Position numbers and translations under genes: made by a program
The notes under the pieces: generated by a model
Seen by the model: the letters and a program-made list of their open reading frames with translations, nothing else
What the model was told of the DNA's origin: nothing
The model's database searches: none
In this document: in pieces, positions 1 to 64,000 of the stretch
Layout of the letters: each line of letters starts with the position of its first letter
How positions within the stretch are numbered: position 1 is the stretch's first letter
Assembly: GCF_009914755.1 (NCBI RefSeq)
Contig: NC_060928.1
Reading direction: 5' to 3' (one strand)
Origin: the human T2T-CHM13v2.0 reference genome, Homo sapiens
Length of the DNA stretch: 64,000 nt

Positions 1-109
1 AAAGCAAACGCTTAAAAAGTTCATTTGGCTTCTTCTAGTGTTTATATTCCTTGATAAGTGATCCTCTACTGTACTCCTACAACTAATTAGATGACACATT
101 ATACATGTA

Positions 110-310
110 GTATCTTAGGTGCTTTACGTATTATTACACATTGTTTCATTTAATCATCAAAATGACTTAATGAAATAATCTTATTTTCTTCATTACAGAT
201 TAAGAAATTGAGGTTCAAAGGGGAAAATAAATTTATCCAAAGTCAGATAATGACTTTGGGTATTAAATCTCAGAGCATGTAACTCCAGAGATTATCTGTT
301 TTCTGAAACA
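110..310 (-). mobile_element. MIR SINE fragment
   Basis: Degenerate MIR core 'cattacagattaagaaattgaggttcaaagggg'. Confidence 0.6.
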
Positions 311-443
311 GCATACTATTTCTCTGGACTCATGCAGGTTCCTGTCTTTTTTTTTTTTTTTTGTCATAATCCTGGATAATGGGAATATTTTATGTGTTTG
401 TGTGTGTGTATGTACATGTGGGTATGTATTTTGTGCACTAAAT

Positions 444-665
444 TAGGGTCAGGGTCATAGTAGGTAGTAGATAATTCATTCACTCAAAAGGGTTTAACTT
501 AAGAATGTAGTGAAGAGATTACCTACAGATATATGGGTGGGGCTAAGGATCCCAACAGAATGGTGAGGCATCCAGAGACTAGCCATAGTAGGACACCATT
601 GCCACTCTTAGGTCTGAAGGTGCCAAGGGAGGGAATTTTGTCACAAGAGCCTGGTGAGATGTTAG
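444..665. mobile_element. Ancient LTR fragment (family uncertain)
   Basis: Visibly homologous to the element at 5238-6250 ('cagggtc...tacagat/gg...atggtgaggca...accactc.tag..ctgaagg'). Confidence 0.4.
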
Positions 666-720
666 CCACCTACTTAGGTAAGTTACCTGTTCTTTATTAT
701 CTTGCTTACACATTGTCTCA

Positions 721-1034
721 TACCAGTCTGTGGCCTATTAGAAACTGGAACACACAGCAGGAGGTGAACACAGGCAAGTGAGCATTAACACTTGAGCTCA
801 CCTTCTGTCAGATAAGCCACAGCATTAGGCTCTCATAGGAAGGTGAACCCTGTCATGAACTGCACATACGAGGGATCTAGGTTGTGCGCTCCTTATGAGA
901 ATCTAACGCCTGATGATCTGAGGTGGAAAAGTTTCATCCTAAACCATCAGCAACATCCACCCCCTCACCCCATCCATGGAAAAATTGTCTTTCACAAAAC
1001 TGGTCCCTGCTGCCAAAAAGGTTGGAGACCACTG
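721..1034 (+). mobile_element. MER1B hAT-Charlie DNA transposon, 5'-truncated
   Basis: 'gagggatctaggttgtgcgctccttatgagaatctaa' and terminal 'gccaaaaaggttggagaccactg' match the MER1B consensus. Confidence 0.85.
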
Positions 1035-1183
1035 TCATACACCGTCTCCATGTAATAATAAAATAATTCTATACAAGTCCAACTTTATGATTTGTAAAAC
1101 ATATAACATCTAGTTCATGACATGCAGATCAGGTTATACAGTTGCTTGGTGTGCCAGGCTTAGGCATTTAATCTCTACTCACC

Positions 1184-3944
<2,761 letters not shown>

Positions 3945-5275
3945 TTGCCCTAGTGGCAAACCAGATGCTAATGGTTTTTAGGGATGCTAATGCTGTCTTC
4001 ACCAATGAATGTCTTGAAGAAGAAGGGTCCACCAGTCCCTCTGGAGGGTAGCATTAGAGAGTGGCTAAGCATATTCAACATAATATATTCACTCCAATAT
4101 TTTCACATTTTTAAGCCCTACACTCCTTTCTCAACACTATGCCAGAGAAGTTCTAGCATCTCAGTCATATTGGATATAGGCTACCACTGAGCCAAGGCTT
4201 TATTTTAAAACACAGGAAATTGTTGGTCCCATTGCCAAGAGCTGGAGGCAACACATTAAATCCCAAATCTCAGGAATGTGCACCCATATTGATGAATCTG
4301 GTCCAATCCAACAGTGTATTTTACTCTCCTTGCTCTAACACCCTTGGAATCTACTTCCATGCAAGATCCCCAGAATTGTCACTATAAATTAGCAAGACCC
4401 TACAATTTCTTCAGTGTCTATACCATCTCCTCTTAGAGCAGACCTTCCCTATCTAGACTGTGCTGTACTATACATCTGGAAGCAAGGGGGAGTGGTAGGG
4501 TGGATCCCTTCAAAATTTGGTACCCCCTCTTGAAGGAAAATGCTAAATGTGAAGGCTGTGAAATTATTTTATGCAGAGGAATTCTGTTCCCTTAGAGAAG
4601 GTGAAAGTTTACTTCAATTGGCAAAGATGATTCAGAGATGTCTGGGGGGATTTACAGTTCTCAGCATGGGCTATTTCTGCCCAAATTTCCCTATACTAAG
4701 TTTGAGAGTCCCAGTACTTTCTGAATGAGGCCCTTAGCTTAGCCTAACTTGATCAGATTGCCTATTTAACTGGTTTTGTAACTCTGTAACCTATACAATC
4801 ATGCCTTGGGCATGAACCTTAACCATATCTTCCTTACAGCTACATTAGACAAGGATTTTCTTTAGGGACATCAAAAAGGCATACTGATTCTCCCCCTAAA
4901 CCTTGATTTTGGAGGATAAAGCTTTACATTCATCTTTTTTAAAAAAAGTTCTCCAAGGCAGTCAGAAGTAGGTATATCACCCCCTATAGATATGTTATTA
5001 CTGTCAAAGCAATAACAACAAATGTCCAGCTACTTCATCTTCCAAACCCTGTTCTCCACTTGGACCCTGTCTCATGCTATTACTGCCGATAATTTGAGTT
5101 AACATAGTGCCTTTTCATGCCATAGCTTACCAATGGCATATTTTCTCTTGTTAAGAAGATTATCTGGGACTCATGACAATCAGTCCAGAATCTACTTTGA
5201 GAATCTGTTTCCTGGGGTCATGCCTAACCAATCACTCTGTCAGTCAGGGTCCAAAGAGAAAACATGGCATTCCTA

Positions 5276-5616
<341 letters not shown>

Positions 5617-5656
5617 AGAAAGAAAGAAAGAAAGAGAGAATGAGAGAGAGAGAAAG

Positions 5657-5713
<57 letters not shown>

Positions 5714-5724
5714 AAGAAAGAAAG

Positions 5725-5779
<55 letters not shown>

Positions 5780-5903
5780 AGAAAGGAGGGAGGGAGGGGG
5801 AGGGAAGGGGAGGGAGGGAGGGGAGGGGAGATGGAAGGGAGGGGAGGGGAGGGGGATGGAAGGGAGGGAGGGAGGAAAGGAGGAAGGGAGGAAGGAAGGA
5901 AAA
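5617..5903 (+). repeat. Polypurine (GAAA)n/(GA)n/(GGAG)n compound microsatellite derived from the Alu tail
   Basis: About 285 nt, almost exclusively A/G, directly after the Alu 3' end. Confidence 0.97.
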
Positions 5904-7720
5904 ACAAGTGATGGTGAGGCAATCAGCTTTCTCCAACAATAAGAAGTTGTTACCACTCATAGACCTGAAGGATCAAAAGGAGGGAATCATGTAACCAAGC
6001 CTGGGAAGAAGTTGAGCTCTGAAAGAGCTCTGAAAGAAGCGCTGCCTGACAGGGACTGTCAAAACCATAGCAACATAGGGAGGGAGTGGGAGTATTAATA
6101 CCCTATCCCCATCTCCTTCCAAACCTCTGATCTCCTGATATTGCTATTTCCCATAGGTCAAAATCAAATGATAAGGGAGCAAGGATGATGTGGAGACTAT
6201 CCATTAAGACAGCTCATCTCTCTTCCATTTCCAGGTGAAAGGAAATGAAGAATATGGATACCTGAAATATTTTGCTAAGGCAAACTTCCCATTATAAATG
6301 CTATCTAATTCTTATATATTAAAATAATGTGGATTATCTTTTAAGTACGTTCTCACATTATTAAACCTGTTTTTTTAATCAAAGTCTACTAACATTTTTT
6401 GGTTAAAATTCTGCAATGTTGATAGATTAATACAAGTTAAATGATGATACAGGATGGGGAGGTGGGAGAAAGGAAATGTATTCTAAAGCTTTAGGAAAAA
6501 TATATTTTAAAATGAGATTTGATCAAGATAAAGCTCTAAATTAAATGTTCTGACTACAATTTGACCTTTTTACTTTAGCTTCCTGTAAGGGGAAATGCTC
6601 AGGAGAACATTTGCATATAAATAGTTACTTGAAAATAATGTTTTGATAAGCATAAATGAATATAAAACAACTTCAAAGGTTTCACATCACACTTAAAATG
6701 ATCATGTGTTTAAGGGAGTTAAGAGATACTAGTTGGAAAAAAATAAGGTGCTTTGAATTTGATTCATATTTAGAGAGCAGTTCAAGAATCCCTCTGTAAT
6801 TCAACAAAGCCACTTGTAACAATAGTAATTGTAACATTTTATTGGAAGTAACTCTTAAAGTATCATCTAAATATAAGCCCATGATGTTTTTCTTTAACCT
6901 TGACAGATACACTACTTTGATGAGGTGGAGAAGAAGAATAATTTGGAAAAGGTTAAAGAGAAAATGTGTATATGAAGTAGCCAAAGGTCTCAGGCAGTTG
7001 AGGAGAACATAAAATTTTCTTTCACATTTCCACTTTATACTTCCAGTTTGCAAATATAAAGATTACGTTACCCCTGTAAACAAATAATGTCTATAAAAAG
7101 ATAGGTCAATTAGGAAACTCATGACTTGCATTTTGTTTTATCCTCCAATACTTCAATATTTGTGGCATTACTTAAAAGCTGACATTATCCAACCCAGCCA
7201 TAAAATAAAAACCCTGAGCATAAAAACATATAATAGAAGCTCTAGCAAACTTATTTTCACTTTTTCCCATATTTTTAAGATAATTAAGCCCTAAAACTTT
7301 CAAAATTATTTAAAATCTTTACATACTCCAATTGCCTTAACACTTTTAAAATTCTATCCAGGCTAGTCCTTTATGATTTTAGTTTACTTACAAACATTTT
7401 AATATATTATCTATCCAGACATATTTTTACAAATTTTGGTGAAAATATTTGTTGAGACAGGATAGCAAAAGCAAAACTAAAGTTTAAAAGTTTTTAAATT
7501 GACGTGTACTTTCATAGAGTAAATGCACATATCCCAAGCGCACAGTTTGATGAGATTTGACAAATATGTACACATATATAGCCGATACCACCATTAAGAT
7601 ATAGCATTCCATTACTCCAGAAAGCTTTTTTATGCTTCGACCCAGTTGACTGTCAACTGCCCACCCCGACCCCCACCACAAGAGGCAGTAGCTGATCTGA
7701 TTTCTATCACCATAAATTAG

Positions 7721-8840
7721 TGTTACGGGATCCCTGGGGTGTCCATTTTCTTTCTGGCGACCTCTGTGGCCAGTGGCATGTTTGCACAAGTTCTTGTCCT
7801 GTGTCCAGGAAGAATGAGGTAAGCAGACAAGTGAAGGGTGAAGGAGACAAAGAGGAGCTTTGTTTAGTGTTAGAACAGCTCAGTGGAGAACTGCAGCAGG
7901 TAGCTCCTCTCTGAAGGCAAGTCTCCCCCTCTGGTTGAGTGTTCAGCTCTCAGCAGAGAGGAGGCCCTGGAGAGGGTAGCTCCTCTTCGCCCATTGGTTG
8001 TCCAGTCCTCTGCTGCTTCCAGCAGGGAGGAGGCCCTGGAGAGGGTGGCTCCTCTCCGTCCACTGGTCATTTGGACGTCTCTACAAACCTCTGAAGCTCT
8101 CAGCAGAGAGGATAGCTCCTCTCTGCAGCTGATTGTCCCTTTGTCTCATCTTCTTCCCTCTCTGGCTGAACCCAGGGCTTTTATGGACCTCAGAGGAGAG
8201 GAAGTGTGTGCCCACTGGTCCTTGGGAGGCCATGGGTATCCAGAGGAGGCACCGCAAGTTCCCACTCTGGTCTGTGGGACTGGCAGGCTGGCCCCCAGCC
8301 TTCAGGCCCTCCCTAGCCTGAAGGAGAGGCCTTTACCAGGAACCCACCCCCACCTTCCACCCAGGAATCTGTGTGCCTCACACTGCCATTCATGGTCCTG
8401 GGGCTCAGCCCCAACCCTGCTTAGAGACTGGAGCAGGCACTGGGAGAGGAAAGAGGCCAGGCTGGGAGAGGAGAAAGGCTAAGCAGTGGAGCAGACACCC
8501 CCAGCCTGCAGGCACAGAGGGTATGGGGCTTCCTGGCCCCTGAGGGTGCAAGCTGCAGAGATGCCCAGGTTCTGTGCCTGTGCCTGGGAGGGCAGCGGCA
8601 GCTGCAGCTGCACCTGTGGAGCTCTGCCCCACCAACTCGGAAGGGGCAGGGCTCCCACTTGTCCCCATCTTCTGCCTGCTCCATGGAGCAGGAGGCCTGG
8701 ATCTGCAGCTGGATTTGAGCAGCTGCAGTAGCACCAGGATAGCTCCTGCTCCAACTCAGAAGGGGCGGGGCTCCCACTGGCTCCTCGGAGCGTGCAGTCC
8801 CAGCTGTGCCTCTCTGCTGCAGCCAGCATTATGGTGGCTG
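7721..8840 (-). mobile_element. MER52-family ERV1 solo LTR
   Basis: Begins tgttacgggatccctggggtgtc; GC-rich with internal 'ctctcagcagagag...gtagctcctct' repeats; splits the L1 at ...cataaattag|ttttgcc; far end slightly eroded. Confidence 0.8.
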
Positions 8841-9080
8841 AGTTTTGCCTGTTTTAGAACTTCATATTAGTAGAATCATACTGTATACTCCTTTGTGTCT
8901 GTGCTTTTTTTCATTCATAATGTTTCATGCGTCAGTAGCTCATCCCTTTTCATTGTCAATTTGTTATATGACTATTCCACTATGTCTTTGTCCACTTTTC
9001 TGTTGCGTAATATTTCAGTTGCTTCCAGTTTTTTGTTATTATGATGAAACTATGACTAAAAATATATTTTGGTCCTATAC

Positions 9081-9302
9081 ATAGGTATGATGGAGCTAAC
9101 TCTCACTGGCTCAGTAGAGCTGATAATGGGTATCTCTTCCTAACTCTGTGTTCAGTGACATTATGTTGGTAGCTTAACATTGGCCACAGTGGGAGTATTT
9201 ATGCCACAGAAATTGGCAATACTACAAATCAGGCTTTAAAATTTTTTCACTTTTATTAATTAATTTTAAAGTGGTGGTTAAACATTTATCAGAATACCAC
9301 TG
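9081..9302. mobile_element. MER63 hAT-Blackjack DNA transposon
   Basis: 'gttggtagcttaacattggccacagtgggagtatttatgccacagaaattggc' and end 'aaacatttatcagaataccactg'. Confidence 0.75.
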
Positions 9303-10852
9303 GATATATGTTTTCTTTCTTTTGAGTAGACACCTAGGAGTGGAATTGCTAAGTCCTATGTTCAACTTTATAAAGTTGATAGTTTTTCAAACTAGTATCA
9401 TTTTACACTCTATCCAACAATGTGTGAGAGTTATAATCATTCTACATCGTCGCCAGCACTTGATGTTGTTATTCATGAAAGATATCTGAAAATATCTTTA
9501 TTTGCCTTTACTTTTAAAGAAAACTTTTGCTGGATTTAGAATTCTAATTTAATAATTTATTTTTTAGCATTTTAAAACTGCCATTCCAACTGTAGTGGTA
9601 TCTCATTGTGGTTTTAATTTGCATTTATCAATAACTTTTGTGCTGAACATTTTTTCTGTGGGTATCGACCAGTGTATATCTTCTTTTGTCAACTTTCTGT
9701 TAAAGTTCTTTGCCCATTAATTTTATTGTGCTGTTTGTATTAGTGAGTCATAGAACTTCTATATATATATTCTGGATAGAAGTCTTTATCAGATATGTCT
9801 TGTGAATATTTTCTCATCTTTTCACATGTTGACAGTATCTTTTGATGATAGCAAATCTTGAAATAAGTAGTATAATCAATTTTGTTCTATTACAAGATTG
9901 TTTAAACTCTTCTAGATTATTCATATTTCCATATATAGTTTAGAATCAACTAGAAGTTGACTGGGATTGCATTGGGCCTATAGATTAATTTGAGGAGATT
10001 TGAAACCAGCATTGTGCATCTGCTTGACATCTGTATCTTTCAGTCTATGCACATGGGATTCATAGATTGAATCTGTTTTTTAAGATCTCTGTTTTTAAAG
10101 ACCTTCTTTCATTTCTCTCAGAAGTGTTTCATAGTTTTTAGCCAAGAAGTTATCATATCTTTTGTTACATTTATCCCTAAACATTTATGTGCCTTAATGT
10201 CTATCTAATGTCTATCTAGAGATGTTCATTCTTTGAGTTCTAATATTTGTCATTTGTATTATTTTCTCTCTTTTTTCTTCAGTCTAGTATAAGGCTTATC
10301 AAATTCATTAATGTTTCCAAAAAGCCAACTTTTGTTTTCATGGATTTTTCTGTATTGTGGGTCCCTTTTTAAAAAAAAAATTGATTGCTGCTCATAAATG
10401 AACAAATATTCTTTCAACTTAATTTCAGTTTAGTTTATGCCTGTTTTTTATCTTCTCTAAGTGAAAACATAAAACATGTATTTTAAATATTTTCTTATGT
10501 TTTAACATAAGCATTTAAAGCTGTATGTTTTACGTTAAGCACTGTTTTTAGCTATCTCTCAAATTATTTTCTAATCTTTTCTGGATTCTCTTACTTAAAA
10601 TTATAGTATTTAGAAGTGGTTGCTTAAGTCCTAAACATGTAAGAACTTCTTTCTGATATGCTTTTCATTTACTTTTAATTTAATTCCATGTTAGTCAGAT
10701 AACATGATTTTTAATATCTCTGTTTTGAAAGATCTTTCCTTTCTCCCAGCAATGTTTCATAGTTTTTAGCCAAGAAGGTATCATATCTTTTGTTAAATTT
10801 ATGCCTAAACATTTATGGGAAATACTATACAGACATAGTATCCCACTTCAGA

Positions 10853-11159
10853 GCCAGGTGCGGTGGCTCACGCCTGTAATCTCAGCACTTTGGGAGGCCG
10901 AGGCGGGCGGATCACCTGAGGTCAGGAGTTCGAGAGCAGCCTGGCCAACATGGTGAAATCCCATCTCTACTAAAAATACAAAAATTAGCCAGGTGTGGTG
11001 GTTGGCACCTGTAATCATGGCTACTCAGGAGGCTGGGGCCTGAGACTTGCTTGAACTCGGGAGGTGGGGGTTGCAGTGAGCCAAGATCATGCCACTGCAC
11101 TCCAGCTAAGGCAACAGAGCAAGATTCCATTTCAAAAATAAATAAATAAATAAATAAAA
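10853..11159 (+). mobile_element. AluSx/Sz
   Basis: Full dimer with (AAAT)n tail. Confidence 0.95.
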
Positions 11160-14104
11160 CATACTCTGGAATACTCCAATTCTTTAAAATTTATTAAACC
11201 TTATTTTATGACCCAGTGCATGGCTCAGGTGTTGGATGTAGTGTTCTGTTAATGTCAGTTAGACTAAGTTGGTTGATAGTGTGGTCCAAATCAACATGCT
11301 TACTATTGTTTGTCTTTTATGCTTCCGTTACTGAGGGAGGAGTGCTACACTATCCAACCGCAATTGTAGGTTTGTCTATTTTTCTATTACCTTTGCCAGT
11401 TGTTGCTTCATTTATTTTAAAGTTCTATCATAAAGTACATACACTTTTAGCATGGTTATGTCTTCTTAATGTATTAACTGTTTTATCAAAATAAAATGTC
11501 TCTTTAGTGCTGGTAATATGCCTTGTTCTGAAGTGGGATACTATGTCTGATATTAATATAGCCTTTTCCAGCTCTTTATGATTAATGTTTACATGGTACA
11601 TCTTTTTTTTTTTCCACTCTTTTACTTTTAACTTACGTATGTCTTTATGTTTGAGGAGAATTCCTTGAAACAGCATCTAATTAATTAGGTCTTGCCTCTA
11701 TGCCTTTTGATTGATTGTTTAGTACCTGTGCACTTAACGTAATTCCTGATATGGTTAGGTTTAAGTCTACCACTTTACTATTTGTTTTCTAATTGGCCCA
11801 TTTATCCCTTTTCTTTTTCCATCTTTTCCTTCCTTCATTTTAATTAAGCACTTCTTAGTATTACACTTCATCTCCTTTTTTCACTTATTATTTCATTGTT
11901 TCATTTATTTAGTTGTTTCCATAGGGAATACAATATACATTATTAACCTATCATAGTGTAACTTAAATTGATAGTATACCACTTTATATATAATGTAAAA
12001 ACCATATATAAATATAATTCCACTTACCCTCCCCTCTTCTTTGTACCATTTGTCATATATTTTACTTCTATACATTATGAATCCCACAACACATTGTTAT
12101 TACTTATGCTTCAAGCAGTCAGTTTTTTTAAAGAAATGAAGGAAATAGAAAATTGTGTAGTGCTCTTTCATTCATTCATGTAGATTTGAGTTTCTGCCAG
12201 GTACAATTTCCCCTTAACTGGAATGAGCTTATTTAACATTTCTTCTGGTGCAGGTCATCACTTTTGTTATCTGAAAATATCTTTATTTGCCTTACTTTTG
12301 AAGAAAACTTTTGCTGGATTTAGACTTCTAATTTAATAGTTTATTTTTTAGCATTTTAAAACTGCCATTCCATTGTTTTCTGGGTTGTATTGTTTCTGAT
12401 GAGAAATTAATGGTTATTCTATTGTTACTTTCTTATATGTAATATGTTTTTTCTTCTAGATGTTTTGGAATGTTTATTTTTAATTTAATTTAAAGCAATT
12501 GTACTATGATATGCCTAGATGTGGTTTTCTTTGTGTTTATGCAGTTTTGTGGTTCATTCCTCAATTATGGCTTGATTCAGAAGTTGGGATTTTCAAAACC
12601 AAGTTTCTAAATGTTCACTTCTTGCTGAGAAAATAAATTAATGTCTTCAGGGGCATTAGTTATTTGGTGCTGAACAATATACTCTGTGGATTTGTGTTTT
12701 TCATTAAATTTGGGGAATTTTTGAACTGTTATTTCTTTTAACATGTTTTTTTCTTGTCGAAATCTCTTTTTCTTTCTAGGACTTCTATTCCACATATGTT
12801 AGAGGACTTTATAATAATCCACAGGTCACTGAAGCTATGTATATGTATATTTAGTCAGTCTTTTTTCTTTTTGCATTCTGTTCTTTAATTTGGATAGTTT
12901 CTATTTACCTGTCTTCAAGATCTTTTCTTTTACAGTATTCAAACTGCTGTTACAGTTAGCAAATTTTTAACTTTCAGATAATACATATTTTTAATTCTGT
13001 GATTTTCATTTGTTTCTGTCTCTTTGGTTTCTATTTATTTGCTGAGATTCCACATCTGTTCATCTGAAGTCTTTGTTTACTAATTCCACAATGAATGTCA
13101 TCTCTAGGTTTGTTTCTATTGCCATTTCTTCCTCATATTTTTAAAAAATTCTCCATACGGCTAGTAATTTTTAATTTTTAAGCCTGACATGGGATGCTAT
13201 ATTGTTGAGCTTCTGAATTTATTTGTCTTCCTATGAAGAATATTGGATCTTATTCTGGCAGAGGATTAAGTTACTGGCAGCTCAGCTTGATTCTGCTGAG
13301 GGGCTTGGTTTTCAGCTTTGTTAGAGTAGGCCTAGAGTACACTTATGCCAGGGCTAGAGTAGTCCCTACTCCTAAATCATGATCTTTCTGGGGCTTCAAT
13401 TTTGGGTTGTTGGCATTCCCCTGTCTCTCAGCACTATGTATTCTCTAGTATTTCCATTTAAGCCACAAAAAGCAGCCCAAAGTATCTGCTTTTTCCTAGG
13501 CCTCTTTGAATTGTACCATATGCATGCACAGGCATTCAGTCAAAGACTTAACAGAGGATATTGATGCAGATTCCTGGGGACTCTTGTCTGCTAAGCTCCT
13601 TTATTTCTGGTAACCTGAGATGCAAATTTCAGCTCCTTCAGTAGTCCTAAATTTCAATCTCCCTTTTATATGGCCAGCAAGACTGTTGCTGTCTGCTTAA
13701 ACTCCACTTTTTGGGGTCACAGTTTGGAAATTACTCTCAGATAGTAAACTATAGTAAGTAAGGCATCCACCTATGCTTTATGTCTCTCTCAAGGATTATA
13801 GCCCTTGGCTGTCTGTTGACCAAAGCCTGGAAAAACTTGATTAATATATCTTATACAGTCTCACATATGTAAAAGTGGGAGAATAAGTCTAATATCTATT
13901 CCTTCCATCATGTCCAGGGCCAGAAGTTGGATTTTCAAAAATGTTCCCCACCAGCAATCTCTTCCAATTCCAGTTCCTTTCATAGACTGGTATTAGTGGA
14001 ATGTTAGTTCAGCTTATTTGACAAGGACATGAAAAATGTTGGTCCACAAGACAGAAGCTTATTTCTGTTCCATGTAAATTCCTACTTGAATGGGAAGTTC
14101 CTTC

Positions 14105-14422
14105 TGTAAAGTTGCCAGGGGTCTGAAGTCCTTCTCTCTTGTGGATCTACTACTCCTCGAATCATGCTTATCTGAGAGGGCTCACTACTTTGCTCTTACT
14201 CTAATTTGTTGGAAGGGAGAAAAGCAGAAGGAAAGAGTACACCCTTTTCCTTGAAAAACATGAGCCATAAGCAGCACATTACTCAAACCCCAGAGCTTAG
14301 TCTACAATGGGGGCTGGGAAATGGACTTTTCATTCTGTACAACCATGGTCCCAGCTAACACTCAGGAGTTCTCTTATTAAAAAAGAAAGAAGAGATATTA
14401 AATACAAGTAGTATCACTGCCA
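14105..14422. mobile_element. MLT1J/K-like MaLR LTR fragment
   Basis: 'gggggctgggaaatgga...cccagctaacactcaggagttct...tcactgcca' resembles the MLT1K terminus. Confidence 0.5.
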
Positions 14423-15128
14423 TGACACTACTTTCATTAGTGGATATGTATCTTAGAGACTCAGTAAAATACCATATTCTGTTCTTTTATTTAAATTAGA
14501 TGTCAAGTTTCTATCTAGTTGAACTGGTGGAAAGTTCAACTTCACTCATTCTTAGCAGCCACTTCCCCGGCTGTGATTGTGCTGAGTGTCTAGGGGAGTA
14601 TCAAGTTTTGGGAAGTCCCTCAAGTCATCGGTCATGAGGCTACACTGATTTCTGCTAAGATTGTAGCCCCAGCCTGTAGAGCTGCAGAGATCCTTCAATT
14701 TGATGCTCTGCTGCTCCTCGCCTCTCTTGGCATACAATATCTTCAATGAGCTACAGCCACAAGCCTAGGATCCTGCATGTCACATGCAGCATATGTCCAT
14801 TTATCTGTACTGCTCTCAAACCATCAGCCTCAATCTAGTTCTCAATCCAGAAGAAAACTTTCTTTTTAGCCTGGGAAATCTCTCTCTCCTTCTCTCTCTC
14901 TCTTTTTCTCTTTGTATGTCTTGTTGTCCAAGAACCACCTCCTCAAACTATTCTTTCAGTGAATTTAGGGTTTTAAAAACAAAAGCCAGGAAGTCATGTC
15001 TCAAACTCTCCTCAAGGCAAGGAACATGTGAACCTCTTACCTATATGAATAGGGGAAGGGAAGAGGGAAAATAATGGGTAAAAACATACATTATTAACTA
15101 AAAGAAAAATACCACCAGAGTAGAGTGA

Positions 15129-15533
<405 letters not shown>

Positions 15534-16117
15534 TAGTTCCCCATTTTCTCCCCACCCCATCTCTTCATCACCTTGACATCCTAGTGAACAGCCAGATCCG
15601 CCTTCACTTAACAGCATAACTTGTCAGCAGGGAAAGTATGCCTTTTACAATTTGGATTCAATGAATGCATTTTTAGCTTCATCTTGTGCCAAACTGAAAC
15701 TTTTCTATTTTGCTTTGTGACATTTTTTGCCTTTTATACTTCCAATTTCTTCTGCTTGATATCTCCTACATGGCCTGCTTTCCAATATTTCATCATGAAA
15801 ATTTCTGTTCATACTTCAAGTCTGGCTAGAACACTGTTTCTGCTGGGAAGTTTCCCCTAGTACTTCCAGGCATCTTGGAGTATTTAGGTACCTGAGCCCT
15901 TTACAGTGCGCTCATGCACAGTTGAAGGCTCCCAGTAAATGAGACTCCTGTTCCAGACCCCCACTGCCTCTTAGTCTAAACAACACCTAGAATACTCATT
16001 GTTAAATGCCTGTTTCATGCACTGGATTGTGATCCTTTCAAGGGCAACATGATATCTTATCACAGATGTGTTCTTGCCTGACAGTATACGTGGCACATGA
16101 AGGTGCTGAAAGACACT

Positions 16118-16571
16118 GTATTAGTTTCCTAGGGCTGCTGTAACAAATTACCACAAACTGGTAACAACACAAATTGATTCTCTCCTAGTTCGGGAGGCTA
16201 GAAGTAGGAAGTCAAGGCTCTCAAGGGTCTCCCACTCTCTGTCTAGGGGAGAATACTTGCTTGCCTCTGCCAGCTTCTCACAGCACCTGCTGTTCCTTGG
16301 TTTGTGACTGCACACCTCCAGTCACTGCCTGTATCTTCACACAGGCTTCTCTTCCCTCTCTCCCTCTCTCTCTCTCTCTCTCTGTCTCTCTCTGTCTCTC
16401 TGTCTTCTCTTCTGCCTTTTATAAAGACACTTGTTGTTGGATTTAGGGCCCAGATGTAATCCAGGATGATGTTATCTCAAGACTCTTAACTATGTCTGCT
16501 GCAAAGACCCTTTTTCCAAAGAAGGCCACATTCACAGGTTCCAGTACACATATCTTTAGGCAGCCCACTAA
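16118..16571 (-). mobile_element. MLT1B/C LTR with internal (CT)n, inserted in an L2 3' remnant
   Basis: tgtattagtttcctagggctgctgtaacaaattaccacaaactgg start; 'gcaaagaccctttttccaaa'. Confidence 0.8.
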
Positions 16572-18479
16572 AAATGCTTTTTAAATGAATGAGTAAATTA
16601 AAAAGTGAACTGTATATATACATGTATTTACATGCACAAACGATGAAGACAAGAGATATTACTTTTTTACATCTTTGTTACCTTCTATTTGTAAACTCAC
16701 TTTGTAGATAATATATCATGCTTGTTGCTCTGTGCATGATGAGAGTTCTGTTACGTTAAGTAATCCCACAATTCAAAAATGAGTTGTTAAAGCAAAAGAC
16801 ACAATTTGGAAATCTATACAATCATTCTAACGATATTTTCTGACACAACTTTGTCTTTTTTCAAAAAAAGCATGTAAGACATAAATTGAGAGGTTACTAT
16901 ATGAATAAAAGAAGGGTTTTCAAATAGGCATTTCTACATATAGTCACCTTACTCTTGGTCCCTCAAAAAAAAGTCTACTTTTAAAAACAGGGCTGGTAAG
17001 ACTGACCAGTGTTTCTTTTTGTGGAGAGTTATATTTGTATATTTTCACAAACAGAACAGGTTGGGCAGTTACAAACATAGAAAAATATAATGAAAAGATC
17101 CAGATTCATTTTGTTTGGTTTTAATATAGTCTTTTTCTCTTTCCACTTTCAATATGACTGAGAGATTTAATTTGAGTAATACCACAGGAATGTAGTTTCA
17201 AGAAGGAAAAATGTTCAAATAACCATCTCCCTCTTCCTCACTTAAAAAAAGAATAATTTGCTATAATATATGTTGAAAGATTTTTGAGATATTTCCTTTT
17301 TGCTGGCATTTGTGTCCTTTCTTATGTAAGCAAATAAATAGAAAACATTGAAACTTAAATATATTTCTCAAAAGAGGGTTTTATGCAAAATACAATTGTT
17401 CTTTTTTTATTTCAAAACAATAGCACCAGTTAATATTATTATAAAAATAATAAATTTAATATGTGTATATCTTTTTTGCCCACTTCTATATTTTGTTTCT
17501 CAATGTGATTTCTTCTGAGATACATATTGGATTTTTCTGAGAAACTCATGAGTCTTTAAAAATAGCAGATTGGAAACATGGCGCATTGGATCCCAAGCCT
17601 TTACTTTGGGAGCACATGGGCAGCTGGGGCACCAGGACACTATTCTCAGTACTTAAGAAGGCCACAGCTTGGGGAAAGGGGGTATACAGAATTGTCACAG
17701 GCATGATCCTTCTGTTCAGTTTTCAGCAGAATTGACAGGCTCAAAATTACCTTTTCTCCTTCCCTGCAGCCTCTAAAAGCTTTGCATAGTCCCTTCACAA
17801 TAATCCCCTTTTATATCAATCTCTCTCCTTTTTTCTTCAAGTCTTCCAGGTTGTTCTAGGACAGCCAAGATTCACAAGCAGTATATTGTCGCTTCTTTCC
17901 CTAGCACTAGAGGCAGACTTCGCTAATCAATCACAATATTCTTCCTTGTTAGGCCTAGATTGGGTCTCAAACACAGGCTTCCGGGGGCCATTTCCTTGCT
18001 CAAATTGTACAAGAGACACAGATTTTTGACATTTTTGCCCTAGTTCATGAGATGGTGTCCTTATCATGCCTAGCTCTTGCTAAACTCTTTCCCCAGGGAG
18101 GCAGTATCTTGCTTCCTGTAATCTCCTGCTGCTGAGAAGGCCCCTGCTTGGAATCACAGTTCCACCACCTGCCTAAAGCAGTGCCTGCTGCCTGGGCTCC
18201 CCCATACCCTGGCCTGCTTGCTGGATCAGAGTCCCTGGTAGAAAGCCCCTCCTTGGTCAGATCTGAGACTCCTACCCCTTTTGACTACTGTCTTGGATTC
18301 CATGGTGGGGTAAGTCTCTTCATCTAGGGGCCTTTTCCCTGCGCCTGGCCTCCCTGTTCTGGCTTCCACTGTATTTCTAGTGACTGGGATTCCTGGGATC
18401 TAGACACATTTTGTTCCAAAGGACCCCTGCTACAACGCTCAAAAATCAGTCCCAGTTGTTTCATTTACAATACACATTT

Positions 18480-18960
18480 TTGTTAGGATTAAATGCTGTA
18501 ATTCTTATGAGACAATTAACATGGTTCCTATCACATAATAAGCACTCAATTAATATTAGCTGCTATAAGTTCTGTTATAATTTTCATCGTCATCATCATC
18601 ATCATGATCATTTCTATCAGGATCTCCATCTTAATTTGAGAAAGGCTTTTTCTGCAATAATCAGGAACAGGACAAGTCCCAGAGACCATCTGGCTGCTAA
18701 TGGACTGGAGACAACATACCTAACAAGTGTTCAAATTGGAGCCCATAGCAAACATTAATGATGGTCATCTTTTACTGAGAGCTCTGTGTCAAGAACTTCC
18801 CACATAGTATCTTAATTAACCCCCATAACAACCAAATTGTGTGGGAGTTATAACTCCCATTTTATTGATGAGAAAATGCAGGATTAGTGAATCCCATGCC
18901 TAACAAAAACGATAGTGAAACTGATATCAGATCCAGCCCTTTTTAAACACAAAACTCCAT
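18480..18960. mobile_element. Two MIR fragments in opposite orientation
   Basis: 'ttgttaggattaaatg...cacataataagcactcaat' and 'cccattttattgatgagaaaatgcagg'. Confidence 0.55.
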
Positions 18961-19389
18961 TCTTTTTCTCTTGAACATGTTACTTCTCTACAAACAGCCT
19001 GAATCCTGAAAGCAGAGCTTACTTTCTGGGCTTCCAGCTAATCAAGTCTGGTCTTATGGCCTGCGTGTTTCCTGCCTAGCCATATCATTAGGTAATTCCC
19101 GAAACTTTCCTCTTGTATCCTTACCTTTTGTTTTCTTTCTTCTCCTCTTCTAATCTGGCAGCCACACTCCTACTTCTATTTGTTCTTAGCCACTCTGGTT
19201 CCAATTTGCACCATCAGCCCTAAAGATCCAAACCAAGCTTAAATCCTCCATTTAGTCTGCTTAGACTATTATAGCCCACTTTCAAGTGATTTTACCCTCT
19301 CCTTCAAATTCCTTTTACTCTCTTGTTATCTGCATTTAGTGCCACACAATTATTATTCTTAGTTATTGCCTAATTATTTCAAATGTGCA

Positions 19390-19885
19390 TTCATTCAACT
19401 ACTACATGTTTAAATACATATTATAAATCAGAAACTGAGTTAAGCAACATATATGGAGATATATAGACAAGTATGCTATTACAAAACCCTTAAGGTAATA
19501 TTAGTTGAGCAAATAAGAAATATAGACAAATAGTTATAGTAGTGTTTTGAGTTTAAAAAGTACCATGAGAAATAAAGACAGCTAAAAGAATTCAGACAAG
19601 GGAAGGCTTACTTCTACCACGAAGGGAATGAGGAAGAAATAATGATTCATTTAACTGAGGTAGAAGATTCTGATACCGAGAGAGAGAGCACTCTGGCAGG
19701 CACTGCCTGACACAGGCGTGGAGTCTGGTGAGGGCACTATCAAGGACTAATGAGCCACTGTCGTCTAACTGTGCTTTAGAGTGTCTGGAGGAGAACTGTG
19801 GGATAGTGTACATGGAGGAAGTCCTTAAATACCATGTAATGGTATCACTGGTTAAAAGAGGGGGTCACTGGAAATTTTTGAAATG
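19390..19885. mobile_element. L2 fragment
   Basis: Starts 'tcattcaac', followed by degenerate purine-rich L2 3' region. Confidence 0.45.
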
Positions 19886-19908
19886 ATATAGTCAGAACTG
19901 TTGTTTTT

Positions 19909-20193
19909 GCCGGGTGCAGTGGCTCACACCTGTAATCCCAACACTTTGGGAGGCTGAAGTAGGTGGTTTGCTTGAGCCGAGTAGTTCGATACCAGCCTGG
20001 GCAACACAGCAAAACCCTGTCTCTACAAAAGATACAAAAATGAGCTGAGCATGGTGTTCATGCCTGTGGTCCCAGCTACTCGAGAGGCTGAGGTGTGAGG
20101 ATCACCCGACGAGGCTGCAGTGAGCCATCATGGCGCTGCTGCACTCCAGCCTGGGCAACAAGTGAGACTTTGTCTCAAAACAGAACAAAACAA
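19909..20193 (+). mobile_element. AluJ with short right-arm deletion
   Basis: J-type features (gcttgagcc, gaggctgcagtgagcc); TSD aa(c/t)tgttgtttt. Confidence 0.9.
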
Positions 20194-20788
20194 AATTGTT
20201 GTTTTGCATCCCTCCCCCTAATTAACAGAAAGTCTATTAAAGTTTAAAATCATGTTTTCATATTTCATTCACATTTCCTTAGAACTTGGCACAACTGTGG
20301 ACACAAATAAATATTTAATAAATAACCAGTGACTGATAAGAAGCAGTTACATATTATAGCTCTTTTATATATTTGCTTATCAATTTTCATGTTCATTTTA
20401 ATTCTAACTAAAAAGAAACTAGAATTTTTTAAATTAAAAAGTGTAGAGTCTAATTAGGTGGCATGATATTTAAGCAAAACAGCCCTTTGCCTCTGAATCA
20501 GTCCACTGACCTACAGATACCATTACAGGTGTTAACTTCAGCTTCAAAAATATTTGTTATAAGATGGTAAACTCCAGATAAAACATTCCTTAAAACATGA
20601 CTTTAGTATTCATTATATTACCTCATTTTTTCTCCAGTATGGATTTTTAAAATTTGTTTGCAGAAATTTTTTTCCCCAAATCTTACCAAGTACCTGGAAA
20701 ATCTTGTCTTAGCCTTTATCTTTGGTTTTAAAAGTGTGATTCAAATCATTTTACATACTCACTTTTAACGTTATGAAAAAGCTATCAG

Positions 20789-21692
20789 GGACAGGAGCCA
20801 AGATGGCCGAATAGGAACAGCTCCGGTCTACAGCTCCCAGCGTGAGCGACGCAGAAGATGGTGATTTCTGCATTTCCATCTGAGGTACCGGGTTCATCTC
20901 ACTAGGGAGTGCCAGATAGTGGGTGCAGGTCAGTGGGTGCGCGCACCGTGCGCGAGCCGAAGCAGGGCGAGGCATTGCCCCACTTGGGAAGCGCAAGGGG
21001 TCAGGGAGTTCCCTTTCCGAGTCAAAGAAAGGGGTGACGGACGCACCTGGAAAATCGGGTCACTCCCACCCGAATACTGCGCTTTTCCGACTGGCTTAAA
21101 AAATGGGGCACCACGAGATTATATCCCGCACCTGGCTCGGAGGGTCCTACGCCCACGGAGTCTCGCTGATTGCTAGCACAGCAGTTTGAGATCAAACTGC
21201 AAGGTGGCAGCGAGGCTGGGGGAGGGGCGCCCGCCATTGCCCAGGCTTGCTTAGGTAAACAAAGCAGCCAGGAAGCTCCAACTGGGTGGAGCCCACCACA
21301 GCTCAAGGAGGCCTGCCTGCCTCTGTAGGCTCCACCTCTGGGGGCAGGGCACACACAAACAAAAAGACAGCAGTAACCCCTGCAGACTTAAATGTCCCTG
21401 TCTGACAGCTTTGAAGAGAGCAGTGGTTCTCCCAGCACGCAGCTGGAGATCTGAGAATGGGCAGACTGCCTCCTCAAGTGGGTCCCTGACCCCTGACCCC
21501 CGAGCAGCCTAACTGGGAGGCACCCCCCAGCAGGGGCACACTGACACCTCACACAGCAGGGTATTCCAACAGACCTGCAGCTGAGGGTCCTGTCTGTTAG
21601 AAGGAAAACTAACAAACAGAAAGGACATCCACACCAAAAACCCATCTGTACATCACCATCATCAAAGACCAAAAGTAGATAAAACCACAAAG
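20789..21692 (+). promoter_or_regulatory. L1 5'UTR bidirectional promoter (CpG-rich; sense and antisense)
   Basis: About 900-bp short-form 5'UTR, many retained CpGs, intact YY1 site near 20799-20808; promoter role is established for the family, not shown for this copy. Confidence 0.75.
21022..21237 (-). CDS. L1 ORF0 (71 aa antisense ORF), intact
   Basis: MAGAPPPASLPPCSLIS...RFSRCVRHPFL* with ATG in GCAATGG context; matches the primate L1 ORF0 in length and sequence as recalled. Translation not demonstrated. Confidence 0.75.
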   Translation of the reverse strand: MAGAPPPASLPPCSLISNCCASNQRDSVGVGPSEPGAGYNLVVPHFLSQSEKRSIRVGVTRFSRCVRHPFL

Positions 21693-22710
21693 ATGGGGAA
21701 AAAACAGAACAGAAAAACTGGAAACTCTAAAAAGCAGAGCACCTCTCCTCCTCCAAAGGAACGCAGTTCCTCAGCAGCAACGGAACAAAGCTGGATGGAG
21801 AATGACTTTGACGAGCTGAGAGAAGAAGGCTTCAGACGATCAAATTACTCTGTGCTACGGGAGGACATTCAAACCAAAGGCAAAGAAGTTGAAAACTTTG
21901 AAAAAAATTCAGAAGAATCTATAACTAGAATAACCAATACAGAGAAGTGCTTAAAGGAGCTGATGGAGCTGAAAACCAAGGCTCGAGAACTATGTGAAGA
22001 ATGCAGAAGCCTCAGGAGCTGATGTGATCAACTGGAAGAAAGGGAATCAGTGATGGAAGATGAAATGAATGAAATGAAGTGAGAAGGGAAGTTTAGAGAA
22101 AAAAGAATAAAAAGAAATGAGCAAAGCCTCCAAGAAATATGGGACTATGTGAAAAGACCAAATCTACGTCTGATTGGTGTACCTGAAAGTGATGGGGAGA
22201 GTGGAACCAAGTTGGAAAACACTCTGCAGGATATTATCCAGGAGAACTTCCCCAATTTAGCAAGGCAGGCCAATGTTCAAATTCAGGAAATACAGAGAAC
22301 GCCACAAAGATACTCCTCGAGAAGAGCAACTCCAAGACACATAATTGTCAGATTGACCAAAGTTGAAATGAAGGAAAAAATGTTAAGGGCAGCCAGAGAG
22401 AAAGGTCGGGTTATCCACAAAGGGAAGCCCATCAGACTAACAGCAGATCTCTTGACAGAAACACTATCAGCCAGAAGAGAGTGGGGACCAATAATCAACA
22501 TTCTTAAAGAAAAGAATTTTCAACCCAGAATTTCATATCCAGCCAAACTAAGCTTCATAAGTGAAGGAGAAATAAAATCCTTTACAGACAAGCAAATGCT
22601 GAGAGATTTTTGTCACCACCAGGCCTGCCCTAAAAGAGCTCCTGAAGGAAGCGCTAAACATGGAAAGGAACAACAGGTACCAGCCGCTGCAAAATCATGC
22701 CAAAATGTGA
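21693..22710 (+). pseudogene. L1 ORF1p, disrupted
   Basis: MGKKQNRKTGNSK start; premature TGA at 22020-22022 and about 22080 (CGA>TGA); +1 frameshift near 22610. Confidence 0.93.
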
Positions 22711-22773
22711 AGACCATCAAGACTAGGAAGAAACTGCATCAACTAACAAGCAAAATAACCAGCTAACATCATA

Positions 22774-26598
<3,825 letters not shown>

Positions 26599-28593
26599 AC
26601 AATGAGATCACATGGACACAGGAAGGGGAATATCACACTCTGGGGACTGTTGTGGGGTGGGGGGAGGGGGGAGGGATAGCATTGGGAGATATACCTAATG
26701 CTAGATGACGAGTTAGTGGGTGCAGCGCACCAGCATGGCACATGTATACATATGTAACTAACCTGCACAATGTGCACATGTACCCTAAAACTTAAAGTAT
26801 AATTAAAAATATATATATATATATATATATAAAAAGAAAAAGCTATCAGTTGGAGAGGATGTTTTCACCAAGGCAAATCAACAGAACTGGCGGTTTGGAC
26901 AAGACCAGAAAGTCCAGGGAAACTAATGACGCACACTCTACTCCTGGCACACATGACTGTAGAAGCATCCAGGCTATTCAAAGGCCGTGAAAACAAACAA
27001 GTAAAACAGGCTTCCGTTTCCTCTGAGGATTCCCCCATTGGAACCCAACACATCTTCCCAAGGCCAAGAATAAGGAGCTGAAAGACTGAAAGGATTTGGT
27101 TATTAGTTTGTACAAACCAGTTTCTTTGTAGAAGGCACTTTTGTTTGAGTGGGAAAGATTTTTTTTCTTGCAGATTTTGCTGAGAAGTCATTGATTTGAT
27201 CTGTGATCCTATGTGTACCTAGTCCAGAAGTCAGCCAAGAGGACTCTCATGTCTCTGATGAGAGGTAGAATTCTGGAGGAAATGCACACCATTGTAGGTA
27301 GAGGTGGCCTGTTTACAGTTTATCCTGCCCAGAGTAAAAATGTACCTTCCTGGACTAAATTCCTTATTACTGGTCAGTTATAAAATATGCGTAAGGTAAA
27401 ATGAATTTCTGCCCAGATAATAGTTTAGGAGAAACAAGTAATTATAGGGATGTTTGGAACATTTATTTATAACTATGGAAACTTTCTTCATAAAAACTCA
27501 AAGTTCCCTCAGGAGAGGCTGCTGGAATGGTTGGATCTACTTTATTTGCCAGCAAGATTTAGCAGGTTGTGTTATTTGCAAATATATTCTTTATTAGGGT
27601 GAAACTATGTGTTTATTTTCAAATTTTCATCAATATTTCTTGCTTCTTTTCACTTGTCAAACTATCCTTGTTGCTTGTACAGGAGAGTACTGTGTGTACA
27701 GAGAGTTTTGTATACTTGAGAAATTGTTTGGTCTGCTCTTTTGGAAAAATAATTACACAGAGTGTCCAATACAGATATTAACATTGGCGACATCTAGTCC
27801 TGCAGGAATGCAGGGTCAGGAGAGATTTGTTTGAGCTGTTCTTAGTGCATAAAAGACTATGTAGTTTTTTTTCTAAGCTCAGGAAGGACTATAGTTGCAA
27901 AGTGAGTCAACATCCTGCAGCATCCCACAGTGTATCAGGCTGAGACGTTATATTTTCTTTCTTGTATGTGGTACTGTCTATAGTGTCTTCCTTCTTTCTA
28001 AATATGCTCTTCCCAGACAGAGTTGGTCTAGTGGTTGTTTGTACTGCGTGGTTTTGAGGGGGGTTAAGAATAGCAAGTCCAAGTACATTATTATTATTTC
28101 AACCTTCTCTTGAAAAGAAAATGCCATGCAGTGTATGCATTTGCTTTTATGAAGTAAAAATGGTAATTCCCAGTAGAACTACACTGTGGAGGATGGGAAA
28201 CAGATGCTTTGGTCAGCCTCAGGGACTGACCGTAACATACTGTGGAAATACGAAAGAGTAAGAAATGAATTGCATAATCTTCTGACTTTAATGAGCTGAT
28301 TGACCCAGATGGCATGCGTGCACCTTGTTTCAACAATATTTTGCTAACACAATTTTGGGCTGGTTTCCCACTGCTATAAGGAGTTGGGGGACATTCTGAA
28401 ATAATTGATTCTGTCCACCTGTTTTGGCTTAACACTTTGGTGGGAAATTGGTGTCATGGAGAGGAACCCTTCATTTAGATAAAGAAAAGCAAAGACTTGA
28501 AGGAATGACCAAATAATACCCAAATAGTCAGATGATGAGTTTGTTGCAAACACCGAGAAATCTTTAATGTTTCCATGGTGTGGGCTGGCATGT

Positions 28594-29062
28594 GTCTTAG
28601 GCTGAACTCCCCAGAAACAGAGCTTGAGAAAAGGATTTGAGTAAAAATACCTTATTCATAAGACATCCCAGGAAGCAGAGGTAGGAGTGTGGGAAATTTC
28701 GATGGAAAGCGGAAGGGAGCCAATAATAAAGATTATGTCATCCAGCAGATACTGAAGCAGGTCACTGGGGCTCAGTCCTTCTGAGGAATTCCGGGAAGCA
28801 GTGAGGAACAGGCTCAGAGTTGTCCAACTCAAGGAGCAAGGAAGCTGGGTCAGGGGTGGGCGGTGGTATCTATGAGCTTTCAACCTTCATTGGTTGAGAA
28901 CTGCCCTTGGGGACATTAACTCCTCAGGACTTCCTGCTTGCCCTGAGCAAGGCTAGAGCATTCTCCTACAGCCTGAAAGAACCCCCAGGGAGAGAGCTGC
29001 ATTGTCTTTGGCTAGTACAGAAATCAGAGTTATTGGTTAGATGCAGACAGTATCTGTTGCAG
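28594..29062. mobile_element. LTR33-like ERVL LTR
   Basis: 'tgtcttaggctgaactccccagaaacagagcttgagaaaaggatttgagt...ggaagggagccaata'. Confidence 0.65.
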
Positions 29063-29479
29063 AATGCTAATGACTTATTTACCCAAGGAAGATAAAAAAG
29101 CAAATGGATATGCTGATATAAATGAATAAATGAATACATTGAAATTTTGTTGAGGGATGTTATATTCACATGGTTTCAACTTACTTTATTACGAAATACT
29201 TATTAGTTAAAAAGAAAAAAACAGTATAGTACAGAAGCCTTGCAAACCACCTTAATCAAGTAATCAAAGCTAACATAACCAATCATGAGACACATCAAAA
29301 CCATGTGCCACCTGACAGACACAATGAGAACACAGAATTGCTTTTATGATGTTGCTGCCAAAGAAGCATGATCTGACTCTGCTTCTGAAGGAATATCAGA
29401 TGAACTGAACTGCAGGGATATTCCACCATATGGAACCGGATCTGTCACCTTTAAAAATGTCAAAGTCAATAAAAAAGAA

Positions 29480-30325
29480 AACAAGTTTTTCTTATCCTCA
29501 CAACATTTCTGACGCCAAAAGTATGATTTTCCCCCCACATCAACTAATTCTCTAATTTTCACCACACACCGAGTGTCCTACAATTTAACTCAATTCTGAC
29601 CCTACCCAGAGTTAGCACAGACCCCAGAGACTAAAGGCTCAGTCCCACAGAATTGTCCTCCTACCTCAGATGCCAGTAGAAAGCAGTGGCTTCCTAGGTT
29701 ACCCACTAATTCTGTCTGACTTGGCTACAAATTGGAGGTTGCCACAACTCCATCCTTAGGTTCATAATTTGCTAGAACATCTCGCAGAACCTAGGTAACT
29801 GTTTACTAACAATTACTGATTTACTACAAAAGACATTTTAAAGGATACAAATGAGCAGCCAGATAACAGATGCATAGGACAAGGTCTAGGAAAGTCCCAA
29901 GCACAGGAGCTTCTGTCCCCATGGAGTTTGAGGTCTGCTGCTCTCCTGGCACATACATGTGTTCCTGCTCAACCTGGAAGCTCTCTTAATCCCATTGTTT
30001 AGGATTTTTCTTTTAAAGAGGTTCCATTAGGTTGGCATGATTGATTAAATCATTGACCATTGGTCATTGAACTCAATCTCCAGCCCTTCTCCCCTCACAG
30101 GAGACTGGAGGATGAGGCTGAAATTTTCAACCCTCTAATCACAAGGTTGGTTCCTCTGGCAACCAGCCCTGATCCTCCAAGAATTGCCTCATTAGCATAA
30201 ACTCAGGTATGGTTGAAAGAGGCTTTTATGAACAACAAAAAAGATTCCTCTCACCGCTATATAACCCAAGAAATTCTAAGGGTTTTAGAAGCTCTGTGCC
30301 AGGAACCTGAAGTAAGGACCAAATA
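29480..30325. mobile_element. MER21-family LTR
   Basis: 'gtgtcctacaatttaactcaattctgac', 'ggctcagtcccaca', 'ggttcctctggcaaccagccc'. Confidence 0.75.
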
Positions 30326-30338
30326 TATAGAGAGAGAC

Positions 30339-30376
<38 letters not shown>

Positions 30377-30415
30377 CTATATATCTATATCTATATCTAT
30401 ATCTATATCTATATA
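30325..30415. repeat. Compound (TA)n/(GA)n/(CTATAT)n microsatellite
   Basis: Directly visible. Confidence 0.95.
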
Positions 30416-31292
30416 GTCAGAGTCATGAAAGTCAAGGAAAGACTGAGGAACTGTATCAGATTGAAGGTGCCTATGGAGAAATGACAACTCAGTGTAGCAT
30501 GTGATCTGGACTAGATACTTTTTCTATACAGGATATTATTGGAGCAACTGGAAAAGTTGAATGGAGTCTTGAGGTTAGTTGTAGTGACATATCAATGTTA
30601 ATTTCCTATATAATATTGATGCTGTATGTGGGTATATAGGACAGTGTTCTTGTTAGTAGGAATTACACACTAAAGGATTCAGAGGTCATGGGGCATACTG
30701 GCAACTTATTCTCGAATGGTTCAGGGTAAAACAGTCTTTCTTGCACCATTTGTGTAACTTTTCTGCAAGCTTGAAATTGTTTCAAATTAAACAGTTTTTA
30801 AGAGTAAATGATTAAAGAATCAAGGCACAATTATGTAAACTTTATCCACCCCTTTTTCCTTTTAAAGAGTCTCTCCTTGATGGTGGGTAGTCCCATGGAC
30901 AGCAGCATTGCACTACTACTAAGGACCATAGAGCCAAATTGAACAATAGGTACCAGAGCTCCAGCTAAACTCTAGCCTGGTTGAGTAGTATTTTCATTTT
31001 GAATAGCTACAAGAGAACTACCTGATGTCACTATTGATACTGAGGATGAATCTCCTTCCCAAATGTTTTTCTAAAACAAGTGAGAAATTTCATGGCTATT
31101 TTTAAACTAAGTTGAAAGAAGGAAAGGTAGGGATCGTGAGGGACACCATGGTACATGCTTGAATTTATAGGTGTGAGAATTTTTGTCAACATCTTTTGAT
31201 AATAAATAACAGCTATCCTTTTATACAAGGATATTAGTATGTAAGAAGCAGGAGGTTAATACAGCTTACAATATCTAGAAATTCCCTAATTT

Positions 31293-31669
31293 CCTTTCCT
31301 TCCTTCCTTCCTTCCTTCCTTCCTTTCTTCCTTCCTTCTTTCCTTCTTTCCTTCCTTTCTCCTTCCCTCCCTCCCTCCCTTCCTCTCTTACTTTTTCTTT
31401 CTTTCTTTTTTTTGCGGCAGGGTCTCACTCTGTCACCCAGGCTGGAGTGCAGTGGCTCACTACAATCTCAGTTCACTGTAGCCTCAACCTCCCAGGCTCA
31501 AGCAATCCTCCCACCTCAGCCTCCCAAGTAGCTGGGACCACAGGTGTATGCCACCATATCCAGATAATTTTTGTATTTTTTTCTAGAGCCAGGATTTTGC
31601 CATGTTGCCCAGGCTGGTCTTGAACTCCTCAGCTCAAGTGATCTGCCCCAAAAGTGCTGGGATTACAGG
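31293..31669 (-). mobile_element. AluJ, slightly 5'-truncated, with (CCTT)n tail
   Basis: TSD attcccta(a/c)ttt at 31281-31292 and 31670-31681. Confidence 0.9.
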
Positions 31670-31887
31670 ATTCCCTACTTTTGTTAGAGAAATAATAATT
31701 GTGTCAATACTTAGCATGATCCTCCTTTGCATAGATGTAATGGGATTGAGCCAGATAGAGTAAGAAGGCAACAATACATTGTCTCATCATTGAATATAAT
31801 GAGAAATACCTTCCCTGTACTTCCCAGATGTTGGAATACATATTCAGATCTGCAGTTCATGAGGAAAATAAATTTCTGAGCAATTAT

Positions 31888-32170
31888 TTTTTGAGACAGG
31901 ATCTGGCTCTGTCACTCAGGCTGGAGTGCCGAGAGATGATAGCTCACTGTAACCTGGAACTTCTGGGCTTAAGCTATCCTCTCTCCTCAGCTTCCCAAAT
32001 AGCTGAAACTACAGGCATGTGCCACCAGGCTAATTTAAAAAAATTTTTTTTGTAGAGACAGGGTCTTGCTATGTTGCTCAGGGTAGTCTTGAACTCTTGG
32101 CCTCAAATGATTCTCCTGCCTCAGCCTCCCAAAGTGCTGGGATAACAGGTAGAGGCACCATGCCTAGCCA
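31888..32170 (-). mobile_element. AluJ
   Basis: Antisense dimer; TSD gagcaa(t/a)tattt. Confidence 0.9.
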
Positions 32171-32479
32171 GAGCAAATATTTAAGATTTAAGGTACTTCT
32201 CTTTGGTAATTAAGCGGAGGATTTTGTTTTTGTTTTTATTTTTTTTCTTTAGTACACCTAATTGAAGTTCTTTAAAATTAACTTATGTTGAATTGATAGA
32301 GATTTCTATTAATTTGTTTATTTTTAAACTAATTAAATACGTATTTGTGAATCACTGTGTCTGCCTATTTCCATGATTCTAAACACACTGTAAGAAGCCA
32401 TATCACCATTGAATTAATCAGTTGAATGGAGATGAATCTATATAAGATTCCTCTACCTGTTTTGATAACATTGGCTACA

Positions 32480-34450
<1,971 letters not shown>

Positions 34451-34569
34451 AAAATATCTTATCCAAGACCACAAAACTATTAAAACTGAGCTATAAACAT
34501 AGGTATCTTAGTTCTGGAAACCTCATACCTATGGCATTTACTGGTTCTATTTTTCCCATCAAGATTAAT

Positions 34570-34755
34570 CTAGAAGACAAATCCTGGTTCTACTATTCAT
34601 ATGATGTGTAATATTAGACAAGTTACTTAACCTCCTTGGGCCTCAGTTTCCTCTTTTTAAAGTGGGAAAGATAATAATATTGACTACCTTATGGAGTAAT
34701 TATGAGGATTATATGAATAAATGCATGTAAAGCCCTTAGGCTAATGCTTGGTACT
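34570..34755 (+). mobile_element. MIR
   Basis: 'caagttacttaacctccttgggcctcagtttcctc' core. Confidence 0.8.
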
Positions 34756-34784
34756 TCTACTCTGTTGTTGCTGGTGTTACTTAT

Positions 34785-37161
34785 TGATGTGGTTTGGCTG
34801 CGTCCCTACCCAAATGTCATCTTGAATTGTAGTTCCCATAATCCCCACATGTCATGGGAGAAATCTGGTGGGAGGTAATTGAATCATGGGGGCAGGTTTT
34901 TCTTGTGCTGTTATGATAGTGAATAAGTCTCATAAGATCTGATAGTTTTATAGAGGGAAGTTCCCCTGCACACATGCTCTTGCCTGCTGCCATGTAAGAT
35001 GTTACTTTGCTCCTCATTAGCCTTCTAATGTGAGGCCTCCCTAGCCATGTGGGACTGTGAGCTAATTAAACGTCTTTCCTTTATAAATTACCCAGTCTCA
35101 GGTATGTCTTTATTAGCAGCGTGAGAACTGACTAATACAGTAAATTGGTACTGACAGAATGCAGTGCTGCTATAAGGACACCCCAAAATGTGGAATCGAT
35201 GTTGAAATTGGTAACAGGCAGAGGTTGCAACACTTTAGAGGGCTCAGAAGAAGACAGGAAAATGTGGGAAAGATTGGAACTCCCTAGCAACTTGGAGGGC
35301 TCAAAAGACAGGAAGACATGGGAAAGTTAAGAACTTCCTAGAGATTTGTTGAATGGCTTTGACCAAAATGCTGATAGTGATATGGACAATAAAGTCCAGG
35401 CAGAAGTGGTCTCAGATGGAGATGAGAAACTTGTTCGGACCTGGAGTAAACGTGACTCTTGCTATGTTTTAGCAAAGAGACTGGAGGCATTTTGCCCCTG
35501 CCCTAGAGATCTGTGGAACTTTGAACTTGAGAGAGATGATTTAGGCATCTGGCAGAAAAAATTTCTAAGTAGCAAAGTGCTCAAGATGTGACTTGGGCGC
35601 TGTTAAAAGCATTGAGTTTTTTTGTATTGACAAAGGTATGGTTTGGAATTGGAACTTAAGTTTAAAAGAGAGGCAGAGCATAAAAGTTTGAAAAATTTGC
35701 AGCCTGATGATTCAATAGAAAAGAAAAACCCATTTTCTGTGGAGAAATTCAAGTTGGCTCCAGAAATTTGCATAAGTAGTGAGGAGCCAAATGTTAATTG
35801 GCAAGACAATGGGATGGGGAAAATGTCTCAGGGCATGTCAGGGACCTTCACAGCAGCCCCTCCCATCACAGGCCCAGAGGCCTAGGAGGAAAAAATGGTT
35901 TAATGTGCTAGGCCCAGGGCCCCCCTCCTCTGTGCAGCCTTGGTGACCTGCATCCCAGCCACTCCAACTGTGGCTAAAAGCGGCCAAGGTACAGCTCAGG
36001 CCATGGTTTCAGAGGGTGCAAGCCCCAAGTCTTGGCAGCTTACATGAGGTGTTGGGCCTTCAGGTGCACAGAAGTCAAGAATTGAGGTTTGGGAACCTCT
36101 GCCTAGATTTCAGAGGATGTATGGAAATGCCTGGATGTCCAGGCAGAAGTGTGATGCAGGGGCAGGGCCTTCATGGAGAACCTCTGCTAGGGCAGTGTGA
36201 AAGGGAAATGTGGGGTTGAAGCCTCCACACAGAATTCCCACTGAGGCATTGCCTAGTGAAGCTATGAGAAGAGGGCCACCATCCTCCAGACACCAGAATG
36301 GTAGGTCCACGAACAGCTTGCACCGTGTGCCGGGAAAACCCACAGACACTCAATGTCAGCCCGTGAAAGCAGCCAGGGGGAGGTTATACCCTGCAAAGCC
36401 ACAGAGGTGGAGCTGCCCAAGACCATGGGAACCCATCTCTTGCATCAGCATGACCTGGATGTGAGACATAGAGTCAAAGGAGATCATTTTGGAGCTTTAA
36501 GATTTGACTGCCCTGCTGGATTTCAGACTTGCATGGGGCCTGTAGCCCCTTCATTTTGGCCAATTTCTCCCATTTGGAATGGCTGTATTTACCCAATGCC
36601 TGTACCTCCATTGTATCTAGGAAGTAACTAATTTGCTTTTGATTTTACAGGTTCCTAGGCAGAAGGGACTTGCCTTTTCTCAGATAAGACTTTGGACTGT
36701 GGACTTTCAAGTTAATGCTGAGATAAATTAAGACTTTGGGGGACCCTTGGGAAGTCATAATTGGTTTTGAAATGTGAGGACGTAAGACTTGGGAGGGGCC
36801 AGATGGAAATATATTGTTTGGCTGTGCCCCCACCCAAGTCTCATCTTGAATTTTAGCTCCCATAGTCCCCATGCATCATGGGAGGGACCCGGTGGGAGGT
36901 GATTGAGTCATGGTGGATGTGCTGTTCTCATGACAGTCAATAAGTCTCATGAGATTTGATGGTTTTATAAAGGGCAGTTCCCCTGCACATGTGCTCTTGC
37001 CTGCCATAATGTGAGAGGTTACTTTGCCCCTATTCACTGTCTGCTATGATTGTGAGGCCCCCTCAGCCATGCTAAACTATGAGTCAATTCAACCCCCTTT
37101 CTTTCTAAATTACTCAGTTTTTGGTATGTCTTTATTAGCAGTGTGAGAACAGATTAATACA
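34785..37161 (+). mobile_element. Full-length THE1D-like MaLR element: 5' LTR 34785-35139, internal region, 3' LTR about 36810-37161
   Basis: Two LTRs with THE1 internal region; perfect 5-bp TSD CTTAT at 34780-34784 and 37162-37166. Confidence 0.94.
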
Positions 37162-38221
37162 CTTATATTGTCAAATTTTAGGTTTTGCATCAGGACAAAA
37201 TGCTTTATTGCTGGTCCAAAGCTTCTGCATCCCTAATCAACTCCACTGTGTCTAAAGGATTTATATGGTGAGCCTCCTCAATACTTTCTTGCCAGCCTTC
37301 AACAAACTATTATAAATTAGATCTCCATGTGGGCCCAAACTTTAAGGGAAGAATTTTGTTGGGGTTAGAATTTGTTTTATGCCTTCTGCTAAATTTCTTT
37401 TATTCAGACCAATGGAGAATATTAATTTTAATTAGGAAAAAGAATGAATTATAGAATATTCTACATTTAATTACAGTAAAAATATATTAAAACCCTACTT
37501 TCTTACGTGATACTCAAGTAAATGTGACTTAGTTCTTTTTCTCTTGGGATTCACAACTTTGGAGGGGAGATAAATTTATACAAACCTGATACAATGTGAT
37601 AAAGGTCATTAGTGGTTTGTGGAGGAGATCACAGAAAAACAAGTAATTGAGTGGAGTTTTGCAAAAGGAATCATGAAGAAATTCTAGGCCAATGTGACAG
37701 TGTGAGCAAGGGTGTGAAGATTTTGAAAATTCATTTTGTGTTTGAGAGTGCTGTGGAGTCTGGAGTAGTGACCGGGGTTTGGGGGAAAGCAACCAGAAAG
37801 GTAGGTTGGATATTGAATAGCATTAGTAAGAAAAAGCTCCTAGGAATTACTTCAATAAATAGGAAGTAATATTCTTAATTAGACTAATAAGTTTAGAGAG
37901 ATGAATATTTCTAAAAGATTTGAAGTTAGTAGGCTGCCTTAAATTTCTAAAATATTTCCTTTGAAATTGTTATTTACCCTACTAATATGCTTAGATACTC
38001 TATCTTAGCCTAGAAACTGTGTACTATCAAGATTTACAGTCAAATGCTATTATTCCAAATTATATTAAGGCTCTGTTCATTTCATATTCAACAAATGACC
38101 ACCAATTATTCTTTTTCTTGATCTCATTGGAATTTAAAATTTTTTCATGGTATTATATGGAGCAACATTTCTAACACTGTGTTTCATGTAAAAAGCATGT
38201 GGTCATAAGAAATTTGGGAAA

Positions 38222-38609
38222 TATCTTAGTCTGTTTTATGTTGCTTTAACAGACAGGCTGAGTATTTTATGGAGAAAAGAGATTTATTTCTTACAGTTAT
38301 GGAACCTGGGAAGTCCAAGAGCATGGTGCTGGTGTCTGGTGAGGACCTTGTGCTGCATTATTCCATAGTGAAGGGCAGAAGCAGAAGTGAGCACACAATA
38401 CAGAGAAGGAGGCACCAGGGGCTGTACTTGCTTTATAACAACTCACTCTGGAAATAACTAAGCTGCTCTTGCAATAATGATGTTAATCGATGAGGGATCT
38501 GCCCTCATGACCCAATCATCTCTTATTAGGCCCCACCTCCCAACGCTACTGCATTGGGAATTAAACTTCCAACACATGAACTTTTGAATGACACATTCAA
38601 ACCATAGCA
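38222..38609 (-). mobile_element. MST-family (MSTB/C) solo LTR, probably within a Charlie-type DNA element remnant
   Basis: 'cttagtctgtttt...gggaagtccaagagcatggtgc...cattcaaaccatagca'. Confidence 0.75.
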
Positions 38610-39649
38610 GGAAACAATAGAATAAACAAAATTAACTGGATCTTGATTGCATGACTTTTCAAGGCCTTTAATATTGCTAATATTCTTTGTGAAACTCCAA
38701 AAGATAAAGTAATTAGCAATTTTTAAAATTATGTGACAAATACTTACTTAGTGCACCACTTAGTAACATCTTGAGGAAAACCAGCATTCTGTGGAATACT
38801 GAATGGCTAAAACTGTGTGAAACCATCCAAGTATCAAATGTTGCAGGTCAAAAAGCAGCCATAGCAGTTGACATACGGGCAGTCATGTGCATAGCTGAAT
38901 AGTGACAATGAATTCCTTTCATTGGAAACCCTTCTTTAGGGTGGCTTGCAGAACAATAATTAATTTTATTATAGCTTGGATTCTTCCTCTAAACCATTAT
39001 CTTTTCAATAAAATAAACACTGTACAGGTGCTCATTTTTATAATAACTATCTCTTTTATTTACAGGTGTTTCTTAGCTTGGCAATTATACGTTTCTCTTA
39101 GTCACAAAGGTTTGTGCTAGTAGGAAAATGGAAGGTACTTTCTGTCATTAGCTATGCATTCCCACGTTCAATAAATACATCCAGACTTATTTTCTTCTAT
39201 AAGAAAAAAACGTTGTGTGCAACTTGAGGCAGTGAGGAGTGAAAGTTTTATGAAGAAGAAGTTTACAAAGCTGGCACAATGTCAGATTTAGAATCTTTTA
39301 CAAATGGTCAGTTTTGAGTCTTGTGAAATACCTCCTAAATCAAAATACACAGCAGCAGGCTTAGAATTTTTATCTTTAAAAAGCTTCTCAGGTAATTATA
39401 ATGCAACTGGTAGATTGGCAGACTGTAGTGGCCAGCGGAAATTTATGAAAGCTTGACACTTTTGTTCCATAACCTTTTTGAGATTCAGGTTTATGTGATA
39501 CTTAACTCAGATTTACTTTGCATGCTTTAATTTTTTGGAGAATAATACAATGATATTCCAAAAAGTCTTTTTGATTTTTTTCTCACTCTTTATGGAACCA
39601 TATATTATATATTTAGGTTTCCTCCACGTTTTGGTCAACTGCATTTTTC

Positions 39650-40000
39650 ATACCATATACTCTTTTAGGAAATCTCATCTAGTCTTGTGGTTTCAACAAT
39701 TGCCTCTATGCAGATGACATCTTCCCCAAACTTCAGATTATATATCCAACTCCAACTAGACTTCTCTACCTAAATGTCCCATGTAGGGACAAATGTCAAA
39801 TGTAACTTGCTATCCTCTCACCCCAGTTCCACTCCTCATTCTATCTCTCAATTGGTAACATTGCCATCCACCTAGTTATCCAAATCTAAATCATAGGAGT
39901 AGTTATTTTATTCTTCCATAGAGGTCACTTTTATATTCTGATCCATGTCAAGTCCTGTTACTTCCTAAAAATTTATCGTATATGTACCTTGATTCTGCAC
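39650..40000. mobile_element. L2 fragment
   Basis: 'ctatgcagatgac...atatccaac...acttctctacctaaatgtcc'. Confidence 0.55.
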
Positions 40001-40569
40001 TACTTGGTTCCCAGGTTCTGGAATCTAGAATTCAGGCAACTAATAAATATTATAATACTCTTATACAATACTTGTGTACTCATTTTTGACAACATAGTTA
40101 TGAAAAAATATTAAGAAGCATTTGATTTACTAGTGAACTTTCAAATCACAACCCATTTGTAAATTAAAGACTGACTATACTAGTAATTATCAAACAAATC
40201 AATAAATGTTTTTAAATTTTTATTGTAAATATCACTGCTTGGGAAAAAAATGTTTACGATTAGAGTGAAATGAAGAGACAGGATCTTCTATAGATATTCT
40301 GAAGGGAACTTCCAGACTTTTTCAGAAGGCTTAGGAGTTTACGGTTTTGCAAAATGCAATTATTTTATTAAAACATTTGTTTCCCTCTTGCTTTTTTTTT
40401 GTCCTGTTTTTTCCTGGTGTATTTTGTGTTTGGTAGGTTAAATGGCTGGTTTCTTTGTTCCTGTGGCATTTGGACTGAGTTCTTGTTACTGGACATTAGA
40501 ACTCACTTTGTCTAATAGGTGACTAAATATTTGCTAATCAAATATTCATTACCTACTGTATATGGCTGA

Positions 40570-40737
40570 GGGTGGAGAAGGGAATTGAGTTCCAAGGGGC
40601 CCAATGGGACTTTCTAAGGTGACAAAAATATTGTATCTAAATTGTGGTACTGGTTTCAGGGCCACATGCATTTGTCAAAACCCATCCAACTGTACTTTAC
40701 TGTTTAAGTTATGCCATAATAAACCTGACTTTTTAAA
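40570..40737 (+). mobile_element. L1ME 3' end fragment
   Basis: 'ggtgacaaaaatattgtatct...catttgtcaaaacccatccaactgtac...aataaa'. Confidence 0.6.
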
Positions 40738-42125
40738 AGGCTCTCAAGCAGAATGTCCCTTGTGGGCAGGTCACTTACCTGGGCGAGACTTGATGACCAC
40801 GAGAGGGAAATAGGCACAAGACTGGGGCCACCCAGAGGAGTAGTGGGGAGGTTCTGACAGCAGCTCACCACCAGGGAAGGCTGACCGCAGTGGACTTCAG
40901 ACCTGAGACCTTGCAATGATGGATGGAGACTTTGTCATCTGTTGGCCCCAGGAGAGGTGACAGGCAGCACCTCCCAAAACCCCATTAGGTTGTGCCCTGG
41001 CTGAGGACCATGCATCCTGAGAGCTCGAGACTCCCGCAGGTTGCTGACATGGGGGCAGCCTCCCTCCTGCTTTTATAGATACTTTAATAGAAGTATGCTG
41101 AAGCAGGTTTTGGGTTTATGAATGGATTGAAAAGAGGAGGAAATGAGGGTCAGAGAGATAAAAACGATCTAAGAAAGAGATTGCCTATTTATCTCTAAAA
41201 AATACAAGGGAGCCAATATAAGAATCAGGACTGCAGTCGACAAAAGCAGACCTATGTGGCAGGGAGAGAAACCTTGTGTGGCTTCGTCCCAGTACTGGCC
41301 CCCAGAGAAGAGTACAGTCCTGGTCATTTCCTAGCAGAGGGGGGGAAAATGCAGATGTGCTTATTTTAAAAATGGTTTTTGATGGACACCCACCAACCAC
41401 ACAAACCCATAAAATAGGATTCTGTACAAAGACATTCAATCCCATTCATGTTATATTGCTGAAGAATGAGTTTCAGAAGAGATGATCTATCACACGAGCA
41501 AAGCAACGTTTATGTGATACAATGCGACCACTGCACAGAGACAAACTCGAAGAGGGTGGAGAATGATGGTTTTGATTCTTTGAAGAATTTTCCTCAAAAA
41601 TGCTTTTCTGTGGGTGGCATTTTAAAAAAAAAATCCATCTAGTTGTCTTTGTCTGCAACTCTATACCAGATACATCATAGGATGCTTTTGTTTCAGCCCA
41701 GAAAGTGAAATTCTGGTCTTGGATACTTTAAATGTAAAATCCAAAGAGGTCAGCTGCTCATAGGAGAAGATCGGGAGTAAATGGGCCACCTAGCAGGATT
41801 CAAAGCCACAAGATTAGAGGTTGGGTAGCTCTCTTAATTCTCAAAAATTCTTATGGGAGAACCTCTAAGAATGAGAAGAGGGAAAATTAAGGCTATAAAT
41901 TGTCATTCTTTTTGTCTTCTCATCTTTCCCAACACAGACATTCCCCCCTACCCTGAACTATTTTATTTATTTTTGTTTATCATCTGTTTGCATAGTTTAT
42001 ATCTAGTTGCAGCATTTCTTTGCAACCCAGAAGTACAATGAGGGTAGGAGACAGACAAACAAACCCTTTCCATTCTACCTGTTTCTTTCTTGTTGATTCA
42101 TTCGTTCATTTAAAAAATATTTACT

Positions 42126-42415
42126 GGCTGGGCACAATGGCTCATGCCGGTAATTACAGCACTTTGGGAGGACAGGGTAGGAGGATCATTTGAAGCCCGG
42201 AGTTTGAAACTGGCTTAGGCAACATAGCAAGATCCCATCTCTATAAAAATAAAAATTAGTTGGGTGTGGTTGTACATGTCTGTATTCCTAGCTACTGGGG
42301 AGGCTGAGGAGGGAGGATCTGTTGAGCACAGGAGTTTAAGGCTGCAGTGAGCCATGACCACACTGTTGCACCCTAGTCTGGATGACAGAGTGAAACTCTG
42401 TCTCAAAAAAAAAAA
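42126..42415 (+). mobile_element. AluJ within an L2 remnant
   Basis: Dimer with J features and A tail. Confidence 0.9.
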
Positions 42416-42539
42416 TCTACTGATTGCCTCTGATCAGCCAAGTGCTGTTGTAGGTGTGCAGGATACATCAGTGAACAAATAATCATACATTATTTCCCCC
42501 AAGGAGCTTATATTATAGTCAGGGTCAAAAACCAAAAGA

Positions 42540-42730
42540 ACAAAAAATAAGCAAAAACGGTAACAATAAGCAAAAATAAATAAAAATAATTAAATTACTA
42601 CTTATTAAAATAAATATTAATATTAATTAACTATCAATTAAATTAATTTACTTATTATAAATTTAAACATTTATCCTTTATAATGATAAATATAATAAAT
42701 TTAATAATAAACATTAAAAATAAATGTTAC
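42540..42730. repeat. AT-rich low-complexity tract
   Basis: About 190 nt nearly devoid of G/C. Confidence 0.85.
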
Positions 42731-42756
42731 CTAGTTTGCTGAGAGATGAAAAGAGC

Positions 42757-43221
42757 TGTTATGCATTAAATTGTGTTCTCCACTCCAAAATTCGTATGTT
42801 GAAATTCTAACACCCACTTCCTCAGAATGTGACATTTGGAAATAAGGTTGTTGCAGATATTACTGTGAAGTTAAGATGAGGTCATTTGGGTGGGCCCTAA
42901 TCCAGTATGACTAGTGTCCTTATAAAAAACGGAAATTTGGACAGAGAGAAGCAGAGTCTCACACAGGAAGAATGCCATGTGAACATAAAGGCAGAGACTG
43001 GGTGATGAATCTGTAAGTCAAGGAACACTAAAGTTTGCCAGCAACCACCAGAAGCTAGGAGAGAGGCGTGGGATGGTCCCTCTCACAGCCCACAGAAGGA
43101 ACCAACCCTGCCCTTCGGAGTTCAGACTTCCCACCTCTAGAACCACAAGACAATGAATTTTTGTTTCTTAAGCCGCTCTCTTGATGGCATTTTGTTATAG
43201 CAGCCCTAGCAAACAAATACT
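42757..43221 (+). mobile_element. MLT1C-like LTR
   Basis: 'tgttatg...gttaagatgaggtcat...gggccctaatcca...tttgttatagcagccctagcaaacaaatac'. Confidence 0.8.
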
Positions 43222-43418
43222 GGGGCTACGAAAATTACGGAGGAGCATAAGGGGTATTGGGAATCCTTCACAGGATTCCATGAGTCATTTTTCACATAGG
43301 GAAACCAAGAGGTAACAGATGATTTTCTTGACCACCCTCACCTACTAGGAAAACCTGATTGTTGGTTCCCCGTCCTTCCCTCTCCCCAGCACTTTGTAGA
43401 CATCTCCATAATGGCTCC

Positions 43419-43777
43419 TGTTTTAACCTGTTTTCACACTGCTATAAAGATACTACCTGAGACTGGGTAATATATAAACAAAAGAGGTTAAATTGACTCA
43501 CAGTGCCGCATGGCTTGGGAGGCCTCAGGAAACTTACAATCATGGCGGAAGGTGAAGGAGAAGCATCTTTTTACATGGTGGCAGGAGGGAGAGAGTTCAG
43601 AGGAAACTGCCACTTTTAAAACATCAGATCTCGTGAGAACTCTCTCACTAACACGAGAACAGCATGGGGAAAACCACTCCCATGATCTAATCACCTCCCA
43701 CCAGGTCCCTCACTTGACTTGTGGGGATTACAATTCGAGATGAGATTTGGATGGGGACGCACAGTCAAATCGTATTG
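43419..43777 (-). mobile_element. MSTA solo LTR
   Basis: MSTA-like sequence; 5-bp TSD GCTCC at 43414-43418 and 43778-43782. Confidence 0.85.
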
Positions 43778-44329
43778 GCTCCATCAAACTGTACCGAGTG
43801 ATTTATTTCTGTCTTCATCTATCTCTCCCTCACCATCTATCTCAATGAGGGACCATCTCATTCTCCTTCCTGTGTTTTAATTTCTAGCACATAACCTGCA
43901 CTTGGTAAGTGCTCAATATGTGTTAATTAAATAGATGGAGAATGCATATAAATTCCATGAGAATTTAATGTGTGCAAGTTTCCTATGGTCTTATAATTAA
44001 TATAATTTGATATAGATGAAATTCATAACTTCTCATGAAATGGGGCATTGGCAGCTGCCCCTCTTGGGTGGAGCACATATTCTGAAACAGTGAGGTTTTT
44101 TGGGGATGAGCATGATCTCAGAGCTCCTTGCCTGCTATGGGAAGCTTGTGCCTGTTTTCCACCCAAAAACCAGAGATAACAATGGCACTGCCTACCTCAC
44201 ATGATGTTGTGAGAGCTAACACATAGAATGAATGCTTCAAATAATGCTGGCCTTGAGAGAGTTCTTAAAGAGTACTAACCGTTATTACTGCTGTTCATAG
44301 AGATTCATTTGAGAAGACTTCTAAAAGCA

Positions 44330-45250
44330 TTCAATAATTGGGTGCCTGGGTCACTGTGGATGAAATGAGAGTCCAGAATTGTCTCACTGCTCATTGGGTT
44401 GACGGTCTAATGGGGAAAGCAAAGAGTAACAAAATAATTACAAATAAATAAACAGTGCAGGTGTGATCATAGCTATGAAGGAGAGATACCTAGTGCTTGG
44501 AGACCACTGATGGAGGACTTAACTGATATGCAAGGTTAGGGAGAATGAGTTGAGATCTCAGATATGAGTAGGAATTGCCTACTGAGGATGGGAAGAACAG
44601 TATTCCTGGAGGAATGAGTGGGTAGGAGCCCTGAGGCAGTAGGAGCTTTTCTTGTTTATGGAAGGGAAAGGAGGCCAGCGTGCCTGGGGTGCAGCAAGTG
44701 AGAGGAGCATGGCTCAAGGTGAGGCTGAGCAAAGACACGGCAGACAGCTCATGCAGAGCTTTTGTCACCTTGCTAATTATTTGGCATAATGGAATCTGAG
44801 TGAGGTATTGGGGGTGAGTTGTGAGGAACAACATGCTCAGAGTTTCCTTTTGAAAATCATTCAGGTTGCAGTGTAGAGAATGACTAAGAAGCACAGAGTG
44901 AATGCAGGTAGACCCCATCAGAGGGAAGGGTCATGGTAGCTTGGGCTTAAGTGATAGTTTGTAGAAATGGAGAGAAGTGATAAATTGAAAATGGGTGGTG
45001 ACAGAAAGGGGGCTATTGAAGACCAGGGCAGGTTGCTGACTTTGTCACTAGTATGGTTACAAAGGGTCTCACTCATGAGACCACACACTGAAGAGAACTG
45101 ATTTTGAATATTTTGACTATAAGGTACTTTTGAGACATCCAAGTGAAAATGTCCAGTGCTCAGTGGAGCATATGGGCTGATGGTGCAGAAAAGAATCATA
45201 TAAATATCAGGCATTCAGGCATCCATTGCCCTGAGGGAAAGATGTAAGGG
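44330..45250. mobile_element. L2 fragment
   Basis: 'gagacatccaagtgaaaatgtccag' and 'aaggaggccagcgtgcctgggg' L2 motifs. Confidence 0.6.
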
Positions 45251-47192
45251 AGTGAGTATTTTGTGGTCTGACTATAGCCCCCAAATTGCAGAGCTAGTCC
45301 CTGGGAAAGAGATGGACCAACTGGCCTAATGTGTCATACTTTCTTCCTTTCCAGCGATTTCTATTTTGAGTCCTCAATATACTAGGTGGCCCAAACTTAA
45401 CCACAGTCAGTTGGAGACCTAGGAATTTCTCGAGACCTGTGTCTAAATGGAAGGCTTGAGTGGTGCCACCACCCTGTGGGGAGGCACAAGATCTTCAGTC
45501 ATCTGTCTGCACAGTTATCTAGTCCTGAGTCATCAGTCCACTCAGGTTGTAAGGAGATATCCCTCTTCCTGTCCACATGACCCCTTCAGGTGTGGCAACT
45601 CTTTTTGTTTCTTTCTCATCACACTTGAGAGACAACAATTATTCTGCTGCTTCTGTCAAGGTCTGAAGCACAGGAATCTAGGTCTGCCTTTGGCTCTGTG
45701 GGCCTGGACTCAATGTGCAGCGCTCCATTCTCATCAGGACTCTACTAAGGGAGAGAGGTAGTTAATGACCTCTGCTCCCAGGCACCTCAAATTTCTGCCA
45801 AGGCTGTATACCAGGAACTGGGAGACAGTTTCTCATCCAGTCTCTCCAAAACCTCTCCAGGATCCTGCCATCTTTTAGGGACTCCAACCCCATAAAATGG
45901 GTGGAGCAAGGCTCAGCTCTCTGGTTCCTACCCACAAATCCACTCTCCTTCATCTAACTCCTGCCCTCTTCCCTCCATGTAGCTTGTGGAATAGGCTCCT
46001 AATCTGCTTTTTTTTTTTTTTTTTCTGTGCCAGGATTATCCTTGTTTCTCCTAAGGCTTTGGATTTTAAAAACCAAAGCAAGGAAGACTCTGTTTTCCCT
46101 TCTACTTCATATTGTATCATTCTCTGAGGAGACAAGTTCAGAGAGCCTAGATCCTCAAATGGAAATTTGAGAGAAATTGGAAAGAGAGGATCAATGTTTT
46201 AAAAATGGCTTCATGCCACAGCTAAGAGAAAAAGTTCCCTTTTACCCCTTCGAGATGATTATATGATCAGATCAAATAGTGTAGGTTATAATGAAAAATA
46301 GCTACATAATTAATCTTGAGGTCAGAGACTCTGTGTGTTTATATATCCACATGAAGTAGTATAAGCTATTTTCCTTTTAGTTCCTTCTTAACCGAATTAA
46401 ATTAGAGTTCTGTGAGGCTAAACTAACTAAAACTGCAAAATTCCCTGAGATTCATGACATTAAAATCATTCTGTTTCCTTGCCATTAAGGCCTACAGGAT
46501 AAGACTCTATTCCAGCCATATTTTATCATACATGGTTTTTCAGCTTCCAAGAGCCACCAGGAGCTATTTATTGGTCTTCAGCACTACCATAGAGAGTGAG
46601 GTTTGAATGTAATATAGCAGCATTAAAAGCATCACCACATCCTTGTTATGTTGTTTAAAGATGAATAAATATTTCAGGGAAAAAGAAAAATACTAGATTA
46701 GATTTTCATGATGCTAAGGGAGATTTATACTATCTAACCTAATGAAAAACAAATCATAATGTTTTACATTTAAATATATTCTACATTTCTCTAAGTATAT
46801 GAGAGAAAAACAAATGAATAGTTTCAAGATCATCAGAGTATAGTTAGAGCACCTCAACATTTTCAGTTTAGGAAGTTACACTTTGGACCTCGGGGTATGA
46901 TTGGCTATTAACAATATGAAACTAGATTAAAATTGTCTTAGTTTATCATGTGAGTTCATAAATAAAGGAGTCTGCAGGACAGAAGGGTCAAAGAATAATA
47001 TAAGTAATAGAATGTAGCCTAATTCTTTGGAATCCCTTAACTAGTTTTTATAACCCGCTGCAATACTCACTCTTTAGTGCTCTGTATGGATAACTCTTTG
47101 ACCATTTTTATAGAATGCTTCGAGAAAGTTATAGTCCAAGAAATTTAAATAGTTACCCTGTGCAGGTAAAATGAAAATGAATTTGCTTTCTT

Positions 47193-47334
47193 GCTGGGCG
47201 CAGTGGCTCATGCCTGAAATCCCAGCACTTTGGGAGGCTGAAGAGGGAGGATTGCTTGAGCCCAGGAGTTCCAGACCAACTTGGGAAACATAGTGAGATA
47301 CCCATCTCTAAAAAAAAAAAAAAAAGAAAAGAAA
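47193..47334 (+). mobile_element. FLAM / free left Alu monomer
   Basis: Single left arm plus A tail; TSD ttgctttctt on both sides. Confidence 0.88.
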
Positions 47335-48194
47335 AAATTGCTTTCTTAAAAGAGGGCAAAAAGGTATGCTGTGCAAGATATTTTCTATTATTATCTGTAC
47401 TTTTTTGCAAAATAAACAAACTTTAATAGAAAATGGATGGAAACAGTTATTCTAGTGTTCTATAAATTATTCCTGAGAACTAGTAAGAGGCTGTAACGTA
47501 TCCTTAATTATTTGACTTTGTAAAAGATCATAGGTGAAAACAAATTTACAAAACTCCTTTGTTAATTGAATAAAAGAAAGCACTCATATTCTCCATTAAC
47601 TTAGAATTTTCATCTTTGCATTCTTTCGCACATTTACATTGTTTTCTTCAAATGCCTTTGACTGATTTTTCTAAATTTTTTCCTAACATCCAAACATCTT
47701 TTGGCATAAGGTTGCTGGCCTAACCTATAGATTATTATATTTATTGCTCTAATCTATATCAGGAATGGGCATGATGCCTTAGACACAATTAAACTCTAGC
47801 TAAAATTTCCAGTGCCCAAAGAAGAAAAGAAAGGCATTTAACATTGGCTCGCTAAGATCAGGGACATGTCTAGTTTTTTTATTTTAAGACTTATTAACTT
47901 TTTATTAAGTCAAATATATGTATTTTTATCCAATAAGAAACATTGTGTTTTAATTTTTTAAACTAAGAAGTAAGGTCCCATGAAGAGAAAGATAACATTA
48001 ACTTTGTGGCATTCCATGGAAAAAAAACTGAGCTACTCAAACCTTCTCATAAATCTCTGGTTAGCCACAAAGCCAGCCCTGGCAAATGGATAGAACCTAC
48101 ATTTCCAAGTTTGCCAAGTAAAGAAAGATGTTGCCTGAAGTTTTAAAAACCATTTGTGGCTAAATTTCTAAAGTAAAAACAAAGGCCAATCTAA

Positions 48195-48542
<348 letters not shown>

Positions 48543-49451
48543 GGTATATTCTTTTCTTCAGTCCACTTACTATAACTTTCAACTGTTATATTTAGGTCTT
48601 CTTATTCTTTTTCTTTTGGTCTCTATAACTGGAATATAAGAGACAGTGTCTGTCTAGCACAATATTTTATCTCCTGTACTAGCAGAGTAGCTGGCACACA
48701 ACGAATAGGCCTATTAACTATGCTTCACTTTTATCCTTATCTTTTTGGATTGCCATATTTTACAGAGTGCTTAAAGAAAGTTATAGTCCAAGAAATTTAA
48801 AATGTATGTAGGTTGACATAAAATCAGCATGTTTTTCATGTCTGCCAAAAAGTCATCTGAAGGCAACAAGGTGAATGAAAACCAGTTTCACAAGGGAGGA
48901 TACTGAGAGAAGATAGCACAGTGAGAGAAAGAACTGGTGATAGGACCCAATTGCTATATATATTAGAAAAAAACTGAAAATTTTACACTTTACAAAATTG
49001 ATATGAATGTCTTGAAGGACAAAAACAGTGTTTCCTGTTTGCAAGGATGTAGGAGGCAGTGGTGAGCTACAGCTTTACTTGTTTCTAGAAGCAGAAGTAT
49101 GGCCAAATGGAATGTCACATAGACAAGCCATGTTTCCAGGAAGTAGTGCTTCTCTGGGGCAGTAGGAAAGAGAACAGTATTTGAGTTGTGTGTGTGTGTG
49201 TGTTGGGTGTTGGGGGAAGGGAATACCACTTATCTCAACTGTTTGGGAAATAGTAAAAGCTGTATAAACTCTCTCATAAATTCCTAGATCATAAGAAAAA
49301 TCCCGGCTATCCTGGAACAAGGTCCTGGCCTCTACCTTTCCCATAAACTTCCTTCAAAGAGCTGGTTCAGAAATCCAGCAAAGAAAGAAAACACTTTAAT
49401 AATAAATAATTGAAAGGGACTAGTACAGAACCTATATGGAAAATCTTTTTT

Positions 49452-49685
49452 TTTTTTTTTTTATTATACTTTAAGTTTTAGGGTACATGTGCACATTGTG
49501 CAGGTTAGTTACATATGTATACATGTGCCATGCTGGTGCGCTGCACCCACTAACTCATCATCTAGCATTAGGTATATCTCCCAATGCTATCCCTCCCCCC
49601 TCCCCCCACCCCACCACAGTCCCCAGAGTGTGATATTCCCCTTCCTGTGTCCATGTGATCTCATTGTTCGATTCCCACCTATTAG
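49452..49685 (-). mobile_element. L1PA2-type 3' fragment (about 235 bp)
   Basis: Reverse complement of the 3'UTR at about 26590-26800; TSD TGGAAAATCTTTTTT at 49437-49451 and 49686-49700. Confidence 0.93.
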
Positions 49686-49695
49686 TGGAAAATCT

Positions 49696-50512
49696 TTTTT
49701 AATTTTTTACTTTGCAGTTTTATGGGTACATAGTAGCTATATATATTTATGGGGCACATGAGATATTTTGATACAGGCATACAATCTGTAATCATCACAT
49801 CAGGGTAAATGGGATATCCAATACCTAAAGTATTTATTATTTCTTTGTGTTACAAATGTTCCCATTATACTCTTGTAGTTATCTTAAAATGTACAATAAA
49901 TTATTTTTGACTGTAGTCAACGTGTTGTTCTATCAACCACTAGATCTTATTCATTCTAACTATATTTGTGTACCCAGTAATAATCCCCACTTTTCCTCCT
50001 GTTCCTCACTACCCTATCCAGGCTCTGGTAACCATCATTTTACTCTCTATCTCCATAAATTCAATTGTTTTAACATTTAGCTTCCACAAATGAATGAGAA
50101 CATATGAAGTTTGTCTTTGTGTGCCTGGCTTATCTCACTTAACATAACATCTTCCAGTTCCATCCATGTTTTTATAAATGATGAGATCAGATTTTTTTAT
50201 GATGGGATAGTATTCCATTGTGTGTAAGTACCAAATTTTCTTTATCCATTCATCTGTTAATGGACACTAAGGTTGCTCGCAAACCTTGGCTCTTGTGAAC
50301 AGTGCTGAAGTAAACATGGGAGTACAGATAACTCTTTGATGCACTGATTTCCTTTCTTTGGGTATAGATCTAGCAGTGAGACTGCTGGATCATATGGTAG
50401 TCTTATTTTTAGTTTTTGAGTAACCCCCATGCTGTTCTCCATAGTAGCTATACTAATTTGCATTCCCACCACCAGGGTACAAGGGTTCCCACTTCCCAAC
50501 ATCCTTGCCAGT
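49696..50512 (-). mobile_element. L1MA-type 3' fragment
   Basis: 'gggtacatagtag...tatttatggggcacatgagatattttgatacaggcat'. Confidence 0.85.
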
Positions 50513-50619
50513 ATTCTATACAGAGATTCTTTAAAAAATCAGAAAGGAAAAGCAAAAAAAGGTAATTGATGAAGAGCACTCATCAGAAAATTATTGCTAT
50601 GGAACAGACAGATACTGTG

Positions 50620-53510
50620 AACACATATTTTGCCATGATTTTAAACAAATATGATGAGCTAATTGCTTTTATAAGTCAAGATACAAAATAAACATGCAAA
50701 AACCCATGGAAGAAATGGCATAAGGATATGAAATTAGCTGGCACAGCACATGGAAAAAGTGAAAGAAATAATAATTAAAACAATCATGGTAAAATTAAAA
50801 GGACCTGAAAAGAGAAGAAATATTGTAGAAAACACAATAAGTGACATAGAAGATAAAAATGAAAAAATAGGCAAATTGAACTGAAAATAAAAACCTTAGA
50901 AAGAGTAAAGAAACTATGATAGATACAAAAAGTAGGCAATAGAGCCTTAAAGTACTCATAATCAGGGGGAACAAAGAAGAAAGAGAAATGTGGAACAGAA
51001 ACAAAAACATTTCAGAAAGCGTTTTTTATTTCAAAGGAAACTTGACCTAGTATTGAAAAGGCACATCATGAGTCACAAAAAGTCGATTAAAAATGATTAA
51101 CCCTGAAGAATATTAAATTTATTGGACTTCAAAAATAAAGAATCTTTTGGATATCTAGGCAAAAAAGATCAGCTAACTTATAAAGGAAAATAAAATCAGG
51201 CTAATCTCAGACTTATTGGCAACAAAATTGCATCTCAGAAAATAATGTAATAATAACTACCAAATTCTCAAAGAAAGAAAATATGACCCAAACATTTTAT
51301 AGATTGCCAAACTGTAACTTGTGTGTAAAGAAAAAAGATCAACTGTTTTAAAAATGCCAGAATGCAAGAACACATATTCCTCAAGGAGATGTTCCTTAAA
51401 GTCTTTTTGAAAAATTCATACATAACAAACTATAGCCCACCTAAAGATGATTGGAACACAGAAACAAATGATTAGTAGTGAGCATTGACTGAATTCATAA
51501 ATTAAGACTAAATTAAAACTAAATGAATTAAAACAAATAAAAGTGGAGACTAAGAATAATTATGGAATGTAAATATTGTGTGTTCTGATAATGTAGAAAT
51601 GAGATAATTAAAAAATTGAGAGGCAAAAGAAGAAGTAAAAGATTTATAGTCAAATTCGTATTCTGACTTCTACATCTTTCACATTTGGAAATAACAGAAT
51701 GAAACTTAAGCTAACAAATCAAATAACAAAAGTAACAGAAATGAAGAATACCTGTGACAGGCTCACCAGCAGACTCAACACAGCTGAAGAAAGAAGCAGC
51801 AAGTTTAAAGACAGGCCAACTAAATTTGCCCAAACTGAGATACACAAAAAAAGTGATAAAAAAGAACAGAGTATTCAAGTGTTGTAAAACAGTATCAAAA
51901 AGTGTAATATGCATGTAATTCAAATCCCAGAAGAAGAAGCGAGAATGAGGCAAAAGAAATATTTAAAGAGAAAATGGCCATGTATTTTTTTCAAACAGTA
52001 AAATTAATAAAAGATACCAAATCATAAGCTCCAGGACATCAAGCTCAGAGGACATCAAGTAGGATAAATAACAAATAGAAAATACACTTAGGTACATCGT
52101 ATTCAAACTGTTAAAATCAAAGATAAAGAGAAAATCTTGAAGGCAGAAAGAGGCAGAAAAGACACATTGCACACATAGAAACAAAGATAAGATTACAGTA
52201 GACTTTTCTTCATAAACCATGCAAACCAAAAGACAGTAGAGTGACCTTTTAACATATTGAAAGAAAAAAACTGTTAACCCAGAATACTTTACTCAAATTT
52301 TAAAATCTTTCAAGGCCGGGTGTGATGACTCACACCTGTAACCCCAACACTTTGGGAGGCAAAGGCAGGAGGATTACTTGAACCCAAGAGTTCAAGACCA
52401 GCCTGGGTAACAAAGTGAGACCCCATCTCAAATTTTTTAAAAAAATTTTAAAGAAGAAAAAGAAAAAAGAAAAAAAAAATTTCAAAAATAAAAGAAATGC
52501 ATTTTCAGATTAAAAACAAAAACTGAAAGAATTCATTTCCAGCAGATGTGTACTATAATTATTGTTACAGTAAATTCTTCAGAAAAAAAGATACCAGAAA
52601 GAATTTTGAATCTATATAAATAAAAAATGCTGAAAATGGCATGAATGGAAGTAAATATATTTATTATATTCTTATTTATAATTGACTCTAAAACATAGTA
52701 GACCATCTAAAGTAAAATTAGTAGCAATGTATTATGTTTATAGCATATGCAAAAGTATGTATGATTTAAAATAACACAAAGGGTGGGAGAAAGATATTGA
52801 GAGTACACTGTTGTAAGGCCCTTACGTAACATGTGATGCTATGTAATATTATGAATTAGACAGACTGCAATTAAATAAAGATGTCTACTATAAATCCTAG
52901 GACAAGTATTAAACTTTTTATTTAAAATATAATAATAAGCAAATACATTAGATTAAAATGGAATGATAAAATAAACTCCATCCAAAAGAATGCAGAAAAA
53001 CAGGGGAAAAGAAAAAACAAATAGAACAAATAGAAAACTGCTAGCAAATTAATAGATTACATTTCAACCATACAAATAATTATATTAAGTGTAAAGTGGT
53101 ATAAACATATAAATTAAATAACAGAGATCATCAGACTAGATTTTTTTTTAAAAAGCAAGACACAACTATATGCTGTCAACAGGAAATCTCCTTTTAATAT
53201 AAAGACAGAGAAGTTAAAAGTAAAAGGATGGAAGAGGTATACCATTCCAAAGGTAATTTTAGAAAACCTTGATTGGCTGTATTAACATCAGAAAATGTAG
53301 ACTTCAGGACAAGGAATACCACCAGGAAAAAAGAGAAGCATTACATAATAATAGGACAATTTGCCAGGAAGACATAACAACTTTAAATGTGTATGTACCT
53401 AACAGAGTTTCAAAATGTATGAAGTAAAAACTTACAGAACTGAAAAGAGAAATAGAAAATTCCCAATGTCTTGGAGGCTTCAATACTTCAACATTTTAAT
53501 CAATAGAAGG
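50620..53510 (+). mobile_element. Old L1M ORF1 / ORF2-start remnants (at least two pieces)
   Basis: A-rich L1 motifs such as 'aaagataaagagaaaatcttgaaggcag' and 'aaagtaaaaggatggaagagg'. Confidence 0.75.
52314..52480 (+). mobile_element. FLAM/AluJ left monomer
   Basis: Single arm with A-rich tail. Confidence 0.85.
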
Positions 53511-53560
53511 TGTAGAAATGTGTTTTCCAGGCTATCATTCATCTAAAATGTATAAATAGC

Positions 53561-53618
53561 AAATCCACTGGTTAAGCAGAGGGGGAACTAAATCCACTGG
53601 TTAAGCATCAGGGGAACT
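53561..53618. repeat. 29-bp tandem duplication
   Basis: aaatccactggttaagca(gag/tca)ggggaact x2. Confidence 0.9.
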
Positions 53619-53859
53619 AAATGCTGCTTTCCCATGCATGTAAACATCCCCTGTCTCTAAAGTGATTCTATTCAAATCAGCTCCCTTACTTGACTTGGGG
53701 TTCCTAAAATGGGAAAATGAATATGAATTTGTTGGCAGCTAGCTCTTGAGAGCTTGTCTGCAATAGAAGAGAATGAGGCCAAACCACAAAGGGAAGCAGA
53801 GCCAATAAATGGATTGTCTTGTTGTCAAGAGAGAACCCTATTAACAGTGTTTGAATTCC

Positions 53860-54340
53860 TGATACATTTTCAATCACTGTTCTAGGCACAAAGGATAAAA
53901 TAGCGAACAAAAGCAATCGTGCCCCTGCTTTCATGGCGCTTATTCTCTATGGAAGAGACAAGATCCAGAAATAAACCTATAAATTATTGTGGTGTGTGTA
54001 TATGTGTGTGTGTGTGGACGCATGCATGCCTGCCTGCCTTCATGCATTATAATCTCAGGTGGTGGTAAATGCCATGAAGAAAAATAATGTATGTGAAGGG
54101 TGGCGGGGGAGGGAGGGTTGTTCAAGAATGACTAGATGGAGGCATGCTCTTTTATAGGGTGATCACAAAAAGATTTTCTGATAAAGTAAACACACACCTG
54201 AAAGAAATGATAGTGCAAGCCACAAGTATATCTAAGGAAATGCACTGAAAGCAAAAGAACAGTAGCAATGAGTCTGAAATAGAAGTATGTTTAACATTTT
54301 CAAGGAATGGCAAGAGGTGATGTGGTCAGTATGCAGAGAG
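53860..54340. mobile_element. L2 fragment with internal (TG)n
   Basis: 'cactgttctaggcac...cccctgctttcatggcgcttattct'. Confidence 0.65.
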
Positions 54341-54376
54341 TTAGCTGAATAGTATTTCATTTTTAAAATTTTTTTT

Positions 54377-54476
54377 AAGGCTAGTCAAGAGAAGCAGTGG
54401 GAATGGAGAAGGAACAAAGACATCTGTAACTTGTTGTGATCAATCAGTTGTAAACACCATTGCACTCAGATCAGCT
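54377..54476 (-). pseudogene. Y RNA (hY3/RNY3) processed pseudogene
   Basis: Reverse complement matches RNY3 (ggctggtccgagtgcagtggtgtttacaac...cttgactagcctt) with several substitutions; A tail 54357-54376; TSD ag(c/g)tgaatagtatt at 54343-54356 and 54478-54491. Confidence 0.92.
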
Positions 54477-54499
54477 GAGGTGAATAGTATTAATATTTT

Positions 54500-55300
54500 A
54501 ATGAGTGAATGCATCTAACTTATTTGACCACTACCTACTGATGAGCATTTGCAAACAGTGCTGCAGTGACTAAACTCGTATGTATATCATTTCAAATGTT
54601 CAAGTATATTTGTTAAGATAAATTCACAAAAGTGAAATTGCTTAGTGAAAGGATGTCTTCATTTGTAATTTTGCTAGGTTGTGCCAAAATGCCCTTCATG
54701 GGAGTTTTTGTAATAATTTTTATTTCCGCCAACAATGGATGAAGTCGACTATTTTCTCACAGCCTTCCCATCCCAAAATACTGTTTTAATGGTAACAGCT
54801 TTTTTTTCTCTGTGCCAGGAACTATTTTAAGTATGTAACATAAATTTATACATTGAATACTTAAAATAACCCCAGTATGAGTTAGGTATAATTATGATTC
54901 CCATTTCACTAATGAGGAAACTAAGAAAAGACAGGTCAAGACATGTTCAAGGTCACTCTATGCCTAGGACTCAGAGCCCATGTACTCCACCTCCAGACAC
55001 AGGCTCTTCACCAGTACTCCACAGAGTCTCCTTAACCAACTTGTTGTCTTATGCCTATATGAGAGGTAAAAATGGTATCTGGATGTGTTTTTCATTTCTC
55101 TCATGGTAGTGGATAGCATGTTACATGATTAGACTGAAATTATAATTTACAGTTTCCTGAGTTGTTTCTATCCTTTACCCATGTTGTAAAGTGATTGCGT
55201 TTTTATTAATTTGTAGAAACTGTGTATAATGTAGATAGAAGCTCTTTGTCTGCAATATGAGTGATGTGAGTGGCAAATGTTTCCTATAATTTGTTCCATA
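54500..55300 (-). mobile_element. Old L1ME fragment with nested MIR (about 54810-55020)
   Basis: Antisense L1 3' motifs; MIR core 'cccatttcactaatgaggaaactaag'. Confidence 0.55.
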
Positions 55301-55412
55301 TATCCCCCCCCATGAATAAGCACTTAATTTACATGTTACCAGTATGAGTCTGGTTGTATGTTTTTTTCGAAATAGTTGGGGGAAAACTGCCTGTTTATAT
55401 ACTACTGGGAAT

Positions 55413-57837
55413 TGTTATGGAGATCTTTGGGGTGTCGATTTTCTGGCTGGAAACCTTCATGGCTGGCGGTGCCTTTGCCCAAGTTCTTGTCCTGCATTGG
55501 GAAGAATGAGGTACACAGACAATTGAAGGGTGAAGAAGACAAAGATGAGCTTTATTAAGTGTTAGCACAGCTCAGAGGAGACCTGCAGTGGGTAGATCCT
55601 CTCTGTAGGCAGGTCATCCAGTTGAGTGTTCAGCTCTCTCAGCAGAGAAGAGGTCCTGGAGAGGACAGCTCCTCTCTGCTACTGGTCGTCTGGACGTCTG
55701 CTGCTCTCAGCAGACAGAAGGCCCTGGATAGAGTTGCTCCTCTAGTCCCAGCGCCTCTGCAGGTCTCTGAAGCTCTCAGCAGAGAGGGTAGCTCCTCTCT
55801 GCAGCCTGTCCTCTTGTTGTCTCCTGCTATCAACAGGGAGGGTAGCTCCTCTCCTGCTATTAGCAGAGAGGGTACCTCTTCTCTGCAGTTGACCATCCTG
55901 TTCAGTCCTTTCTTCATTCTCTGCTCTGCTCTGGCTGAGCCCAGGGCTTTTATGGGCCTGGGAGGAGGGAAGTGCATGCTAATTGGTCCATGGGAAGCAA
56001 TGGGTGGGCCCAGGAAAAAGCACCATGAGTTCCACCTCTGGTCTGCAGGACTGGCAGCCCAGCCAACAGGCTTCAGGCCTGCCCCAGTCTGAAGGCGGGG
56101 CTTCACTGGGGACCCACCCCCTGTGCTCAGGGGCCTATCTGCCTCCCTCGGCCATCCATGGCAGCCAGGCTGCTAGCACTGAGGGGCACCTGCAGGCCAG
56201 TGCTCAGTCACCCTCAGCACCCCCCTCAGCTTCCCCTCCCACACTATTTTGTGCCCAAAGAATGGAGGGAGCCTAAGTAGCAGGGGGCTGGCCTGTCAAT
56301 GCTGCCTTGAGTGTGCACACACCCAGCCAGGTTGTGACAGCACCTGGGCTTGGCCTCAACCCTGCTGTGAGATCTGAGCAGGCGCTGGGAGTGGGGAGAG
56401 GCCAGGCAATGGGAGCAGGCATCTCTGAGCCTGCAAGGGCAATGGGGAGCCTTTTCATGCCCTCCAAGAGGGCAGGGATGCTTGGGTCTGCAGTGCTGGA
56501 TTGGGCAGCTGCAGCTGTGCCCAGGGGGATGGTGCTCCTGCTTGCTCGGTGGAACAGGAGGCCCAGATCGCAGCCATGACTTGAGCAGCTCTCCTGCCAC
56601 TCAATGGAGCGTGGCACGTGGCTGTGCCCCCTTGCAGCCTGGGGTGGAGTCTCCAGGGCTTTGCTGGGCCTGGCCCTGGCACTCAGGGATTGAGCTCCAT
56701 CACTGTGGCTCCCAGGGTGGTGGGCTTTGGGGGATGAAGGGGGCCTGCCGCTCCACACCTGTGGGTATTTCTCGTCAGGTGGGATGAGAGACTGAGAAAA
56801 GAAATAAGATACAGAGACAAAGTATAGAGAAAGAACAGTGGGCCCAGGGGACCAGCACACTCAGCAGGCAAGGACCTGCACCAGCGCTGGTCTTTGAGTT
56901 CCCTCAGTATTTATTGATCATTATTTTTACTATCTTGGCGAGGGGAGTGTAGCAGGTCAACAGGTGGGGAGAAGGTCAGCAGGGAAACATGTGAGCAAAG
57001 GAATCTGTATCATGAATAAGTTCAAGGAAAGGTACTGTGTCTAGATGTGCATGTAGGCCAGATTTAGGTTTCACTTTACACAAACATCTCAGTGTAGCAA
57101 AGAGTAACAGAGCAGTATTGCTGCCAGCATATCTTGCCACCAGCCACAGGGCAGTTTTCTCCTATCTCAGAATAGAACGAATGGGAATGGTCGGCTTTAC
57201 ACCTAGACATTTCACCCCCAGGGACGAGCAGGAGACTGAACCTTTCCTCTTATCTCAACTGCAAAGAGGCCTCCCTCTTTCACTACTCCTCCTCAGCACA
57301 GACCCTTTACAGGTGTTGGGCTGGGGGATGTAAAGTCTTTCCTTTCCCATGAGGGCATATCTCAGGCTGTCTCAGTGAAGGGAAACCTTGTACAATACCC
57401 AGGTTTCTTGGGCAGAGGTCCCTGCGGCTTTCCACAGTGCATTGTGCCCTTGGTTAATAGAGAATGGAGAATGGTGATGACATCTGCCAGGCATACTGCC
57501 TGCAAACATATTGTTAACAAGGCACATCCTGCACAGCCCTAAATCCCTTAAACTTTGGATCAATACAGCACATGTTTCTGTGAACGCAGGATTGGGGCTA
57601 AAGTTACAGATTAACAGCATCTCAAAGCAAAACAATTTTTCTTAATACAGATCAAAATGGAGTTTCTTATGTCTTCCTTTTCCACATAGACACAATAACA
57701 ATCTGATCTTCCTTTCTTCTCCCCACAGGGGGAGGGGGTTGGAGGGTAGGGCGGTGCTGTTTGCCTCCTCCCTGTGCTTTCTGTGCAGTCGTGGTGTGAT
57801 GGCAGTGGCTGTATCAGATGGCTGGTAGCTGCCATCA
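55413..57837 (-). mobile_element. MER52-family solo LTR interrupted by LTR5
   Basis: tgttatggagatctttggggtgtcg ... gctgccatca termini; flanks gaat/ggat; homologous to 7721-8840. Confidence 0.85.
56735..57727 (-). mobile_element. HERV-K(HML-2) LTR5A/B solo LTR
   Basis: 993 bp with TG...CA termini (tgtggggaga... on the minus strand); AATAAA signal; 6-bp TSD GGGGGA at 56729-56734 and 57728-57733. Confidence 0.88.
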
Positions 57838-57981
57838 GGATCATCTAGCAGTGTGGGAAATTCTTGAATTAGGAGACAGGTAAGGATTGCTGGAGTGGTG
57901 CCTGGAGCAGGCAAGAGTAGGTGGATAATAGTGTGCCTTATACAGCGTCACAAAAAGTTCATCTACAGTGACATATAGAAG

Positions 57982-58137
57982 CCTGACACAGTGGCACATG
58001 CCTGTAGCCCTAGCTACTCAGGAGGCTGAGGTGGGAGGACCACTTGGGCCCAGGAGGTTGAGGCTACACTGAGCCATGATTGTGCCACTGCACTCTAGCC
58101 TGCAGGACAGAGGGAGACCCTGTCTTTAAATAAATAT
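57982..58137 (+). mobile_element. FRAM/FAM Alu monomer
   Basis: Single right-type arm; TSD-like atatag(a/c)agc. Confidence 0.8.
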
Positions 58138-58311
58138 ATATAGCAGCATATGGAAAGGAAGAATGCGTGGGCACACATGCTAGTGTATGGGCTGGTGTGG
58201 TACTGGAAGTCTGTGCCAGTTTTCTTCTGAGTGCTTCATTTTTTCTGTGCAAAGTAAAACTCTCATGAACTGAGAGCGAAGATCAAGGAGGGGAAGACAT
58301 AAAATAAAATA

Positions 58312-59172
58312 AAATGTTGAAAGTAAAAGTTTGGAAAATATAAATAATGCCAACCTAACTCAAAGGAAGCTGGTATAGCAGTACTAATATCAAAGTAGAC
58401 CTTAAGTTAAAAACCATTACTAGTTATAGAGAGGAATATTTTTATAATACTAAAAGGACCAACCTATTAGGAAAATGCAGCAATTCTAAATTTTTATAGA
58501 CTTAGTAACTTAACCTGAAATAATATGAATTTTAAAATTGCAGAATATGAAAGAGAAATAAATGAATTCATATTCTTAGTAGGAGATTTTAACACAACTC
58601 TCTCCATAGCTTAAAGAGCATATAGAAAAAAATAAGGATTTAGGATATTTGAACAGCATGAGTAATAAACTTGGCCTAATTGGTATACATAAAGCACTGC
58701 ACCCAATAACTCTAAAAGAGACAATCATATCAAGGGCACATGAATCATTTATCAAAATTAACATTTCTGATCATGGTAGAAATTAGCTATAAACAAAAAC
58801 AAAAAGAAAACTGAAAAATGATCATATGTTTAAAAAGGAAGCAATACACTTCTAAATAATACATGTCAAAAAATTAAAACAAATCAAAAATTGTAAGCTA
58901 AAAAATAATAAAAATGCTATTTATCAAAACTTATGATACATATATAAAGCCGTGTTTAGACTAAAATTTATAACCTTAAATATATATGGTAGAAATCAAG
59001 AAAGGCTGAAAATTGAAGATCTAATCATCCATTTCAAGAAGATGGAAAATGAACATAAAATTGAGTCTAAAGAAATAGAAGGAAGGAAATAATAAAGTTA
59101 AGAATAGAAATCAATGAAACAGAAAACAAGCATAAGATACAACTAATCAACAACCAAAAGCTGATTCTTCAT
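58312..59172 (+). mobile_element. Old L1M ORF2 (endonuclease-region) remnant
   Basis: 'gtaggagattttaacac', 'aatacacttctaaataat', 'atcaatgaaacagaaaac'. Confidence 0.75.
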
Positions 59173-59675
59173 ATTGAAATACAAGCCTCATTTGCTGTGC
59201 TAGTAGAATAATCTCTTATACTTTCTAAGTATTTAGAATGCCAAATATGCTGCTTCCTCAATTCGAAACATGAGTAATTGTCTTTACAATTTCTATACTT
59301 AATATTTAAATTTTCACAAATTTAAAATGTGCAGACTCATTAAGAAAACAATTATGCACCCCAAATAATATTGGGGTTTTTTTCCCATGAAAATATTCTT
59401 AGCATGCCGATTTGTTTTTCGTTTGTTTTTTAAGTACCAGCAACATCAGTCAGGTTGCCACCAGATCACGTTTAAGACTGATGGAACATGGTGACGTCCT
59501 TTATAGTTGCCCTATCAATGACTCTGAACATAAAGGAAAAGTTAGTTACATTACCTATTCCGTCAAATTTGAGTCATTTTATTCCTAAATTTCAAATAAA
59601 ATTATAGTCTGTAACCCTCACACAGTGACTACATACTGAATTGAAGTTTGCATTTCATTGGCTATTAAGATATAT

Positions 59676-60010
59676 ATGGTATCTTAATGACAGGGATACA
59701 TTCTGATAAATGCACTGTTAGGTGATTTGGTCATTGTGTGAACATCATAGAGCGTATTTTTTACAAACCTAGATGGTATAGCCTACTACATACCGAGGCT
59801 ATGTGGTATAGCCTATTGCTCCCAGGCTATAAATCTGATCAGCATGTTACTGTAAATACTGTAGAAAATTGTAACATAATGGTAAATATTTGTGTATCCA
59901 AACATTCTAAACATAGAAAGGGTAATGAGTTGTGCATTATGATAGCAATGATGTCACTAGGTGGTAGGAATTTTTCAGCTCTTTTATAATCTTATGGGAC
60001 CACCGTCATT
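59676..60010. mobile_element. Tigger3 (MER7) DNA transposon
   Basis: 'cttaatgacagggatacattctga...acaaacctagatggtatagcctactac...tataatcttatgggaccaccgtc'. Confidence 0.85.
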
Positions 60011-60832
60011 GATTGTCTTCCCATCCACTGGCTAAAGACTTTAACAGGATTCCTAATACTTTCCTTTCTTCCCCCTGACTTATTGGAGCACACAACTCTT
60101 AATAATATTAGGATAGCTGATTGGCTTCTGCAAATCTCAAGGCTATATCTACATCTGAATCTATTCATAGCATATTGCTACTGGTAGTTTGTTCAATGCG
60201 AGGAATTGGAATGCGTCATGCACAATTGGTGTATCACAGAACTATATTTTATCCTCTTTGTAACATGCCTTATTTCCAGCATGTCACGATCCTAACTTTT
60301 TTAGTTCTTAATCTTATAGGACAACAAAGACAGCAAAAAAATGAAACCATTTGGGTGGTCTCTCAAGCACTGACCTCAGAGCTGGTCCCAGAAGTTGGGT
60401 GTCCACATCATGAAAGAATAAACACATGCCATCATCGTTGACACTAATTATGTACTTCACTTGCGTCTCCTCAGAAGAAAAGCCAAGAATAAAATTGCTG
60501 TAAAGAACAGTCTCTTTCTCATCACTTGGGGTGGCCTCTTTAGGTCAGGGTTAAAGTCCAGTTCCAGTGTGGTGTGAGATAGTGCACATGGCCAATGCTT
60601 GTGTTGTTCCTAAAGTGTGCAGAAGGAAGAGGAGAGAATCTCCTGGGACATTTATCCTCCATGACTCATCCACAAATCTTTTTGAAAAAGTTAAGAGAAA
60701 GTGAAATATGCTAAAAATATGGAAAAGGAGGCTCAGTGACATTATTCAGAATTTTCTTCCATATACAAAATTACCTATGAGATGCCATCATTTAACATAA
60801 TATTACATACAACCAGATTTTTAAATTATTGA

Positions 60833-61123
<291 letters not shown>

Positions 61124-61312
61124 CAAATTATTGACTTTTTAAACACTACACTTAGACTACCAAAAATGTGGTATTGATCAGTCATAAGCAGGCCAACCAA
61201 ATTGGCCTGCTAACTATAAATCTAACTTGCAGTTAGCAGGACAATTTAGCTCCCATATATTCTGCTATATTGGATTTATTAGTAACAAAATTAATATTTA
61301 GACTTCCATATC

Positions 61313-61491
61313 CTGCGCCAGCTGCATGGGTTTATAATCTAACTAATCACACAGGGTTCCATACTTTAAAAATCCCTTGAATTGGCATAAGGCTCTGCTG
61401 TCATTATCTTGAAATTCTTAATGGCCATTAAACAAGGGGGCTCACATTTTCATTTTCACATTGGGATCTACAAATTATCACAGCATTCCTG
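61313..61491. mobile_element. MER91A-like hAT-Tip100 element
   Basis: 'gctctgctgtcattatcttgaaattcttaa...cattttcattttcacattggg..ctacaaattat'. Confidence 0.65.
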
Positions 61492-62229
61492 CCATGGATA
61501 CCATTCATTAGCTTTTATTTCTCACCTTGTTCTATTTACATGGGGGCAGAGAGATGCTATTTATTGAGTAGCTCTTCAAAATCCCAGTTTATTAAATCAT
61601 AGGAAGAGTAACAGTATTTAATGATAAAAGGCACGATTTGTGGAATTTATGTCATGTATGTCATAAACCTGGTTATAGCATGCAATATGGAAACTAAATA
61701 CATTGAACTGAGCTGTCAGCAAAACAAGGAAAATGTAGTGAAAATAACATGATAGTTAAAGGCTTTAACAGACTTCTTTTAGAATAGGATGGTTTTGATA
61801 GCCAGAAACATTAAGCAAAAACATAGAGGAACTGAGTTTCCTTCCAGCAGAAATTTACGTTTTTCTATATTGTCTGTGGAAAATAATCAGTTGTGTGCTT
61901 AATCACAAAGAAAATATTAAAAGCTAAAAAAGAGGGTTTTTATAGCTTACATTTGAGTAGCATAATCCAATAAAATTAGAAGCAAATAATGAATGAGGCT
62001 CTCACCAAAATCTTAACTATGTGAATATAAAGAAACATGCTACTAGAGAATTCTTGAATCAAAGAGGAACTCAAACTGGAAATTATATCAAGAGAGCAAT
62101 AAATAGGAGCACCCTAATTTTGAAAAACAGTGGGAGTCAGAAGAAAATTTTTAGCCGTGACTTCATTTTTAAGGAAGAAAGACCAAACAAAAAAGGCTTT
62201 ACAAAAACTACATTTTTTCCATGCTTTGG

Positions 62230-62881
62230 CTTTATACCTATAAAATCTAGAAACTGTAGAGAAAAATCAAAATAAATAATAAAAGTATTCCTAAATTAAT
62301 ACCTTTTTTCTGTCTAGTAATAAACAATCAAAAATTGATATGGAAAAATATTTCATTCCCAATAGTGATAAAAACCTATTTTAGAAAACATAGAAGTAAA
62401 TATAACAATATAGACACAGGATTATATGAGTAAAATTATAAAAACATATTAAAGTACATTAAAAATATATAAACAAATGGAAATAAATAACATTCTTGGA
62501 CATAAAGACTACATTTAATAGAAATAAATTATCTCAATATTGATACATAGACTTTATGCAACCTCAGTTAGAATCCAAGTTGTTTTGTAGGTTACTGGTG
62601 GTGGCAGGTGCAGTTAAAATCATCTTCAATTTCTAAAAAAGAATAACTATTTGAAGATGTTCAAGAAAAGTTTCTAAAAGAACATATTGGGAAAGTATTG
62701 GTCTTACCAGACAACAAGATGTAGTATAAAACTATAATAATCAGCTTGGTAGAATAAAATAAATATGCCATATCTAGACACCAGTGCACATTAAAAAAAT
62801 TTAATGTATGCCAATGATAGTCATTTAATTTTTTAGGAGACATAGGATTTTAATAAATGGCTCTGGTACAAGTAACCATAC
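62230..62881 (+). mobile_element. Old L1M ORF2 remnant
   Basis: Degenerate 'aacaaatggaaa...', 'tataaaactataataatca', 'taataaatgg'. Confidence 0.6.
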
Positions 62882-64000
62882 TGTATTAGTTTATTTGTAT
62901 AATGCTATGAAAAAACACCCAAGACTGGGTAATATAAAGAAAAGGAGGTTTAATGGGCTTACAGTTCCACACAGCTAGGGAGACCTCACAATCATGGTGG
63001 AAGGTAAAGGAGGAGCAAAGGCACATTTTACGTGGCAGCAGGCAAGAGAGAAGAAGGAGTGCCTAGCAAAGGGGGAAGCCCCTTATAAAACCATTAGATC
63101 TCATGAGAATTTACTGTCATGAGAACACGATGGGGGAAACTGCCCCAAAGACTCAATTGTCTTCACCTAGTCCCTCCCATGACACATGGGGATTAATGGG
63201 AACTATAATTTAAGATGAGATTTGGGTGGGGATACAGCCAAAACATATTATACCACCCCTGACCCCTCCCAAATTTTATGTTTTTACAATTTAAAACACA
63301 ACTATGCCCTTCCAAAAGTCCCCCAAAATCTTAACTTATTCTGGCATTAACTTACAAGTTCAAGTTTAAAGTCTTATTTGGGACAAGCAAGTCCCTTTTG
63401 CCTATGACCCTAGAAAATTAAAAACAAGTTAGTTACTTTCTAGATACAATGGGGTACAAGCATTGGGTAAATACACCCATTCCAAATGGGAGAAATTGGC
63501 CAAAACAAAGGGACTACAGGCCCCATGCAAGTCCAAAATCCAATATGGCAGTTATTAAACTTTAAAGTTTTAAAATCATTTTCTTTGACTTTATGTCTTA
63601 CATTCAGATTACACTGATGCAAGAGGTGGGCTTCCACAGCCTTTGGAAGCTCCACCCCTGTGGCTTTGCAGGGTACAGCCCCCCGCCTGGCTGCTTTCAT
63701 AGGCTGCTTTGAGTGTTTATGGCTTTTTCAGGTGCACAGTGCAAATTGTTGATGGATTTACCATTTTGGGGTCTGGAGCACAGTGGCACTTTTCTCACAG
63801 TTCCACTAGGCAATGCCCCAGTGGGGACTCTGTGTGGTAGTTCCAACTCCATTTCCCTTCTGCACTGCCCTAGCAGAGGTTCTACATGAAGGCTCTGCTC
63901 CTGCAGCAAACTTCTGCCTGGACATCCAGGCATTTCTGCACATTACCTGAAATGTAGTCAGAGGTTTTCAAATTTTAATTCTTTACTTCTGTGCACCTGC
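62882..64000 (-). mobile_element. THE1D-like element (3' LTR about 62882-63250 plus internal region), runs off the window; G-to-A hypermutated
   Basis: Reverse-complement homolog of about 36050-37161 with pervasive plus-strand TC>TT changes. Confidence 0.92.

What the first reader, a model, noticed from the sequence alone, without database searches (positions are those of the whole stretch)
62882..64000. THE1 provirus with an APOBEC3-like G-to-A hypermutation footprint
Seen: aligning the reverse complement of 63561-63619 to the in-window paralog 36443-36501 gives 10 G>A differences in 59 nt (8 in GA context, one GG, one GC) against 4 other differences (catcagcatGacctgGatgtGagacataGagtcaaagGaGatcattttGGaGctttaaG versus catcagtgtAatctgAatgtAagacataAagtcaaagAaAatgattttAAaActttaaA). 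The same plus-strand TC>TT pattern runs through the LTR and internal region (e.g. 'aaattttatgtttttac', 'caagtttaaagtcttatttg', 'ggatttaccattttgggg'). These are non-CpG and strand-polarised. Established: APOBEC3 enzymes deaminate minus-strand retroviral cDNA, and TC-preferring members give GA>AA. Inference: this is a fossil of innate restriction of a MaLR element in an ancestral anthropoid germline. Edited ERVs are known as a class; I cannot tell whether this copy has been reported.
Basis: partly seen in the sequence, partly recalled or inferred. Interest (0 to 1): 0.8.

Follow-up and report, generated by a model that had tools for sequence, protein, structure and literature searches.

The report
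Deaminase-hypermutated ancient MaLR retrotransposon copy
One old LTR retrotransposon copy in this human chr4 window carries about 44 extra G-to-A changes on its sense strand, almost all at GpA sites, which is the known scar of antiviral cytidine deaminases acting during reverse transcription; this is a clean example of a known phenomenon.

Summary
The element is a MaLR-type LTR retrotransposon on the minus strand. Its 3' LTR lies at about 62882-63252 and its internal part runs from 63253 to 64519, past the window end.

I aligned it with 31 other genomic copies.
- Against the others it averages 91.7 G>A versus 45.0 A>G, an asymmetry of +46.7. The other copies range from -18.7 to +16.2.
- C>T versus T>C is balanced, at +2.8.
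- Excluding CpG, 43 of 92 conserved GpA guanines read A (47%), against 207 of 2835 (7.3%) in the other copies.
- GC, GG and GT contexts lie near background, and the mirror TC>TT is 2 of 54.
- The nearest copies keep G at 56-66 of the 70 sites, and no genomic copy shares the edits.
- A younger L1 inserted in the element, an old repeat about 1 kb away, and two in-window paralogs show no such bias.

Best reading (0.85): a TC-preferring APOBEC3-type deaminase edited the minus-strand cDNA before integration.

Not testable here: orthologues, the immediate flanks, and subfamily naming against Dfam. The LTR-sharing test was inconclusive. Hypermutated human ERV copies are already catalogued as a class, so this is a new member of a known kind.

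The parts
62882..63252 (-). 3' LTR of the hypermutated MaLR copy (about 371 nt)
   Evidence: It matches the LTRs of full-length copies. It ends in ...CA at 62882 in the sense orientation. 6 of 14 conserved GpA guanines read A here.
63254..63272 (-). Purine-rich tract just upstream of the 3' LTR (polypurine-tract position); it fixes the sense orientation
   Evidence: Read directly from the sequence. The same arrangement occurs in the full-length paralog at about 36790-36812. The function is inferred from retroelement architecture.
63253..64000 (-). Internal region of the element, continuing outside the window to about 64519, where a younger L1 interrupts it
   Evidence: The alignment to the paralog (35532-37161) spans 64516-62882 at 76.9%. 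38 of 79 conserved GpA guanines of the internal part read A.
63561..63619 (-).
   Evidence: Recounted exactly.
34786..37162 (+). Full-length, unedited same-family copy with two LTRs and a perfect 5-bp target-site duplication (CTTAT); used as comparator 'W36'
   Evidence: Its G>A asymmetry is -7.6 and its C>T asymmetry -2.2.
1186..3895 (+). Second same-family copy in the window; comparator 'W02'
   Evidence: Its G>A asymmetry is +1.5 and its C>T asymmetry -3.6.

Best explanation
This is a dead-on-arrival MaLR-type LTR retrotransposon copy. I infer the following sequence of events. While its RNA was being reverse-transcribed in a germline cell of an ancestral primate, a cytidine deaminase that prefers 5'-TC (APOBEC3-type, not the CC-preferring A3G type) reached the single-stranded minus-strand cDNA. 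It converted roughly half of the TC cytosines to uracil. Plus-strand synthesis fixed these as sense-strand GA>AA, and the edited DNA still integrated and became fixed.

Shown here: the size, strand polarity, dinucleotide context and copy-specificity of the G>A excess; the absence of the bias in neighbouring repeats; and the absence of progeny copies.

Inferred: the enzyme family, the timing before integration, and the host lineage and age.
For: - Pairwise, without any reference sequence: mean G>A 91.7 versus A>G 45.0 against 31 copies (asymmetry +46.7; others -18.7 to +16.2), with C>T 49.1 versus T>C 46.3.
- Private changes: 70 G>A against 15-35 in the other copies, with all other classes within their range.
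- Context with CpG excluded: GA 43/92, GC 5/80, GG 16/119, GT 5/56. The 31 other copies pooled give 7.3%, 7.5%, 6.9% and 9.2%.
- 6 of the 16 GG-context sites have the following G edited too (site list), so the GG excess is largely secondary.
- A threshold-free pairwise version gives GA 45.3% in this copy against 5.3-18.4% in the others.
- The mirror test, sense TC>TT, is 2/54 against 6.9% in the others.
- Edits cover both the internal part (38/79) and the 3' LTR (6/14).
- Copy-specific: the nearest copies keep G at 56-66 of 70 sites. The best non-self genomic match is 80-82% for the whole query and 84% for the most edited stretch (40 scored of 15,773 and of 5,047 candidates).
- Controls without the bias: the L1 insert (C>T 19.3 versus T>C 16.1, rank 7 of 30); an old repeat at about 67906-68300 (8.9 versus 12.8, rank 19 of 21); and in-window paralogs W36 and W02.
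- From the literature, passages read: human ERVs show positive-strand G>A bias in GG and GA contexts, and some copies are hypermutated (PMC6955324).
Against: - Confinement to the element could not be tested. The immediate flanks have no usable paralogs, and dinucleotide composition is confounded by their A-richness.
- The LTR-sharing test is inconclusive. Among 8 conserved GpA sites covered by both LTRs, 4 are G in both, 2 are A only in the 3' LTR, 1 is A in both and 1 is A only in the 5' LTR.
- The target-site duplication of this copy is not intact: only a 3-nt GTA abuts both ends. That the two LTRs belong to one insertion therefore rests on order, orientation and reciprocal best identity (83.4% versus 79.9% for the next).
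- The rise in editing towards the polypurine tract that retroviral models predict is not significant (Mann-Whitney p = 0.12; post hoc cuts p = 0.012 to 0.81).
- No orthologues were available, so the age and the pre-integration timing are inferred.
- The comparison copies are the 31 most similar of thousands, not a random sample.
Confidence: 0.85

Rival explanations
1. Post-integration clustered deamination of chromosomal single-stranded DNA (kataegis-like). One possible trigger is resection at the break that accompanied the L1 insertion and the roughly 0.5-kb deletion at about 64520.
For: - The edited tract abuts an L1 insertion with loss of part of the element.
- Left of such a break, the strand ending 3' at the break is the window plus strand, which is the strand carrying TC>TT (inference).
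- Edited GpA sites prefer a 5' T: TGA 16/21 versus 27/71 (p = 0.003). That corresponds to TCA on the deaminated strand, which by recall resembles A3A/A3B.
- Confinement to the element is untested.
Against: - 47% of target sites are edited evenly over 1.64 kb. By recall this is far denser than genomic clusters and typical of retroviral hypermutants.
- There is no decay with distance from the L1 junction: 12/27 in the first 600 nt versus 26/52 beyond.
- On the other side of the L1, 0 of 13 TC sites show the opposite-strand pattern expected of two-sided resection.
- The L1 insert itself is unbiased, as is the old repeat about 1 kb away.
- The affected strand is the one reverse transcription predicts, a 1-in-2 coincidence under this rival.
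Confidence: 0.07
2. Reverse-transcriptase misincorporation under a skewed dNTP pool (low dCTP). This is the pre-APOBEC explanation of GpA-context G>A hypermutation, and it needs no deaminase.
For: It predicts the same strand and, by recall of the older HIV literature, the same GpA bias. Sequence alone cannot separate it from deamination.
Against: Established knowledge (recalled, and reflected in the reviews read) attributes retroviral and ERV G>A hypermutation to APOBEC3 enzymes. Nothing in this copy specifically calls for this alternative.
Confidence: 0.04
3. Not an event in this copy at all. The A alleles would be diagnostic of a rare sub-lineage, or come from misalignment, regional mutation bias or assembly error.
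For: This copy shares a rare ~80-nt internal segment with only 3 of the 31 compared copies. The comparison set is small relative to the family.
Against: - Those 3 copies keep G at 63, 66 and 56 of the 70 sites.
- Only G>A is inflated, and only at GpA; A>G, C>T, T>C and transversions are ordinary.
- No genomic copy is closer than 80-84%.
- Neighbouring repeats are unbiased.
- The result holds without any column threshold.
Confidence: 0.03

Closest known systems
APOBEC3-hypermutated HERV-K(HML-2) proviruses (Lee, Malim & Bieniasz 2008; Armitage et al. 2008). I saw these only as cited in the review PMC3576619 (passages).
   Same: An individual endogenous copy carries a large, strand-specific, context-specific G>A excess relative to its relatives. 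It is read as minus-strand cDNA deamination before integration.
   Different: The review describes those as mainly A3G-type (GG context), in a young class II ERV with coding genes. This copy has a GpA (TC-type) context and is a much older, non-autonomous class III (MaLR) element. Its LTR-LTR K2P distance is 0.19.
Genome-wide catalogues of edited or hypermutated LTR elements: Ito, Gifford & Sato 2020 (PMC6955324; section 7 and supplements searched) and Knisbacher & Levanon 2016 (PMC4866542; passages).
   Same: The criterion is the same: positive-strand G>A bias per copy, with GG or GA context in human ERVs. Ito et al. flag individual human ERV copies as hypermutated (their Fig. 4D legend).
   Different: - Neither text names THE1 or MaLR copies. 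In PMC6955324, 'MaLR' occurs only as a column of genome percentages.
- PMC4866542 states that in primates editing is predominantly in ERVK, with the remainder in ERV1 'and not ERVL'.
- File 1 of its supplements could not be searched, so this copy or family may be listed there.
Germline clustered mutations attributed to APOBEC3 on chromosomal DNA (PMC4864454, PMC5287224; search listing and abstract starts only).
   Same: Strand-coordinated C>T in an APOBEC context in inherited DNA.
   Different: Those are sparse clusters in ordinary genomic DNA. This case is 43 of 92 target sites over a 1.64-kb retroelement, on its sense-strand polarity.

Membership tests
APOBEC-type hypermutated endogenous retroelement copy | Excess of sense-strand G>A over A>G relative to related copies | tested here: met
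   91.7 versus 45.0 on average against 31 copies, an outlier by about 30 sites over the next copy. 70 private G>A against 15-35.
APOBEC-type hypermutated endogenous retroelement copy | Strand polarity: no matching C>T excess on the sense strand | tested here: met
   C>T 49.1 versus T>C 46.3. Sense TC>TT is 2/54 against 6.9% in the others.
APOBEC-type hypermutated endogenous retroelement copy | Dinucleotide preference (GA or GG), outside CpG | tested here: met
   GA 43/92 against GC 5/80, GG 16/119 and GT 5/56. OR 7.7, p = 1.2e-12, CpG excluded.
APOBEC-type hypermutated endogenous retroelement copy | Edits private to the copy, not inherited from a master lineage | tested here: met
   0-6 of 31 copies carry A per site, and the nearest copies keep G at 56-66 of 70 sites. 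The best genomic match is 80-84%. The sample is limited to the 40 scored candidates per search.
APOBEC-type hypermutated endogenous retroelement copy | Edits confined to the element; host flanks unaffected | tested here: inconclusive
   The L1 insert and an old repeat about 1 kb away are unbiased. The immediate flanks have no paralogs, and composition is uninformative.
APOBEC-type hypermutated endogenous retroelement copy | LTR edits shared by both LTRs (made before LTR duplication) | tested here: inconclusive
   Only 8 GpA sites are covered by both LTRs: 1 shared A, 2 in the 3' LTR only, 1 in the 5' LTR only, 4 unedited.
APOBEC-type hypermutated endogenous retroelement copy | Editing gradient rising towards the polypurine tract | tested here: inconclusive
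   Mann-Whitney p = 0.12. Post hoc cuts give 15/42 versus 23/37 (p = 0.025) or 12/27 versus 26/52 (p = 0.81).
APOBEC-type hypermutated endogenous retroelement copy | The same A alleles in all orthologous loci that carry the insertion | not testable with these tools
   No other primate genome is held.
MaLR / THE1-type LTR retrotransposon | About 350-370-nt LTRs with TG...CA ends flanking a ~1.6-kb internal region, with a purine tract before the 3' LTR | tested here: met
   3' LTR, purine tract and internal region are read. They are homologous along their whole length to full-length copies such as 34786-37162. The 5' LTR survives only as a fragment beyond an L1.
MaLR / THE1-type LTR retrotransposon | 5-bp target-site duplication | tested here: not met
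   For this copy only a 3-nt GTA abuts both ends. The paralog at 34786-37162 has a perfect CTTAT. Decay or a small indel over tens of millions of years is a sufficient explanation.
MaLR / THE1-type LTR retrotransposon | Match to the curated THE1 (versus MST or other) family models | not testable with these tools
   No Dfam or Repbase library is at hand. The name THE1 rests on my recall of the LTR sequence and on mean pairwise divergence among copies (p = 0.188).

The most novel reading that the evidence does not exclude
This copy would be a datable record that a TC-preferring (non-A3G-type) deaminase had access to ERV-L/MaLR reverse-transcription complexes in the primate germline tens of millions of years ago. 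That is a class of element for which the large primate screen I could read reports no editing ('and not ERVL', PMC4866542). The TGA (minus-strand TCA) preference would hint at an A3A/A3B-like rather than A3F-like specificity at that time. A family-wide survey using the same copy-by-copy statistic could then time the appearance of TC-type versus CC-type APOBEC3 activity against old, high-copy MaLR families.
Probability: 0.4. Interest if true: 0.45.

Novelty: new member of a known kind. Interest (0 to 1): 0.3.

Why it matters
This is a very clean single-locus fossil of deaminase-mediated restriction in an old, non-autonomous class III LTR element. About half of all target sites are edited, the strand polarity is complete, and there are no progeny.

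The mechanism is textbook, and hypermutated human ERV copies are already catalogued as a class, so the copy changes no concept.

Its modest value has two parts. First, edited MaLR/ERV-L elements are barely documented in primates in the literature I could search. Second, old high-copy families like this one could date TC-type APOBEC3 activity if surveyed systematically.

The locus has no annotated gene or regulatory element, so no functional consequence is indicated.

Tried and rejected
- **Left flank control.** 61600-62878 had only 2 candidates in the genome, one of them itself. Blastn of both immediate flanks against the window and all held loci gave one 61-nt hit and nothing else. No flank polarity test was possible.
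- **Dinucleotide composition as a substitute.** On the plus strand this copy has the lowest TC/GA ratio of the 32 copies (0.92; median 1.52). The flanks are intrinsically A-rich (AA far above TT), so their low TC/GA is not interpretable.
- **LTR-LTR sharing of edits.** Too few sites.
- **Gradient towards the polypurine tract.** Not significant.
- **Target-site duplication of this copy.** Not recognisable.
- **ADAR editing.** Rejected, because it gives A>G, and A>G is ordinary here at 10 private sites.
- **C>U editing of the sense RNA.** Rejected, because it would give sense C>T, which is also ordinary.
- **CpG decay.** Rejected, because CpG sites were excluded and the excess is at GpA.
- **Literature.** Five searches found no paper naming hypermutated THE1/MaLR copies. 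Carmi et al. 2011 (recalled) is not in the library. File 1 of the supplements of PMC4866542 could not be searched. Figures are not held. Prior listing of this copy therefore cannot be excluded.
- **Earlier findings of this scan.** Not open to the session.
- **Further genomic copies.** None of the 31 other copies shows the signature; their GpA rates are 0.00-0.17.

Full report
**What is there.**

The window is human chr4. From 62882 to the window end lies the 3' part of an LTR retrotransposon on the minus strand.
- A roughly 371-nt LTR occupies 62882-63252.
- A purine-rich tract at 63254-63272 lies directly upstream of that LTR in the sense orientation.
- The internal region starts at 63253.

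With the next 10 kb fetched, the internal region continues to about 64519. There a younger L1 of about 2.1 kb is inserted. Its copies are 93-95% identical to it. Beyond the L1, at about 66641-66867, lies a 227-nt fragment of the 5' LTR. About 0.5 kb of the element, the rest of the 5' LTR and the first ~390 nt of the internal part, is missing at the L1 junction.

The two LTR pieces are each other's best match: 196/235 = 83.4%, against 79.9% for the next best. No intact target-site duplication is left; only a 3-nt GTA abuts both ends.

The window holds two more copies of the family on the plus strand. One, at 34786-37162, is full-length with a perfect 5-bp duplication, CTTAT.

By my recall of the LTR sequence this is a THE1/MST-type MaLR. 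No repeat library was available to test the name or the subfamily.

**The observation.**

One paralog cannot tell which copy changed. I therefore collected the 29 best-matching loci from the same genome, out of 40 scored of 15,773 first-look candidates. I added the two in-window copies. I aligned the 1,639-nt sense strand of the target with these 31 copies.

I built no family consensus. The primary test is purely pairwise.
- Averaged over the 31 partners, the target shows G>A 91.7 versus A>G 45.0, but C>T 49.1 versus T>C 46.3.
- When each of the other 31 copies is treated as the target, the G>A asymmetry ranges from -18.7 to +16.2.
- Counting sites where a copy differs from a base carried by at least 80% of the others, the target has 70 G>A. 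The others have 15-35 (mean 26.5 by my sum).
- Its A>G (10), C>T (22), T>C (14) and transversions (36) all fall within the others' ranges.

The copy therefore carries about 44 extra G>A changes and nothing else unusual.

**Context and polarity.**

| Context (CpG excluded) | This copy | 31 other copies pooled |
|---|---|---|
| GpA | 43/92 (47%) | 207/2835 (7.3%) |
| GpC | 5/80 | 7.5% |
| GpG | 16/119 | 6.9% |
| GpT | 5/56 | 9.2% |

- Fisher tests give OR 7.7 (p = 1.2e-12) for GA versus non-GA within the copy, and OR 11 (p = 3e-23) for the copy versus the others at GpA.
- Six of the 16 GG-context sites are followed by a G that is itself edited. The twofold GG excess (p = 0.01) is therefore mostly secondary to GA editing.
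- A version with no column threshold gives 45.3% at GpA for this copy, against 5.3-18.4% for the others.
- The mirror pattern on the sense strand, TC>TT, is 2/54.
- Within GpA, a 5' T is favoured: 16/21 versus 27/71 (p = 0.003). The +2 base does not matter.
- Edits are found throughout: 38/79 in the internal part and 6/14 in the 3' LTR.

**Is it private to this copy, and is it regional?**

At the 70 sites, 0-6 of the 31 copies carry A. The three copies that share a rare ~80-nt internal segment with the target carry G at 63, 66 and 56 of the sites.

No copy in the genome resembles the target more than 80-82% overall, or 84% over the most edited 386 nt. No progeny or sister copy with the same edits was found among the candidates scored.

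Controls in window plus-strand orientation show no bias:
- The L1 insert has C>T 19.3 versus T>C 16.1, rank 7 of 30.
- An old repeat at about 67906-68300, roughly 80% identical to its copies, has 8.9 versus 12.8, rank 19 of 21.
- The two in-window paralogs are unbiased on both strands.

The immediate flanks could not be polarised.

**Mechanism.**

Sense-strand GA>AA with complete strand polarity, at about half of all target sites over the whole element, is the established signature of TC-preferring APOBEC3 enzymes deaminating minus-strand retroviral cDNA. By the passages read, human ERVs show GG>AG and GA>AA, attributed to A3G and to A3D/F/H respectively, and some copies are hypermutated (PMC6955324).

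I therefore read this as editing during reverse transcription, followed by integration of the damaged cDNA. The enzyme cannot be named from a fossil. The TGA preference corresponds to minus-strand TCA, which by recall is more A3A/A3B-like than A3F-like, and APOBEC1-type enzymes also prefer TC (recall).

The LTR-LTR distance is K2P 0.19 over 235 sites. That corresponds to about 44 My at 2.2e-9 per site per year, or about 96 My at 1e-9 (rates recalled). It is close to the mean pairwise distance among the other copies (p = 0.188). The insertion is therefore about as old as the family's spread. 'Anthropoid ancestor' is plausible but untested.

**Tests that did not decide.**

- *Sharing of LTR edits.* Only 8 GpA sites are covered by both LTRs: 1 shared, 2 in the 3' LTR only, 1 in the 5' LTR only, 4 unedited. 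The 5' LTR fragment has 2/9 GpA sites reading A, against 1/26 in other G contexts. Edits confined to the 3' LTR are compatible with reverse transcription, because the original minus-strand LTR is displaced again late in synthesis. That is my inference, not a result.
- *Gradient towards the purine tract.* A trend only.

**Rivals.**

The main rival is chromosomal clustered deamination after integration, perhaps at the break that brought in the L1. It would predict decay with distance from the junction, opposite-strand edits on the far side, and no respect for element borders.
- Decay is not seen: 12/27 near the junction versus 26/52 beyond.
- Opposite-strand edits on the far side are 0/13.
- Respect for the element borders is untested.

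I give this rival 0.07. I give dNTP-pool-driven reverse-transcriptase error 0.04, and sub-lineage, alignment or regional artefacts 0.03.

**Novelty.**

Hypermutated endogenous retrovirus copies are a known class.
- HERV-K(HML-2) examples are cited in PMC3576619.
- Per-copy detection across human ERVs is reported in PMC6955324.
- A 123-genome screen is reported in PMC4866542.

In the five searches run I found no paper naming an edited THE1/MaLR copy. PMC4866542 says that primate editing lies in ERVK and ERV1 'and not ERVL'. The figures and one supplement were not readable, however.

I rate this a new member of a known kind, of modest interest.

Noticed in passing
window 34786-37162 (+): A full-length same-family element with both LTRs (34786-35139 and about 36813-37162), a purine tract before the 3' LTR and a perfect 5-bp target-site duplication, CTTAT. 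It shows no G>A bias.
   Followed up: partly
L031 525-2640 (window 64525-66640, outside the window): A younger L1 3' portion, 93-95% identical to its genomic copies, is inserted in the minus-strand element. About 0.5 kb of the host element is lost at the junction. The nearest genomic copy lies only about 19 kb away on the same chromosome (G000:C4:91099550-91101625).
   Followed up: partly
sense positions ~60-140 of the element (window ~64380-64460, outside the window); window ~35590-35670 in the paralog: An ~80-nt internal segment is present in the target, in the in-window paralog at 34786-37162 and in loci L016 and L028. It is absent from most of the other 28 copies compared. This indel marks a sub-lineage of the family.
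   Followed up: no
locus L004 (G000:C5:127640191-127641305): It has the second-highest G>A asymmetry among the 32 copies (+16.2), but no significant GpA enrichment was seen. It could be a lightly edited copy or just noise.
   Followed up: no
window 43440-43776 (+) and 1186-1545: Further LTRs of the same family lie in the window: a solo-looking LTR at 43440-43776 (67.7% to the target LTR) and the 5' LTR of the copy ending at 3895. There are three to four MaLR insertions within 64 kb.
   Followed up: no
L031 3906-4300 (window ~67906-68300, outside the window): An old interspersed repeat, about 80% identical to many genomic copies and L1-like by eye, was used as a regional control. It shows no strand bias.
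   Followed up: yes
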